From a virus (taxonomy: Duplodnaviria > Caudoviricetes): a stretch of DNA of 52,525 nt. The stretch is from the IMG/VR virus record IMGVR_UViG_3300037524_000555, positions 1-52,525 of that record; one strand, given 5' to 3'. Every line of letters starts with the position of its first letter. Positions within the stretch are counted from its first letter, which is position 1. Shown here one piece after another: positions 1-52,525 of the stretch. The position numbers and the translations under genes were made by a program. A model generated the notes under the pieces. That model did not search any database. It saw nothing but the letters and a program-made list of their open reading frames with translations, and was not told where the DNA came from.

Positions 1-31
1 GCGAAGCGCCACAATGAGACCAGTTCCATGA

Positions 32-286
32 TCATGGCACGCCCTTGCTGCGCACCAGCGCTGCCAACACGACGTTCAGGTCGTCGATGCCCGACTGGAT
101 CCTGTCGATGGCCATGTCGATGTCCTCGCATTCCTCGTTGTCGGACAGCTCGGCCAGCACGAAGGACAGCAGGCTGTCGCCATATTCGTCCGAGTAGCTG
201 TAGGTCCCGACCATGTCGACAAAGTCACCATCGGCGTAGCCTGCGAGGGCAAGGCGCTGCCAGTCGTTGAGTGGTTCCCTGCTCAT
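32..286 (-). CDS. small acidic hypothetical early protein
   Basis: 84 aa ORF; GAAAGGAACAAGCC-ATG SD context; overlaps stop of upstream gene. Confidence 0.7.
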   Translation of the reverse strand: MSREPLNDWQRLALAGYADGDFVDMVGTYSYSDEYGDSLLSFVLAELSDNEECEDIDMAIDRIQSGIDDLNVVLAALVRSKGVP

Positions 287-558
287 GGCTTGTTCCTTTC
301 ATGCAGGCGCTCGTGACGTTCGATGAACGGGCGAGGGTCTGGGTCTTTCTTGTGCCAGTCCAGCGGCAGGTCGTGGGCTATGGCGAAGCACATGGCTGTC
401 AGATCCTCAGGGGCATAGACCTTGCGCCACTTGTAGATGGTCGACTGGTGCACATTGTGCAGGCGTGCTGCTTCCTTCACACCCATGGTTTCGGCGTCCA
501 GCATGATGGCCACTCGCGTCTCATCGGCGAGGCCGTAGTCAGGGTGAAGTGTGGTCAT
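283..558 (-). CDS. helix-turn-helix DNA-binding protein
   Basis: GVKEAARLHNVHQSTIYKWRK is a typical HTH pattern; GAGG SD. Confidence 0.7.
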   Translation of the reverse strand: MTTLHPDYGLADETRVAIMLDAETMGVKEAARLHNVHQSTIYKWRKVYAPEDLTAMCFAIAHDLPLDWHKKDPDPRPFIERHERLHERNKP

Positions 559-561
559 GGC

Positions 562-735
562 TTACCTCGGACCTGCGTGGATGATGGCCTTCGCCTGCAC
601 GAGTGCGCCCACGACGGCACCCTTGGCCGTGAGGATCTCGTTGTCGCTCCATGTGCCGGTGTCGAAGGCCATCACGGCCCTTACCTCGGCAATGGCCTCG
701 CGCAGAAACTTCTCGGTGATGCTTCCGGTGGTCAT
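562..735 (-). CDS. 57-aa hypothetical early protein (not in ORF track)
   Basis: Read manually: MTTGSITEKFLREAIAEVRAVMAFDTG...HAGPR*; AAAGGAACAAGACC-ATG; fills the gap between neighbours. Confidence 0.7.
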   Translation of the reverse strand: MTTGSITEKFLREAIAEVRAVMAFDTGTWSDNEILTAKGAVVGALVQAKAIIHAGPR

Positions 736-769
736 GGTCTTGTTCCTTTCTTGGTTGCTAGGACGCGTC

Positions 770-1207
770 CTAGCGTTTCATTTCGATGACGGGCAGGCCA
801 TGCTTCACGGCAGCGTCGCGCAAGGCGGCATCCTTGCCTGCCCCGATGACGTCGCTGATGCTGCGAACCCCGGCCACGCGGCGCTCCTCGTGGATCACCA
901 GCACACGGAAGTTGTCGTAGAGGCCTCGCGTGATGCGCAGCACGGCGCGCCCGTCGGTGGCCGGGCAGGTCTCGATCGCGTCGTTGCCACAGACATAGCT
1001 GTTCGTCCCCATGGAACGCACGAGCAGGAAGAAGGTCTCACCCTCGGCGAGGCCCGCGGCGCGCGTCGCGTCATAGAGGAGATCCGAGTGGTAGGCGTCC
1101 TCGGCCATGAAGGGCAGGGCCTTGTGGGCAATGGCGTTGAACGCGTTGCGGAAGGCATCGGACTGCACGATAGCCTCGGCGGTGACTGTGAGCTTGATCT
1201 TCATCAT
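770..1207 (-). CDS. hypothetical early protein
   Basis: Start MMKIKL after AACCAAGGAACCAGACC; stop TAG lies inside palindrome 757-774. Confidence 0.7.
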   Translation of the reverse strand: MMKIKLTVTAEAIVQSDAFRNAFNAIAHKALPFMAEDAYHSDLLYDATRAAGLAEGETFFLLVRSMGTNSYVCGNDAIETCPATDGRAVLRITRGLYDNFRVLVIHEERRVAGVRSISDVIGAGKDAALRDAAVKHGLPVIEMKR

Positions 1208-1285
1208 GGTCTGGTTCCTTGGTTGCGATGTGGGCTTGGCCCGGGTGGTCACGGCCTTGGCCGTGGGGTGGTGCTAGGACGCGTC

Positions 1286-1861
1286 CTAGCAGGTTGCTCC
1301 GGCGTGGCCGGAAGTGAGAAACTCGACGGTTATGTCGCAGCACAGGCAGGGCAGCGCACCGTATTCCATACCCTCGTGGCCTTGGTCGTGGGCAACCTCG
1401 CGGCTCACCCGGCGCAGCTTGAAGGGACCGAACTCGCGCTGCATGTCCGCGCTCCAGCGGCGGTAAGCCTCGGCAATGTCCGCCGTCGTGTCGACGGGCA
1501 GGTTCAGGAGCATGTGCGCCCAGTCGATCGGGCACGAGAGCGTCAGCATGTCATCGCTTTCGGCGTCGGTGCTAGGACACGTCCTAGCGGGCGGGCCATA
1601 GGCCGGCACCGAGCTTCTCGGCTCGTAATCCACGCCCCAGCGATGTGGGTTGGTCGTGGGCTGTGCGATGGTATCGAAGCGCTTGGTCAACTCGACAGGC
1701 GGAAGCTGCACTGTCATCGGCGTGGTGTAGCGTGGGCGCGGGGCGCGGATGTGAGGCACGACCTTCGTGCTCTTGACCGGCTTCGACTTCGAGAAAGTCT
1801 GGAAGCGCAGCACTTGCACGTCACTCGCAGCGATCAGGTTCCGCAGTTCTTCCTTCGTCAT
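1286..1861 (-). CDS. hypothetical early protein, possibly a fusion of two units
   Basis: Start MTKEELR after AACCAAGGACCAAGGCC; in-frame internal palindrome (ARTCPS); stop TAG inside palindrome 1273-1290. Confidence 0.55.
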   Translation of the reverse strand: MTKEELRNLIAASDVQVLRFQTFSKSKPVKSTKVVPHIRAPRPRYTTPMTVQLPPVELTKRFDTIAQPTTNPHRWGVDYEPRSSVPAYGPPARTCPSTDAESDDMLTLSCPIDWAHMLLNLPVDTTADIAEAYRRWSADMQREFGPFKLRRVSREVAHDQGHEGMEYGALPCLCCDITVEFLTSGHAGATC

Positions 1862-1986
1862 GGCCTTGGTCCTTGGTTGCAGTGCTAGGACGCGTCCTAG
1901 CAAGGGGTCTTCGTTGGCGGCGCTAGGACGCGTCCTAGCAGGCAGAATGCGGGCAGGGTTCCCCCTTCCGCGCCGTTTTTCTTTTT

Positions 1987-2040
1987 ATCTTACACCCTAC
2001 GGTATCATATAGCAACATCTACGAATAATTTAGTTTTTTT
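1987..2040 (-). promoter_or_regulatory. sigma70-like early promoter with A/T-rich upstream element
   Basis: TTGCTA-17 bp-TAAGAT on minus strand, preceded by an A-tract. Confidence 0.7.
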
Positions 2041-2103
2041 GGTAGTAGCTGTTACCATCTGGGGAACTGGCATCGGGGCGGCATTGCTGCCGCCCTCGTG
2101 GGC

Positions 2104-2172
2104 CTCACGGCACAGCCTCGCAGTCGCCTCGCGGCGCCGCCATAGAGCGTTCGCTCACGGCACAGCCTCGCA
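2104..2172. repeat. 19-bp direct repeat CTCACGGCACAGCCTCGCA x2
   Basis: Copies at 2104-2122 and 2154-2172. Confidence 0.85.
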
Positions 2173-2424
2173 TGTAATGCGAAGCTTCCCGTAGTTGCGC
2201 CGCGTCTCCTCGTCCCAGCGAACGCCGAGGGACTTGGCCCGCATCCGCACAGACCCGTCAGGGCGTGCATAGGATAGCGCCGTGGACCGCACCTGCCTGA
2301 TGTAGTCAGACGGGGCGATGACGTCGACGTAGTCGCCAACCTGCATGTCGCGCCAAGGCCACTTCCGACGCGGCCGGCCATAATGCAGATCTTCGATACC
2401 GATGGTGATGGTGGGTAGTTTCAT
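2155..2424 (-). CDS. small hypothetical protein (W-x-x-M-Q-V-G-D motif), putative DNA-binding
   Basis: Start MKLPT after AAGGGAG; shares motif with 40625..40843. Confidence 0.65.
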   Translation of the reverse strand: MKLPTITIGIEDLHYGRPRRKWPWRDMQVGDYVDVIAPSDYIRQVRSTALSYARPDGSVRMRAKSLGVRWDEETRRNYGKLRITCEAVP

Positions 2425-2499
2425 GTGTCTCTCCCTTGCGGTTGTGGCAGCGCCATGGCAGCTGCTAGGACGCTTCCTAGCATGGGCGGCCGGTGGTAG

Positions 2500-2990
2500 C
2501 AAGTGCTAAGTGCCTGATGTCGCAGTGGTATGAAATGGTATGAATTTTTTGGCGATGGTATGAATTTTGGCTAAGTCATTGATTTTGTATGAGTATGATT
2601 AGTATAGTATAGTATGTATGTTAATTTATTTATGAAACCGGATTTTTTGCTGAGGCTGCGTTTTTTCGCTCGGCCGGTCAGTGCCTGTCCCGGGGTTGCC
2701 TGTGCGTCTCCGCGGGGCTATCATACCACATCTCCCAAACATACCATGTAAAATCAAGCACTTACAAAAAATCATACCACTTGGCCAATCTACATACTCA
2801 ACATACCATAGAAAGCGCAGCATTTTCAGTCACTTGGCCAATAAAACTACTCACATTTTGGCCAAACCGCGGCAATCATACCATCTGAGCCGAGGGACAT
2901 ATTTCAAAATAAACCCAGAAAAAAGTGTAATTTGAGGAGAACTATTTCAAAATACGGCCTTTTCGACCCCGTCGCGCGGTGGTATGATTG
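2500..2990. promoter_or_regulatory. AT-rich non-coding island with TGGTATGA/TCATACCA repeats and IHF-consensus sites (candidate replication origin or packaging-control region)
   Basis: TGGTATGA at 2526, 2536, 2556, 2980; TCATACCA at 2721, 2772, 2876; WATCAANNNNTTR matches at 2572-2584 (-) and 2752-2764 (+). Confidence 0.6.
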
Positions 2991-3042
2991 CTCGTGGAGC
3001 GCGTAACGCTGCGCCGAGAACTGGTCTCAAAGGAGTGGTAGT

Positions 3043-3333
3043 TTGCCTACACGAGCAAAAAGAGAGCGCGCCGCCGAGCGCGCAAAATGCGGAGACACAT
3101 GCTATGTCTGCGGAACTGGACCGCTGATCAGGAAAGCGCTGCGCACCGCAGTTGCAGACGGGATCAAGATCGCTTGCTGCAAGAAGTGCATTGTGCTGGC
3201 GAACGACGCGGGCGAGATCACCGCCGAGGCTTGGGTGCAGCGCATGCGTGAGGTGAGCCGTGAGTATGATTGTCTCTATACTGCGGCGATCGGCTGGCTG
3301 CCGCGTGTCCCTGTGCCGAAGGCGCTACGCTAG
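3043..3333 (+). CDS. Cys-rich putative Zn-finger protein (degenerate HNH-like)
   Basis: TTG start after AAGGAG; CYVCG...CCKKC; stop TAG inside palindrome 3329-3346. Confidence 0.55.
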   Translation: MPTRAKRERAAERAKCGDTCYVCGTGPLIRKALRTAVADGIKIACCKKCIVLANDAGEITAEAWVQRMREVSREYDCLYTAAIGWLPRVPVPKALR

Positions 3334-3442
3334 GACGTGTCCTAGCACTTGCCCCGAGAAGCGCACCGCTGCGTAGAGAACTGGTCTCAGGGCAGGCAGC
3401 GTGCTGTTCTGGAAACTGGCATCGCGCGCCTGCCGCGAGGAC

Positions 3443-3522
3443 AAAAAAAAAAGGGCGACACCCGAAGGCGCCGCCCATGCCGCGAGACAAAAAAAAAAGG
3501 GCGACACCCGAAGGTGCCGCCC
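3443..3522 (-). terminator. tandem duplicated rho-independent terminators
   Basis: Two GGGCGGC(A/G)CC-TTCG-GGTGTCGCCC-T10 hairpins immediately downstream of 3530..4192. Confidence 0.9.
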
Positions 3523-3529
3523 AATGTGA

Positions 3530-4192
3530 TTAGCCGTTCAGGCCGTAGACTTTCAGAGCATCGGCGAGGAAGTTGGCCAGCTTGCCCGACTGGACAAGAT
3601 CAATGGACCCGTCGTGCTTTTCGGCATCGCGACGCAGCCGCTTAATGGCGCTGTTGATGCAGTCCGCCACGAACTTCGCATCGGTCTTTGGTGTCGACGC
3701 GCCCCGCTTTTCCGCCTCGATACCGTCAAGCTCATCCTTCAGAGCCTTCAGGATCTTGACGAACTTTCCCCATTCCTTGGAGCCGAGAATGCTATCCTTC
3801 AGCGCCCGCTTGGGTTGAGGCTTGCGGCCGCCCGCCGGTTTGATGGTAGCATCGCCGGGAACGTTGCGGTCGAACAGTTGTTCTGTAGCAGCCGCGCCGA
3901 TCTTATAGACCGAGTAGACAGACCGCACGAAGTCAAAGCCAGCCTGCTGAACCTGTGTCCGGCTTTCGCCGTCCTTCAGCGGAGCGAGCCACGCAATGTC
4001 GATCTGGTGCGCGACGATGACGGTTTCCACGAAGGCAAGAGCCGCCTTGTGAACGTTGCCTTCGGCCTTGCGCCAGACATCGGCGACCTTGATTTCATCA
4101 GCGCCAATCGCGAAGCGAGTGGACGCCACCTCGCCAGCAACAAGAGCGAGGGAGGAAGTTTCGGCGGGGGCATTGGTTTCGATAACAGACAT
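3530..4192 (-). CDS. hypothetical protein, first gene of leftward early arm
   Basis: Start MSVIETN after AAGGA; own promoter and double terminator. Confidence 0.75.
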   Translation of the reverse strand: MSVIETNAPAETSSLALVAGEVASTRFAIGADEIKVADVWRKAEGNVHKAALAFVETVIVAHQIDIAWLAPLKDGESRTQVQQAGFDFVRSVYSVYKIGAAATEQLFDRNVPGDATIKPAGGRKPQPKRALKDSILGSKEWGKFVKILKALKDELDGIEAEKRGASTPKTDAKFVADCINSAIKRLRRDAEKHDGSIDLVQSGKLANFLADALKVYGLNG

Positions 4193-4242
4193 AGTTGACA
4201 CATCCTTGTGTTTGTCGGCTGGACCATCCAACCGATAAGATC

Positions 4243-4270
4243 AATCTACCACGAGACGCCACGAGATCAA
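4243..4270 (-). promoter_or_regulatory. sigma70-like promoter (extended -10)
   Basis: TTGATC-16 bp-TAGATT with TG at the extended position; spacer has TCGTGG twice. Confidence 0.55.
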
Positions 4271-4664
4271 GGGATATACGCCGCGATAGTGTAATGCTAG
4301 GACGCGTCCTAGCATCGGAAAGGTGGAACGGCGCGACCCCACCGGGAGGCTACCCACCTGCGGCAGCGCGGGACTCCACCCACCTATGTATTACCAATAC
4401 GCACGAACGACCCCGTACTTTTTTGAACTTCGTCCAACCAGCCCGCTTTTCAGACTTGGCTGGCGCCGACGCCTTTGAACTCCGTCCAACCAAGCCCACT
4501 TGGCCGCCTAGCCAGCGAAACCTTGCGCAGACATAAATGCAGCGGCATTTGTTGGTTGACGGGTCCCATACCCCCACCCCTCTTTTTTCTGGCCCGGGGC
4601 GCTTCCGGCACAAAAGACACCCCCCTCTTTTCAGATGGGACTCCTGCGTGCTAGGTTGCAGGTC

Positions 4665-5327
4665 ATGCAGATAGACATCGAACTGGACAAGAACGTGCCA
4701 ATTCCTGAGAAGGGTCCGTATCCGGAGTACCGGGTCGTCCTCGATGCTGCGGCCAACACGGCCAACATGCTCGCGGCGGCAGGGTTGGATTTTGCCCCGA
4801 CAGATGATGACATCGACACCGCCGCTGCCACGGTGCGTACTGCTGCCAAAAATCCGGGCGGGATGAAGACTGACACGCTTCTGAGCTATACCCCCGCCGC
4901 GGTGATGCTGACCAAGCAGATCCTCGATGCCTACGGGCACAAGATCATCGAGGAGGCTGAGAAGGTTCGCCATCTGGTGATGAACAAGCTGGTGCAGGAG
5001 ACGGAGAACAAGGACCCGAAGATCCGCATCCGTGCCCTCGAGCTCTTGGGCAAGATGGGCGACGTGGGCCTGTTCACCGAGCGGAAGGAAGTGACCATCA
5101 CCCACCAGAGCTCCGACGACGTGAAGGATCGGCTGCGTGCAAGGCTGGCCCGGCTGCTGCCGCAGGGGACGGGTGCCGTGCCGGACGCCGAGATCGTAGA
5201 GCCCCCCGCGCTGCCGAAGGCGTCACCGCCGCCACCACCGGCACCGAAAACCACCGAAACGGTGGACGAGCCAAGCTATAAGCTGTCGCTTGAGGCCAAG
5301 CCGGCCTCGGCCAGTCTTTTCGAGTGA
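4665..5327 (+). CDS. putative terminase small subunit
   Basis: First late gene upstream of TerL; helical KIRIRALELLGK segment; Pro-rich tail; positional inference. Confidence 0.5.
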   Translation: MQIDIELDKNVPIPEKGPYPEYRVVLDAAANTANMLAAAGLDFAPTDDDIDTAAATVRTAAKNPGGMKTDTLLSYTPAAVMLTKQILDAYGHKIIEEAEKVRHLVMNKLVQETENKDPKIRIRALELLGKMGDVGLFTERKEVTITHQSSDDVKDRLRARLARLLPQGTGAVPDAEIVEPPALPKASPPPPPAPKTTETVDEPSYKLSLEAKPASASLFE

Positions 5328-5337
5328 AAGGGGCGCC

Positions 5338-5727
5338 ATGACCGTCGTCAACTTCCCGAAGCGCGAAGAACCGGACGCCATCTGGGTTTGCAACTGCGGC
5401 TGCGCCAGCTTCGAACTGCATGCGGACGGCTGCGCCACCTGCCGGTCGTGCAGGTCGGTCGTGGACGAAGGTGGTTGGAAAACACGCGCAGAAGGCGATG
5501 CGGAGCACGAGGGTGAAGTGTCTTTCTCGGATGCCGGGAACGACGCCACTTTCGCCGAACGCAAGATAAAGCGCGAGGCTCAGGGTGCCCACTGGATCAT
5601 CTGCGGCACCTACGAAGGGCGCATCATGTCATGGTCCGAAGGCTTCATTGAGACGCCTGACCAAGAGGAATGGTTGCGTAAAAATGTGGAAATCGGGCTG
5701 CTTGAGATCCTGAAGGACAAGCCCTGA
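5338..5727 (+). CDS. hypothetical Cys-containing protein
   Basis: MTVVNFPKRE start with SD; CNCGC...CATCRSC; stop overlaps terL start. Confidence 0.7.
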   Translation: MTVVNFPKREEPDAIWVCNCGCASFELHADGCATCRSCRSVVDEGGWKTRAEGDAEHEGEVSFSDAGNDATFAERKIKREAQGAHWIICGTYEGRIMSWSEGFIETPDQEEWLRKNVEIGLLEILKDKP

Positions 5728-7277
5728 TGAAGGTTGACATCGGCTTCAGCGACGAGGAGCTCCGTGCCCTCGCTGCCAACATTGATCATCTGGAGCCCGA
5801 CGAGGCGGCCGAGGTCGAGCGGCTGCTGGAAGAGCTGGAGATGCGCCTCAAGCGCGAGGCGGCCCGGGATGACCTGATCGCCTTCTGCCAGTACATGGAC
5901 CCCAACTATAAGGTCGGCCGGCACCACCGGATCCTCGCTGCAGAGCTGATGGCCCTCGAGAGTGGCGAGAAGGACCGTGCAGCGGTCAACATGCCGCCGC
6001 GCCACGGCAAGTCGGAGATGGTGTCGAAGTACTTCCCGGCATGGTTCATCGGGCGAAACCCGACGAAGAAGATCATGATGGTGTCGCACACCACCGATCT
6101 CGCGGTCGATTTCGGTCGCAAGGTGCGAAATCTGATCGACGACACGAAGTTTCAGGAGGTGTTCGAGGACATCCACCTGTCCGCGGACTCGAAGTCGGCC
6201 GGGCGCTGGGACACGAACAAGGGCGGGACATACTTCGCCTGCGGCGTGGGCTCGAGCCTCGCCGGCCGCGGCGCCGACATGCTCATCATCGACGACCCCC
6301 ACTCCGAACAGGACGTGCTGAACGGCAACTTCGAGGTGTTCGACAAGGCCTACCAGTGGTTCACCTTCGGTGCCCGGACCCGCCTGATGCCCGGCGGCAG
6401 GGTCTGCGTCGTGGCCACACGCTGGCACTTGGACGACCTGACGGGGCGCCTCGTGCGCGACATGACCCAGAACGAGGACGCTGACCAGTACGAGGTCATC
6501 GAGTTCCCGGCGATCCTCGAGAAGAAGCTGCCGGACGGGACGATCAAGGAGCGGGCGCTCTGGCCTGAGTTCTTCGACCTCGATGCGCTGCACCGGACCA
6601 AGGCGTCGATGCCGGTCTTCCAGTGGAACGCGCAGTATCAGCAGAACCCCACGGCCGAGGGCAGCGCCCTCGTGAAGCGCGAGTGGTGGCGCCGGTGGAA
6701 GGAGACCAAGCCGCCGGAGGTGTCCTACATCATCATGGCGCTGGACACCGCGACGGAAGAGAAACAGCGGGCTGACTACACCGCTCTGACAGTCTGGGGG
6801 GTGTTCTTCAACGAGGAGGAGCACGCCAACCAGCTCATCCTGCTCGAGGCCATCCGCCGTAGGGTCGAGTTCCCGGAGCTGAAGAAGCTCGCGGTCGAGC
6901 AATACCGGATCTGGGAGCCGGACGCGTTCATCGTCGAGAAGAAGAACTCCGGCGTGGCGCTGTTTCAGGAGCTCAGGCGCACAGGGATGGTGCTGCAGGA
7001 GTACATGCCTCACCGGGGCAGCGGCAACAAGTACGCCCGCCTGCAGTCCGTGGCCGACATCGTGGCCGCGGGCATCGTCTGGGTGCCAGAGACGCGCTGG
7101 GCAGAGGAGCTCGTGGAAGAAATCGCGGCGTTCCCGGTCGGATCCCACGACGACTTGGTCGACAGCACGGTCATCGCCCTCATGCGGTTCCGCCAAGGGG
7201 GCTTTCTGCAGTTGAAGAGCGACGACGAGGTCGATATTCAGGGCGAATACATCCCCTACAGGGCGGCCTATTACTGA
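5727..7277 (+). CDS. terL: terminase large subunit
   Basis: Walker A NMPPRHGKS, Walker B LIIDDP, nuclease motifs ALDTA and HDDLVDS. Confidence 0.95.
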   Translation: MKVDIGFSDEELRALAANIDHLEPDEAAEVERLLEELEMRLKREAARDDLIAFCQYMDPNYKVGRHHRILAAELMALESGEKDRAAVNMPPRHGKSEMVSKYFPAWFIGRNPTKKIMMVSHTTDLAVDFGRKVRNLIDDTKFQEVFEDIHLSADSKSAGRWDTNKGGTYFACGVGSSLAGRGADMLIIDDPHSEQDVLNGNFEVFDKAYQWFTFGARTRLMPGGRVCVVATRWHLDDLTGRLVRDMTQNEDADQYEVIEFPAILEKKLPDGTIKERALWPEFFDLDALHRTKASMPVFQWNAQYQQNPTAEGSALVKREWWRRWKETKPPEVSYIIMALDTATEEKQRADYTALTVWGVFFNEEEHANQLILLEAIRRRVEFPELKKLAVEQYRIWEPDAFIVEKKNSGVALFQELRRTGMVLQEYMPHRGSGNKYARLQSVADIVAAGIVWVPETRWAEELVEEIAAFPVGSHDDLVDSTVIALMRFRQGGFLQLKSDDEVDIQGEYIPYRAAYY

Positions 7278-7462
7278 TGACCCGTGCTGAGCCGACAAAC
7301 GAGATGCGCGAGGAGCTCGAGCGCATGAAAAAACGCCTCGAAAAGCTCAAAAACAGCACCCAAAACACTGAAAAAAGGCGCCAAAGTTGGATAATCCGGT
7401 CCGAAATGGAGGTCCTGAGGGCCAATATCGCCTCTCTGGAGCGCCGCTACCGCTTTGACTGA
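7277..7462 (+). CDS. small coiled-coil hypothetical protein
   Basis: 61 aa, TGATG coupling to terL. Confidence 0.55.
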   Translation: MTRAEPTNEMREELERMKKRLEKLKNSTQNTEKRRQSWIIRSEMEVLRANIASLERRYRFD

Positions 7463-7513
7463 GCGCCATTTGCCTGTATAGTGCGCCAAACTCACCTCTA
7501 GGAGGACGATCTG

Positions 7514-8275
7514 ATGGGCATGGGTGCTGGCTACGGCCAACCGACCGGAACAGGTGGCCAGATGCTGCCTCAACAGCCCCCGACAGGCGGCCAGATGCTC
7601 CAGCAAGGTCCCGGGCAGGGCGGCAAAGGCCAAGGCCTCGGTTCGCTTGCCAGCCGGATCGACCCGCAGATGCTCCAGAGCGCCATGTCGTCCAAGGGCC
7701 AAGCCCGCGGCATGCCGCCGACAGGAGGTCAGATGATGCGTCCTCCGGGCCAGATGATGTCGACGATGGGGCCGGGCAGCGGTGGCGCACCGGGTGGAAT
7801 GCCTCCAACAGGTGGTCAGATGCTCCCTCCTCCGGGCCAGATGATGTCGACGATGGGGCCGGGCAGCGGTGGCGCTCCGGCGGCTCCCCAGCTCACGCCA
7901 TACCAGCAGCTCATGCATGAGCGCGCTCAGGCTGCGCCTGCAATGCCGCCCACAGGCGGCCAGATGCTTCCTCCCATGGGTGGGCAGCGTCCGCCCGGGC
8001 TGCAGGCGATCTACGACAGCTTGTCGACGCAGGGCGGCGGAACTGCGCGTCCCGGTCGGTTCCCCGTGATGAACCCGCGCCCGGACGCCGTGCGACCGCA
8101 ACCACAACCGTCGGCTGCCCAGCAGCAGCTCGCGGCACAGCAGGCGGCAACCGCGGCTCGCATCGCCCAGCGCACAGCTCCGGCCCCGACGCCGGCCGCG
8201 GCAGCTCCAGCTGTGCGAACCGGCCTGTTCCCGGGCCACAGCTTCCGCACTGGCTGGGACGGTCAGGAAAACTGA
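7514..8275 (+). CDS. low-complexity G/P/Q/M-rich repeat protein
   Basis: Strong AGGAGG SD; TGGQM repeated five times; one 29-aa tandem duplication. Confidence 0.7.
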   Translation: MGMGAGYGQPTGTGGQMLPQQPPTGGQMLQQGPGQGGKGQGLGSLASRIDPQMLQSAMSSKGQARGMPPTGGQMMRPPGQMMSTMGPGSGGAPGGMPPTGGQMLPPPGQMMSTMGPGSGGAPAAPQLTPYQQLMHERAQAAPAMPPTGGQMLPPMGGQRPPGLQAIYDSLSTQGGGTARPGRFPVMNPRPDAVRPQPQPSAAQQQLAAQQAATAARIAQRTAPAPTPAAAAPAVRTGLFPGHSFRTGWDGQEN

Positions 8276-8301
8276 CGGAAATTCAGGCTCAGAGGTAAGA
8301 C

Positions 8302-10773
8302 ATGGCCGTCGAGAAAATGATGGAACCCTTCGTGCTACCCGAGGGGGACGAGCCTGAAATTCAGGTAGAAATAGAGAAGCCGGAGGCGATCGTTGTCGAA
8401 ACCGAAGACGGTGGGGTCGAGATTACCTTTGGCGAGGATCCTGAAGAACTCGAAGACGGCACTGACCACGACGCAAACCTTGCAGAGTTCCTCGACGAGA
8501 CGGAGCTGGGTCGCATCGCTTCGGAGCTGGTTACAGCCTTCGAGGTAGACCTGCGCAGCCGCCGCGAGTGGGTTGAGGCCTACATCAGGGGTCTTGAGCT
8601 GCTGGGCATGAAGATCGAGGAGCGCAGCGAGCCGTGGGACGGCGCCTCGGGCGTTTTCCACCCGATGCTGTCCGAAGCCGTCGTGCGGTTCCAAGCGCAG
8701 GCCATGGGTGAGCTGATGCCGGCCAGCGGACCGGCCCGGACCAAGATCCTCGGCAAGATCACGACCGAGAAGTTCGAGCAGGCCATGCGGGTCGAGCAGG
8801 AGCTCAACTACCAGATCACGGAGCGCATCCCGAACTACCGGGAAGAGACTGAGCAGATGCTCTTCAAGCTGCCGCTGGCAGGCTCCGCCTTCAAGAAGGT
8901 CCACTACGACCCGGTCATCAAGCGCCCGCGCGCCGGGTTTGTCGCGGCCGAGGACTTCATCGTCGCCTACACCACGGCAGGTCTGGCCGACTGCCCGCGC
9001 TATACCCACGTCATGAAGCGGACGCCGAACGATGTGCGGAAGATGCAGGTCGGTGGCCTATACCGGGACATCGAGCTCCCCGCGCCGCTGCGCGAAGTGA
9101 GCGACATCGAGGAGGCCTACTCCGAGATCACCGGCATCGAGATCCCGACGGAGCAGGTCGAGACGCACACGCTGCTGGAGATGCACGTCGATCTGTCGCT
9201 CCCGGAGCCGTTTGACGACCCCGAGAAGGTCGATCGGCCCTATGTGGTGACCATCGACAAGACGTCGCGCAAGATCCTGTCCATCTACCGGAATTGGTAC
9301 GAAGACGACGAGACGATGTCGAAGCGCATGCACTTCGCGCACTACCAATACCTACCGGGCATGGGCTTCTACGGGACCGGCCTGACCCACCTGATCGGTG
9401 GCCTGACCAAGACCGCCACCTCGCTCCTGCGCCAGTTGATCGACGCCGGCACCCTGTCGAACCTGCCAGCGGGCCTGAAGTCGCGCGCCCTGCGCATCAA
9501 GGGCGACAACACTCCGCTGCGGCCGGGCGAATGGCGCGACGTGGACGTCGTAGGGGGCACCCTGCGGGAGTCGCTCTTCCCGATGCCCTACAAGGAGCCG
9601 AGCGTGGTCCTGTACCAGCTGCTCGGGAACGTGGTCGAGGAAGGTCGCCGGATCAGCTCCATGGCTGACCTCCAGATCAGCGATATGAGCGCGCAGGCCC
9701 CGGTGGGGACCACTCTGGCGCTGCTCGAGCGGAACATGAAGGTGATGTCGGGCATTCAGCACCGGCTGCACGCGGCGATGTGGCAGGAGCTCAGGCTCCT
9801 TGCGCGCGTCATTCGCGACTTCATGCCGCCTGAATACGACTACGACAGCGAGTCCGGGTTCAACCGGTCGGCCGATTTCAGCTCGGGCGTGGACATCATC
9901 CCGGTGTCGGACCCGAACGCGGCCACCACCGCCCAGCGGATCATGCAGTATCAGGCCGCGCTGCAGATGTCGGCGCAGGCGCCGCAGCTCTACGACATGG
10001 GCAAGCTCCACCGGCAGATGCTGGAGGTGCTGGGCATCAAGGACGCCGCAGACATCATCAAGTTGCCCGACGAGATCAAGCCGAAGGACCCGGTGGCCGA
10101 GAACATGGCCATGCTCAAGCAGGAGCCGGTCAAGGCGTTCCTGTATCAGGACCACGAGGCTCACATCGCCACCCACATGGCGGCAGCGCAGGATCCGAAG
10201 ATCATGCAGCTGGTCGGCCAGTCCCCGTTCGCAAGCGCCATCCAGAGCGCGATGTCTGCTCACATCACCGAGCACGTCGCCATGGCCTACCGCGTGCAGA
10301 TCGAGAAGCAGCTTGGCGTCCAGCTGCCGATGGAAGACGAGCCGATGCCGGAGGATGTGGAACTGGAGCTGTCGCGGCTTGTTGCCGCCGCGGCCGGCAA
10401 GCTGCTCCAGAAGAACCAAGCCGAAGAGGCCCAGAAGCAGGCCGAGGAACAGATGAAGGACCCGCTCACCCAGATCCAGCTCAAAGAGCTCGAACTGGAA
10501 GAGCTGAAGATCACCACGGACGCCGACATCAAGAAGAAGAAGCTCGAGCTGGACGCTCTGAAAGCCGCCGACAATTCGGCTCTGCAGCGCGAGCGCATCG
10601 CGGCCGAGGATCGTCGTGAAGGGGCGCGGCTCGGGGTCCGGGTGGCTGGGGATCTGGTCAACGCCTCCCGCGAGGACAAGAAGCGCGGCGTCGAGCTCGG
10701 GATCGACATCGCCAAGCAGCTGGCGGCCACTGAGGCCGCCAAGAGCAAAGCCACCAAGAAGGACGACAAGTGA
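8302..10773 (+). CDS. portal protein
   Basis: 823 aa downstream of TerL; HPMLSEAVVRFQA, GFYGTGL, APVGTTLALLE motifs; coiled-coil C-terminus. Confidence 0.88.
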   Translation: MAVEKMMEPFVLPEGDEPEIQVEIEKPEAIVVETEDGGVEITFGEDPEELEDGTDHDANLAEFLDETELGRIASELVTAFEVDLRSRREWVEAYIRGLELLGMKIEERSEPWDGASGVFHPMLSEAVVRFQAQAMGELMPASGPARTKILGKITTEKFEQAMRVEQELNYQITERIPNYREETEQMLFKLPLAGSAFKKVHYDPVIKRPRAGFVAAEDFIVAYTTAGLADCPRYTHVMKRTPNDVRKMQVGGLYRDIELPAPLREVSDIEEAYSEITGIEIPTEQVETHTLLEMHVDLSLPEPFDDPEKVDRPYVVTIDKTSRKILSIYRNWYEDDETMSKRMHFAHYQYLPGMGFYGTGLTHLIGGLTKTATSLLRQLIDAGTLSNLPAGLKSRALRIKGDNTPLRPGEWRDVDVVGGTLRESLFPMPYKEPSVVLYQLLGNVVEEGRRISSMADLQISDMSAQAPVGTTLALLERNMKVMSGIQHRLHAAMWQELRLLARVIRDFMPPEYDYDSESGFNRSADFSSGVDIIPVSDPNAATTAQRIMQYQAALQMSAQAPQLYDMGKLHRQMLEVLGIKDAADIIKLPDEIKPKDPVAENMAMLKQEPVKAFLYQDHEAHIATHMAAAQDPKIMQLVGQSPFASAIQSAMSAHITEHVAMAYRVQIEKQLGVQLPMEDEPMPEDVELELSRLVAAAAGKLLQKNQAEEAQKQAEEQMKDPLTQIQLKELELEELKITTDADIKKKKLELDALKAADNSALQRERIAAEDRREGARLGVRVAGDLVNASREDKKRGVELGIDIAKQLAATEAAKSKATKKDDK

Positions 10774-10955
10774 TGGAACCGCTCGCGAAGCTTCGGCGGG
10801 AGCTCACGCAACAGCTCGACGACATGAAGAAGTTCGTGACCGACGGGCACCCGAAGGACTATGCGGACTATTGCAAGGCCGTTGGCTCAATATCTGCGCT
10901 CAATCTCGCGCTTTTCATGCTGGACGAGGCTGAGAAGAACCTTATTGAAGAGTGA
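10770..10955 (+). CDS. small hypothetical head-module protein
   Basis: 61 aa, overlaps portal stop. Confidence 0.7.
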   Translation: MMEPLAKLRRELTQQLDDMKKFVTDGHPKDYADYCKAVGSISALNLALFMLDEAEKNLIEE

Positions 10956-11039
10956 GGCAGTGCTCTGTAGTGTTTGTTTTCACAACGTGGGATGGTCCCA
11001 CGCAGGGTTACAGCGTGCCCGAAACGCTGCGGAGAAGTC

Positions 11040-11408
11040 ATGTACCAGCCTGAGAACGCGCTTGACGAGGGTATGCGCGCCAAACTCCCTCAACCGTCAG
11101 GATACAAGCTCCTGATCGCCCTTCCCAAAGTGACAGAGAAGACCGAGGGCGGAGTGATCCTGCCCGACGAGCGCCGCGATGCCGAGAGCACCGCCTCGAT
11201 GATCGGTTTTGTCGTCTCCATGGGCCCCGATGCGTACAGCGACGACAAGAAGTTCCCGACCGGCCCTTGGTGCAAGGAGGGAGACTTCGTGATGTTCCGC
11301 TCCTACTCCGGCACCCGGTTCAAGGTGATGGGCGAGGAGTTCCGCTTGATCAACGACGACACGGTCGAGGCCGTTGTCGATGACCCACGGGGGTACAGCC
11401 GCGCATGA
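11040..11408 (+). CDS. groES: phage co-chaperonin GroES (Cpn10)
   Basis: EKTEGGVILPD mobile loop, GFVVSMGPDAY, CKEGDFVMF..YSGT, FRLINDD. Confidence 0.9.
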   Translation: MYQPENALDEGMRAKLPQPSGYKLLIALPKVTEKTEGGVILPDERRDAESTASMIGFVVSMGPDAYSDDKKFPTGPWCKEGDFVMFRSYSGTRFKVMGEEFRLINDDTVEAVVDDPRGYSRA

Positions 11409-11644
11409 CCGACCACAAGCCGATGCCCGTCAAGGGTTACACCACGCAGAGCGAGCAGAACATTGCTCTGGTGAACCAGAACAAGCGGATCGAGGAGGCC
11501 GTCCTGCGGCAGCTCGACCTGATCGCAAACGTCGAGGGGGCTGACCCGCGCTGGCTTGCCGTTGGCCGCCGGCACATCGAGCAGGGCTTCATGGAAGTGA
11601 ACCGCTCGATCTTCAAACCCGTTCGTCTGCAGGGAGACATCTGA
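11405..11644 (+). CDS. acb2: Acb2-like cyclic-oligonucleotide sponge (anti-CBASS family)
   Basis: VKGY...NIALVNQNK...DPRWLAVGRRHIEQGFMEVNRSIFKP matches the remembered Acb2 pattern KGY..I.L.N..K..RW.A....Q.G.M...R....P. Confidence 0.75.
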   Translation: MTDHKPMPVKGYTTQSEQNIALVNQNKRIEEAVLRQLDLIANVEGADPRWLAVGRRHIEQGFMEVNRSIFKPVRLQGDI

Positions 11645-11645
11645 C

Positions 11646-12545
11646 ATGGCCGATGAAGGCGAAGAAAAGGACGATTTCGAGATCGAGATCGTCGACGACA
11701 CTCCGGAGGAGGACAAGAACCGTCCCCGCCGCCCAGAAGGTGTCGAGCCCGAGATCCCGTCCGATGACGAGATCGAGCAGTATTCCGAGAGCGTGCAGAA
11801 GCGCATCAAGAAGCTGAAGTACGAGTTCCACGAGGAGCGTCGCCGCGCCGACGAGGAGCGTCGCCAGAAGGAAGAGGCGATCGCCTTTGCCCAGCGCGAG
11901 CGTGCTGAAGCCGAAGCCCTCCGGGCCCGGCTGCAGAAGGGCGACGAGACCATCGTCTCGCAGGCTCAGCTCCGCGTGAAGAGCGAGCTGGAGCAGGCCA
12001 AGGCGAAGCTACGGGCCGCATACGAGGCCGGTGACGCCGATGGTGTCGTCGAAGCGAATGCCACGCTTGCTGCTCTGTCGGCCGAAGCTTCGCGCCTGTC
12101 GAGCTTCAAGCCGCGGCCGGCACAGCCCGCGCAGCAGCCTGCACAGCAATTCGTTCCGCAGGTTCAGGCACCCCCACCCCCGTCGCCACGCGCTGCGGAT
12201 TGGGCCAACAAGAACGGCTGGTTCGGCAAGGATGAAGAGATGACCGCGCTGGCCTTCGGGGTGCATGAGCGCATTATCCGACAAGGAGTTGCGCCAGACA
12301 GCGAAGAGTACTACAATCAGATCGACGCAGCCATCAGGCAGCGTTTTCCGGACAAGGTCGCAACCGAGGTGTCAGCTCCTCGTAGGCAGCCGAGCTCCGT
12401 GGTGGCTCCCGGAGGGCGTGCAAGCCCATCCTCACCACGCAAGGTTGTGCTGACGGCGTCTGAAGTCTCAATCGCCCGGAGGCTTGGGCTCACACCAGAG
12501 CAATATGCGGCGCAGAAATTCAAGGAGCAGCGGAAAAATGGTTGA
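11646..12545 (+). CDS. capsid scaffolding protein
   Basis: Acidic N-terminus, long coiled coil, C-terminal IARRLGLTPEQYA; upstream of capsid genes. Confidence 0.75.
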   Translation: MADEGEEKDDFEIEIVDDTPEEDKNRPRRPEGVEPEIPSDDEIEQYSESVQKRIKKLKYEFHEERRRADEERRQKEEAIAFAQRERAEAEALRARLQKGDETIVSQAQLRVKSELEQAKAKLRAAYEAGDADGVVEANATLAALSAEASRLSSFKPRPAQPAQQPAQQFVPQVQAPPPPSPRAADWANKNGWFGKDEEMTALAFGVHERIIRQGVAPDSEEYYNQIDAAIRQRFPDKVATEVSAPRRQPSSVVAPGGRASPSSPRKVVLTASEVSIARRLGLTPEQYAAQKFKEQRKNG

Positions 12546-12984
12546 CCGGACCCCACGCACGCGGGAGACCCGCGAAACCGAAACTCGGAACACGCCTTGG
12601 CGTCCCGAGGGCACGCTGCCCACCCCCGAACCTCGCGACGGATTGCATTTCCGTTGGGTTCGCACATCGACACTCGGAAACACCGACATGACGAACGTCT
12701 CGCGCCGTTTTCGCGAAGGCTACGCACCAGTCGCAGCGAGTGAGTTCCCGGAGCTGAAGATCCTCTCCGACGTGGACTCCCGGTTCCCCGAGAACATCGA
12801 GGTCGGAGGCCTGCTCCTGTGCAGCATCCCGGCCGAAACGGCTCTCCGCCGTGTGGAAGGTCAGTCTCGCCAAGCGCAAGCTCAGCTGGACGCGGTTGAC
12901 CGGAACTACATGCGGGAGTCAGACCCACGGATGCCCGTGCTCACGCCGGAGCGTTCGTCCCGCACCACCTTTGGCAAGGGATGA
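12538..12984 (+). CDS. head-module hypothetical protein
   Basis: Overlaps scaffold stop; FRWVR, REGY.PV, IEVGGLLLC motifs. Confidence 0.75.
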   Translation: MVDRTPRTRETRETETRNTPWRPEGTLPTPEPRDGLHFRWVRTSTLGNTDMTNVSRRFREGYAPVAASEFPELKILSDVDSRFPENIEVGGLLLCSIPAETALRRVEGQSRQAQAQLDAVDRNYMRESDPRMPVLTPERSSRTTFGKG

Positions 12985-13018
12985 CCTTGCCGTTCCGAAA
13001 CTGAACGGAGGATGAGAA

Positions 13019-13639
13019 ATGGCAACTGTTGCCTCTCCCTACGGTCTTCGTCCGGTCCGCCGGGCGGATGGGATGCCCTACGCGGGCTCCACGACCATGT
13101 ACCTCATCGACCCTGCCGGTGAAGCGACCAACCTGTTCTACGGGCAGGTCGTCCATCTCGGCAACGATGGGTATATCGCACTGTCGACCGCCACCGGCGC
13201 CGACGGCACCACCAACGCGCTACCGACGGGCGGCACCCTCACTGGCTCCATCGGGGTCTTTGTCGGATGCGAGTACGTCAACGCGCAAGGCCAGCTGATC
13301 CACTCGCAGATGTATCCTTCGGGCTACGCTGCTCCGGCGGGGACGCAGATCAAGGCCTATGTGATCGACGACCCCAACGTGCTGTTCCAAGCTCAGCTGG
13401 ACGGCTCGGGTGCTCAGACGATCATCGGGACCAACACCTTCTTCGCTGCGGCTCAGTCGACCTCGACTGGCAACACGCGCACGGGTGTGTCCACCTCGGC
13501 TCTGGAAAGCACTGTCGTGACCACGACCGCCGCCTTCCGGATCGTCGGGCACGTTTCGCCGACCACGGACGCCTTCGTTGACGTTCTGGTCAAATTCAAC
13601 CCGGGCTATCACAGCCTGACCAACGCTGTTGGTCTGTAA
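13019..13639 (+). CDS. putative capsid decoration/cement protein
   Basis: PYGLRPV, GVFVGCEY, VIDDPNVLF; immediately before major capsid gene. Confidence 0.7.
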   Translation: MATVASPYGLRPVRRADGMPYAGSTTMYLIDPAGEATNLFYGQVVHLGNDGYIALSTATGADGTTNALPTGGTLTGSIGVFVGCEYVNAQGQLIHSQMYPSGYAAPAGTQIKAYVIDDPNVLFQAQLDGSGAQTIIGTNTFFAAAQSTSTGNTRTGVSTSALESTVVTTTAAFRIVGHVSPTTDAFVDVLVKFNPGYHSLTNAVGL

Positions 13640-13651
13640 GGAGGGCTGAGC

Positions 13652-14557
13652 ATGGCAATTTCGCGCGCACAACTTCTCAAGGAGCTGCTGCCCGGGCTGA
13701 ACGCGCTGTTCGGTCTCGAGTACGGCAAGTATGAGAACGAGCACTCGGAAATCTACGAGACGGAGAACTCCGATCGCTCCTTCGAGGAAGAGCAGAAGCT
13801 TTCGGGCTTCGGCGCGGCCCCGGTGAAGCAGGAAGGGCAAGCCATCTCGTATGACAACGCACAGGAAGCCTACACGGCTCGCTATGTGCACGAGACGGTG
13901 GCGATGGGCTTCTCCATCACCGAGGAGGCCATGGAGGACAACCTCTATGACTCCCTGTCCAGCCGCTACACCAAGGCGCTGGCCCGGGCTATGGCCTACA
14001 CCAAGCAGGTGAAGGCTGCCGCCCTGCTGAACAACGGCTTCACCTCGTTCAACTCGGGCGACGGTGTGACCCTGTTCGCGACCAACCACCCGACCGTGGA
14101 AGGCGTCACCAACGCCAACCGCCCGACGGTTGCGATCGACCTGAACGAAACCGCCCTCGAAGACGCAGTGATCAACATCGCTGCATATGTCGACGAGCGT
14201 GGCCTGCTGATCGCGGCTCGCCCGCGCAAGCTGATCGTTCCGCCGTCGCTGATGTTCGTTGCCACCCGCCTTCTGCAGACTGAAATGCGGACCGGCACCT
14301 CCGACAACGACATCAACGCGCTGAAGTCCAACGGGTCGATCCCCGAGGGCTACCGCGTGAACCACTACCTGACTGACCCGGACGCGTGGTTCATCACCAC
14401 CGACATCCCGAACGGCATGAAGCACTTCGTGCGGACCGCGATGTCGACTGGAATGGACGGGGACTTTGACACTGGAAATGTGCGCTACAAAGCAAGAGAG
14501 CGTTATTCCTTTGGCGTGTCAGATCCGTTGGGCATGTACGGGAGCCCTGGGGCCTGA
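13652..14557 (+). CDS. major capsid protein
   Basis: MAISRAQLLKELLPGLNALFG, PRKLIVPP, YLTDPDAWF, RYKARERYSFG; strong codon bias. Confidence 0.92.
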   Translation: MAISRAQLLKELLPGLNALFGLEYGKYENEHSEIYETENSDRSFEEEQKLSGFGAAPVKQEGQAISYDNAQEAYTARYVHETVAMGFSITEEAMEDNLYDSLSSRYTKALARAMAYTKQVKAAALLNNGFTSFNSGDGVTLFATNHPTVEGVTNANRPTVAIDLNETALEDAVINIAAYVDERGLLIAARPRKLIVPPSLMFVATRLLQTEMRTGTSDNDINALKSNGSIPEGYRVNHYLTDPDAWFITTDIPNGMKHFVRTAMSTGMDGDFDTGNVRYKARERYSFGVSDPLGMYGSPGA

Positions 14558-14571
14558 GTTACGTTTACGGT

Positions 14572-14630
14572 TGACACCGTAGACTACTCAAGGATAAAGA
14601 AAGGGGGCGGGGCAACTCGCCCCCTTTCGC
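14572..14630 (+). promoter_or_regulatory. candidate promoter plus GC hairpin before the endonuclease gene
   Basis: TTGACA-17 bp-TAAAGA; hairpin AAAGGGGGCG-GGGCAACT-CGCCCCCTTT. Confidence 0.5.
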
Positions 14631-14642
14631 ATTGGAGACATC

Positions 14643-15254
14643 ATGCTCAGAAAAGCCAAGCGCCCCGAGGACTGGGGCCAACGAGAAAAGCACCCGCTCT
14701 ACGGATTGTGGGGGTGGCACAAATACAGGAACCGATACGGCATGGTCCCGGAGTGGGCCTCGGACTTCTGGGCCTTCGTTCGCGGCGTCGGGGAACGTCC
14801 TTCAGACGAGCACCGGCTGCGCAGGCACGAGATAACGCAGCCTATCGGGCCGGACAACTTCTTCTGGGACACCAAGTACGCCCCGGGGTCCAACGAGAAG
14901 AACAGCTTGGAGCAGCGTGCCGCCTACATGCGGGAGTACCGAAAGCGTCGTCCGCGCAATGTGCGTGACGTGGAGCTCAGGCGCAGCTATGGGATAGGTC
15001 TTTCGGAATGGGAGGCAATGTACGCGGCGCAGGGCGGCAAGTGCGCGGTGTGCCGGTCATGCGAGACTGAGAAGAGCCAGAGGTATGCCAACCTAGCGGT
15101 CGACCACTGCCACACCACCGGAAAGGTCCGCGGCCTGCTGTGCAATGCGTGCAACCGGGCTATCGGATTTTTCAACGACGACCCCTCCAAGTTGCGCGCT
15201 GCCGCAGACTATCTCGAGCGCGGAGTGTTACCCGTATCAAATGTCGGAGGTTGA
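14643..15254 (+). CDS. free-standing endonuclease VII-type (HNH) homing endonuclease
   Basis: YGI...QGGKCAVC...LAVDHCHTTGKVRGLLCNACNRAIGFF.D......AADYL. Confidence 0.88.
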   Translation: MLRKAKRPEDWGQREKHPLYGLWGWHKYRNRYGMVPEWASDFWAFVRGVGERPSDEHRLRRHEITQPIGPDNFFWDTKYAPGSNEKNSLEQRAAYMREYRKRRPRNVRDVELRRSYGIGLSEWEAMYAAQGGKCAVCRSCETEKSQRYANLAVDHCHTTGKVRGLLCNACNRAIGFFNDDPSKLRAAADYLERGVLPVSNVGG

Positions 15255-15286
15255 CAGCCCCTAACCTCCCCGGCTATGTTGCCGGC

Positions 15287-15358
15287 AGGTCTCCTCCCAA
15301 CGGGCCTCCTTTCTCCTTTGATGCTACCGAAAAGGGCCCGTTCGAGCGGGCCCTTTTC
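15287..15358 (+). ncRNA. candidate anti-SD small RNA with own promoter and terminator
   Basis: TTGACA-18-TATGTT at 15251-15280; AGGTC-TCCTCCCAACG-GGCCT hairpin; CU-rich tract; terminator. Confidence 0.5.
15330..15358 (+). terminator. rho-independent terminator, potentially bidirectional
   Basis: AAAAGGGCCCG-TTCGAG-CGGGCCCTTTT. Confidence 0.85.
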
Positions 15359-15439
15359 ACTTGTGCGTCTGTGTGTTAGAGTGCCAGCATCCCTGACAGC
15401 TGCATCCTGCAGCTGACCCAACCCAGACAGGAGATTGCA

Positions 15440-15673
15440 ATGGGTACTTCGAGCTTCAGCGGCCCCGTGAACTCTGCCGCAGGCTTTGTCGGCGACCTCG
15501 TCGGCGCGGTCAAACTGCCCGCCTACACCGTCGCCACTGCCCCGTCGGCTTCTGCCGCAGGTGCTGGCGCCACCATCTATGTGTCGAACGGCGCTGCTGG
15601 TGCTCCGACCGTTGCCGTGTCTAACGGGACCAACTGGATCGGCTCCAACGGCATCGCCATCGCGATCGCGTAA
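15440..15673 (+). CDS. small putative virion protein
   Basis: MGTSSFSGPV start, AGGAG SD, Ala/Gly/Thr-rich. Confidence 0.75.
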   Translation: MGTSSFSGPVNSAAGFVGDLVGAVKLPAYTVATAPSASAAGAGATIYVSNGAAGAPTVAVSNGTNWIGSNGIAIAIA

Positions 15674-15681
15674 GGACAGCC

Positions 15682-15816
15682 ATGAAAAACGTCATCAACT
15701 GGCAGCCCGCGAGCCCCGAAGAACTTGCCGCGCGAGGCGTGAAGCCCGCGGCACCGGCCAAGAAGACGGTCAGTGTCAAGGCTTCGGCCACCGTGACCAA
15801 GAAGTCGCAGGAGTGA
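15682..15816 (+). CDS. 44-aa basic hypothetical protein (not in ORF track)
   Basis: AAGGA SD; MKNVINWQPASPEELAARGVKPAAPAKK... Confidence 0.55.
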   Translation: MKNVINWQPASPEELAARGVKPAAPAKKTVSVKASATVTKKSQE

Positions 15817-15965
15817 GCAGTGGCCCGGAAATCCATCTCCGGGACCTCGCCCACTTCGCCAACTCGAAAGGCTCGCCCCTTTGTTCCAAAGCGGGAGCAG
15901 GGGGCGACCGTCGAGAAGGGCTCCACGGGTAAGACGAAGCCAACCAAGCCGAAAAGGAAGGCCAA

Positions 15966-16238
15966 ATGACCGTCATGAATGCCACTGCCAAGCGGTTCAC
16001 CACGACCGGCGCGTGCGGGGTCGGGCGGGCCCGGCTCGCCACTATCCACGTCGTGGCCTCTGGTGCCGCGCGCTTGACGATTGCGGAAGGTGCCGCCGGG
16101 CCGACCAAGCTCGACATCGACTTTGGTGCCGCTGGCACCTTCACGGTCGACATGCCGGGCGACGGGATCATCTTCTCGCAGGATCCGCGCATCGCCACCC
16201 TGACCGCCATCACGTCCGTCAACCTCATCTTCATCTGA
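15966..16238 (+). CDS. small putative virion protein
   Basis: 90 aa, AGGAAGG SD, MPGDGIIF motif. Confidence 0.7.
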   Translation: MTVMNATAKRFTTTGACGVGRARLATIHVVASGAARLTIAEGAAGPTKLDIDFGAAGTFTVDMPGDGIIFSQDPRIATLTAITSVNLIFI

Positions 16239-16248
16239 GGTGTGACAA

Positions 16249-17010
16249 ATGGCGACGATCGTCACCCGTGCTGGCAAGGGCTCGGAGCTCACACACGCTG
16301 AGCTCGATGCCAACTTCACGAACCTTGCGGCGGATGTCGCCACTCTGAACGATTTGCATTGGTGGAACGAGCAGCGTGGAGGGTTTCACGCCCCGTGGAC
16401 AGGAACAGCCATCGCCAGCGGCACAAACAATACCGCTCTACCCTCCGTCCGGCCATCCTATATGCCCGGCGGCGTCTTTATCCGCTCGAACACGACCATC
16501 AACGGCGGGTATCGCTATAACGCGTCCCTGTTCAGCAGCTTCGGCACGCTGTCTCAGAAGATGACCTGCCAGTTCATGTGGCTGACGAGCTTTACCGGTC
16601 GGATCGGGCTGATCGGGTGGCAACAGGCCACAACGTCAATTGATCCAGCGACGAACTACGTCGCGGGCTTCTACCAGAACGGGGACCAGCTCGTGGGTCG
16701 CTGCTGGAACGGGGCTAACAAGATCGACACGTCGGCCTATACCCTGTCGCTGAGCACGCCCTACACGTTCCACATCGACTGCGCGGCCGATCGGTCAGCT
16801 GTGCGGTTCCGGGTCTACGCGGGTTCAACGATGGCGCAGGTCTTCGACCAATCAATCACCAACGGCATCTACATCGTGGATAACCCGCTCGCCGCACGCC
16901 CTTTTGCGGGGTTCACAGAAGCTTCGACAACGGCCAGCGATATTGGCCTTCTCTACACCCTCGGTCTCGGCACCGTTGAGGGATACGAACGCGCCCGTGG
17001 GCGCCTATAG
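16249..17010 (+). CDS. putative fibre/receptor-binding protein
   Basis: N-terminal MATIVTRAGKGSELTHAELDANFTNL typical of phage fibre anchors; beta-rich C-terminal domain. Confidence 0.6.
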   Translation: MATIVTRAGKGSELTHAELDANFTNLAADVATLNDLHWWNEQRGGFHAPWTGTAIASGTNNTALPSVRPSYMPGGVFIRSNTTINGGYRYNASLFSSFGTLSQKMTCQFMWLTSFTGRIGLIGWQQATTSIDPATNYVAGFYQNGDQLVGRCWNGANKIDTSAYTLSLSTPYTFHIDCAADRSAVRFRVYAGSTMAQVFDQSITNGIYIVDNPLAARPFAGFTEASTTASDIGLLYTLGLGTVEGYERARGRL

Positions 17011-17021
17011 ACGGGGATTGG

Positions 17022-17369
17022 TTGGTGATGACGCCACGACAAGAGACGAACCTTGAGCGTGCCGTTGGCCGCATCGAAGGCCAAATGGAAGCCCTCACGG
17101 CGGCCATGACGACATTTTCTGCCACGGTGACCACAAAGCTGGACGCCGCGGACGAGTGGAGGCGCGAGGTCAAGTCGCGGCTCGAGAGCGTCGAGGACCA
17201 CGGTAAGCACATGAGCCTTGTGGCCGAGGCCTTTAACGCCCTGCAGGCGTCGATCCGCGACAGCAAGATGCAGGCCCGGGGGTTCGTCATCGGCATCAGC
17301 GTCGCTGCCGGCAGCGCCGGTGCCGCCATCACGTCGTTCATCAAGTGGTTCTTCGGGATAGGGATCTGA
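17022..17369 (+). CDS. coiled-coil protein with C-terminal membrane segment (lysis-associated)
   Basis: Coiled coil then hydrophobic C-terminus; directly precedes endolysin. Confidence 0.6.
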   Translation: MVMTPRQETNLERAVGRIEGQMEALTAAMTTFSATVTTKLDAADEWRREVKSRLESVEDHGKHMSLVAEAFNALQASIRDSKMQARGFVIGISVAAGSAGAAITSFIKWFFGIGI

Positions 17370-17370
17370 C

Positions 17371-17901
17371 ATGAGCAGCTGGCCGACGCAGACGGAAGTG
17401 CTGGGCAACAAGTCGGTCTACGGCGACCCGCGCAGCCCCCGGGACCGCACCAAGTCCTCCGCGAAGTGGGAGCGCGACAACCTCGTCTACGTCGTGCCAC
17501 CCTTCCCGATGACCTACGCCGGGGTGAAGCTGAAGCGTGGGTTCCGCATGCACCGGCACTGCGCGCCCTCCATGGAACGGGTGCTGGCGAACCTGATGGA
17601 CGCCGCCAACGGCGACCTGAAGACCTTGAAGCACTGGGGCGTGACGATCTTTGGTGGCGCGATGAACTTCCGGCTGATGCGCGGCGGGAACAGGCTCTCG
17701 ATGCACAGCTACGGCTGCGCCATTGATCTCGACCCAGCGCGCAATGGGATGTATGATCGCACTCCGCGCTTCGCCGAGTTCCCCCTCGTGCTGGAGGCTT
17801 TCCGGGCCGAGGGTTGGCGCTGGGGCGGGGACTGGAACGGTAACGGATCGTCGGCCGATGAGCGGCTGGCGGACGGAATGCACTGGCAGGCAACCCAATA
17901 G
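17371..17901 (+). CDS. endolysin, M15-family metallopeptidase
   Basis: R...SMHSYGCAIDL Zn motif; WGGDW...DGMHWQ. Confidence 0.9.
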   Translation: MSSWPTQTEVLGNKSVYGDPRSPRDRTKSSAKWERDNLVYVVPPFPMTYAGVKLKRGFRMHRHCAPSMERVLANLMDAANGDLKTLKHWGVTIFGGAMNFRLMRGGNRLSMHSYGCAIDLDPARNGMYDRTPRFAEFPLVLEAFRAEGWRWGGDWNGNGSSADERLADGMHWQATQ

Positions 17902-17910
17902 GAGAACACC

Positions 17911-18102
17911 ATGCTGACACCCGTAGCCAAGATGTGGGCCGCCCTTTTTGGCGGCATCCTCTCCCTTCTGCAGTTCTACTTCCAGATCAACCTCGGCTTC
18001 ATCACCGAGGACATGATCGCGTTCTTCATCAACGCCGTCCTGCTGCCGTTCCTCGTTTGGGCCACCCCTAACAAGTCGGCAGACACGACACAGGGCGCCT
18101 GA
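17911..18102 (+). CDS. holin (two TM segments)
   Basis: 63 aa, two hydrophobic helices, VWATPNK end, after endolysin. Confidence 0.7.
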   Translation: MLTPVAKMWAALFGGILSLLQFYFQINLGFITEDMIAFFINAVLLPFLVWATPNKSADTTQGA

Positions 18103-18103
18103 G

Positions 18104-18334
18104 GTGGGCCTATTCTGGCGCATGCTCTTCAAGTTCCTGAAGGACTACCTTCAGGAACTGAGGATCGAAGCGGCCTACAAGGACGCCTTGATCGAAGACG
18201 CCAAATGGGAAGCTCGTGCCCGTGAACAGCGCGGGCACGACGCAACGCGGGATAGGATACAAAATGCGGGGAAAGCTCTTGATGTTGCCGCTGCTCGTGA
18301 GCGCCTGCGTTCCCGCGACCCAAAAACCCCCTGA
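18104..18334 (+). CDS. putative i-spanin (Rz-like)
   Basis: Hydrophobic N-terminus then charged helix; overlapped by a lipoprotein gene. Confidence 0.5.
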   Translation: MGLFWRMLFKFLKDYLQELRIEAAYKDALIEDAKWEARAREQRGHDATRDRIQNAGKALDVAAARERLRSRDPKTP

Positions 18335-18485
18335 GCCGCCACCGATCAGCGGCAAGGTGATGTGCCTCGAGATGCAGGCGGAGCGTGCAGAGCTGGCGGC
18401 CTCGCTGGCGAACTCGGACGATGAGCGCGCAGTGATGGCTGCGGACGCCCTGCTGACCGAGTTTGACGCATCCTGCGCCGGGTAG
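18264..18485 (+). CDS. putative o-spanin lipoprotein (Rz1-like)
   Basis: MRGKLLMLPLLVSA-C lipobox, Pro-rich linker, overlaps preceding gene in another frame. Confidence 0.65.
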   Translation: MRGKLLMLPLLVSACVPATQKPPEPPPISGKVMCLEMQAERAELAASLANSDDERAVMAADALLTEFDASCAG

Positions 18486-18529
18486 ACTGATGCCCCGCTT
18501 GCGGGTATGGTGTGACAAAGGAACAGACG

Positions 18530-19192
18530 ATGCCCGTGATTGTCCCAGATCTCCCAGAGCTCTTCGAAGAGGCCTTTGAGCGGGCCGGCTTCGAGATGCG
18601 TTCCGGCTACGACCTGAAGACGATCCGGCGCAGCCTCAATCTGCTATGCCTCGAGTGGGCCAACAGGGGGCTGAACCTGTTCACAGTCGAGGGCGCCACC
18701 CTTGCGTTGGTGGCCGGGCAGGCCGAATACACCATGCCGACCGGCACCATCGACCTCATTGAGCACATGCTGCGCACCGGGTCCGGCACCGCGCAGCAGG
18801 ACACCTTCCTTGAGCGTATCAGCGTCTCTACCTACGCGCAGCAGGCCAACAAGGCACTGCAGGCCCGCCCATCCCAGATCTACGTCAACCGGGGCGCCGC
18901 GGCCACGACGGTGACGCTATGGCCGGTCCCGGACAGCTCCTCCTATTCGCTGGCCTACTATCGCCTGCGCCACATCGACGGTCTGGCCTCCGGCATTGGC
19001 GGCGACATGACCGCGATCCCGCCACGCTTTGTGCCGGCCCTCGTGTCCGGTCTGGCGATGCACATTGCCGCAAAGCGCCCTGACGCAGAGATGCGGATCC
19101 CGCGCCTGAAGGCCGAGTACGAAGAGCAGTACGCCCTCGCCGCCGGGGAAGACCGCGATCGGGCGTCGGTGTTCCTGACCCCGGGGAGGTGA
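18530..19192 (+). CDS. head-tail adaptor / tail tubular-like protein
   Basis: EEAFERAG, RRSLNLL..EWANRG, LWPVPD motifs. Confidence 0.7.
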   Translation: MPVIVPDLPELFEEAFERAGFEMRSGYDLKTIRRSLNLLCLEWANRGLNLFTVEGATLALVAGQAEYTMPTGTIDLIEHMLRTGSGTAQQDTFLERISVSTYAQQANKALQARPSQIYVNRGAAATTVTLWPVPDSSSYSLAYYRLRHIDGLASGIGGDMTAIPPRFVPALVSGLAMHIAAKRPDAEMRIPRLKAEYEEQYALAAGEDRDRASVFLTPGR

Positions 19193-19195
19193 GCC

Positions 19196-19516
19196 ATGGG
19201 CTACGCCAAGGGAAAGAAGGCCTTCGGATACTGCGACAAGACCGGCTTCCGCTACAAGCTGCGTGACCTCGTTTACGAGGTGCAGAACGGCACGCGCACC
19301 GGCCTGCGGGTCGGGCGAGATGTCCTTGATCCAGATCATCCCCAGAACTTCATTGGCCGCGTGCGCGCGAGCGACAACCAGAGCCTGAAGGATCCGCGAC
19401 CAGATACGGGCCTCGCCGAGTCCCGGGCGCTGTGGGGCTGGAACCCTGTGGGCAACGTCGCGCAGGATATGGTATGCTCCGTCGGAGCAGTCATCGTCAC
19501 CGTCACCGAGGAGTGA
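19196..19516 (+). CDS. virion-module hypothetical protein
   Basis: AFGYCDKTGFRY, DPDHPQ, DPRPD. Confidence 0.7.
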   Translation: MGYAKGKKAFGYCDKTGFRYKLRDLVYEVQNGTRTGLRVGRDVLDPDHPQNFIGRVRASDNQSLKDPRPDTGLAESRALWGWNPVGNVAQDMVCSVGAVIVTVTEE

Positions 19517-19520
19517 AACC

Positions 19521-19718
19521 ATGGACAAATCGCCCCGCCCGAAGCCGAAGCCCAAGATGGACAAGTCGCCTCGTCCGTACACCCGGTCCGACGCCGAAGC
19601 CGCTGGCGCCGTGGCGCGCGGCAACAAGAACGCCCAGCCCGACAAGATGGCCAAGGGTGGCATGTGCCGGGGCATGGGTGCTGCGACCAAGGGCGGCCGC
19701 TTCGGAAAGAACGGCTAA
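19521..19718 (+). CDS. small basic hypothetical protein
   Basis: MDKSPRP duplicated; MAKGGMCRGMGAATKGG. Confidence 0.65.
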   Translation: MDKSPRPKPKPKMDKSPRPYTRSDAEAAGAVARGNKNAQPDKMAKGGMCRGMGAATKGGRFGKNG

Positions 19719-19721
19719 GCC

Positions 19722-20369
19722 ATGAACTATGTCGAGCTGGAAGCGGCGCTGCGGGAGTACCTCGAGACTGAGGAGCCCACGTTCGTCTCGTACATCCCCA
19801 CCTTTGTGAAGCAGGCGGAGCAGCGCATCCACCGCTCTGTCCTGCTGCCTGAGTTCCGCAAGAACGCCACCACGACGCTGGCGGCGGGCAACCGCTTCAT
19901 CGCGCGACCGCTCGACTTCCTGTCGACGTTCTCCATGGCGGTGATCGCGGCGACGGGGGCTTACACCTACCTGCTCGACAAGGACATGAATTTCATCCGG
20001 GAGGCCTACCCGGATCCGCTGGTCACCGGTACGCCGAAATACTATGCGCAGTTCGTGGGGAACGGGCCGGACAGCACCTCTGGCGCGTTTATTGTGGGCC
20101 CGACGCCGAACGCCGAGTTCCTCGTCGAGATGCAATACTACTACGACCCGCCGTCCATCGTGGACGAAGGCACCTCGTGGCTGGGCACGAATGCCTCGTC
20201 AGCCCTGCTCTATGGCAGCCTGCTTGAGGCCTACACCTTCCTGAAGGGTGACGGGGACATGATGGCGGTCTACAAGAGCCGGTATGACGAGGCTATGGCC
20301 AATCTGGCAATCCTCGACGTGCGGTCGAAGCGTGACAGCTATCGTGATGGGGATATGAGGGTCGAATGA
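19722..20369 (+). CDS. head-to-tail adaptor-like protein
   Basis: MNY.EL, GTPKYYA, VGPTP, LLYGSLLEAY. Confidence 0.7.
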   Translation: MNYVELEAALREYLETEEPTFVSYIPTFVKQAEQRIHRSVLLPEFRKNATTTLAAGNRFIARPLDFLSTFSMAVIAATGAYTYLLDKDMNFIREAYPDPLVTGTPKYYAQFVGNGPDSTSGAFIVGPTPNAEFLVEMQYYYDPPSIVDEGTSWLGTNASSALLYGSLLEAYTFLKGDGDMMAVYKSRYDEAMANLAILDVRSKRDSYRDGDMRVE

Positions 20370-20653
20370 TGAGCATGGCGTCCGCAGTCCCCGGCATCGT
20401 GAACGTGGTTACGTCGAGCAACGGCGGCCACACCCCGGAGCAGATCGCAGAACTCTGCGTCGATCGGCTCATCCACATCGCTGACACGGCCCCGCCAGAG
20501 CTGAAAATGCAGGCCCGGGCCTTCCGCGAGCAGATGTTGGCGGTCGTGCTGCACTATGTTAAGCTGGCCGCAAGAGAGGACCGGGCGACGGTCGTGACGA
20601 AACTTGAGCAGGGCGGGCACACCCTGATGGCTCAACAGATCTGGAGCATCTGA
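20366..20653 (+). CDS. hypothetical protein
   Basis: GHTPEQIAE, QARAFR; coupled to neighbours. Confidence 0.7.
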   Translation: MMSMASAVPGIVNVVTSSNGGHTPEQIAELCVDRLIHIADTAPPELKMQARAFREQMLAVVLHYVKLAAREDRATVVTKLEQGGHTLMAQQIWSI

Positions 20654-20654
20654 T

Positions 20655-21101
20655 ATGGCGTTCACGGGTAACTACTTCTGCACCTCGTTCAAGCAGCAGC
20701 TGCTCGAAGGCGTGCACGACTTCCGGGTGACGGGGGGCGACACGTTCAAGCTGGCCCTCTACACCAACACCGCGAGTTTCACGGCGGCGACCACCGCCTA
20801 CACCGCGACTGACGAGGTCGGCGCCTCGGGCAGCTACTCGGCCGGCGGCGGCACGCTGACGAACATCAACCCGACGGCCACCGGCACGACGGGGTTCACC
20901 GACTTCGCCGATCTGTCGTTCACGACGGCGACGATCACTGCCCGCGGCGCGCTGATCTACAACACGACCCCGGCGCACACCTACACCAACCCCACCTGCG
21001 TTGTGCTGGACTTCGGCTCCGATCGCACCTCGACCGCAGGCACCTTCACGATCCAGTTCCCCACGGCTGACGCCACGAACGCGATCATTCGGCTTGCATA
21101 A
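20655..21101 (+). CDS. tail/fibre-associated structural protein
   Basis: CTSFK..LL, FKLALY, ARGALIYN, VLDFG, FTIQFP. Confidence 0.75.
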   Translation: MAFTGNYFCTSFKQQLLEGVHDFRVTGGDTFKLALYTNTASFTAATTAYTATDEVGASGSYSAGGGTLTNINPTATGTTGFTDFADLSFTTATITARGALIYNTTPAHTYTNPTCVVLDFGSDRTSTAGTFTIQFPTADATNAIIRLA

Positions 21102-21116
21102 GAGAGGGCCCCTGAG

Positions 21117-21500
21117 ATGAGCAGCTTCACGGATTACCTCGAAGACCGGACTTTGAACCATTTCTTCCGGAACACGGCCTCCACGGCGCCGACGACGGTC
21201 TATCTGGCCCTGTACACCGTGACGCCTTCGGACACGGGCGGTGGCACTGAGGTCACCGGCGGCGGCTATGCGCGGCAGGCCATCACCTTCGGTGCCCCGT
21301 CTGGCGGGCAGATCGCCAACACAGGTGCGGTGTCCTTCACGGCGTCGGGCGCGAACTTCGGGACCGTGGTTGCTGTGTCGATCATGGACGCGTCGACCGC
21401 GGGCAACATGTTCGCGTGGGACGGTATCACCAGCGCCGTGGTCAACGATGGGGACACGATCAGCTTCGCCATCGGTGCTGTCACCGTCGCCCTGACGTAA
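21117..21500 (+). CDS. tail/fibre-associated structural protein (second, related type)
   Basis: DYLE, VYLALYT, EVTGGGYARQ, DASTAGN. Confidence 0.75.
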   Translation: MSSFTDYLEDRTLNHFFRNTASTAPTTVYLALYTVTPSDTGGGTEVTGGGYARQAITFGAPSGGQIANTGAVSFTASGANFGTVVAVSIMDASTAGNMFAWDGITSAVVNDGDTISFAIGAVTVALT

Positions 21501-21542
21501 GAACAGCCCCCAGCGGGGGCTCTCATGACGGGGTAGGGCTCC

Positions 21543-24500
21543 ATGCCGATCAGTTATGTAGGCGGCACAGGCGCGGGGATAGCCGGTAAGACCGGCACCA
21601 CGTCTGTCGCCCTCAACAGTGGCCTGACCGGCGGCTCCGGTTCTGGCGTACAGGCTGGCGACCTCGTCATTGTCACCGTCAGCACCGGCACGCAGGCTCG
21701 GGCCCCGACCACTGCCGTCACGGGCTATACAGCCCTCACCGCCCAGCGCACGACCGCGACGACCTACGACACCAACGTGCAGGTGTCGTACAAATTCATG
21801 CCGTCGACCCCGGATACGACGGTCACGATCCCGGCGCCGGGAAACGTCGCAGACGGTCAGGCATATGCGATCCAAGTGTTCCGGGGGGTCGACCCCACGA
21901 CGCCACTGGACGTCACGCCGACCTACGCCACGGGCAGCGGCACGAACAACCTGCCCAACCCGGCATCCATCACACCCACCACGTCCGGGGCGTGGATCGT
22001 GGTCTGCGGTGGCGGCGCGGCGGCGACGGGGGGCACCTACGCTGCGTCCTATCTGACCAACTTCCGCACGTTCAACGGCGCGGACACCAACGACGGCAAC
22101 GTCGGTGTGGGTTACCTGACGTGGACCTCCGGGGCCTACGACCCTGCGGCCTTCACCGGGGGCAGCGCCAACGCCGCCAACTCGTGGGGTGCGACGACCA
22201 TCGCCCTGCGGCCGGCGCCGGCGTCGAACTTCGCCCGCGATGCTGCCATCGCAAGCGCCAGCACAGTCACGGCTGCGGCAACGGTCAGCGCCTCTCCTGT
22301 CGCACCCGTCTCCGCGGTCACCGGCTCCCCGACGATCACCAAGAACGTGACGTTCAATGGCGTGAGCGGCACGGTCTACAAGTGGCTTGGGAACGGCTCC
22401 TTCACCCTCTCGGCATCGTCTGATGTCTACTACCTCGTCGTCGCTGGCGGTGGTGGTGGTGGTGGCGGCCAATACGGGTCCAACGGCGGTGGCGGTGGCG
22501 GTGGCGTCGTTGGCGGGGGGACCGGCGACAAGTACACAGGCACGGCGTCCACCTACACGATCACGGTCGGCACGGGCGGTCTGGGCGGGATCGATAGTGG
22601 GAGCTACACCGCCTCCGCGAACGGCACGAACTCCTCGATCACCGGCACGAATGCACCCACGGCGGCCATTGGCGGCGGCGGCGGTGGTGGCAACGACGGC
22701 ACCGATGCGCCAAACTCGGGCGGCTCGGGCGGCGGCGGCGGTGCAGGCTTCGGCACTACAGGTGTTACGGGCGGGGCAGGGACCGCTGGCCAAGGCTACG
22801 CTGGCGGCGGTTCTGCCACGATCACCAACGGTATTGAAGGCGGCGGCGGCGGGGGCGGTGCTGGTGGCGTAGGCGGCGATGCCGTGAACGCTGAAGGCGA
22901 CTATTTCCCAGACGGCGGCGATGGCGGCATCGGCAAACAGTCCGACATCACAGGAACGGCCACCTATTATGCGGGCGGCGGTGGTGGCACCAAGGGCAGG
23001 GACGACGGCGCTGGCACTTATGGTGATGGGGGTCTTGGCGGCGGCGGTGCCGGTACGTCAGCAGCTGCTGGTATCGCAGGCACGGATGGCCTCGGTGGTG
23101 GTGGCGGTGCCACGGCGGGTGCAGATGTTCGCGGGGGCAAGGGCGGCGACGGCGTCGTCATCATCTTCGTTCCGGCCAGCGGGCCCAACAGCTACCCACG
23201 CGATGCAGCCATCGCATCCGCCTCAACGGTCACTGCCAACCGCACCAACACCAAGCCGCGCGTCGCAGCCGTCGCATCGGCGAGCACGTTCACGGCTGCC
23301 GGGACTGTCTCCAAGGCACGCGTGGCGTCCGTCGCCAGCGCCAGCACCGTCACTGCCACGGCCAAGATCACCCGGGGCCGGGTCGCAGCCGTCGCCAGCG
23401 CCTCCACAGCCACTGCCAACCGGACGATCACCCGGGGCCGGATCGCATCTGTCGCATCGGCAAGCACTGTCACTGCGGTGCGGACGAACACGAAACCCCG
23501 TGTCGCAGCGGTGGCGAGCGCGAGCACTGTTTCCGCGACGGCGACGATCACTCGGGGCCGGGTCGCGGCCATGGCCAGCGCGTCCACGGTCACCGCCGTC
23601 AGGACGAACACCAAGCCCCGCGTGGCGGCCATCGCATCGGCGAGCACTGTCACCGCCTCGGCCACGGTCAGCGCCGGGGGCACTGATTACCCGCGCACGG
23701 CGGACATCGCGAGCACCTCCACGCTCACCGCGGTGCGGACGAACACGAAGCCGCGCGTCGCAGCGGTCGCCTCGGCCAGCACTGTCACGGCGACGGCGAA
23801 GATCACTCGGGGTCGGGTCGCGGCAATCTCGAGCGCCAGCACCGTCACAGCTGTCCGGACGAACACGAAGCCCCGGGTGGCAGCGGTCGCCTCTGCGTCG
23901 ACAGTCACCGCCGTCAGGACGAACACGAAGCCGCGCGTCGCAGCGGTCGCCTCTGCGTCGACGGTCACCGCCGTCAGGACCAACACCAAGCCTCGCGTCG
24001 CAGCTGTCTCCAGTGCGTCGACGGTCACTGTGGTCAGGACCAACACCAAGCCCCGCGTCGCGGCGATTTCGAGCGCCAGCACGGCAACTGCAAACCGATC
24101 GCTCATCCTGAACCGCGTGGCGGCCATCTCCGCTGTCAGCGTCGTCACGGTCGCCAGCGGCGGGAACACCATTGTCTCGGCGACAGGCGTCTCGGCGACC
24201 GGCGGGCTGGGCTCCGCTTCGGCTGTCGGGAACGCTCAGGCAGTTGCGACGGGCGCCGCCGCGACCGGGCAGGTCGGATCCGTTACCACCAGAGGATCTG
24301 CGACAGCTGCAGTGACCGGTGCGGCTGCGACAGGGCAAGTCGGCTCTGTTACCGCAATCATCAGCGTCTCGACGAGTGTTTCCGGAACTGCTGCGACCGG
24401 TCAGGTTGGTTCCGCGACTGCTGCCGGATCAGCTTTGGCCTCAACAACCGGGGTCGCTTCCAGCGGGCAGGTTGGTTCCGCAACGGCATCTGGTGGCGCG

Positions 24501-25340
24501 CGGGCGACGGTCACCGGGCTATCCGGGTCGGGTCATGTCGGCACCGTCTCTGTGCTCACGCCCGGGTCCGAGACCGTGCCGGTCACCGGGGTTGCAGCGA
24601 CTGGCCAAGTCGGCACCGTCTCTGTGGCGACGAGCATCTCCGCGAACGTGGCTGTTTCCGGGGTCTCGTCCGATGGCTTGGTCGGCACGTTGACCGCCAC
24701 CGGCGACGCTCTGGCGACCATGATGGACACCCGGTACGTCGCGCCGGGCTATGTTGAGCCGGGTTACATTCTCGACAGCCCCGGTGTGTCGGTCTTCGTT
24801 GGCGTTGGCTCGGTTGCAACAGAGCTGCTCACGACTGTCGCCGTCACCGGCGCCTCGGCTTCGGGTCAGGTTGGCACCGCCATCGTCCTTGAGGACGCAG
24901 TGTTCTCCGTCACGGGCGTCGAGGCAATTGCCGAAGTCGGACAGGCCTCGGTGCTCATTTCCGAGGACGTCGCGTTCGACGTCACGGGTGTCGAGGCGAT
25001 CAGTGAGGTTGGCGCGGCCACTGCCTATGGGTCAGCTGATGTCGAGCTCTCTGGCGTAAGCGCCGCCTCTTCGGTCGGGCAGGTTTCGCTCTACGTTGAG
25101 GAAAATATCGTTGTCGACCTGAGCGGCGTGTTCTGCACGGGCGGGTCCGGGGCGATCTATTTCTGGGGCTCGGTTGTCCCGCCCGACGGGAATTGGACAC
25201 CTGCGTCTCCGCCGGCCGGCGTCTGGTCACCGCTCGCGCCGGGAGCGGCTCCAGTGTGGACGGATAGCGACCCCTCTGGTATAGATGTCTGGACAGACAT
25301 CACGGTTGGCCCCGGCGGGTGGACCGACATGAACTCGTGA
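21543..25340 (+). CDS. long repetitive fibre-like virion protein with Gly-rich domain
   Basis: 1265 aa; YLVVAGGGGG...GGDGVVII Gly-rich domain; 20-aa repeats; TGxxATGQVG repeats; Trp-spaced C-terminus. Confidence 0.75.
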   Translation: MPISYVGGTGAGIAGKTGTTSVALNSGLTGGSGSGVQAGDLVIVTVSTGTQARAPTTAVTGYTALTAQRTTATTYDTNVQVSYKFMPSTPDTTVTIPAPGNVADGQAYAIQVFRGVDPTTPLDVTPTYATGSGTNNLPNPASITPTTSGAWIVVCGGGAAATGGTYAASYLTNFRTFNGADTNDGNVGVGYLTWTSGAYDPAAFTGGSANAANSWGATTIALRPAPASNFARDAAIASASTVTAAATVSASPVAPVSAVTGSPTITKNVTFNGVSGTVYKWLGNGSFTLSASSDVYYLVVAGGGGGGGGQYGSNGGGGGGGVVGGGTGDKYTGTASTYTITVGTGGLGGIDSGSYTASANGTNSSITGTNAPTAAIGGGGGGGNDGTDAPNSGGSGGGGGAGFGTTGVTGGAGTAGQGYAGGGSATITNGIEGGGGGGGAGGVGGDAVNAEGDYFPDGGDGGIGKQSDITGTATYYAGGGGGTKGRDDGAGTYGDGGLGGGGAGTSAAAGIAGTDGLGGGGGATAGADVRGGKGGDGVVIIFVPASGPNSYPRDAAIASASTVTANRTNTKPRVAAVASASTFTAAGTVSKARVASVASASTVTATAKITRGRVAAVASASTATANRTITRGRIASVASASTVTAVRTNTKPRVAAVASASTVSATATITRGRVAAMASASTVTAVRTNTKPRVAAIASASTVTASATVSAGGTDYPRTADIASTSTLTAVRTNTKPRVAAVASASTVTATAKITRGRVAAISSASTVTAVRTNTKPRVAAVASASTVTAVRTNTKPRVAAVASASTVTAVRTNTKPRVAAVSSASTVTVVRTNTKPRVAAISSASTATANRSLILNRVAAISAVSVVTVASGGNTIVSATGVSATGGLGSASAVGNAQAVATGAAATGQVGSVTTRGSATAAVTGAAATGQVGSVTAIISVSTSVSGTAATGQVGSATAAGSALASTTGVASSGQVGSATASGGARATVTGLSGSGHVGTVSVLTPGSETVPVTGVAATGQVGTVSVATSISANVAVSGVSSDGLVGTLTATGDALATMMDTRYVAPGYVEPGYILDSPGVSVFVGVGSVATELLTTVAVTGASASGQVGTAIVLEDAVFSVTGVEAIAEVGQASVLISEDVAFDVTGVEAISEVGAATAYGSADVELSGVSAASSVGQVSLYVEENIVVDLSGVFCTGGSGAIYFWGSVVPPDGNWTPASPPAGVWSPLAPGAAPVWTDSDPSGIDVWTDITVGPGGWTDMNS
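23195..24150 (+). repeat. 60-bp coding tandem repeats (PRVAAVASASTVTAVRTNTK)
   Basis: GAACACGAAGCC recurs at 60-bp multiples (23741, 23861, 23921). Confidence 0.9.
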
Positions 25341-25350
25341 GGACCGCGCG

Positions 25351-26532
25351 ATGCCCAGCTCATTCACCCCGAACACAGGTCTTGAGAAGCCCGGCGCGGG
25401 CGAACAGGCCGGGTTCTGGGGGACGACGGTAAACCTCAACTCCGACATCATCGACCGCGCCCTGAACGGTGTGATCTCGATCGCTCTCACCGGGGCGACG
25501 TATACCCTAGAGACAACGTCCGGCAACCTGTCTGAAGGGCACGCTGCCGCAATAGTATTCACCGGCACTCCGGGGACCGCCTGTACCGTCACGATCTCGC
25601 CAAACACGGTGCAGAAGACACTGCTTGTCAGGAACACGACGGATCAGGGGATCATTTTTACCCAAGGTTCGGGTGGAAACGTGACGGTCGTCGCCGGGCA
25701 ATCCGCTGCGTTGATCTGCAATGGCGCCGGTGCGACAGCTTCCGTGAACTTCGGCTCGCAGGCCTACGACAGCACTTTGAACGCTCTGGCCTTCTTGAAC
25801 GCAACCTACGGCATGATGGCCCACACCGGCGTGGACACCTTTGCCAAGCGCACTCTCACCGGCACAGCGAACCAGATCACCGTCACGAACGGCGACGGTG
25901 TCTCCGGCAACCCGACGGTGGCGGCAGTGGTTGCTTCCGCGGGGGAAGCGATAGCTGGAACGGACGGCACCAAGCTGATGACGCCGCTTCGTGTGAAGGA
26001 CGCGATTAATCAAGTCCTCCCAACCGGGATGATCGTGCTCTGGTCGGGGTCCGTGGCCTCCATCCCGGCGGGCTGGGCACTCTGCAACGGCGCCAACGGC
26101 ACTCCAGATCTCCGCGACCGCTTCGTGGTAGGCGCGGGCAGCACCTACGCCGTGGCGGCCACGGGTGGCGCGTCCACAGTTACGCTGGCAGTGGCCAACC
26201 TTCCTGCGCACACCCACACCTTCTCGGCCACCACGGGCTCTGCTGGTAGTCACAGCCACACCGGAACGACGGCGTCGGCGGGCGCGCACACACACGGAGG
26301 GGTGCCGGGTCAGTTTGTCGACAACGACCGAGGTTCGTTGTCTAGTAGCTTCTCTGTCGATAGCCTCGGTTCGACGGACAGCGCCGGGGCGCACACCCAC
26401 ACCTTCACCACCGACACCGAGGCGGCGCACACCCACAGCGTCTCCGGCACCACAGGTTCGGGCAGCGGCACCGCCACGGCTGTCGAAAACCGTCCGCCGT
26501 ACTTCGCGCTGGCCTACATCATGAAGCTTTGA
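25351..26532 (+). CDS. tail fibre with collar domain
   Basis: GEQAGFWG N-terminus; PTGMIVLWSG..IPAGWALCNG..GTPDLRDRFVVGAG collar; HxH repeats; PPYFALAYIMK. Confidence 0.85.
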   Translation: MPSSFTPNTGLEKPGAGEQAGFWGTTVNLNSDIIDRALNGVISIALTGATYTLETTSGNLSEGHAAAIVFTGTPGTACTVTISPNTVQKTLLVRNTTDQGIIFTQGSGGNVTVVAGQSAALICNGAGATASVNFGSQAYDSTLNALAFLNATYGMMAHTGVDTFAKRTLTGTANQITVTNGDGVSGNPTVAAVVASAGEAIAGTDGTKLMTPLRVKDAINQVLPTGMIVLWSGSVASIPAGWALCNGANGTPDLRDRFVVGAGSTYAVAATGGASTVTLAVANLPAHTHTFSATTGSAGSHSHTGTTASAGAHTHGGVPGQFVDNDRGSLSSSFSVDSLGSTDSAGAHTHTFTTDTEAAHTHSVSGTTGSGSGTATAVENRPPYFALAYIMKL

Positions 26533-26542
26533 GGGAACTGAG

Positions 26543-26761
26543 ATGCGCACGCCGACCAAGATCAAGAAGCCGCTCAGCAAGGCCGAGAGCAAGGCCAACA
26601 GGTCCGCCGGAAAGCGGATCGTGCCGTCCGACGAGACGATGTCGAAGCTGCGCACGCCCGTCTTTCCCGGGACGACGGCGATGGAGGCTGCAACCGGTGG
26701 GGCCTACAAGGATCCGAAGAGCGGTAAGGTGAAGCGCTTCAGCAAGCAGTACAAGTCCTGA
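26543..26761 (+). CDS. small basic hypothetical protein
   Basis: 72 aa Lys-rich, GAGGGA SD. Confidence 0.5.
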   Translation: MRTPTKIKKPLSKAESKANRSAGKRIVPSDETMSKLRTPVFPGTTAMEAATGGAYKDPKSGKVKRFSKQYKS

Positions 26762-26825
26762 AAGCTCCCCCGGCGTGACAAGCCGCCTGCAGATGGTGTA
26801 GTCTCTGCACCAACAGGAGATCGCC

Positions 26826-28691
26826 ATGGCCCTCACGAAACTTCAGTTCCAGCCCGGGATCAACCGCGAGACCACCAACTATGCGAACGAGGGCGGCTGG
26901 TATGATGGGAACCGGGTCCGGTTCCGCGATGGGCTGCCGGAAACTATCGGAGGTTGGACCCGGGTGTCTGGGGCGACTTATCAGGGGGTCTGCCGCTCGC
27001 TTATCGGGTGGCGCCTCCTCGACGGCTCACAGGTTGTTGGGCTTGGGACGCACCTCAAATACTACCTCGGCCGCGGTGGCGGCTACTATGACATCACCCC
27101 GGTCAGGGATACAACCGCTGCAGGTGCAGTCACCTTCGCGGCCACAAACGGCAGTTCGATCGTCACTGTAACGGACACTGCGCATGGGGCGACTGCTGGG
27201 GATTTCGTGACCTTCTCTGGCGCGGCCGGTCTTGGTGGGAACATCTTGGCCGCTGTGTTGAACAAAGAGCATCAAGTGGTTTCGGCGCCAACCTCAGACT
27301 CATATACAATTGACGTCGGTGTACTCGCCACAGCGGGCGATACCGGAAACGGCGGGGCGTCTGTCGTCGGGGAGTACCAAGTCCCCACTGGTCTTTCGGA
27401 GGCCGTATCCGGATCAGGTTGGTCGGCTGGCACTTGGGGCGAGTCCGGCTGGGGCTCGCCCTCGGACACTTCTGTCGGCGGGGCGCAGCTTCGCGTGTGG
27501 TCGCACACCGCCTATGGCGAAGACCTCGTCATCAACCCTCGCGGCGGGGGAGTTTACTATTGGGACCGGACCGGTGGCCTGTCTGCTCGCGCCGTAGAGC
27601 TGGCCTCTTTGCCCGGGGCGGCCACGACGCCGACTATCGCAAACTCCGTGCTGCTGTCGGAGCGGGATCGTCACCTGATCGTGTTCGGCTGTGACGACGA
27701 GTTTACCCCCGGCGTGCTGGACCCACTGCTGATCCGCTTCTCATCACAGGAGAGCCTGACCGAGTGGCGCAGCCTGCCGACCACAACCGCAGGCTCCCTA
27801 CGCATCAGCTCTGGCAGCGAGATCGTTACAGCGGTGCAGACCCGGCAACAGATCCTTGTCCTGACTGACGTTGGGGCACACTCGATGCAGTTCCTCGGCC
27901 CACCCTTCACCTTCGGTCTTAGCGAGATCGCCGGGGGTACGACGATTGCCGGGCAAAACGCGGCCGTCGCGGTGGGGGACGAAGTCTTCTGGATGGGAAG
28001 GGGTGAGTTCTATCGCTTCAGCGGCCTCGTGCAGCAGGTGCCGTGCTCCGTGAAGTCCTATGTCTTCGAGGACATCAACGCGGATCAGTACGCCAAGATC
28101 TACGGTGGTCACAACTCGGCGTTTGGCGAAGTCTGGTGGTTCTATCCGTCAGCGGGCAGCCTCGAAAACGACCGCTATGTGGTGTTCAACTACCTGCAGG
28201 GCATCTGGTATTATGGTACGCTCTCTCGCACGGCGTGGATGGATCGTGGTATCTTCTCGACGCCGACAGCGGCCAGCCCTGACTATAGGCTATACTATCA
28301 CGAGGCGGGGGTCGCGGACGGGGATGTTGTGCCGGCGGTGGCGCTGAACTCGTACATCGAGTCTAGCCCGATCGACCTTGGTGAGGGCGACAGGTTCATG
28401 TTCATCCGCAGGATGATCCCGGATGTGACTTTCGCGCGATCTTCGCACCAGATCCCGCCGTCGGCGACGATGACGATCACGATGCGAAACTTCCCGGGCA
28501 GCGCCATGGTCGGCACCAACCAGCGCGCGGTGACGCAGACGGTCGACATTCCAATCGAGCAGTTCACCGAGCAGGTTTACCTGCGCCTGCGCGGACGCTC
28601 AGCCATCTTCAAGATTTCATCCGACGCCCCCGGTACGGCGTGGCGTCTCGGCTCTCCGAGGATTGAACTTCGCACAGATGGAGCGCGCTGA
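26826..28691 (+). CDS. tail stabilisation/nozzle protein (P22 gp10-like position)
   Basis: 621 aa beta-rich; PGINRE, EVWWFYPS, WRLG; precedes ejection genes. Confidence 0.7.
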   Translation: MALTKLQFQPGINRETTNYANEGGWYDGNRVRFRDGLPETIGGWTRVSGATYQGVCRSLIGWRLLDGSQVVGLGTHLKYYLGRGGGYYDITPVRDTTAAGAVTFAATNGSSIVTVTDTAHGATAGDFVTFSGAAGLGGNILAAVLNKEHQVVSAPTSDSYTIDVGVLATAGDTGNGGASVVGEYQVPTGLSEAVSGSGWSAGTWGESGWGSPSDTSVGGAQLRVWSHTAYGEDLVINPRGGGVYYWDRTGGLSARAVELASLPGAATTPTIANSVLLSERDRHLIVFGCDDEFTPGVLDPLLIRFSSQESLTEWRSLPTTTAGSLRISSGSEIVTAVQTRQQILVLTDVGAHSMQFLGPPFTFGLSEIAGGTTIAGQNAAVAVGDEVFWMGRGEFYRFSGLVQQVPCSVKSYVFEDINADQYAKIYGGHNSAFGEVWWFYPSAGSLENDRYVVFNYLQGIWYYGTLSRTAWMDRGIFSTPTAASPDYRLYYHEAGVADGDVVPAVALNSYIESSPIDLGEGDRFMFIRRMIPDVTFARSSHQIPPSATMTITMRNFPGSAMVGTNQRAVTQTVDIPIEQFTEQVYLRLRGRSAIFKISSDAPGTAWRLGSPRIELRTDGAR

Positions 28692-29221
28692 TGTCGGGTG
28701 GCGTAAGTATCCCCTATTTCCCAAACCCTCCGGCGCAATATGACCCGCGCTACATGTCGCAGTTGGTGCAGTCCTTCTCGCTGTTCGCCCGGCAAGTTCA
28801 GAACGCCACGGCCGGTCTCGCGACCTACGCACAGCTCACAGGAAACAACAACGTTTGGGTCAGCGCCTCCGCAGGGACAAACATTCTGACGCCGACATAC
28901 TTCGATTTTGCTGAGTTCGGCGGGTTTGCCCGGGGCACAAGCGGCGACATCTTCGTCCCTCTCACCGGGCACTATCGCGTCGTCCTGAAGCTCTACATGG
29001 GCAACGGCGACGGCGGCCGCTTTCAAATCTACAAGAACGGGACTTCTGTGGAGCTGCTGCAATACTCGGGGACAACCTCGGTTACGGTGGAAGTGTCTAA
29101 GCTGCTTCAGATGAACGCTGGCGACTACATCCAGTGCATCGCCGACAGCTTTGAGGGTCCGGTCAGCTTCTATGCCGGGGCAAAGCACTCTGGCGCCAGC
29201 GTTCAGTTCATCGGGACATGA
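28691..29221 (+). CDS. tail-tip/needle protein with C1q-like C-terminal domain
   Basis: FVPLTGHY, IYKNG, LQMNAGDYI pattern. Confidence 0.55.
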   Translation: MSGGVSIPYFPNPPAQYDPRYMSQLVQSFSLFARQVQNATAGLATYAQLTGNNNVWVSASAGTNILTPTYFDFAEFGGFARGTSGDIFVPLTGHYRVVLKLYMGNGDGGRFQIYKNGTSVELLQYSGTTSVTVEVSKLLQMNAGDYIQCIADSFEGPVSFYAGAKHSGASVQFIGT

Positions 29222-29292
29222 CGCCCCACATGCGGGTATAGCCAAGGACGGCAGCCTTTGGTATCCTGCCGCCACCCAACCGGAGAAGAACC

Positions 29293-30456
29293 ATGGTCCT
29301 CCCGCTCCTTTTCGGCGCCCTCGCCCCAAGCCTGTTCACCGGCATGTCTCCACTCATTGCCAGCGCGATCGGTTCGGGTGTCGGCGGCCTTGTGCAAAGT
29401 GGCGGTGATCTTGAAGAGGGCCTTCTGACCGGTCTCGGGGCTTTCGCTGGGGGTGCCCTCATGGGCGGCCTCACCGGAGGGGCGGGCGCGGCGGCTTCGG
29501 CTGCAAACGGTGGGACAGGGGCGGTTGGTATGAACCTCCCGGCCGCCGCGTCCGGGGCGAAAGGTGTTGCCTCCCTGCCGATGAACGCAAAGCTGGCCTC
29601 TGTCGGGAACCCCGCGGCCCCGATGAATGTGCCTGCTGGAGGCGGCATCAAGGGCATGATGGGTGGGGCGATGGACTTCATGAAGTCCCCGACAGGGATG
29701 GGTGCCAGCGTGGGCGCAATGGCTGGTCCGATGCTGGCCGGATCCCTCGGCTTTGGCGGTGACGACGAGGACAGCAAGTCGAAGAGCAAGAGCAAGTACG
29801 GCGCGAAAGAGCCGAAACCGATCCCCCGCATCCCGACGATGCCGGGCGCCGGTTACAGCGCGGGCCGTGACGGCGAGTTCGACTACGGCATCAGCACGCC
29901 ATACAGTGCCGAGCAGATCATGGGCTATGCCAATGGCGGAATGCTCCAGCGCATGGCCCGGCCGAATATCCCCGGGGTGGGGCCAGTGCGTCTCGCTGGC
30001 GGCGGCATTGTGGCCCTTGCCGAGGGCGGAGACCCCGGCAAGCAGATGCCGAACGAGAAGGAAGTGATCTCGGAAGCCGTCATGGCAGTGAAGGGTCAGC
30101 ACCCGCAGCCGGAGATCGCCCTTGGGGCGTTCCTTGCCATGTTCGGGGAAGAGGCACTCCGCCAGCTGGTGGACAGCGTCAAGGGCGGCGAAATCGACGA
30201 CACTGTTGAGCGCTTTGCCGAGGGCGAGAACGGTGAGGTCAAAGGGCCCGGCGACGGATCCGGCACGGATGACATGGTCCCGGCCAAGATGGACGATGGG
30301 TCCGGGGACGTGCTGCTCTCGGACGGCGAGTTCGTGATGCGCAAGGACGCCGTGGACGCGATCGAGAAGAAGTTCGGCGGCGGCACGCTTGACTCTGTCA
30401 ACAAGGCCGGCCCCAAGGCTGCAGAGGTTGCCAAGCGTCGTATGAGCGCAGCATGA
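29293..30456 (+). CDS. internal virion/ejection-module protein
   Basis: Gly/Ala/Met-rich N-terminus; GPGDGSGTDDMVPA...LSDGEFV motif. Confidence 0.65.
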   Translation: MVLPLLFGALAPSLFTGMSPLIASAIGSGVGGLVQSGGDLEEGLLTGLGAFAGGALMGGLTGGAGAAASAANGGTGAVGMNLPAAASGAKGVASLPMNAKLASVGNPAAPMNVPAGGGIKGMMGGAMDFMKSPTGMGASVGAMAGPMLAGSLGFGGDDEDSKSKSKSKYGAKEPKPIPRIPTMPGAGYSAGRDGEFDYGISTPYSAEQIMGYANGGMLQRMARPNIPGVGPVRLAGGGIVALAEGGDPGKQMPNEKEVISEAVMAVKGQHPQPEIALGAFLAMFGEEALRQLVDSVKGGEIDDTVERFAEGENGEVKGPGDGSGTDDMVPAKMDDGSGDVLLSDGEFVMRKDAVDAIEKKFGGGTLDSVNKAGPKAAEVAKRRMSAA

Positions 30457-30902
30457 AAGACGTCCGTTGCCTGCCGGTGCCCCGCGAACACCTCGCCACG
30501 ATCTGGCCAATTGTTTCTCCGATGCTGGCGCGAGCGGTCGACACTTCTCCGGGAAAGCTGTCAGTCGACGACATCATCGCGGGGGCCTATCAGGGTAGCT
30601 ATGTCATCTGGGTCATTGTCGTCGATGAGGAAATCATCGCTTCAGTCACGACCCGGATCATCGACTACCCCAAGTGCCGGGCGATGGCGTTGGATTGGGT
30701 TGGCGGAAAGCGCATGAGGGAGTGGTTCGGCCCGGCGATGCGTGTTATCAAGGAGCATGCGGTCCGCAATCAGTGCAGCCACATGGAAGGCTACGGTCGC
30801 GAGGCGTGGTTGCGTTGGATTGAGCCAGAGGGCTGGCGCCGTGAGTACACGGCCTTCAGGATGGAGTTGAGCGATGTCGACCATACTGTTTCACCCGTTT
30901 AA
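30453..30902 (+). CDS. GNAT-fold-like protein (P22 gp14 / T7 gp13-like position)
   Basis: WVGGKRM..W, CSHMEGYGREAW; located in ejection module. Confidence 0.55.
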   Translation: MKDVRCLPVPREHLATIWPIVSPMLARAVDTSPGKLSVDDIIAGAYQGSYVIWVIVVDEEIIASVTTRIIDYPKCRAMALDWVGGKRMREWFGPAMRVIKEHAVRNQCSHMEGYGREAWLRWIEPEGWRREYTAFRMELSDVDHTVSPV

Positions 30903-32019
30903 CATCCTGAAGCACGTCCACCCGGAGGCGGCGGGGCGTGTCGCGTTCAAAAAAGGTGGCAGCCAGCATACCACCTCGACGGTGACGCAGCAGGACATCC
31001 CGGAAGAGTTCTTCCCCTACTTCGAGCGGATGCTGATCCGCGGCGAGGAGCAGTCGCTCCAGCCGTACATCCCTTACGACGGGCAGCGGATTGCTGACCA
31101 GAGCGCCGACACCCTCGCGTCGCAGGACATGGTGCGGGACATCGCAACCCGTGGGGACCCGTCGCTTGACTATGCCACGGGCCTGACGGCGCAGAATGCC
31201 ACCGACGCCCTGCAGTATGGCGACCGCCCGGCCTATCAGTTCTCTCCGTTCGGGGATTTCCAAGAGTTCGGCTTCAGCGACTCCGGCCGGTTCACTGGCG
31301 ACGCCGTTGGCGAGTACATGTCGCCCTACATCCAGAACGTGCTGGACCTGCAGAAGGCCCGGGCCGAGGAAGACTACCTCACCCAGCAGGGCTCGCGCAG
31401 CGCCCGCGCCGTCAGCGCCGGGGCCTTTGGCGGCTCGAGGCAGCAGGTCGCGGAGTCGATGGCCGAAGATGACATGCTCACCCGGATGCGCGAACTCGAC
31501 GCGACCGGCCTGCAGTCGGCCTACACCGATGCCCAGCGCATGTTCGAAGCGGACCGGTCCGCCCGGTTCCAGACCGAAGGGGCTCGCGCATCCGAAGCCG
31601 CCCGCGTGCAGGGTGGCCGGGCCGCGGAACTTGCCCGTGTTCAGGGTTCACAGGCAGGAGAAAACCTCGCCCGCGATCAGCTGGGTCTCGATGCGCTTGG
31701 GCAGTCCAGCAGCATGGCTGCGCAGCTTGCCGCCCTGTCCGAACAGGCACGCGCAGGAGACATCCAGTCGGCACAGCTGCTGGAGCTCGTCGGCCGCTCC
31801 AATGAGGCGCGGTCGCAGGCCGACCTCGATCTGGCCTACGAAGACTTCATCCGGCAGCAGAACTACCCGATGGATCAGATCCAGCAGCTTGCCGGCATGA
31901 TCCACGGCCTCCCGGTGCAGCCTGCCGGGACCACGAGCACGCAGACGCCATACAACCCGATCCAGCAGGCGCTCGGGATGGGCATCTCCGCGCTGGGCCT
32001 GTACAACGCGATGAGGTGA
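30874..32019 (+). CDS. DNA ejection protein
   Basis: KKGG after short leader, YMSPYIQNV, GAFGGSRQ, hydrophobic C-terminus. Confidence 0.65.
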   Translation: MSTILFHPFNILKHVHPEAAGRVAFKKGGSQHTTSTVTQQDIPEEFFPYFERMLIRGEEQSLQPYIPYDGQRIADQSADTLASQDMVRDIATRGDPSLDYATGLTAQNATDALQYGDRPAYQFSPFGDFQEFGFSDSGRFTGDAVGEYMSPYIQNVLDLQKARAEEDYLTQQGSRSARAVSAGAFGGSRQQVAESMAEDDMLTRMRELDATGLQSAYTDAQRMFEADRSARFQTEGARASEAARVQGGRAAELARVQGSQAGENLARDQLGLDALGQSSSMAAQLAALSEQARAGDIQSAQLLELVGRSNEARSQADLDLAYEDFIRQQNYPMDQIQQLAGMIHGLPVQPAGTTSTQTPYNPIQQALGMGISALGLYNAMR

Positions 32020-32022
32020 CGC

Positions 32023-33801
32023 ATGAATGTGCTCGACGTTCAGGATAAGCTGAAAAGCATGTCCGAGCAGCAGCTCGTGCAGGAGATGCAGATGCCCTCC
32101 GGCTCTGCACCGCAGTTCCTCGTCTTGTCGGAGATCAGCCGCCGCAAGCGGATGCGCGACACCATGATGGCTGAACAGCAGAAAGGTCCGCAGCAGACAG
32201 TGGCCGAGGAGGCTATCGCGGCGGCAGGCGTCCCGCAGGCAGGTCTTGGGCAGATGGCGTCGGCCATGGCGCCGAAGACGGACATGGCTCAGAACACCGG
32301 CATCGCTGCACTTCAGCGGGCCCCGCAGCGCATGGCCGAGGGCGGACCGGTACGGAGCAACGTCATCGTTCGCAACGGCAAGCGCTACGTCATGGGGCCG
32401 AATGGCGTCCTCGTCGACGAGCAGACCGGTATGCCGATGATCGGCTATGGTTCCGGCTACGGCACGATGCAGGCCATTCAGGGCATGGGTAGCCCGGAAG
32501 AAATGATGGGCCCCGCGGACCTCGATCTGACGGCGGTGAACCCAAGCTATCGCGAGGACCAGCCGGACCGGTTCGTGGAATACCCCGTGCCCCCGATGGA
32601 CGCCCCACGCACCGCGTCGACACTCCCGGTTCCCCCGTCCGGGCTGCCAACTGGCGGTCTCCCTCCGAACCCGAATGGTTTGAGCATGACGGACCGGATG
32701 CGCAACGGAATGATCGACAGCCCGCGCACATGGGGCACGATGCCGCCCGAGGAGTCCCCGGTCGAGACACTGCTCGCTTCGTCGCCGAACCCGCCGCCGT
32801 TCAACCGCGAGCTGGCCCTGCTGGAACGCGAAGAGCTCGAAGGCGGCAAGGACGCAGGGATGTCGCTTCCGCCTCAGAAGTCGGCTGTCAACCTTGCCGA
32901 AGGAATGGCTCCGAACCCGAACTGGATGTACGAGGAGCAGGAGCGCATCGCATCTAACATCCTGTCGGACCGCGGCCCGGACTTCGAAAACCAAGGGCGC
33001 AACCCGCCCCCAGATGTGCCGTGGTATGATCGGCTGAGCGGCGCCATCGCTGATGGCTTCACCGGCATGGCTGACGCTTTCAGCGGACCGACCGAAGAGG
33101 AACTCGCAGCGGCCGAGAAGGCCAAGGCTGATACCGAGGCGGCAGCAAGTGCACCCACCACCGGCGTCACCGAAACGGTGCAAAACGGTGGAAGTGGTGG
33201 CGTAAGCGTGTCCGGCGGAACGCGCTCGAGTGGCGTAACCGTGTCCGGCATGTCGTCTTACGAGCAGGAGCTGGTCGACGCGATCAAGCGGTCGGAGAAG
33301 CGTGCAGAGCAGGACAAGTGGCTTTCCATCGCGCAGGCGGGTATGGCACTCATGGCGTCGACCCAGCCGACGCTCGGCGGCGCTCTCGGCGAGGCCGGCA
33401 TGCAGGGTATCGGTGCATACCGTGAGGGCCGTGACGCGGCTGAGCAGGAACGCATGAAGCTGATGGAAGCTCAGTTCGGGATCCAGATGGCGCGGCAGAA
33501 GGCGGCGTCCAGTGGCGGCGGCGGAGGATCATCGAGCAGCTTCAAGACTGCCCCGGTCGGCGTGATCGACAACTTGGAAGAGATGCTGGACGAGATTTCC
33601 GGAGAGCTTGCGTCACTGCCGCCGATCCCGGAAGCGGGTTGGTTCAGCACGCCTGCGGACCCCTACGCTGCAGATCGCGAAGCCCTCGCCCGTCGAGAGC
33701 AGTCGCTGCGAAATCAACTCGACTTCGTCTACTCGACGTATGGTCTCGCCCCCTACGGTGATCCTTCGGGTGGCGGCGGCGTGGTCGATCTCGCAGACTA
33801 G
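32023..33801 (+). CDS. internal virion/ejection protein
   Basis: 592 aa; PQFLVLSEI.RR, MAEGGPV, AQAGMALMA. Confidence 0.6.
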   Translation: MNVLDVQDKLKSMSEQQLVQEMQMPSGSAPQFLVLSEISRRKRMRDTMMAEQQKGPQQTVAEEAIAAAGVPQAGLGQMASAMAPKTDMAQNTGIAALQRAPQRMAEGGPVRSNVIVRNGKRYVMGPNGVLVDEQTGMPMIGYGSGYGTMQAIQGMGSPEEMMGPADLDLTAVNPSYREDQPDRFVEYPVPPMDAPRTASTLPVPPSGLPTGGLPPNPNGLSMTDRMRNGMIDSPRTWGTMPPEESPVETLLASSPNPPPFNRELALLEREELEGGKDAGMSLPPQKSAVNLAEGMAPNPNWMYEEQERIASNILSDRGPDFENQGRNPPPDVPWYDRLSGAIADGFTGMADAFSGPTEEELAAAEKAKADTEAAASAPTTGVTETVQNGGSGGVSVSGGTRSSGVTVSGMSSYEQELVDAIKRSEKRAEQDKWLSIAQAGMALMASTQPTLGGALGEAGMQGIGAYREGRDAAEQERMKLMEAQFGIQMARQKAASSGGGGGSSSSFKTAPVGVIDNLEEMLDEISGELASLPPIPEAGWFSTPADPYAADREALARREQSLRNQLDFVYSTYGLAPYGDPSGGGGVVDLAD

Positions 33802-33851
33802 CGCGTTCTGCCGGGCTGACGTATACTGGTCCTCAATCTAGGAGGATCGGC

Positions 33852-36800
33852 ATGGCGGTCATTCAAGTTCCCGGGCAAAAGAGCGGGCGCACCTATAGCG
33901 TCAGGATCGCAGGGGACACTCCGTCCCCCTCCGAGCAGGAACGCATCCGTCAGTATCTTGACCAGCAAGAGGCGCAGTTCTCCGAGAGCTACAAAGGCTT
34001 TTTCGGCCAAGAGCCTGCGGTCGATGACGGCACAGCTCTTGGGCGCGGCATTGAGATCGGCGGCACCGCTGCATATTCGAAGCTCGGCACCGCCGCCGAA
34101 TACCTCGGATCGGGGCTCGGCATTGAGTCGCTCCGCAACTTTGGTCAAGGGATGCAGACCTCTGCCGCGAACGAGGCTTTCCTCGAAAGCCTCGCGATGC
34201 CGGCCCCCATGCGCAGAGAAGACATCTCCGGTGTCAGCGATGCGCTGACGTGGCTTGGTGAAGGCATCGGCCAGTCTATCCCTGAGGCTGCGGCCCCGTT
34301 CGCGGCAACGGCGGCTGGCACGTTTTTCGGAGGCCCCGTCGCCGGTTTCGGTGCGGGTGCTGCCACCGCCTTCCCAAGCTTCTTCGGCGGGAACATCCAG
34401 CGCCAAGAGGCCGAGGTTGCGGCCGGGCGCCGCGCAGAGGTTGACACGCAGTCGGCGGTTCTCGCGGCGATCGGCCAGTCCACTGCCAACGCCATCGGCG
34501 ACAAGCTCCTGCTTGGCGGCTTCCTCAAACCGGGACAGAAGTGGCTCACCCGGGCGGCTGTCGGCTTCGGGGAAGGTGCCGCGGCAGAGATCCCGACAGA
34601 GATCGCGCAGGCGATCATGGAGCGCAAACAGGCCGGGCTCCCCCTCGACGACGATGAAGCGATCAGCGAATACATCGACGCGGGCATCCTGAGTGGCGTC
34701 TTCGGCGGCGGCATCCGTGCAACCACTGCCGTTGCCGGAGGTGGGCCCAAGGCTGCAAAGGAGCCTACTCCGCCCGAACAGCCCAATGCCCCGCCCGCGC
34801 CGCCGGCCGCCGCCTTGCCGCCGACCATTGCCGAAGACTTGGAACAGGAGTCGTCGGCTGTCTCCGACAACGAGGACGTGGCCGATGCGCGGAGCGTGTT
34901 CGAGCAGCGCCGCACGATGCTTGAGCAGTCGGGGTCGACCACGGAAGAGGCGCGCATCGACGCCGCAAAGACCACGCTCGAGTACATCGAGCAGCTGAAG
35001 GAGGTCAGCCCGGCCCTGAAGCGCTTCCAAGACATTCTTGGTCGCCAGCTGCGGAACATGCAGGACCAGATCGGCCAAATCGCGCAGTCCTTGCCGCAGG
35101 TTGATGACGATGTGGCTGCGGCCGAGGCCGAATACAACGAGCGCATCAGCGTGCTGGACTATCGCGGCGCCACCCCGGAGGTCGCGGCAAAAGAGGCTGC
35201 CAAGGCCACGGTAGCCTATATCGACTCTCGCGGCGACATCGGGCCCAACCTGAAAGCCTACCGTGAGAAGCTCGCAGCCTCCGGCACGAAGGCAACCAAG
35301 CCCACGGAAATGGGGCAGCCCTCCCTTCCGGACTCGGCCTACGCATCGGAGTTCGAAGACAAGCAGCAGCCGAGCCTGTTCGAGCCGAAGGTTAAGGTGC
35401 TGACGGACGAAATGCTCGATGACATCGGCGTCGGGAGGATCCCCGGAAACCCGGTGCGCAAGCTGGCAGGGAAACCGATTTCGGACCCAGACGTGCGTCA
35501 GGCTCTTGGGTCGCTGGCACAGAGCCCCAACCCGAAAATCCGCCCGCGTATGGCGGCAGCGCTGCTGCGCCCAGAGCCCACTGCAGAGACCCCCGATCTT
35601 GGCTCCGAAGGCGTCGAGGTGGCTGAGCCCATTGCCGCGGCCGAGCCGGATGTCGAAGCGAAGCCGGACGCCGAAGTTCCGGCAACCGCAGAGCCAACGC
35701 CCGAGCCCACCCCGGAGCCCACGCCCGAGCCGACACCTGAGCCCGCGCCAGAGCCGACGCCTGAGCCCGCGCCAGAGCCGACGCCTGAGCCCACGCCAGA
35801 GCCCACGCCAGAGCCGACCCCGGAGCCGGAAGCGACACTCGCGCCGGAACCCACGCCGGTCCCAGCTCCTGTGATTGAGCCAACGCCACCTGCGCCGCCT
35901 GCGCCGGACTTCACTGCTGATGGCCAGTCTCAGTTCAACCTGCCGCCCGGGCCGCCCCCGCCGCCGGACCCGAACTTCGTCCCGCCGCCACAGCCTGCGC
36001 CTGCTCGTGCAGAGCCTGCCGTGCGGAAGACCAAGGAGCAGATCGCTCTCGAGCGCCTCGCCGCCGACTTCATGTCGCGGACCACACCTGCATATCGCAA
36101 GGCGACGTCCGGTGAGGGCGGCCTCAACAATTCGAAGAACTGGGCCTATTACCCGGACATCACGTCGCTCGAGGACAAGATGGCTGTCCTCCGGCTGCTC
36201 GGTCGCGTCGACAACGCCACCCAGAGCAAGATGAAGATGCCAAAGTCCGGGCGCCTGACACCGCAGGAGTCCGCAGCGCGCCTCTATTTCAGCAAGGTCG
36301 TGCGCCCCGTCGACGCCCTCGACATGATGATCGACGACCTGACGGTGGACTATGCGTGGTTCCGCATCCAGCCCGACGCGACGGACCCTGAGCTCAACCT
36401 TTACGAACTCCTGCACGGGACTGGTCACAAGGCCGCGCAGCTCGCAATCGAGTGGGTCAACGCCAACATGTCACCCGGGGTCAAGCGTCGGGTGCAGTAC
36501 CGGATCATGGACAGCGCGCAGCGCACCAAGAACCAAGAGGCGTGGATCGGTATCGGCAAGGAGGGTGACCGGGTAAAGGACCAGCGTGCACGCAAAGCGC
36601 AGCAGAAAGCCGATCTCGACGAGGCGATCAAGGATTACCTCAAGGACGCGCCGGGGACCATCGCGCGCATGGCCGCACAGGATCCTCTCGCAGGTCTCGA
36701 CCACCCACTGCACTATACGGTGAAGCAGGCTCTGAAGAACGGACAGCTGCGCACGGCCCTTCGCGCGCTTGCAATGACTAACCCGAGCCCGGAAGTCCGC

Positions 36801-39800
36801 GCGATGGCCACGGCCTTTGCCGATCGCATCGGGGCGACCCGGGTGGTCGTGGGGGTTCCGGGCGAGATTGTCGGCGATTTCCTTGGGGCTGTGCCTGACG
36901 GGCAGGTGATCCCGGGTATCTACGTCCCAGCGATGAAGGCGTCTGACGAAGGCACGGCGCGGGCAAACGAAGTCGCGAAAAACTTCGGGGATACAATCGT
37001 CCTAGATCCGGAGCATGGCCTGACGGCGCATGTTCTCCTGCACGAAGTGGTGCATCCGCTCACCATCGGCATCGTGCGCAACCAGCCGAACCATCCTGTC
37101 ACACGGCAGCTGACCCAGCTGATGAACACTGTCGGCAAGGCCGCGCCTCCGCCGGAACGCTACGCTGACGACGGATCTCCGGTTTACTCCGACGAGTTCT
37201 ACGGCTTGACGAGCCTCGAAGAGTTCGTGGCCGAAGCCCTTGGCACGGTGGGGCGGAAAGAGAGCCTGCTGCGGCAGCTCATGTCTCGCACCATGGCCGA
37301 CACCTATCGCGTGGATAACGTCGCGGTGCCGCTGACCAACATGCAGCGGTTCTTCGAGATCATCGCCAACGCGATCCGCGCCATGATGAAGCGCCCGTCG
37401 AAGCAGTGGCCGCGCAAACTCGAGCGCAAGGTCGTGCGGGAGACAACGCTGGACGCCACGGAGCGTCTCGTCAAAGGCATCCTGTCGCCGAACCAAGAGG
37501 TTCTGCCGAGCAGCGTCCTGCAGAAGGCGGGCGGTGACCCGGCCATTGCCAACCTCGTGCTGAGCAACGCGATCAAGTCGGCCCCGGTGTGGGACGCCGA
37601 AGGGAGGGACCGGCTGCGCGCAAACATCAGGGCCAGCATCCCATCGGGGGCGCGGCGGGCGCTTCTCGGCACCCTGCAGCTGGAATGGTTCGCCGATCTG
37701 GCTGGAAAGTGGCTACCTCAGGTCCGCATGCTGAAGGATCTCGACGACCAGCGGCGTGGCTACATCGACCAGATGACCGGGAAGACCAAGGTCCTGATGG
37801 ACGATTTGGTCGAGTACATGCGGAGGGATCCGGACGGCTTCAAGAACCTGATGAGCCTTGAGGGTCAGGCGACGCTGTTCGAGGTCGACCCGACCAAGTC
37901 GGCAGACAGCTATCTCGGTGATCAAGAGAAGCTCGACGCGTGGCATGCCCTGAACCGCCAGCTCGCTGCGATCGGTCCCGAAGGTCGTGCGACGTTCAAG
38001 AAGATGCGGAACTTCAACGCAGCGTACCGCAAGGAGATAGAGGCGGTCCTCTGGGAGCAGACGAAGGCTATCACCCCGGACGGCACCAAGCGGCGCAGCC
38101 TCTACAGCCAGCTGCTCGAGCGGATCACCTCCGAGGGTGTGATCGACCCGTACTTCTCGCTCATGCGGGACGGGGATTTCTGGCTCGGCTACACTGCTGA
38201 AGACCTGTCGGTTGCCCCGACGCTCGACCCGGACACCGGGAAGATGATGCGCCCGCTCACGCGCTATGTGCAGGCCTTCACGTCGGCGTGGGACCGGGAC
38301 CGGTTCCTGCAGCAGCTCAAGGCCAAGAAGACCGAGAGCGGCGACCCGGTGATCATCGGAGAGCCGGACGTCTTCATGCGCGAGGAAGTCTTCAGCCGGA
38401 ACCGCGCCGTGCAGCCTGAGTTCCTGCAGGGGGTGATGAACATCATCAACGCCGCGATCCCGGACAAGTCCCTCGACGGGCACCGGGACGCCGCCATCGA
38501 CGCGGTCAAGGATCTGTTCCTCCGCTTCACCCCGGAGCACTCGCTCCTGCGGTCGTTCAACAAGCGCAAGGGCGTCAGGGGCTTCATCGGGGACATCACC
38601 CCGCTCGGTGTCGTGGACGCTCCGCACGACATGACGCATGTCATTGCGAAGAAGTCCGCCAACATGACCTACCAGCTGGCGAACATGAAGTACGGCGCCA
38701 AGATCCAGCGCGTCCGCAACATGGCGGCCGAGGCGTACCAAGAGCAGAACCGGCGCAATGATCTGGATCAAGGCGACAAGGTCGAACTGCAAGCGTACTA
38801 TCAGGAGTTCGAAGACCGGGCGAAGTTCGCTCAGAGCCCCAACATCAGCAGCACGGCGCAGTGGGTGCGCGGCATCACCTTCGGGATGACCCTCGGGTTC
38901 AACATCTCGGGCGCGATCAACAACCTGATGCAGATCCCGATGCTTGGCTACACCCACCTCGTGGGACGCTACGACGCGAAGGGGTCCATGCGGGCGCTGG
39001 GCTTCGCTGCCAAGATGCTGACCAACGCCGGGCGCACTTACCGGCAGACGGCTGTCGGCCCAGACGGGGACACTGTCCGCACCCTGAAGTCGGTAGACCA
39101 TGCCGGGTCGATCGGGAATTACTTCGAGGTCGGCCCCGACGGCGAGCTGCGGGTCCGGACGGACGAGGAGGCGCCCCGGGCGCTGAAGAACCCAGAGCTG
39201 CGCAAGAAGATCGCGGACATGGACGTCCTCGTCGAGGTGCTCTCGAACAACGGCATGCTGACCCACTCGCAGGGGCAGGACATGCTGATCGCCGAGAACG
39301 ACTGGCTCGCTCGGATCAACAAGTGGTCCGGCTTCTTCATGCACCACGCCGAACGCTTCAACCGGCAGGCCATGGCCATCGCCACCTACAATCTCGAGCT
39401 GGACAAGGTTCGGGACAAGGACGGCAACGTGAGCCATGAGGACAAGGTTTCCGCCGCGAAGGAGGCGATCCTCGCGACCGAGATGGTCAACGGCAGCCTC
39501 GGTGCCGCCGCGGCCCCACGCTACGCCCAAAACGCCATCGGCTCCGTGGTGTTCCTATACAAGCGGTTCGGCCTGTCGATGGCTCGGTACATCATCAACA
39601 CCACGAAGGCGGCGCTGCGCTCCGTCGATGCCGGCATGACCCCGGAGCAGCAGCTCTATGCCCGGCAGGAGCGTGCCGTGGCGCGCTATCAGATCGGCGG
39701 CCTTCTTGGCACCGCTGCGCTGTTCTCCGGCATTCAGGGCCTCCCGTTCTACGGGGAGATCATGTCCCTGCTGAACGCCCTCTTCACGGACGACGACGAG

Positions 39801-40535
39801 GAGGATTTCGAGACGGTCCTGCAGAAGTATGTGCAGCAGCCATTCTACCATGGGGCCATCAACTACCTGACCGGGGCAGAGGTCGCGTCGCGCATCTCCT
39901 TCAGCGGCCTGATCTATCGCGAGAACAAGATCGAGAAGGATCAGTTCTGGCTCTACGACCTCATCGAGACCTTCGGCGGCCCGGCTGTCGGCGTGCTGAT
40001 GAACGCATCGCGCGGAACTGGTCTCATCGCGGAAGGTGAGACCTACCGCGGCGTCGAGGCAATGGCCCCGGCATTCATCCGGAACTTCATGAAGTCCGGC
40101 CGGTACATGTTCGAGGGCGCCCGCACGGTGCGCGGTGACGAGATTGTCCCGCTCTCCACTGCAGACATCGCGATGCAGATGATCGGCTACACCCCGGCCA
40201 CCTACGCCCGGCAGCAGGAGGCTGTCTCCGGCGAACGCAAGATCCGCGAGGCTGTGAAGCGTGAGAAGGGCAAGCTGTATCGCCGCTACTATCTGGCGCA
40301 GCTCGAGGGCGACTACGAGGAAGCCCGGGAGATCTGGATGGACATGCAGGACTTCAACCGGCGCAACCCGACGTCGCAGATCACCCGCGACACGCTGAAG
40401 AAGTCGATGAACGCCTACAAGAACCGCACTGCCGAGATGGTCAGCGGCGTGAGCTTCAGCAAGTCCGACCGGCCGCTCGTGATGGAGAGCCTTGCAGAGT
40501 ACGACCAGAATGCGACGCTCTGGTCCGGGCAATAA
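33852..40535 (+). CDS. large polyvalent virion protein with zincin-like metallopeptidase motif
   Basis: 2227 aa; AGGAGG SD; LLHEVVH with downstream EEFVAEA; PEPT linker; helical C-terminal region. Confidence 0.75.
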   Translation: MAVIQVPGQKSGRTYSVRIAGDTPSPSEQERIRQYLDQQEAQFSESYKGFFGQEPAVDDGTALGRGIEIGGTAAYSKLGTAAEYLGSGLGIESLRNFGQGMQTSAANEAFLESLAMPAPMRREDISGVSDALTWLGEGIGQSIPEAAAPFAATAAGTFFGGPVAGFGAGAATAFPSFFGGNIQRQEAEVAAGRRAEVDTQSAVLAAIGQSTANAIGDKLLLGGFLKPGQKWLTRAAVGFGEGAAAEIPTEIAQAIMERKQAGLPLDDDEAISEYIDAGILSGVFGGGIRATTAVAGGGPKAAKEPTPPEQPNAPPAPPAAALPPTIAEDLEQESSAVSDNEDVADARSVFEQRRTMLEQSGSTTEEARIDAAKTTLEYIEQLKEVSPALKRFQDILGRQLRNMQDQIGQIAQSLPQVDDDVAAAEAEYNERISVLDYRGATPEVAAKEAAKATVAYIDSRGDIGPNLKAYREKLAASGTKATKPTEMGQPSLPDSAYASEFEDKQQPSLFEPKVKVLTDEMLDDIGVGRIPGNPVRKLAGKPISDPDVRQALGSLAQSPNPKIRPRMAAALLRPEPTAETPDLGSEGVEVAEPIAAAEPDVEAKPDAEVPATAEPTPEPTPEPTPEPTPEPAPEPTPEPAPEPTPEPTPEPTPEPTPEPEATLAPEPTPVPAPVIEPTPPAPPAPDFTADGQSQFNLPPGPPPPPDPNFVPPPQPAPARAEPAVRKTKEQIALERLAADFMSRTTPAYRKATSGEGGLNNSKNWAYYPDITSLEDKMAVLRLLGRVDNATQSKMKMPKSGRLTPQESAARLYFSKVVRPVDALDMMIDDLTVDYAWFRIQPDATDPELNLYELLHGTGHKAAQLAIEWVNANMSPGVKRRVQYRIMDSAQRTKNQEAWIGIGKEGDRVKDQRARKAQQKADLDEAIKDYLKDAPGTIARMAAQDPLAGLDHPLHYTVKQALKNGQLRTALRALAMTNPSPEVRAMATAFADRIGATRVVVGVPGEIVGDFLGAVPDGQVIPGIYVPAMKASDEGTARANEVAKNFGDTIVLDPEHGLTAHVLLHEVVHPLTIGIVRNQPNHPVTRQLTQLMNTVGKAAPPPERYADDGSPVYSDEFYGLTSLEEFVAEALGTVGRKESLLRQLMSRTMADTYRVDNVAVPLTNMQRFFEIIANAIRAMMKRPSKQWPRKLERKVVRETTLDATERLVKGILSPNQEVLPSSVLQKAGGDPAIANLVLSNAIKSAPVWDAEGRDRLRANIRASIPSGARRALLGTLQLEWFADLAGKWLPQVRMLKDLDDQRRGYIDQMTGKTKVLMDDLVEYMRRDPDGFKNLMSLEGQATLFEVDPTKSADSYLGDQEKLDAWHALNRQLAAIGPEGRATFKKMRNFNAAYRKEIEAVLWEQTKAITPDGTKRRSLYSQLLERITSEGVIDPYFSLMRDGDFWLGYTAEDLSVAPTLDPDTGKMMRPLTRYVQAFTSAWDRDRFLQQLKAKKTESGDPVIIGEPDVFMREEVFSRNRAVQPEFLQGVMNIINAAIPDKSLDGHRDAAIDAVKDLFLRFTPEHSLLRSFNKRKGVRGFIGDITPLGVVDAPHDMTHVIAKKSANMTYQLANMKYGAKIQRVRNMAAEAYQEQNRRNDLDQGDKVELQAYYQEFEDRAKFAQSPNISSTAQWVRGITFGMTLGFNISGAINNLMQIPMLGYTHLVGRYDAKGSMRALGFAAKMLTNAGRTYRQTAVGPDGDTVRTLKSVDHAGSIGNYFEVGPDGELRVRTDEEAPRALKNPELRKKIADMDVLVEVLSNNGMLTHSQGQDMLIAENDWLARINKWSGFFMHHAERFNRQAMAIATYNLELDKVRDKDGNVSHEDKVSAAKEAILATEMVNGSLGAAAAPRYAQNAIGSVVFLYKRFGLSMARYIINTTKAALRSVDAGMTPEQQLYARQERAVARYQIGGLLGTAALFSGIQGLPFYGEIMSLLNALFTDDDEEDFETVLQKYVQQPFYHGAINYLTGAEVASRISFSGLIYRENKIEKDQFWLYDLIETFGGPAVGVLMNASRGTGLIAEGETYRGVEAMAPAFIRNFMKSGRYMFEGARTVRGDEIVPLSTADIAMQMIGYTPATYARQQEAVSGERKIREAVKREKGKLYRRYYLAQLEGDYEEAREIWMDMQDFNRRNPTSQITRDTLKKSMNAYKNRTAEMVSGVSFSKSDRPLVMESLAEYDQNATLWSGQ
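35690..35870 (+). repeat. 12-bp coding repeats (PEPT/PEPA)
   Basis: About 11 consecutive EP(T/A)P units. Confidence 0.9.
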
Positions 40536-40560
40536 AAAAGCCCCCGCCGAAGCGGGGGCT
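40534..40560 (-). terminator. rho-independent terminator where the two arms converge
   Basis: AGCCCCCGC-TTCG-GCGGGGGCT followed by a T run on minus strand. Confidence 0.9.
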
Positions 40561-40612
40561 AGTTAGCCACACAGGGAGGACACGGCGGCTTGGCGGAGCA
40601 GTCATGTCTTCG
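40534..40612 (-). ncRNA. candidate anti-SD small RNA with own promoter and terminator
   Basis: TTGCGA-18-TATAGT (40648-40619, extended -10); AGCCGCCGTG-TCCTCCC-TGTGTGGCT imperfect hairpin; terminator. Confidence 0.5.
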
Positions 40613-40624
40613 GCGGTGACTATA

Positions 40625-40843
40625 TCATGCGATCCTCCACACTCGCAACCCCAACATACCGTGCTCGACCCGGACCCGTGACCTGAGCGTCATGGCGTTG
40701 TCCCGTGCAATGATCAGCAGCTGTTCCCGGGCCCGTACGATGTTCACGCATGGGGCAAAGAACGAGTCCCCGATCTGCATCTCCCACCACTGGACGGCGA
40801 TGACGGCTCCATCAGGGTTTAGCTCGCGAACCCGGCTTTTCAC
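40625..40843 (-). CDS. small hypothetical protein (WWEMQIGDSFF motif)
   Basis: 72 aa at end of replication operon; GLRVWR end. Confidence 0.65.
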   Translation of the reverse strand: MKSRVRELNPDGAVIAVQWWEMQIGDSFFAPCVNIVRAREQLLIIARDNAMTLRSRVRVEHGMLGLRVWRIA

Positions 40844-43697
40844 TGTCTGCGTCTCCGAGCTCGATCGGGAGGCGATCCGTGTCGATCGACAGACACATTG
40901 CCGCCGGCAGGTTCATGGTCGTGCCGCGCGTGAGCTTGACGTTGATCTGTCTGGCCGCGTGGTTCTGGCAGAGGTCTTTCGCGATGGAGTTGAAGTTCAG
41001 CTGCTGCTCGGCCAGCCATGCCCGCAAGGGCTTCGCCAGAAGGTAGAGCATCTTCTTGTCGGTCTCGTACCGGCCCACAATGTCGATCCCCTTTGGCAGC
41101 TGCTCCGGCACGACGAGCTGATCGACGCCGTTCCCATTGAGCCCCTTGCCGGTGGCGGTGGACCTGATCTGCAGAATGCGACCCCAATTGTGGTAGACGT
41201 ACTCGCTGATCGCCGGGAGCGCCGCAGTCTGCATGCTGCCGCTGGCACTCTGGTTGCTCTGCAGGACGTTCTTCACGACATAGGTCTGCAGGTTCTTCAC
41301 GTCGTATTTGAGCAGGCCGAGGTGGTTGCATATGACAGCGGCAGCGATGGACACGGCGGCAGCCGCTGACCAGAAGCGGTTCTCGGGGCCGAGCCGGGCG
41401 GCCTTGTCGATGTGCCGCTGCACCGTGCTGACCAAGATGTCCACGCTGGCGCGGTTCGCGATGACGTACTTGACGAAGATCTCACCCGCATGGCCGTAGT
41501 TGTTCTGCAGCTCGCGGCTGAACTTGTCGGTGACTTCCTTGTCTTCCTTGCCGGTGAACAGCTTGCTCACCTCGATCTCGAGAACACGCTGGGCCTCTGC
41601 CTTCGGCATCGCCTTGGCGAGGGCTACCTTGTCGATGATGCTGCTGTTTCCCGTGGTGATGAAGAGCAGGTTCCACGGGTCGCCGCGATAGCGCTCGGTG
41701 TTGCCGTTGGCGCTGAGACGGTTCCGCTGCTGGCCGCCGGTGATCTGATAGATCATGTCGGAGGCGTCGCTCGGGCGGATGTTGGTGATCTCGTCCATGC
41801 ACACCGGCAGGTTGTGCATGACATCGGCACGGTTCATCTTCGAGTTGAAGGTGTCCTTCTCGCTCAAGAGCAGCTTCACAGGGTCTCCCCAGATCGACAG
41901 CGCGGCCATCAGGGCCGTCGTCTTGCCGAAGCCGGAGTCGCTCGACCACAGGTGCAGCATGGCTGCGTTGACCGGCATGAACTTCATCAGGGCCGACCCG
42001 AACCCAGCGCATACGACGAGCTGATGCAGTTCGAAGCCTTTCCGGTTGTAGAAGTTCATCGACGTCTTCCACCCATCGAGCGTACCTTTCTGCTCGAAAA
42101 ACTCCACTGTGGACCGGGTGGACGACGACGGGGCGTTGTACTCGGTATCCCCGGCGGAGATCACCTTCTCGCCAACGACGAACGCCTCGAAGTCCTTGAG
42201 CCACCCATACTGGCGGTGAGCGGTGTCTGCCATTGTCGTCTGCTGGAGCTCTTTTACCCAAGCCTGCGTGTACGCCATGAGCGTGTCTACCTCCTTGTTG
42301 ATGGCCGCCACGCCCTGCATGGCCAGCGCTTTCCTGAACTCCTCCTTCGACGTCACCGTGTAGAGCGGCACGACGAAAGACCGTATCCCGTCACGCGGAA
42401 GGTGGTGCCGCATTTCCACGATCTCCCCCATCTCGGGGTCGGTCAGGCGGCGGACAACATAGAGGTCGTTGCCCCAGACCAGCTGCGGGACCGGGGCGCC
42501 ATCTTCGTCGCGCGTCATGATGTATACCCCACCTGCCTTGCCGCGCACATAGGGTGATGGGTACTTCGGGATCTCTCCCAGCTTCGGGGTAGCCGGTTCC
42601 GGGTCGTCGCGGCGCAGGATGGGCTCGTCGTCTTCGTCGGCTTCGACAAACTCCCGGCCGAGAACGATCGGTGACTTGATCTTGCCCCAGAACGGGCACT
42701 TGGTGCAGATGCCCTTGTTCTCGCTGTTGAACGTGGCGCAGCTGTGTGGGGCCGGGATGGCGCGGGCCTTCACCTCGGTCTGACGCGGGTCGTATTCCGG
42801 ATGCCCCTTGGAGATCCAGTGGATCGCCTTCTCTTCCTCACAGTGCACGGCAATGGACAGGCCGGAGCGCCACAGCGGCTCTGAGACGTCAGCTGGGTTG
42901 GCGACCATCTCGCCAATCTGGGCGCAGCCCTTGCCCTCTGCCGTCTTGCGCATCAGCAGCTTGAAGGACGAGCGGAAGTTGCCCATGAGGGCTTCCATCG
43001 TGGAGTTGGTCGACAGCAGGGACTTTGCCGAAACTGCCACCGCACTGCCATCCTCGAACAGGCTCGCCTTGGCCACGGGCAGCTCTTTGGCATGGGGTGC
43101 GAGCAGGCGGGACAGGTGTGACAACTCGCTCGGGTCGTCCCCGTCCATCAACACCGCGACGGGCTTCGGCGGGTTGTCCTTGTGGTTGTGGGTGCCCGGC
43201 ACGCGCAGGACGCGGGCGGCGTCTGTCGTCGCGGTGGTGTCGCATGGGAAGTTCAGGGCGGCGCAGGCGGCCTTCAGGCGCGTCGCCACCGGCATCCAGT
43301 CACCAGTCGTGACCGGCTCGGTCAGGGGCCAGTAGACGTGCAGTCCGCGGCCCGAGTTGACGACCAGTGGCTTGGGGAGAGACGTGGCCTTGACGAACCG
43401 ACGGAGCGCCTGCATCGCCTCGTGCTGATCCGGGTAGTCCTTCTCGGGCCCGCAGTCCAGATCGAGGTAAAGGGCGCGCATGAGCTCGACGTTGTCGGCC
43501 TTGCGGTTCCGGTCTGTAAGGAAGGTGCCGAGGGCGAAGTAGGCGTTGAGGCCGTTCTCATCCATCAGCTCGGCAGCGCGGAGCATGTCTTCATGCGACG
43601 AGTAGAATTTCTGCTTACGGACGCCGTCGCCGAGACCGAGGGTGCAGTAGTATCCGGCGTCCCCTGTAACACGCCGTAGGAAGTCCAGTGTTTTCAT
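40812..43697 (-). CDS. primase-helicase (AEP/RepB-like primase fused to DUF927-type helicase)
   Basis: LYLDLD, VNSGRGLHVYW, RVLRVPGT; Cys cluster; Walker A SDSGFGKTT; Walker B CMDE. Confidence 0.88.
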   Translation of the reverse strand: MKTLDFLRRVTGDAGYYCTLGLGDGVRKQKFYSSHEDMLRAAELMDENGLNAYFALGTFLTDRNRKADNVELMRALYLDLDCGPEKDYPDQHEAMQALRRFVKATSLPKPLVVNSGRGLHVYWPLTEPVTTGDWMPVATRLKAACAALNFPCDTTATTDAARVLRVPGTHNHKDNPPKPVAVLMDGDDPSELSHLSRLLAPHAKELPVAKASLFEDGSAVAVSAKSLLSTNSTMEALMGNFRSSFKLLMRKTAEGKGCAQIGEMVANPADVSEPLWRSGLSIAVHCEEEKAIHWISKGHPEYDPRQTEVKARAIPAPHSCATFNSENKGICTKCPFWGKIKSPIVLGREFVEADEDDEPILRRDDPEPATPKLGEIPKYPSPYVRGKAGGVYIMTRDEDGAPVPQLVWGNDLYVVRRLTDPEMGEIVEMRHHLPRDGIRSFVVPLYTVTSKEEFRKALAMQGVAAINKEVDTLMAYTQAWVKELQQTTMADTAHRQYGWLKDFEAFVVGEKVISAGDTEYNAPSSSTRSTVEFFEQKGTLDGWKTSMNFYNRKGFELHQLVVCAGFGSALMKFMPVNAAMLHLWSSDSGFGKTTALMAALSIWGDPVKLLLSEKDTFNSKMNRADVMHNLPVCMDEITNIRPSDASDMIYQITGGQQRNRLSANGNTERYRGDPWNLLFITTGNSSIIDKVALAKAMPKAEAQRVLEIEVSKLFTGKEDKEVTDKFSRELQNNYGHAGEIFVKYVIANRASVDILVSTVQRHIDKAARLGPENRFWSAAAAVSIAAAVICNHLGLLKYDVKNLQTYVVKNVLQSNQSASGSMQTAALPAISEYVYHNWGRILQIRSTATGKGLNGNGVDQLVVPEQLPKGIDIVGRYETDKKMLYLLAKPLRAWLAEQQLNFNSIAKDLCQNHAARQINVKLTRGTTMNLPAAMCLSIDTDRLPIELGDADSEKPGSRAKP

Positions 43698-43709
43698 AGC
43701 CGCCACTCT

Positions 43710-43756
43710 GAAAAGAAGGGACGCGCCGGGGCGGTTCTTATTGTGCCCCGGCGCGC
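43710..43756 (-). terminator. GC hairpin/terminator between SSB-like gene and primase-helicase
   Basis: CGCGCCGGGGC...GCCCCGGCGCG followed by CCCTTCTTTTC on minus strand. Confidence 0.6.
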
Positions 43757-43768
43757 TGTTGTCTTGGA

Positions 43769-44770
43769 TCAGTCTTCGTCTTCGTCGTCCCACATATCGA
43801 CGATGCTCGCCAGATCCTTCTTCGGAGGAGTGTCGGCAGCTGCAGCCTTGGCGGGGCGCTTCACCGGTTCCTCATCTTCCTCTTCGACCTTGGGCTTGGT
43901 GGAGCGCTTGGGCTTCGGCTCCTCTTCCTCGTCCTCAACCTTGGCCTTGGAGGTGCGCTTGGGCTTCGGCTGCTCCTCTTCGCCCTCGACCTCGATCTTG
44001 TCCTTCTTCGGGTCGTAGGCCTTGGTGCCGCTCGGGGTCACGCCGTCCGTCTGGGACACGGTCATGGTGATCGCGGCCAGAGCCTCGGCGCTGTCACGGG
44101 CAGCGACTGCAGCCTTCAGCTCGTCTTCGTCCAGCGGGCGGACCGGCTTGAAGAACAGCTTCGGCACCTCGTTGTCTTCGTCGAAGGTGATCCCGGTCAC
44201 CACCGCGATGATCGGGGTGCTGTGGGTGTCGAGGAGCTTGGCATAGGCCTGCATGCCCATGTGGCCCTTCACCGGCTCGCCGAAGATCGACGTGGCGGGC
44301 AGCTGCATTTGGTAGACGGTGTTGGTATCGTCACCCTCCACCGTCACGGCGATGCGCTGGTTGAAGCGGCAGGCGCGGCTCTCCCCCTGACCGGAGCCCT
44401 TCACGTTCATCGGGCAGTTGGCGCAGGACGAGGCCATACGGTTGGCTTCGGGAACGTCCGGCGAGGGCACCTTGGTGTCCGCCGACCAGCAGCGGGGCGG
44501 GGTTGCACTGTTCGGGTCGTAGGTGCCCTCGAAATAGGTGCGGCTCACGGGGGCCGCGTTCACGACCACGACGTTCAGCTGCTCACCCTTGAACGTGCGG
44601 ACCTGCTCCCCGCCGATGATCTCGCGGAACCGGCCGCCCTTGATCGAGATGCGCGGCCCGCCCACCGGGTTCCCAGCCAGCGTCTTGTTCATGCCCAGCA
44701 GGGAATTGAACAGGTCGCTGTTCACCAGAGCGTTGCCCTTGCCGCCAAACAGGGTCATTGCGTTGCTCAC
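43769..44770 (-). CDS. putative ssDNA-binding/annealing protein
   Basis: RISIKGGRF, CWS.D, CANCP.N.KGS, KLFFKP; acidic tail ending WDDEDED. Confidence 0.6.
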   Translation of the reverse strand: MSNAMTLFGGKGNALVNSDLFNSLLGMNKTLAGNPVGGPRISIKGGRFREIIGGEQVRTFKGEQLNVVVVNAAPVSRTYFEGTYDPNSATPPRCWSADTKVPSPDVPEANRMASSCANCPMNVKGSGQGESRACRFNQRIAVTVEGDDTNTVYQMQLPATSIFGEPVKGHMGMQAYAKLLDTHSTPIIAVVTGITFDEDNEVPKLFFKPVRPLDEDELKAAVAARDSAEALAAITMTVSQTDGVTPSGTKAYDPKKDKIEVEGEEEQPKPKRTSKAKVEDEEEEPKPKRSTKPKVEEEDEEPVKRPAKAAAADTPPKKDLASIVDMWDDEDED

Positions 44771-44976
44771 TTGTCGTCTCCTTCTTGTGTGGTTTGCTGC
44801 GCTTTCAGCGCGGTTTCTACGGCCGGCATATCGAAACGATAGACCGACCCCAGCTTGATGTAGCTGTCTCGGGGCACGATGCCCTTCTGGATCCAGCTGC
44901 GAAAGGTCGAGAGCGACACTTGGAAGAACTTCGCAGCCTGCTCCAGCGTCGCGTAGGGGGTGACTTTGTCCGTCAT
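44767..44976 (-). CDS. excisionase-like (HTH_17) DNA-binding protein
   Basis: TLEQAAKFFQVSLSTFRSWIQKGIVP...IKLGSVYRFD. Confidence 0.8.
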   Translation of the reverse strand: MTDKVTPYATLEQAAKFFQVSLSTFRSWIQKGIVPRDSYIKLGSVYRFDMPAVETALKAQQTTQEGDDK

Positions 44977-45377
44977 GCTTTCCTCACAGAGAGTGTGTAC
45001 TCCGCGTCGATATTGAGCGCGGGTGGGGGGTTGTCCGGGTTCTCCTCGAGGTAGGCTTTGACCGCGGTCTGGTTCAGGCGCTTCTCCAGAAAGTCCGGAA
45101 CGCCGTTCTCCAAGATGAAGGCGTGCATTGCAGCCCAATCTCCGGTCCAGTAGCGGGTCTTCGTCGTGCGATAGAACAGACCGCTTGCCGTCCGCACGGA
45201 GTCAACGCCGTGCTCCTTGCAGTGGTCGAGCAGTGCGCGCTTGATCGCGTCCATCTGTTCTGTCAGCTTCAGATCCTCGGCCTCGTATTCCGCCTTCAGC
45301 TTCGACTTGGCGTCGCGGATGCGGATGTAGGCCTTAGTCATCTTGTCGAGGAGCGGGGAGCCTGTTTCGGCTGTCAT
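44973..45377 (-). CDS. replication-module hypothetical protein
   Basis: Coiled coil, SVRTASG, DW...FI, LEKRL; AGGAG SD. Confidence 0.75.
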   Translation of the reverse strand: MTAETGSPLLDKMTKAYIRIRDAKSKLKAEYEAEDLKLTEQMDAIKRALLDHCKEHGVDSVRTASGLFYRTTKTRYWTGDWAAMHAFILENGVPDFLEKRLNQTAVKAYLEENPDNPPPALNIDAEYTLSVRKA

Positions 45378-45425
45378 TGGGTATTCTCCTGTGGTGGCCC
45401 ATTAGGTTTAGTAGTATCTCGTACC

Positions 45426-46967
45426 TTAGTCAAGCACCTCCTTGTACAAGTCGACAAGCTGGCCGAAAACGTCCTTACGGAGATCGAGCATTTCGTAGAG
45501 CCGCCGCTCCGCGTAGGATCCCTGCAGCTGGATGACGTTGCACTTGTGGGTCTGGCCTGACCGGTGCGTCCGGGCGTTGGCCTGCGAATAGGTCTCGAGC
45601 GAGGTGACCGGCCCCCACCAGATGATAGTGTCGGCGGCAGTGAGCGTGACGCCATGGGCGGCCGCCTGTGGCTGGATCAGCAAGACCTGAGGGTCAGCCT
45701 CGCGCTGGAAGCGCTGGAAGATGTCGGTCCGCTTCGACACCGGGACGTCGCCCCGGATGATGTCGATCGAATAGCCGTCTGCACGCATCTTGTCGGCCAG
45801 CACGTCGATGACGTGGGTGTAGGGCACGAAGACCAGCACCTTCTTGGTCGCCTCGGCGATGGCCTCGCACATCACCGAATAGCGGTGCTTGATGTCGAAC
45901 TCGAGGGCGTCTCCGTTCTCGTCGTAGACGGCACCGGCGCTGATCTGCAGGAGCTTGTTCATCTTCACCGCAGCGTTCACCGCCGTGACGGTGCTCCCGG
46001 CCGCCTCCATCTGCATCTCCTTGCGGAGCAGGTTGTAGTAGCGCTTCTGCTGCGCCGTGAGCTCGACTTCGCGCTTGGTGTAGACGATGTCCGGCAGGTC
46101 GAGACATTCGTCCTTGGTGAAGCGGATGGCCGGCTGCAGCGCCCGGTGCACGATCTGGGTGGCCTCGGGCCGTGGGCGCCACTGGAACTGCGTCACCTTG
46201 ATCATCACCATGTCGCGGAACAGGCCGAAGGTGCGCGGCACCCCGCCCGGGTTGACCAGCTTGGCCAGACCGTAGGCATCAACAGGCCCCTGCGCCGCAG
46301 GCGTCCCTGTCATCATCCACAGACGAGGCTGATTGAGCTGCATCATCAGCCAGCTCAACACCTTCCAGCGGTTGCTCTGGGCGTTCTTGTAGGCGTTGGC
46401 CTCGTCCACGATGACGAGGTCGAAACCGCCGGCCGCCAGCTCCTTGCGCACTACCTCGACGCCGTCGAAGTTGATGATGACGAACTCGGTGTCTGCTGCC
46501 AGCACCTTCCGGCGTTTCTCAGCGGTGCCGTGGGCGATCCCGACGGACCGGTGCATGGCGAAGCTGAACAGGTCGGCCCGCCACGCCACGTCCATGATCG
46601 AGACCGGGCAGATGACCAGCACCCGCCGCACAGCCTTGATCGACATGAGGTAGTCCGCGGCCCAGATGGCGCTGGCCGTCTTGCCGGTCCCCTGCTCTGA
46701 GAAGCAGAACGCCCGGTGGTGCAGAGTGAAGAAGGCTGCGGTTTCCTTTTGGTGCTCCATGGGCCTGAACTTGCCCGCCCAGCCGTATTGGCGCGCGATC
46801 GGGGACGGGGCCTTGATGCCCATGGCGCGCAGGCGCAGGGTCGTCTTCAGATCCCATTTGACAAGCACGGAGCTCTCGCCGAAGCGCTGCCCCTTGTCGA
46901 CGGCAGACAATACCTGATCAGGCTGCGGGGCGTCGAACAGCAGCGCCTTGTCCTTGATGATTTCCAT
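45426..46967 (-). CDS. SNF2-family DEAD-like helicase
   Basis: EQGTGKT, VIVDEA, MTGTP, HGVTLTAA, QANARTHRSGQ. Confidence 0.92.
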   Translation of the reverse strand: MEIIKDKALLFDAPQPDQVLSAVDKGQRFGESSVLVKWDLKTTLRLRAMGIKAPSPIARQYGWAGKFRPMEHQKETAAFFTLHHRAFCFSEQGTGKTASAIWAADYLMSIKAVRRVLVICPVSIMDVAWRADLFSFAMHRSVGIAHGTAEKRRKVLAADTEFVIINFDGVEVVRKELAAGGFDLVIVDEANAYKNAQSNRWKVLSWLMMQLNQPRLWMMTGTPAAQGPVDAYGLAKLVNPGGVPRTFGLFRDMVMIKVTQFQWRPRPEATQIVHRALQPAIRFTKDECLDLPDIVYTKREVELTAQQKRYYNLLRKEMQMEAAGSTVTAVNAAVKMNKLLQISAGAVYDENGDALEFDIKHRYSVMCEAIAEATKKVLVFVPYTHVIDVLADKMRADGYSIDIIRGDVPVSKRTDIFQRFQREADPQVLLIQPQAAAHGVTLTAADTIIWWGPVTSLETYSQANARTHRSGQTHKCNVIQLQGSYAERRLYEMLDLRKDVFGQLVDLYKEVLD

Positions 46968-46969
46968 GT

Positions 46970-47230
46970 CTAGGGTTTCTCGCCTTTCTTGTGGCCGTTT
47001 CGGGCCCGGTTCCTGCTTGGCGCCTCGAGCTTGTAGCCGTCGGCATTGGTGCCCCCTTTCGCGAGGGCCTTCTTGTGGCTGATGTCCTTGCCCTTCCGGG
47101 CGGCCTTGCCATGCTTGGCGTCGAACTCACGGCGAGCACGTTGCCGCTCCATGCGGTCTTCGTGCTCGCCGCGTTCCTTCTGTAGCTCATATTCCCGCTT
47201 CCACGGACGCGGTTTATTAACATACGGCAT
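46970..47230 (-). CDS. small basic HNH-like protein
   Basis: GKDISHKKALAKGGTN...NRARN. Confidence 0.65.
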   Translation of the reverse strand: MPYVNKPRPWKREYELQKERGEHEDRMERQRARREFDAKHGKAARKGKDISHKKALAKGGTNADGYKLEAPSRNRARNGHKKGEKP

Positions 47231-47264
47231 TCTGCGCCTCCTGTTAGGGGTGTCCCCTAACCTA

Positions 47265-47726
47265 TCACGACTTGCCCGTTTTCCACAAATTGCGGTCGTC
47301 CCACGCCCGGTAATCCCACTCGCCAGAGACCGGGCCCCGCAGGGACGACGAGCCGGATGTCACATAGCCCCCGCTGGAATACGGGTTCAGTGCGCCGACG
47401 CCACCTCCCCCACTGCTGGAGACGCTCATGGTCTGTGCCCGGGCTGCGGCCATACCGGCGTTGACGCCGGCGTCGTAGGTCTTGGCCGAGGTGTCTTTTC
47501 TGATCTCCTGCCACAGGGTGCTCACGAACTCGGGGGACCGCATCACGTCGACGATGAGTGCCGAGATCGCGCCGCGGAGCACGCCCTCAGGCGATGCTGA
47601 CGAGATGGTGCGCTTGAGCGGGTCGCCCTTCACCAAGACATCCACGAGCGCGGCGAGCACTCGCTCTTCCACCTGCATGTTGAGCAGGATGGCTGCTTCG
47701 GAGGGGGTAGGGGTTGGTTCATCCAT
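47265..47726 (-). CDS. hypothetical protein
   Basis: 153 aa, overlaps upstream stop. Confidence 0.6.
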   Translation of the reverse strand: MDEPTPTPSEAAILLNMQVEERVLAALVDVLVKGDPLKRTISSASPEGVLRGAISALIVDVMRSPEFVSTLWQEIRKDTSAKTYDAGVNAGMAAARAQTMSVSSSGGGGVGALNPYSSGGYVTSGSSSLRGPVSGEWDYRAWDDRNLWKTGKS

Positions 47727-48384
47727 TGTGAGGACACTCCGTCACAGGGCAGTGCTTCCGGCACAGGCCCGAGGGTTTGGCGTTCCAGACGCCGCTCTTG
47801 TAGGCTTCCAGCAGCTGGCTGTATTTCCCCAGCCAGTCCGCCCACATAGCCTTGCGCTCCTTGCGGTGATAGGTGCCCTCGATGACGTCCCCGGGGACGA
47901 CAAAGAGGAGCTTGCCGCGCACTTCCTTGATCTCCGGGAACAGCACGAAGATCATCAGCGCCATCAGCCCCAGCTGCCCGGTGTCGGCATAGCGGCTCGA
48001 CTTGCCGGTCTTGTAGTCGATATAGAAGGCCACGCCCTTCTCACGCTGCAGGATGATGAGGTCGCCGATGCCGCGGACGAAACAGTCTTTGGCGAAGAAC
48101 TCGCACGGCTCAAGGCTGGTGTTCAGGGCCATCTTGTGCTCGCACAGGCGCTCGCCCTTGATCCGCAGCAGCGCGTCGAGCACTGGCTTCACATGGCTGA
48201 ACCTCGAGTTCATCTCGACCCCGTCGCGGACATAGTCCTCGCAGGCCTTGTGGAACTCTTCACCGTAGATCGTGGCGGCCGTCGGCTGGCTGACGTAGTC
48301 CTTGACCACCCGGGTGTGGTAGAACTGCTTCGGGCAGGTCAGAAACGTCTTCAGGCTGCTGAAGGACCATGCGGGCATCTTCAT
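47719..48384 (-). CDS. PD-(D/E)XK (Cas4/RecB-like) exonuclease
   Basis: WSFSSL..F..CP, GIGDL, IDYKTGK, QL, C-terminal CRKHCPVTEC. Confidence 0.85.
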   Translation of the reverse strand: MKMPAWSFSSLKTFLTCPKQFYHTRVVKDYVSQPTAATIYGEEFHKACEDYVRDGVEMNSRFSHVKPVLDALLRIKGERLCEHKMALNTSLEPCEFFAKDCFVRGIGDLIILQREKGVAFYIDYKTGKSSRYADTGQLGLMALMIFVLFPEIKEVRGKLLFVVPGDVIEGTYHRKERKAMWADWLGKYSQLLEAYKSGVWNAKPSGLCRKHCPVTECPHNG

Positions 48385-48662
48385 GCTAGCACGTCCACGA
48401 ACAGGTCCAGAGGAGCACCCTCTTTGTCCGGCATGATGATCAGAAATTGTCCGGTCTTGCAGTCGACGCACCGCATCAGGACGTCAACCCGGTGCCGGAA
48501 CATCGCACTGTCACGGTCTTTCGTGATCGTGAGCTCCTCAGGGATGCAGAAGCCGCCACACTTCTTGCACGTCACGTCGTGAGTTCTCCCCGCGCTCAGC
48601 TGCGGTCGCTCGTCCTTGGCTCGAAGAGCCTTGTTGGTCGTTATGCTGCGGCCCATACCCAT
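48381..48662 (-). CDS. Zn-ribbon hypothetical protein
   Basis: CKKCGG...CVDC. Confidence 0.6.
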   Translation of the reverse strand: MGMGRSITTNKALRAKDERPQLSAGRTHDVTCKKCGGFCIPEELTITKDRDSAMFRHRVDVLMRCVDCKTGQFLIIMPDKEGAPLDLFVDVLA

Positions 48663-50533
48663 ACTCCTTTGTGGTTTTCGACGATCTTGCCGGTGTCGCG
48701 CAGTTCAACCCACGCCTTGCTGTTTTTCCGGGGGAGCTTCTCGGTGACCGGTCTCGGCACCGCCCCGATGTCCATCAGGATGCTCTCGGCCTCTGCGATA
48801 TACCACTGGAAATTGAGGTCCAGCGGGAACACTTCCGGGAGATCCATGACCGGCCGCGCGCCCTCTGAGCGCGGGACCATGTTGTTGTTCGTGACGTAGT
48901 GGATGGCGCTCGTCTCCTGCACCGAATAGTACCAGCGGATGGCTCGGCCAATCTCCACGCCGTCCTTGACCGCCCCTCCGTTCACCGTGCGCAGCGTCAG
49001 GAACTTGGTGATGTCCCGGCACGAGCAGACCGTACCTTGGATGGACAGCCCCCGCGTCAGGTAAGCGATCACCGCTTCGTTGCAGATCATGTTCTGCGGG
49101 CTCTTCGCCAGCGACGGCGGGCCGAACGCGCCCTTGGCCTTGACCTTCCCGTCTTCCTTGATCGCGATGTAGTTGTTCACGTCGCGCGAGTAGATCGCCT
49201 TGTAGACAGTCTCTTCCGTCTTCAGGTTGGTGCGCTTCTCCCACGCCGCGATGATGGCGTTGACGTCGTCGCGCAGGGCCCGGGGGCACTTGATCAGGAT
49301 GCCGTCAGTGTTGGCCGAAACCACGGGGACACCGTAGAGCTCCAACGCCTCGATCAGCATGAGGATGGTCAGCTGCCCGGTGATCGTCGTCCTGATCATG
49401 AAGTCCGGCGAGTAGAGCGTGCTGTAGCGGTTCGAGGTCTTCCCGAAGGTGCCGTTGAGAACGATCTTCAGGGAGTTCGACTTGACCATGTCGCCGGCAT
49501 GCTTGGCCGTGAGGCGATCCTCGAGGATGCCACCGTAGACCGGGTTGAAGTGCGACCCGAAGCCGCCCGGCTCCATCTGCATGTTCAGCATCATGCGAGG
49601 ATAGTAGCTCTCCACGTCCCGGTCGATCAGCACGTTCTCCTCATCTGAGAAGTGAGCGACGCTCGTCTCCTGACTGTGCAGCCCCCCGATGCCGATCTTG
49701 TAGCGGCTGTTGCCGATGGTGATGACCATCTTCTCGATCTCGGGCGGCAGGATGACGTGGCCGGTCTTGCTGTCCAGCTCCATGTCCGACGTGCAGATCG
49801 TGTTCAGGGTTTCCCGCAGGGTCTCGGTAGCGAAGCGGATATACTTGGGCGGCTCGTAGCGGAACCGGCTGTAGTCGGGCTTCGTTTTCGGCGGGGTCTC
49901 CCCGGTGCGGCGCTCGAACTCGGCCTTGAGCACCTCTTCCGCAATCTTGGCGTCGGACTTCGAGCGCAGGTCCACGCCATAGGTCTGGCTCATCGTGCGA
50001 CGCAGGTCGACCTGCCCTTCCAGCGCCTTGTAGAGCATCTGGGTGACCTTGAGGTCGTTCTTGCAGTAGCTTCGCAGCAGCGACACCTGCTCGGGCGTGA
50101 TCAGCGCATCGTGCGGGATAGGCAGCTCTTGCAGACGTGGGCTGTGCAGACGCCCGCCGTAGATCTTCAGGCTATGCTGCCCCGGCGCCACATCAATGAG
50201 GTCGATGTGGTTCAGCTTCGGCTCGCGCAGCCCGTGGTTCTTGTAGAAAACCCACGGCTTGATGTTGCGACCGATGATCTCGTCGCTCACGTCCTTGATG
50301 GCGCTCGTGTCCGGGTTGACCATGGCGAATGTCAGCACGGGGATGTCGTAGGTGTTGCCGTTGAAGGTCACCAGCTCCACGTCCTTGGCCTTGATCACGG
50401 CGAGGAGCTCCTCCGGGTCGAAGTTACTCTCGTCGTCGAACATCTCGAAGCGCTTGGTGCGCCCCTCTTCGTTCATGATCAGGGCGAGGAAGTAGTTGCG
50501 GTAGACCTCGATGTCGAGAAAGAGGCGTGTCAC
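48641..50533 (-). CDS. family-B-type DNA polymerase with 3'-5' exonuclease domain
   Basis: GTG start; LDIE, FNGNTYD, YCKND exo motifs; DVESYYP, KIVLNGTFGK, ANTDG polymerase motifs. Confidence 0.88.
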   Translation of the reverse strand: MTRLFLDIEVYRNYFLALIMNEEGRTKRFEMFDDESNFDPEELLAVIKAKDVELVTFNGNTYDIPVLTFAMVNPDTSAIKDVSDEIIGRNIKPWVFYKNHGLREPKLNHIDLIDVAPGQHSLKIYGGRLHSPRLQELPIPHDALITPEQVSLLRSYCKNDLKVTQMLYKALEGQVDLRRTMSQTYGVDLRSKSDAKIAEEVLKAEFERRTGETPPKTKPDYSRFRYEPPKYIRFATETLRETLNTICTSDMELDSKTGHVILPPEIEKMVITIGNSRYKIGIGGLHSQETSVAHFSDEENVLIDRDVESYYPRMMLNMQMEPGGFGSHFNPVYGGILEDRLTAKHAGDMVKSNSLKIVLNGTFGKTSNRYSTLYSPDFMIRTTITGQLTILMLIEALELYGVPVVSANTDGILIKCPRALRDDVNAIIAAWEKRTNLKTEETVYKAIYSRDVNNYIAIKEDGKVKAKGAFGPPSLAKSPQNMICNEAVIAYLTRGLSIQGTVCSCRDITKFLTLRTVNGGAVKDGVEIGRAIRWYYSVQETSAIHYVTNNNMVPRSEGARPVMDLPEVFPLDLNFQWYIAEAESILMDIGAVPRPVTEKLPRKNSKAWVELRDTGKIVENHKGVWVWAAA

Positions 50534-51081
50534 AGAACCCCTCCCATGACCTTGTCGATCTCGATCAGGTGCATCGCCTGCGAGATGGCGTCGTCGAGCG
50601 CGTTGTGGTGCTCGCCCATCCGGACCAGCTCGACCTGAGGGTAGAGCGACTTGATCGTGCGATAGCACCGGTCCTGCCAGAAGGGCCACGGGGCCTTGAT
50701 GCCGGCACGACGATAGGCTTCGGTCAGCATGACGTTGTCGAAGCTGGCGCCATTGCCCCAGACACCCATCGGCTCCCACGGACCGAGCCAGTCCGAGAAG
50801 CGCTGCAAAGCCACCTTTGGCTCGATGCCACGGCGTGTGATGGCTTCACGGGCCTTGTCGCCTTGGCCCAGCCACCAGATGACCGTTTCCGGCTCAATGA
50901 CCGCACCATCGCGCACAGACCACGCAAGGTCGATGACCTCGTAGAATTTGCTGACGATGCCGCCGAGCTGGACTTCACCGTCCTTGTGCTGACGCCACGG
51001 CTGGAATGCCACGGCACCGATGGAGACGACTGGGGAGTTTGGGCGGGTGCCCATGGTTTCGAGGTCGATCATGACGTGCAT
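50530..51081 (-). CDS. DEDD 3'-5' exonuclease
   Basis: MIDLETMG, WGNGASFD, HNALDDA. Confidence 0.88.
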   Translation of the reverse strand: MHVMIDLETMGTRPNSPVVSIGAVAFQPWRQHKDGEVQLGGIVSKFYEVIDLAWSVRDGAVIEPETVIWWLGQGDKAREAITRRGIEPKVALQRFSDWLGPWEPMGVWGNGASFDNVMLTEAYRRAGIKAPWPFWQDRCYRTIKSLYPQVELVRMGEHHNALDDAISQAMHLIEIDKVMGGVL

Positions 51082-51386
51082 CACTTGATCTCCTCGATCA
51101 GGAGCCACGCGGCTGCCATGTAGACGACGGCCCCAAGCAGCTCGGCCCGGGCCCGGTCCTTCTCGCCGCGGGCGAGCATACCCATGGCTTCCTGCCCTTT
51201 CTTCATGGCCTGCCCGATCTGGTAGCCGGGGCCGACCATGCGACCGATCTCCATGATCGGCTGCCGGTGGAACGAACGACCGTTGGCGTGGCGCTCTTTG
51301 CCCTTGCCCGCAGAAGCCTGCTCAAGGGCGGCGTCCAGCGCGCGGGTCAGTTCGATGTAATCGGGATCATACGCAAGCTGCGACAT
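51081..51386 (-). CDS. all-alpha phage hypothetical protein
   Basis: GKGKERHA, GQAMKK..E, ELLGA..Y; GAGGAG SD. Confidence 0.7.
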   Translation of the reverse strand: MSQLAYDPDYIELTRALDAALEQASAGKGKERHANGRSFHRQPIMEIGRMVGPGYQIGQAMKKGQEAMGMLARGEKDRARAELLGAVVYMAAAWLLIEEIK

Positions 51387-51420
51387 GATTGTCTCCTCTG
51401 TGTTTGAACGGTTCTTGGTG

Positions 51421-51455
51421 TTTACAGACCTTAGCATAACGCACAGGTCTGTAAA
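51421..51455. promoter_or_regulatory. 11-bp inverted repeat (operator or hairpin)
   Basis: TTTACAGACCT-13 nt-AGGTCTGTAAA in the intergenic gap upstream of the replication genes. Confidence 0.6.
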
Positions 51456-51520
51456 GGGTGTTATATGATCACTCTTGGATCACTTCGCGAACGCGGATTT
51501 CCTCTGATGGCTAATGGTGG

Positions 51521-51793
51521 TCATTGCTTCGGTTCCCAGACTTCGCAGTCCATGTTCTCCGACAGGGGCTCCGTGTTGTGATCGTGACCAATCAGTTTCA
51601 GCTCAGGGGCGGTGGGTAAATCGTCCCACACAAGGCGGGGCGACAGATAGGTTTTGGCGAAATTCGGCTGCCACATACCCTTTGCCGGCATCTTCACGGT
51701 CTTTACGAAATGCAGCCAGTAATGGCATTCGGCATTGAGGGCGTCACGGTCCCCTCGCATGAAGCGGCAGGTTTTGCAAAAGCGTCCGGTCAT
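51521..51793 (-). CDS. Cys-containing hypothetical protein
   Basis: MTGRFCKTCRF...ECH...DCEVW; ATGA coupling. Confidence 0.6.
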   Translation of the reverse strand: MTGRFCKTCRFMRGDRDALNAECHYWLHFVKTVKMPAKGMWQPNFAKTYLSPRLVWDDLPTAPELKLIGHDHNTEPLSENMDCEVWEPKQ

Positions 51794-51981
51794 TTCAGCA
51801 CCATTACCAGACCGTCTTTCACGCACAGACCTTTCGAGCCTGTGATGGGAACGACCTGTCCTTGGGCAATTACCTCGCACTGGAACTTGAAGCGCTGGTG
51901 CGTCTGGATCGAGCCATAGATGATCCCATAAAGCAGGGTGATTACGGTGCCCAAAAAGATGGACAACTTGAGAGCGCTCAT
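51790..51981 (-). CDS. small membrane protein
   Basis: N-terminal TM helix; ATGA coupling. Confidence 0.6.
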   Translation of the reverse strand: MSALKLSIFLGTVITLLYGIIYGSIQTHQRFKFQCEVIAQGQVVPITGSKGLCVKDGLVMVLK

Positions 51982-52433
51982 GGCTGCACCTTTCCGGCGC
52001 GGACTTCAAATGGGTTCTTTGTCGGCTTTTCTGGATCACCGTCTTCGTCGGCACATCTGGCGTTGTAACCATCATTCCATGCCTGCGCCCTCACCGCTTC
52101 CAGCGCGGCGGCGTGGTCGGCGTCGAAAGGGGGGTGCTGATTGTAAAGATCGCCTTCATTTGCCCACACAAGAACGGCGTCGCCCATTTTGATAAGTGCC
52201 TGCCCCGGACCATCAGCCCGCAAGTTCGCGCGCATCTCCTGAATCGTTTCGCCGGTCGCGCGGACGTAATTGACCCGCGCCCGCTGCAACGCCGCAGCGG
52301 TCAGCGCCTTGGTCTCGGGCAGTTTGGCAAGGACGGCGGGGTCGCGGCGGACGTATGGTGTGTCTCCGTCGCCTTCGTCGAGGTAGGCGTCCATTTCGCG
52401 GACGTGCAGCCAAATGAAATTCGGTTCGCTCAT
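51978..52433 (-). CDS. hypothetical protein
   Basis: MSEPNFIWL start after GGGGAG; TPYVRRD motif. Confidence 0.6.
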   Translation of the reverse strand: MSEPNFIWLHVREMDAYLDEGDGDTPYVRRDPAVLAKLPETKALTAAALQRARVNYVRATGETIQEMRANLRADGPGQALIKMGDAVLVWANEGDLYNQHPPFDADHAAALEAVRAQAWNDGYNARCADEDGDPEKPTKNPFEVRAGKVQP

Positions 52434-52525
52434 TTCACACACTCCCCCACGAAGGCGAACTCGCCGGTGGTGGGGCAGTAAAGCCCCAGACCGCGCCCGA
52501 CGATGTCGGCCGTCCATCCGGCGTC

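What the first reader, a model, noticed from the sequence alone, without database searches (positions are those of the whole stretch)
757..4313. Eight 18-bp palindromes punctuate the early region like gene-cassette boundaries
Seen: GCTAGGA-N4-TCCTAGC at 757, 1273, 1571, 1884, 1922, 2464, 3329 and 4296; I saw no copy in the rest of the window. The 7-bp arms are invariant and all variation is in the central 4 nt. Three ORFs (770..1207, 1286..1861, 3043..3333) use the palindrome's own TAG as stop codon, and four copies lie about 20-65 nt before a start codon. Spacing is gene-sized and irregular (38-967 bp). Inference: a dedicated cis-element system that I cannot assign to a known family. Options are recombination sites that shuffle early genes, binding sites for a dimeric protein (operator or parS-like cluster around the putative origin), or 7-bp/4-nt-loop hairpins used for RNA processing or as hairpin promoters.
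Basis: partly seen in the sequence, partly recalled or inferred. Interest (0 to 1): 0.85.

Follow-up and report, generated by a model that had tools for sequence, protein, structure and literature searches.

The report
Lineage-specific palindromes heading phage early genes
An uncultivated phage carries eight identical short palindromes at the heads of its early gene units, its relatives carry their own versions at the same places, and what reads them is still unknown.

Summary
GCTAGGA-N4-TCCTAGC occurs 8 times in 757-4313, nowhere else in the 52.5-kb virus record, against 0 expected.

It is a clade-wide feature. Of 17 related IMG/VR loci with at least 4 kb upstream of the large terminase gene, 15 carry their own repeated palindrome. 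Arms are invariant within a genome; the centre varies in sequence and sometimes by 1 nt in length. On the late side the count is 0 of 51. One complete relative has all 16 copies in a 13-kb early stretch.

Copies sit directly after a stop codon and about 21 nt before the next Shine-Dalgarno-preceded start codon (55 of 125 copies against 11.5% of random windows), or in the control region.

Because arms are invariant while centres and flanks drift, some factor probably reads the arm sequence. I did not identify it. My best guess is a multi-copy DNA operator for a phage-encoded dimer (about 0.37). An RNA hairpin read by a stem-specific factor comes close (about 0.3).

No ParB, recombinase, Y1 transposase or phage RNA polymerase was found. 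The nearest described parallel is the 17-bp repeat of Cluster O mycobacteriophages, whose function is also unknown.

The parts
757..774 (.). Palindrome copy 1 (centre CGCG). It contains the TAG stop of ORF 770..1252(-) and lies 21 nt before ATG 735 of ORF 562..735(-).
1273..1290 (.). Copy 2 (CGCG). It contains the TAG stop of ORF 1286..1861(-) and lies 20 nt before GTG 1252 of ORF 770..1252(-).
1571..1588 (.). Copy 3 (CACG on +), read through in frame inside ORF 1286..1861(-). An in-frame ATG (1549) follows 21 nt later. The part downstream of that ATG matches a stand-alone 86-aa gene of relative G001.
1884..1901 (.). Copy 4 (CGCG), 22 nt before ATG 1861 of ORF 1286..1861(-). The leader contains CAACCAAGGA.
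1922..1939 (.). Copy 5 (CGCG), in tandem with copy 4. It lies about 40 nt downstream of a promoter-like site.
1987..2015 (-). Sigma-70-like promoter candidate TTGCTA-N17-TAAGAT for the leftward early operon. Read by eye; 8 of 12 matches, below the threshold of the scan tool.
   Evidence: sequence; not listed
2464..2481 (.). Copy 6 (CGCT), 39 nt before ATG 2424 of ORF 2155..2424(-).
3018..3029 (+). Second repeated motif, GAACTGGTCTCA, directly before the SD and TTG start of ORF 3043..3333. Further copies are at 3378(+), 40015(+) and about 9-20(-). The relatives' version is ACTGGTATCA, often 3-17 nt before a palindrome.
3043..3333 (+). Small Cys-rich (CxxC...CxxC) protein of 96 aa whose TAG stop lies in copy 7. 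Two paralogues stand at the same place in G001.
3329..3346 (.). Copy 7 (CGTG), in the control region. It is followed 31 nt later by the second GAACTGGTCTCA motif.
3453..3522 (-). Two tandem canonical intrinsic terminators (10-bp GC-rich stem plus T10) ending gene 3530..4192. They show what this phage's real terminators look like.
3530..4192 (-). 'Gene X': a positionally conserved single gene between the control region and the small terminase gene. Within 1-7500, only this gene is covered by contigs from RNA libraries.
4243..4270 (-). Promoter-like TTGATC-N16-TAGATT for gene X. Read by eye; 8 of 12 matches.
   Evidence: sequence; not listed
4296..4313 (.). Copy 8 (CGCG), 25 nt upstream of the -35-like hexamer of gene X, between gene X and the terminase genes. 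A palindrome copy stands at the equivalent place upstream of gene X in 14 of 15 relatives checked, with one arm mismatch in G001/L124, L163 and L179.

Best explanation
The eight palindromes are copies of one lineage-specific cis-regulatory site. The site heads the expression units of the early, fast-evolving region in a whole clade of uncultivated tailed phages. A trans-acting factor reads the arm sequence itself, not merely its ability to pair. The most likely form is double-stranded DNA bound by a phage-encoded dimeric protein. That would make the site a multi-copy operator: one regulator gates or shuts off the whole early region, either by blocking RNA polymerase inside the operon or by occupying sites next to promoters. 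The copy upstream of gene X would then serve an autoregulatory or switch role. A likely side effect is that identical sites with a similar leader provide short homology patches where early gene cassettes can be gained, lost or swapped.

Shown here: the sites, their clade-wide conservation with lineage-specific arms, their restriction to the early region, and their placement.

Inferred: that a factor reads them, that it reads DNA rather than RNA, and what follows from binding.
For: (1) Clade-wide and specific. Of 17 related loci with at least 4 kb upstream of TerL, 15 hold a 7-nt-arm palindrome family of 3 or more copies. The other two hold families with 6-nt arms (x8) and 5-nt arms (x7). On the late side the count is 0 of 51, and shuffles give at most 1-2 copies. 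In complete G001 all 16 copies lie within 47027-60123 of 64,307 bases. In G002 all 8 lie within 46524-54041.

(2) Sequence, not just pairing, is constrained. In G001 the 14 arm positions are identical in 16 copies, while the centre takes 10 different sequences and the leaders differ. Only one compensated arm variant was found (L203 10929). No arm position 2-6 shows a G:T or G:U-type variant in the families searched.

(3) The anatomy is operator-like. Cores are invariant, the outermost position is partly conserved and symmetric (T...A), and the centre is free. The majority centre is self-complementary in 6 of 10 lineages with even centres (CGCG, AGCT, AATT x3, AT).

(4) A copy stands upstream of the gene X promoter region in W and in 14 of 15 relatives examined. 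In three lineages that copy has one purine-purine mismatch in one arm. That would spoil a hairpin but only weaken an operator.

(5) Many arm types share a TAG core and differ from one another by 1-2 steps (GCTAGGA, CTAGGGA, GTTAGGG, GTTAGTG, GTTAGTC, CTTAGTC, GTAGTC). This resembles drifting specificities of one reader family.

(6) The same core, CTAGGA-N4-TCCTAG, heads genes in an unrelated 48%-GC marine scaffold (L210).

(7) The site is not a host high-copy element. The exact 18-mer was found in 3 stretches of the 596-Gb species genome set and 3 of the metagenome set.

(8) Precedents recalled, not read: phiC31 CIR operators, L5 stoperators, and the KorA/KorB operators of IncP plasmids.
Against: No reader was identified.
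- Gene X is all-helical with no fold match. Its sequence does not track arm type: L179 and L174 share arms at 30% identity.
- 72 small early proteins from 10 relatives share no DNA-binding Pfam family.
- W's HTH protein (283..558) has no tblastn match in the 80 related loci.

The centre length differs by 1 nt within single genomes (L179: N3 x5 and N4 x4; also L163 and L165). It is 5 instead of 4 in the X4 relative. Few rigid dimers tolerate that.

Most copies lie about +40 from promoters or between cistrons, not over promoters.

The fixed distance to the start codon is what an RNA or expression-unit role predicts (45 of 125 copies at 12-24 nt). So is the G001 intragenic copy, which has an in-frame ATG exactly 21 nt downstream where G002 has Asp.
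Confidence: 0.37

Rival explanations
1. RNA-level element. In the early polycistronic mRNA each palindrome folds into a 7-bp hairpin just 5' of an unstructured A/C-rich leader and the Shine-Dalgarno sequence. A stem-specific RNA-binding protein or endoribonuclease (Cas6/Csy4-like logic) cuts or binds there. This would give each translational unit a defined 5' end and protect the 3' end of the unit before it, or allow coordinated translational shut-off.
For: On the early strand, 55 of 125 copies have an SD-preceded start 5-40 nt downstream (45 at 12-24 nt, median 21), against 11.5% of 6000 random windows. On the other strand the figure is 4 of 125 against 3.9%. In 47 of 125 copies the upstream ORF's stop ends within -8 to +7 nt of the start of the palindrome, and in 32 it lies inside the palindrome. 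Copies separate blocks of 1-4 overlapping genes. Centre length varies within genomes. One compensated arm variant exists. Both intragenic copies (W 1571, G001 L203 5575) have an in-frame ATG 21 nt downstream; in G001 the site is built by codon choice inside a conserved VWA domain. All families fold at -4.6 to -11.4 kcal/mol, one two-copy family at -16.6. Copies lie at about +40 in the 5' leaders of sigma-70-like early promoters.
Against: Known RNA-hairpin readers mostly read loops and bulges (recalled), whereas here loops are free and stems are fixed. There are no wobble variants at arm positions 2-6. Stem length stays at 6.3-9.8 bp whatever the arm G+C (0.29-0.71), so the weakest stems reach only about -4.6 kcal/mol. 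Many centres are self-complementary, which a hairpin does not need. The copy upstream of the gene X promoter lies outside that gene's mRNA, and in three lineages it carries a stem-breaking mismatch. No RNase or RNA-binding family was found among early proteins. The 7-bp stem is too short for RNase III (recalled).
Confidence: 0.3
2. Phage-specific promoter element. Each palindrome is the binding site of a phage factor that recruits host RNA polymerase, so that each unit is its own transcript starting a few nt downstream.
For: The pattern is invariant within a genome, differs between relatives, stands at the heads of gene units and is confined to one temporal class, as with the promoters of T7-group phages (recalled). 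The distance to the ATG is constant. Many 3' arms contain TA-rich hexamers resembling a -10 box (my reading).
Against: A perfect palindrome gives no direction. No phage RNA polymerase was found: PF00940 in 0 of 3 genomes, although that search rang in no control genome either. There is no sigma-like hit among the proteins scanned. Ordinary strong sigma-70 promoters already exist upstream of some copies. No -10-like hexamer lies between the palindrome and the SD in G001.
Confidence: 0.1
3. The primary role is recombination. The repeats are crossover points (PeSL-like homologous exchange, or an unknown site-specific system) that shuffle early gene cassettes.
For: The early genes between the sites are highly variable. 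Of 8 W early-region proteins, 7 have no tblastn match in the 80 related loci, while TerS matches in all of them. W copy 1571 marks the junction with a module that stands alone in G001. In G001, paralogous Gly/Tyr-rich small genes end next to at least four copies (3923, 5206, 6645, 9724), which suggests unit duplication. In the X4 relative, similarity to W breaks at 782-784, 8-10 nt from copy 757. Recombination between repeats is documented for PeSLs (abstracts of PMC2839356 and PMC4122927) and for Cluster O repeats.
Against: No tyrosine or serine recombinase and no Y1 transposase in three genomes. Seventeen to nineteen bp is short for efficient homologous exchange. Recombination alone does not explain why arms stay invariant while centres and leaders drift, nor the copy built by codon choice inside a conserved gene. 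The breakpoint test could not be run at the divergence available.
Confidence: 0.1
4. Site for a host factor, such as a host regulator, a CRISPR-repeat-like decoy or a restriction/modification target, with arm type reflecting the host.
For: No phage reader was found. Arm types are patchy relative to TerL phylogeny. CTAG is otherwise strongly avoided in W.
Against: The exact 18-mer is not multi-copy in any of about 185,000 species genomes. W (63% G+C) and L210 (48% G+C) share the core although their hosts probably differ. More than 15 arm types among phages with 74-84% identical TerL is a lot for a conserved host factor.
Confidence: 0.08

Closest known systems
17-bp repeat of Cluster O mycobacteriophages (Corndog and relatives; PMC4351075, section 8 read)
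   Same: A 7-bp inverted repeat with invariant arms and a short variable centre. It occurs in tens of copies, mostly in short intergenic gaps or near the 5' ends of genes in one leftward operon, and is absent from the host. Recombination between copies accounts for some indels. The authors suggest binding by a dimeric regulator but leave the function open.
   Different: In Cluster O, all five phages share one sequence, copies are spread throughout the genome including late genes, and about a third lie inside genes. Here every lineage has its own arms, copies are confined to the early region, and most stand at a fixed distance before start codons. The phages and hosts are unrelated.
phiC31 conserved inverted repeats (CIRs) bound by the phage repressor; mycobacteriophage L5 stoperators (both recalled, papers not read)
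   Same: One operator sequence is repeated many times in short intergenic regions of early operons, including a copy at the regulator's own gene, and silences whole operons.
   Different: Those phages are temperate with a known repressor. Here there is no integrase and no identified repressor. L5 sites are asymmetric and orientation-dependent. Spacing between half-sites is fixed in those systems as far as I recall.
PeSLs (promoter-early stem-loops) of T4-like phages (abstracts of PMC2839356 and PMC4122927 read)
   Same: Small conserved motifs flank variable, mostly unknown early genes in hyperplastic regions, and act as points of exchange between otherwise unrelated sequences.
   Different: PeSLs are composite: a strong sigma-70 promoter plus a terminator stem-loop. 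The element here is a bare 17-19-bp palindrome with no promoter in it and no U-tract. The true terminators of this phage look different.
Hairpin early promoters of phage N4 read by the injected virion RNA polymerase (recalled)
   Same: Short inverted repeats with a 5-7-bp stem and a small loop, in the first-expressed region of small host-takeover genes. The phage also carries a giant virion protein.
   Different: N4 has three such promoters with conserved, asymmetric loop bases. Here there are 8-16 or more copies with free and often symmetric centres, and no polymerase signal in the 2227-aa protein.
Integron attC sites and REP/RAYT elements (recalled)
   Same: Imperfect or perfect palindromes at cassette or gene boundaries, homogeneous within a genome and different between genomes.
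   Different: attC sites (roughly 57-140 bp) and REPs (roughly 35 bp) are longer and imperfect. Their enzymes (tyrosine recombinase, Y1 transposase) are absent here.
KorA/KorB operators of IncP plasmids and parS sites (recalled)
   Same: Perfectly conserved short palindromes scattered over a mobile genome and read by one global regulator.
   Different: No ParB_N domain protein in three genomes. The element here lies inside operons before start codons.

Membership tests
Cluster O-type phage palindromic repeat (descriptive class) | 7-bp invariant inverted repeat with a short variable centre, many copies per genome, far above chance | tested here: met
   8 copies against 0 expected. for the relatives. 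Definition taken.
Cluster O-type phage palindromic repeat (descriptive class) | Same sequence shared by the related phages; copies spread through the whole genome | tested here: not met
   Arms differ between relatives. Copies are confined to the early side.
Multi-copy repressor operator (phiC31 CIR / L5 stoperator type) | A phage-encoded repressor that binds the site | tested here: inconclusive
   No candidate was confirmed. Gene X: no fold match and no tracking of arm type. Cys-rich ORF found in W and G001 only. No shared DNA-binding family among 72 early proteins. Binding itself cannot be tested with these tools.
Multi-copy repressor operator (phiC31 CIR / L5 stoperator type) | Copies in short intergenic gaps of early operons plus one at the regulator/control region | tested here: met
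Multi-copy repressor operator (phiC31 CIR / L5 stoperator type) | Temperate life style (integrase or other maintenance functions) | tested here: not met
   No Phage_integrase, Resolvase or ParB_N domain in G000, G001 or G002, with controls positive.
N4-type hairpin promoter | A virion-packaged single-subunit RNA polymerase | tested here: inconclusive
   PF00940: 0 of 3 genomes, but the search rang in no control genome. The 2227-aa virion protein matches only LPD39, PLxRFG/tail-700 and DarB-like families, and has no polymerase match among PDB sequences. A cryptic polymerase cannot be excluded.
N4-type hairpin promoter | Asymmetric, conserved loop bases that set the direction | tested here: not met
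   Centres vary. In W they are mostly self-complementary. Centres occur in both orientations on the same gene strand (L193, L189).
PeSL (promoter-early stem-loop) | Composite of a strong sigma-70 promoter and a terminator stem-loop | tested here: not met
   No promoter lies within the element. No T-run follows it in W, except one weak scan hit at 756-775 on the + strand. The canonical terminators differ.
Integron attC / cassette array | Tyrosine recombinase (IntI) and long imperfect attC hairpins | tested here: not met
   0 of 3 genomes. The element is 17-19 bp and perfect.
REP/RAYT | Y1 (HUH) transposase partner | tested here: not met
   0 of 3 genomes.
parS / KorB-type centromere-operator | ParB_N-domain protein | tested here: not met
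   0 of 3 genomes; controls rang in 11 of 14.
Intrinsic terminator | G+C-rich stem followed by a U-tract | tested here: not met
   Only the copy at 757 is followed by a weak T-rich tail, on the + strand. The others have no T-run.
Known RNA family (Rfam) | Match to a curated covariance model | tested here: not met
   window 1-5800 gave only two sub-threshold hits, both on the terminators.

The most novel reading that the evidence does not exclude
The palindromes are the cis half of an undescribed phage expression-unit system. A phage-encoded, stem-sequence-specific reader recognises each hairpin on the early transcript. By cutting or binding there, it turns one long early RNA into separately controlled units with uniform leaders, a natural counterpart of the Csy4-hairpin insulators used in synthetic biology. 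Reader and stem co-evolve into many specificity types, which also define which phages can swap early cassettes.
Probability: 0.2. Interest if true: 0.85.

Novelty: new variant of a known kind. Interest (0 to 1): 0.62.

Why it matters
The element is the most conserved architectural feature of the least conserved part of these genomes. The early genes between the sites are almost all unknown and mostly not shared between relatives, yet every lineage keeps a strictly uniform palindrome at the head of each unit.

The clade is large. At least 599 IMG/VR stretches encode a related large terminase, and no isolate in the phage collection searched exceeds 48% TerL identity.

If a reader protein exists, these phages offer dozens of natural, probably orthogonal site/reader pairs with 7-bp half-sites. 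They would also be a clean system for studying how a regulator and 8-16 dispersed sites change specificity together.

The work also gives a practical annotation rule for this clade: a palindrome followed by about 21 nt marks a true start codon. It may also bear on the unexplained Cluster O repeats.

Tried and rejected
- **Pattern scan of IMG/VR** with the N4-centre pattern. It returned only single chance matches in unrelated contigs. A re-scan of those loci for a relaxed core found one locus with two copies. Not informative.
- **The search for related loci with early protein 1286..1861**: no relatives.
- **megablast of window 1-6000 against phage records**: no match.
- **Isolates nearest by TerL.** HTVC027P, 023Pt_psg01 and DSL-LC04 have a different gene order. 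HTVC027P has no palindrome family. The other two were checked only for the W core. So the feature is not a property of HTVC023P-type pelagiphages.
- **Papers on HTVC023P-type phages.** Word searches for palindrom, inverted repeat, hairpin, stem-loop and promoter gave no occurrence in the main text of PMC9599517 or PMC12753301; terminator was searched only in PMC9599517, also with no occurrence. Supplements are closed and may hold motif analyses I could not see.
- **Mosaic-breakpoint test** among relatives sharing arm types. DNA identity is only 65-80%, and blocks simply end at gene ends. No verdict.
- **G:U asymmetry test** on imperfect copies. Too few imperfect copies, and those at loop-closing or outermost positions only redefine arm length.
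AF2 model with pLDDT 86. Foldseek PDB found no match at E <= 0.001. VIA-align wide gave a best Z of 6.8, on the C-terminal helical hairpin only, which is within noise for helical proteins. HHalign of the family against the W and G001 proteins was weak, with probability below 10%. Homologue search returned 4 unnamed relatives besides W's own protein.
- **Cys-rich ORF.** No homologue other than itself. No Pfam match at E <= 0.01, nothing better than 0.036 with the limit at 10, and no NCBIfam match at E <= 0.01.
- **Consensus promoter scan**: 3 sites against 1.8 expected, none next to a palindrome. The two promoter-like sites I give were read by eye and fall below the tool's threshold.
- **Read laying**. 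All runs are contigs, so they give no RNA ends. Parts of 1-7500 not covered by RNA contigs say nothing. In run X4 one 583-nt piece has 21 differences and none in the two palindromes it spans, but only 1.3 would be expected there, so this is not significant.
- **Stop-codon idea.** By my hand count over the arm types, 17 of about 21 contain a stop triplet, against roughly 50% expected. The types are related to each other, so this is weak.

Full report
**1. The observation**

The pattern GCTAGGA-N4-TCCTAGC occurs exactly eight times, at 757, 1273, 1571, 1884, 1922, 2464, 3329 and 4296. None of 100 dinucleotide-preserving shuffles gave a match. Allowing three mismatches adds one unrelated site. 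Neither half-site occurs elsewhere in the 52,525 bases. CTAG is strongly avoided in this genome, 29 seen against about 178 expected, and 16 of the 29 lie in the palindromes.

Five copies have the centre CGCG and are perfect 18-bp palindromes. The other three centres each differ from it by one base. The base flanking each half-site is T in 12 of 16 and C in 4 of 16.

I add two points:
- Copy 1273 lies 20 nt before a GTG start at 1252.
- Copy 1571, inside ORF 1286..1861, lies 21 nt before an in-frame ATG at 1549.

**2. Context**

The window is a whole IMG/VR virus record, linear and estimated 86% complete.
- Late genes run rightward from 4635. They include the small terminase (TerS), the large terminase (TerL, 5727..7277), the portal, tail genes and a 2227-aa virion protein.
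- Replication genes run leftward from 52525 to 40625. They include a DNA polymerase, an SNF2 helicase, a PD-(D/E)XK nuclease and a primase-helicase.
- Small unknown genes run leftward from about 2500 to 1.

The palindromes therefore lie in the first part of the leftward operon and in the control region between it and the terminase genes.

The nearest isolates by TerL are below 50% identity: phage 023Pt_psg01, Pelagibacter phages HTVC027P and HTVC023P, and DSL-LC04. The three fetched (all but HTVC023P) have a different gene order, and HTVC027P has no palindrome family.

**3. Relatives**

A TerL search of IMG/VR found at least 599 related stretches, of which 80 loci with 64-76% identity were kept. 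Each locus with enough upstream sequence has its own repeated palindrome. Examples:

| Locus | Arm and centre | Copies |
|---|---|---|
| L123 | CTTAGTC-N5 | 10 |
| L133, L158, L167 | GTTAGGG-N4 | 3-6 each |
| L163, L193 | GTTAGGG-N3 | up to 8 |
| L179 | GTTAGTG-N3 / N4 | 5 / 4 |
| L165 | GTTCTAC-N3 / N4 | 8 |
| L199 | TTCGGGC-N4 | 8 |

Counted cleanly, 15 of 17 loci with at least 4 kb upstream of TerL have a family of three or more copies with 7-nt arms. The other two have families with 6-nt arms (x8) and 5-nt arms (x7). On the late side, 0 of 51 loci with at least 4 kb downstream have one. Shuffled sequences give at most one or two copies.

In G001, a complete 64,307-base record, all 16 copies lie in 47027-60123, the 13 kb upstream of the terminase genes. 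In G002 (66,401 bases) all 8 lie in 46524-54041.

Within a genome the arms are invariant, while the centre varies in sequence. G001 has 10 different centres among 16 copies. In three genomes the centre also varies in length by one base.

**4. Placement**

I used my own ORF and Shine-Dalgarno heuristic on 125 copies from 21 families.
- 55 copies have an SD-preceded start codon 5-40 nt downstream on the early strand. Of these, 45 lie at 12-24 nt, with a median of 21. Only 11.5% of 6000 random windows in the same regions do so.
- On the other strand the figure is 4 of 125, against 3.9% of random windows.
- In 47 of 125 copies the upstream ORF's stop ends within -8 to +7 nt of the start of the palindrome. 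In 32 it lies inside the palindrome.

In G001 the copies separate blocks of one to four genes that overlap start-to-stop. They are followed by a leader of the type yCAACCAAGGA, also seen in W. The remaining copies lie in the non-coding control region.

A copy stands upstream of a positionally conserved single gene, 'gene X' (W 3530..4192), in W and in 14 of 15 relatives examined. It lies 85-137 nt from the gene X start in the ten where I measured it, W included. In three lineages this copy has one mismatch in one arm.

Where sigma-70-like early promoters can be seen, the palindrome lies about 40-50 nt downstream of the start. In W this rests on my reading; in L193 and L145.

**5. Gene content between the sites**

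Of 8 early-region proteins of W, 7 have no tblastn match (E <= 1e-3) in the 80 related loci, whereas TerS matches in all of them (81 locus entries; L203 and L204 repeat L123 and L165). The exception is residues 104-185 of ORF 1286..1861. That is exactly the part downstream of the internal palindrome and its ATG, and it matches a stand-alone 86-aa gene of G001. So copy 1571 marks a real or former gene boundary.

Relatives keep a core of early genes in the punctuated region: an AAA ATPase, a DUF2201 metallopeptidase/VWA protein and a DUF3150 protein. I did not see these among the W proteins I scanned. They may lie in the missing part, because a contig of a close relative (run X4) continues 12 nt past the window's left end into another palindrome copy.

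**6. Is it sequence or structure that is kept?**

Arms stay identical while centres and leaders drift. Only one compensated arm variant was found (L203 10929). No wobble-type variant occurs at arm positions 2-6.

One G001 copy lies inside the conserved VWA domain with no insertion or deletion relative to G002. It is therefore made by codon choice, and an in-frame ATG follows 21 nt later where G002 has Asp.

Many arm types share a TAG core and differ from each other by one or two steps. A 48%-G+C marine scaffold (L210), with no protein similarity to W, has five perfect copies of CTAGGA-N4-TCCTAG and one imperfect copy, each 10-31 nt before an ATG (five of them SD-preceded).

The exact 18-mer occurs in only 3 stretches of the species genome set and 3 of the metagenome set, so it is not a host repeat.

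I conclude that a trans-acting factor reads the arm sequence. This is an inference.

**7. DNA or RNA?**

For a DNA operator:
- Cores are fixed, the centre is free, and the outer position is partly conserved and symmetric.
- Majority centres are self-complementary in 6 of 10 even-centred lineages.
- The mismatched copy upstream of gene X would break a hairpin but only weaken an operator.
- Stem length of 6.3-9.8 bp is independent of arm G+C.
- Precedents exist (recalled).

For an RNA hairpin:
- The fixed distance to start codons holds even for the intragenic G001 copy.
- Centre length varies within a genome.
- All copies lie in the transcribed early region.
- Folding energies are modest but consistent, -4.6 to -11.4 kcal/mol.

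I could not decide between them. I give the operator 0.37 and the RNA hairpin 0.30.

**8. Options tested and disfavoured**

- No ParB_N domain, no tyrosine or serine recombinase and no Y1 transposase in G000, G001 or G002, with positive controls.
- No T7-like RNA polymerase domain (though that search had no positive control).
- The 2227-aa virion protein matches only LPD39, PLxRFG/tail-700 and DarB-like families.
- Real terminators in W are canonical and different.
- Rfam finds nothing.

**9. Candidate readers**

Gene X is positionally conserved. A family of 18 members (17 distinct relatives, since L165 and L204 are one record) was found, of which 17 were aligned; the W and G001 versions are only weakly similar to it. 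It has promoter-like hexamers of its own and tandem terminators. Within 1-7500 it is the only part covered by contigs from two RNA libraries, at 100% identity.

Its model is all-helical with no fold match. Its sequence does not follow arm type.

A small CxxC...CxxC protein ends in copy 3329 and has two paralogues at the same place in G001, but I found it in no other relative. Seventy-two small early proteins of ten relatives share no DNA-binding Pfam family.

**10. Comparison with what is known**

The closest description is the 17-bp repeat of Cluster O mycobacteriophages: 7-bp invariant arms, a 3-bp variable centre and 34 copies. The authors suggest a dimeric binder, leave the function open, and show recombination between copies. 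The present case differs in three ways: lineage-specific arms, restriction to the early region, and a fixed position before start codons.

PeSLs of T4-like phages share the role of exchange points in variable early regions, but they are promoter-terminator composites. phiC31 CIRs and L5 stoperators (recalled) share the operator logic but belong to temperate phages with known repressors.

**11. Verdict**

The feature is real, strongly non-random and conserved across a large uncultivated phage clade. It is a new variant of a known but poorly understood kind of element, and its mechanism is open.

Noticed in passing
window 3018-3029, 3378-3389, 40015-40026 (+) and about 9-20 (-); relatives e.g. 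L193 4782 and 4936, L199 5073 and 5183, L163 3158 and 3256, L133 5006, 5175 and 5270, L204 9230 and 9280: A second conserved repeated motif. In W it is GAACTGGTCTCA (4 exact copies). In relatives it is CTrC-N6-10-(gga)ACTGGTATCA, 2-3 copies per control region on the late strand, often with a palindrome starting 3-17 nt after it. It may be a phage-specific middle or late promoter, or another operator.
   Followed up: partly
window 3530-4192 (-); L203 15978-16805; alignment A1: 'Gene X' is a fast-evolving, positionally conserved single gene between the control region and TerS. It has promoter-like hexamers of its own and two tandem terminators. Within 1-7500 it is the only part present in contigs of two wetland RNA libraries. 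The AF2 model is all-helical with no fold match. The gene is convergent with any late-strand transcription from the ACTGG motifs, which could form a switch.
   Followed up: partly
window 3043-3333 (+); L203 15010-15318 and 15399-15707: A small Cys-rich (CxxC...CxxC, 'CY.C..GPL') protein family encoded on the late strand in the control region. The ORFs end in (W, L203 15010..15318) or 4 nt before (L203 15399..15707) a palindrome. No known family matched.
   Followed up: partly
window 4314-4420; the same place in 15 relatives: Between the gene X-proximal palindrome and TerS lies a conserved tract. It is G-rich on the minus strand, with four or more G-runs (G-quadruplex-like), and is followed by a conserved AT-rich ...ATTAGTAATA... 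box. W also has two 19-nt direct repeats at 4422 and 4474. This may be a packaging or late-promoter region.
   Followed up: no
window 2500-2990: An AT-rich non-coding stretch with GGTATGA repeats (+ strand 2527, 2537, 2557, 2981; - strand 2721, 2772, 2876). It looks like an iteron-type origin or a binding array.
   Followed up: no
L203 3942-4175, 5225-5365, 6664-6888, 9743-9934 (G001): At least four paralogous small genes 'MIWxFLRPLVW..RYG' followed by long Gly/Tyr/Asp repeats. Each is the last gene before a palindrome, which suggests duplication of whole units.
   Followed up: no
L203 5575-5593 (G001): A perfect palindrome copy lies inside the conserved VWA domain of the DUF2201 protein. It is made by codon choice (including a TTA Leu codon, which I would expect to be uncommon at 59% G+C; not measured), and an in-frame ATG follows 21 nt downstream where G002 has Asp.
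   Followed up: partly
window left end (1-31) and run X4: The record probably breaks close to a palindrome copy. A relative's contig continues 12 nt to the left into a copy with a 5-nt centre. A 67-kb contig holding an identical gene X exists in the protein collection but could not be fetched.
   Followed up: no
L193 about 3630 and 2850 (-), L145 about 6240 (-): Near-consensus sigma-70 promoters (aaacaCTTGACA-N17-TAtaaT) inside the early regions of relatives. In L193 they lie 40-50 nt upstream of palindromes. These phages therefore appear to use host polymerase for early genes.
   Followed up: no

Follow-up and report, generated by a model that had tools for sequence, protein, structure and literature searches.

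Why does a phage major capsid gene change its third-position codon usage shortly before its stop codon, directly in front of a nuclease gene, while the encoded protein stays the same? This question is raised by a 52.5-kb virus DNA (Duplodnaviria; Caudoviricetes; IMG/VR record IMGVR_UViG_3300037524_000555) with a completeness estimate of 86%, the whole of which, 52,525 nucleotides, is henceforth referred to as the window. A first-pass annotation, made from the letters and their open reading frames, proposed that the 3' end of the capsid gene is the recoded and thereby immunised target site of a free-standing homing endonuclease encoded immediately behind it. The locus was compared with related capsid loci, with homologues of the nuclease and with near-identical DNA in public sequencing runs. 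The features discussed are collected in Table 1.

Results

Capsid gene and codon usage at its 3' end

The capsid ORF matched Pfam PF25209 (E = 9.8e-14) and PF10124 (E = 3e-10) as well as PHROG 371 'major head protein'. By capsid protein, the named relatives included 'Planktothrix phage Pag-Yong1' and 'Synechococcus phage MinM2' (73%); the others were phage DSL-LC04, pelagiphages HTVC023P and HTVC027P, and Roseobacter phages CRP-901 and CRP-902. A very close capsid relative was not found, the top identity being 88% among metagenome contigs and 87% among viral contigs. The survey of the slot behind the capsid gene, described below, covered 169 loci having a capsid identity of at least 74% and a complete 3' end.

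The hand count of the first-pass annotation proved exact. Codons ending in A or T (A/T3) make up 15 of the last 36 capsid sense codons (from 14447) and 1 of the preceding 36, a comparison that overstates the contrast because codons 217-264 are enriched in G- or C-ending codons (G/C3) throughout the capsid family. Across the whole capsid gene 53 of 301 codons are A/T3, and the tail differs from the body (15/36 vs 38/265; Fisher p = 2.4e-4). Fourteen of the 15 A/T3 codons of the tail lie within codons 266-291, while the last ten codons hold one. The protein motif GNVRYKARERYSFG, said to be kept despite the codon shift, is indeed present in the tail and is nearly invariant among relatives. AGR is not used for any of the 13 Arg residues that precede codon 266 in the capsid body. 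The invariant Arg 282 of the tail is encoded by AGA, and the Ser 298 codon of the window is AGC (14543-14545). Segments of 36 codons with at least 15 A/T3 codons represented 3.9% of the 12,367 such segments in 28 long ORFs of the record and were found in 15 of the 28, the capsid gene among them. The A/T3 patch is real and locally significant, yet it is not rare in this genome.

Table 1 Features at the 3' end of the major capsid gene and in the slot behind it, with coordinates in the window.
Feature	Coordinates	Strand	Evidence or remark
Major capsid gene (Mu gpT-like / Phage_capsid_4)	13652-14557	+	301 aa; ORF list and profile matches
36 codons preceding the tract	14339-14446	+	1/36 A/T-ending; family-wide G/C3-rich zone
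A/T3-rich tract proper, codons 266-291	14447-14524	+	14/26 A/T-ending, protein unchanged (MDGDFDTGNVRYKARERYSFGVSD); codon list and conservation
Optional block: capsid tail, leader, nuclease gene	~14473-15269		Borders of X4, X5 and X6 contigs
AGA at invariant Arg 282	14495-14497	+	Codon list
Last five capsid codons and TGA stop	14540-14557	+	Type common to five close nuclease-bearing loci and footprint locus L028
Nuclease gene leader, 85 nt, two hairpins	14558-14642	+	Conserved among five close nuclease-bearing loci
Free-standing nuclease gene, 203 aa	14643-15254	+	Pfam, PHROG, alignment, model
Nuclease N-terminal domain, ~110 aa, without family match	14643-14975	+	Profile searches
Nuclease C-terminal Endonuclease VII motif	14976-15218	+	Pfam PF02945
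G+C-rich hairpin followed by TTTT	15330-15359	+	Sequence; comparison with post-capsid hairpins of empty loci
Mu-gpT-DE RNA motif (Rfam RF03012)	15391-15442	+	Rfam match
Next conserved structural gene, 77 aa (MGTSSFSGP...), right border of slot	15440-15673	+	ORF list, comparison

The nuclease gene and its leader

An EndoVII-type gene does stand right behind the capsid gene, as had been described. The nuclease ORF starts 85 nt 3' of the capsid stop and matches PF02945 with E = 3.4e-25 (88.2 bits vs a cut-off of 23.6) over residues 112-192 of 203. In an alignment of 23 homologues, residues C134, C137, D154, H155, H157, R163, C167, C170 and N171 are invariant. These nine are the residues named for the motif CX2-4C ... 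D-H-x-H ... R ... CX2C-N that defines the 'DHHRN' family as presented by Fang et al. 2018 (PMC6083498), so the nuclease of the window has an F-CphI-type motif. According to the same paper, the motif is C-terminal in members of the endonuclease clade and N-terminal in resolvases. The N-terminal ~110 residues had no Pfam match even at E = 10; a weak match to PHROG 3377 'HNH endonuclease' was obtained at residues 33-88, and the domain is conserved, with H17, F45, P53, N72 and W75 invariant in the 23-homologue alignment.

A profile search against solved structures returned Hpy99I, a sequence-specific restriction endonuclease, as the best match (E = 2.4e-12) and T4 endonuclease VII next (5e-8), the latter match spanning only residues 12-74 of the 157-residue chain. 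An AlphaFold model of the nuclease (pLDDT 87) gave Z = 6.2 with an rmsd of 4.7 over 85 residues for T4 endonuclease VII (PDB 1e7d), and Z = 6.1 with an rmsd of 3.3 over 77 residues for Hpy99I (PDB 3fc3); Foldseek reported a probability of 1.00 but E = 2.6e-3 for the same model. All matches listed by the fold searches fall within residues ~103-199, so that the N-terminal domain was barely probed by them. The catalytic domain is thus predicted, from the model, to have the beta-beta-alpha-metal fold. Taken as a whole, the ORF at 14643-15254 probably encodes a free-standing homing endonuclease with an Endonuclease VII motif, of the F-CphI or 'DHHRN' kind and with putative cleavage activity.

The leader contains hairpins at ~14557-14585 and 14601-14626, with GGAG at 14634-14637. 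Among the 19 predicted pairs of the two hairpins, one shows a compensatory change.

Borders of the block in near-identical strains

Public runs from other studies that contain near-identical DNA were compared with the window over 13000-16300. In run X3, identical pieces span both the capsid tail and the nuclease gene. The contigs from run X4 carry 2-8 differences each; the match of one, covering 14164-14472, ends there, and that of a second starts at 15270, with 8 differences in 347 nt. Ahead of 15270 the second contig carries 102 unmatched letters; 30 of these were read, and they comprise a capsid terminus of native type (TCG for Ser, then Pro, Gly, Ala and the stop) that lies 14 nt in front of 15270. 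The match of a contig from X5 also starts exactly at 15270, and that of a contig from X6 also ends at 14472; X5 and X6 are without cover over 14554-14997, absent cover being no finding in itself. Since the X4 and X6 matches end at 14472 and the X4 and X5 matches restart at 15270, the borders of an optional block were placed at approximately 14473 and 15269, on the evidence of short assembled contigs, a form of data in which assembly drops rare variants. Exact-word scans of viral contigs with two stretches of the window gave no match to a nuclease-free strain.

It seems likely from these borders that a block of ~0.8 kb brings its own version of the last ~28 capsid codons together with the 85-nt leader and the nuclease gene. 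The tract as first annotated starts at 14447, but its initial 26 nt are not part of the block, since the match of near-identical strains to the window extends as far as 14472. The fraction of third-position A/T is 0.23 in the nuclease ORF and 0.42 in the capsid tail; the block is therefore compositionally uneven, and its tail may have a separate history. The same difference ruled out a single uniform foreign block.

Optional presence among relatives

A search with the nuclease yielded 29 full-length homologues (37-77% identity to that of the window), of which 28 lie <700 nt downstream of a capsid homologue (36-87% identity); the 29th has just 588 nt of upstream sequence. Among 51 matches to the catalytic domain only, 9 lay behind a capsid gene and 42 elsewhere. 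When the capsid was used as the query, the nuclease gene was adjacent in 1 of 160 loci (L187). PF02945 was found in 0 of 5 complete relatives by a search identical to the one that detects it in the window. With its motif, its fixed position and its patchy presence among relatives, the gene fits the initial description of a free-standing nuclease of the homing type, and it is optional.

The nuclease-bearing locus L187 has a capsid gene 95.6% identical to that of L027, whose slot is empty, and also 95.6% identical to that of L029, whose slot holds another nuclease-type gene. The aligned sequences of L187 and L027 separate ~15 nt ahead of the capsid stop, and they coincide again from the native terminator, which in L187 follows the nuclease gene. 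Five close carriers are available (the window, L084, L085, L086 and L187), and all five have in common the last five capsid codons, the TGA stop and the 85-nt two-hairpin leader; the capsid sequence shared by them is limited to those five codons and the stop. The codon for Ser 298 is AGC, AGT or TGT in 5/5 close carriers and TCN in ~96% of 110 empty loci; together with the AGR enrichment described below, this position is a candidate for a difference that would make the carrier's allele resistant. A further locus, L028, is L004-like (90%) and without the nuclease gene, and it contains a 47-nt piece of the left end of the block followed by a leftover native capsid end. In sequence, this piece looks like a footprint of the block.

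Other occupants and the downstream side of the slot

Of the 169 loci, 115 had an empty slot and 21 had too little downstream sequence, while the remainder carried inserts. Endonuclease VII-motif genes of two architectures were present in 11 loci, most of which had been retrieved with the nuclease as the query. GIY-YIG genes with NUMOD3 occupied 8 loci and a 190-aa type matching PHROG 1035 occupied 5. Nine other inserts included 500-aa genes matching PHROG 559 'HNH endonuclease' and PHROG 3339 'homing endonuclease'. A possible but doubtful reading of this variety is that unrelated nuclease families (two Endonuclease VII-motif types, GIY-YIG/NUMOD3 and two HNH-type PHROG families) convergently target one capsid sequence, with an ongoing race of escape by codon switching.

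Under this reading, the putative conversion tracts of all these families would start inside one stretch of 10-13 codons (262-275), where the invariant MDGDFDTGNVRYKARERY block has its 5' border. The candidate escape changes would be six-fold degenerate codon switches (CGN to AGR, TCN to AGY), which alter otherwise invariant first codon positions.

On the downstream side, comparison with the hairpins that follow the capsid gene in empty loci suggests that the hairpin behind the nuclease gene is the native capsid terminator, displaced downstream. A simple terminator scan made no + strand call at either hairpin, 15330-15359 included, and called 14599-14628 on the minus strand only. The Mu-gpT-DE motif starts 834 nt past the capsid stop in the window and 79-125 nt past it in the empty loci L004 and L010 and in the footprint locus L028. 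The block is probably an insertion that separates the major capsid gene from the conserved RNA element belonging downstream of it. Asymmetry of conversion was also considered, and the right flanks, at 84-95% identity in close pairs, were too unclean for use.

Association of diverged tails with inserts

Tail divergence was compared in 26 independent, greedily chosen close pairs, 8 with an insert and 18 empty-empty. In the 8 insert pairs, divergence was 0.170 in the last 36 codons vs 0.054 in the body. The corresponding values for the 18 empty-empty pairs were 0.071 in the tail vs 0.063 in the body (one-sided Mann-Whitney p = 0.002 between the two sets of pairs). The tail differences in insert pairs are synonymous and start at codons 263-271 in six pairs. 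Counter-examples were observed as well: the empty-empty pairs L010/L020, L198/L207 and L171/L173 have clustered silent changes near the tail, and the insert pair L030/L188 has no tail excess.

AGR codons gave a concordant result. Among loci of G/C-rich background, AGR encodes 15/60 of the Arg residues at three invariant positions of the tail in insert loci vs 1/63 in empty loci (p = 8e-5); its frequency in gene bodies was 2/238 and 0/263, respectively. With lineages grouped by hand, the counts were 9/17 vs 1/21 (p = 0.002).

The A/T3 shift itself was less uniform. A first comparison (34 vs 73 loci) gave p = 0.67, and its 'nuclease-free' set held GIY-YIG and HNH-type carriers (L069 and L038, both GIY-YIG, among them); with the loci re-classified, p was 0.08 in the residual test. 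When only G/C-rich backgrounds were considered, the log odds averaged 0.44 for 20 insert loci vs 0.03 for 23 empty ones (p = 0.03), and the difference persisted with the window itself removed (p = 0.04). The A/T3 shift was rejected as a general mark of the nuclease, its association with inserts being weak when taken alone (p = 0.03-0.04, in G/C-rich backgrounds). Half of the Endonuclease VII carriers have no A/T3 shift, and among nuclease-bearing relatives the counts are 8 vs 8 in the closest, L085, and 14 vs 9 in L086. The seven highest shifts among the 148 classifiable loci (169 minus the 21 with too little downstream sequence) are all insert-bearing, and the window is the highest, with log odds of 1.45 compared to a maximum of 0.63 among the 23 empty G/C-rich relatives. 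No donor for the tract was found among 168 loci, the best identity over codons 266-291 being 82%.

The proposed tie between tract and nuclease is accordingly retained in part: the tail belongs to the optional block and insert-bearing tails are silently diverged, but A/T-ending codons as such are no signature, as the even counts in L085 illustrate. The first-pass annotation had also named the same codon shift in nuclease-free relatives as an observation that would speak against it. No such relative was encountered, since L069 and L038 carry GIY-YIG genes in the slot and the 23 empty G/C-rich relatives do not exceed 0.63.

Discussion

Within the reach of sequence comparison, the results indicate that the block is optional, that the capsid tail is part of it, and that nuclease genes accompany silently diverged tails family-wide. 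From this pattern we infer cleavage, the position of the cut and the immunity of the carrier. The more probable account of the odd codons is that they are mostly a foreign, silently different capsid tail that was inherited together with the nuclease gene. During mixed infection, relatives without the gene would be cut by the nuclease, as in intronless homing, either in the capsid tail or at the junction that directly follows it. Repair from the nuclease-bearing genome would then copy the nuclease gene and the adjoining capsid tail, and the silent differences of that tail (AGA for CGN at 14495, AGC for TCN at 14543 and others) would spare the genome of the carrier.

That the A/T3 tract is ordinary local codon heterogeneity which adjoins a mobile nuclease by chance appears quite unlikely, although several observations are compatible with it. 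A count of 15 A/T3 codons is reached by 3.9% of 36-codon segments and in 15 of 28 long ORFs, the family-wide G/C3-rich zone ahead of the tract inflates the contrast, CGT for Arg in the tail is retained whatever the G+C background, and near-identical strains also have the first 26 nt of the tract. Chance heterogeneity does not, however, account for a tract that near-identical strains fail to match from 14473, for tail divergence that is specific to insert-bearing pairs, or for the AGR enrichment (15/60 vs 1/63), and the shift of the window is the highest of all loci, the next six all being insert-bearing. An earlier occupant of the slot, of GIY-YIG or HNH type, or a general exchange of modules might instead have rewritten the tail, the present nuclease having inherited it while cutting elsewhere, for instance at the junction around the stop codon, which the insertion of its gene splits. 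The slot is used by at least four types of nuclease gene; the close relatives L187, L027 and L029 have three different tails, that of L027 with an empty slot; the five close carriers share the last five codons only; L182 and the GIY-YIG locus L040 have AGA 282 as well; the tail is unlike the nuclease ORF in composition; and nuclease genes have been placed at exchange boundaries in the account of Barth et al. 2023 (PMC10448857). All of these would suit a tail written before the present nuclease arrived. In the strain comparison, on the other hand, tail and gene are absent or replaced together, an observation that is silent on which nuclease wrote the tail, and the earlier-occupant account is considered unlikely overall.

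The protein could in principle be the phage's own Holliday-junction resolvase, in the role of T4 gp49 among the late genes, and not a selfish element. It has the Endonuclease VII motif, and the 86%-complete record contains no second PF02945 copy and no RusA; a PF05866 search of the record gave no match. PF02945 is nevertheless present in 0/5 complete relatives and is thus not kept as a needed function, and, of two loci whose capsid genes are 95.6% identical, one lacks the gene. The motif of the window's protein is C-terminal, the match to T4 endonuclease VII covers residues 12-74 only, an extra conserved N-terminal domain is present, and Seg-like GIY-YIG genes alternate with it in the slot. 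A resolvase role is on these grounds highly improbable.

With inheritance of the tail alongside the nuclease gene as the preferred reading, the locus adds a sizeable uncharacterised clade, with 29 full-length homologues from one scan and a link to a single, readily recognised slot; the Mu gpT-like capsid genes in front of this slot belong to phages widespread in water and soil. Strains with and without the gene occur naturally in near-identical backgrounds and offer ready substrates for locating the cut site and for studying silent recoding against a selfish nuclease. Additionally, the 3' ends of the capsid marker gene are mosaic in this group, which matters for capsid-based phylogeny or diversity counts.

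Comparison with known systems

F-CphI of cyanophage S-PM2, for which the 'DHHRN' family of homing endonucleases with an Endonuclease VII motif was proposed (Fang et al. 2018, PMC6083498), is described in that paper as the only characterised homing endonuclease with this motif; the concept of intronless homing is stated there as well. As F-CphI is portrayed in that source, the nuclease of the window resembles it in carrying a CxxC...DHxH...R...CxxCN motif at the C-terminus and in being encoded by an optional, free-standing gene that neighbours a conserved one. The two differ in that no sequence relationship extends outside the motif and in that the partner is the capsid gene in the window and psbA for F-CphI. 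Unlike the F-CphI case, no intron shields the carrier's gene in the window, and the silent tail differences or the insertion itself would have to do so. Barth, Dunham and Seed 2023 (PMC10448857) report that homing-type genes cluster beside essential genes, among them capsid genes, and that they mark the boundaries of exchange; the families treated in that report are T5orf172 and IPA-HNH, whereas the present genes form an Endonuclease VII-motif clade in one slot behind Mu gpT-like capsid genes.

The catalytic core is like those of Hpy99I and T4 endonuclease VII, by profile and by fold. Unlike Hpy99I, the nuclease of the window is without a methylase partner, and unlike T4 endonuclease VII, it lacks the C-terminal part of the resolvase and has a different N-terminal domain.

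In phage T4, intronless homing is known for SegF (gene 56), SegG (gene 32) and MobE (nrdB). Those nucleases have a GIY-YIG or HNH fold and the nuclease of the window has another, and the evidence for the present case is comparative and comes from uncultured phages. Like SegF, SegG and MobE, it is encoded by an optional gene between conserved genes, and the flanking sequence of the neighbour, here the silently diverged capsid tail, appears to be co-inherited with it. As judged by these comparisons, the case matches, in its general form, the intronless homing described for T-even phages.

Insertion of the nuclease block behind the capsid gene

An RNA motif annotated in Rfam as Mu-gpT-DE was identified immediately 5' of the next structural gene in the window, overlapping the start of that gene. 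The capsid gene normally lies 5' of this motif, whereas in the window the optional nuclease block, comprising the capsid tail, a leader and the Endonuclease VII-motif nuclease gene, stands between the two. A 47-nt piece corresponding to the left end of this block was found in a relative (L028:830-1000) that otherwise resembles L004, a locus with an empty slot, and the inserted piece stands 5' of the leftover native capsid end. No nuclease gene is present in L028. The piece is probably the footprint of a loss or of a partial conversion.

Codon composition

Capsid codons 217-264 (window 14300-14446) are richer in codons ending in G or C than the remainder of the gene across the family, and this excess is present alike in high-, mid- and low-G+C relatives. 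Patches rich in codons ending in A or T (A/T3), far stronger than that of the capsid gene, were observed in four other ORFs of the window, as detailed in the table. These patches could represent additional segments acquired by exchange, or could result from errors in calling the start or the frame.

Features of the window and of the post-capsid slot in relatives
Feature	Location	Strand	Detail
Mu-gpT-DE RNA motif	window 15391-15442	+	60 bits vs cut-off 49
ORF with A/T3-rich patch	window 48641-50779	-	up to 28/36 codons, peak at codon 42
ORF with A/T3-rich patch	window 21543-25340	+	up to 21/36 codons
ORF with A/T3-rich patch	window 551-1888	+	up to 21/36 codons
ORF with A/T3-rich patch	window 47719-48471	-	up to 21/36 codons
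~287-aa second architecture of the window-type nuclease	L087, L090, L091, L094, L095, L096; 50-55 nt after capsid stop		
190-aa slot gene	L029, L053, L057, L059, L214		PHROG 1035
500-aa slot gene	L183, L021		PHROG 559 'HNH endonuclease'; PHROG 3339 'homing endonuclease'

Alternative occupants of the post-capsid slot

The second architecture of the window-type nuclease carries an additional cysteine-rich N-terminal part (C..C...CRKHY), which in L090 matches PHROG 'HNH endonuclease' families. The same post-capsid slot is filled by GIY-YIG nuclease genes in eight relatives (L040, L196, L069, L038, L031, L064, L047 and L070), most of which contain NUMOD3 motifs; the L070 match is weak and falls below the Pfam cut-off. 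AGG at the invariant Arg 284 is common to three of these loci (L031, L064 and L069) and to the Endonuclease VII carrier L091. Two more nuclease-type genes, of 190 and 500 aa, were found in the slot, the former having no Pfam match and the latter giving weak DUF723 matches.

In L229, L083 and L215, small minus-strand ORFs follow the capsid stop in the opposite orientation, one of those in L229 being GNAT acetyltransferase-like. The slot therefore accepts non-nuclease cargo as well.
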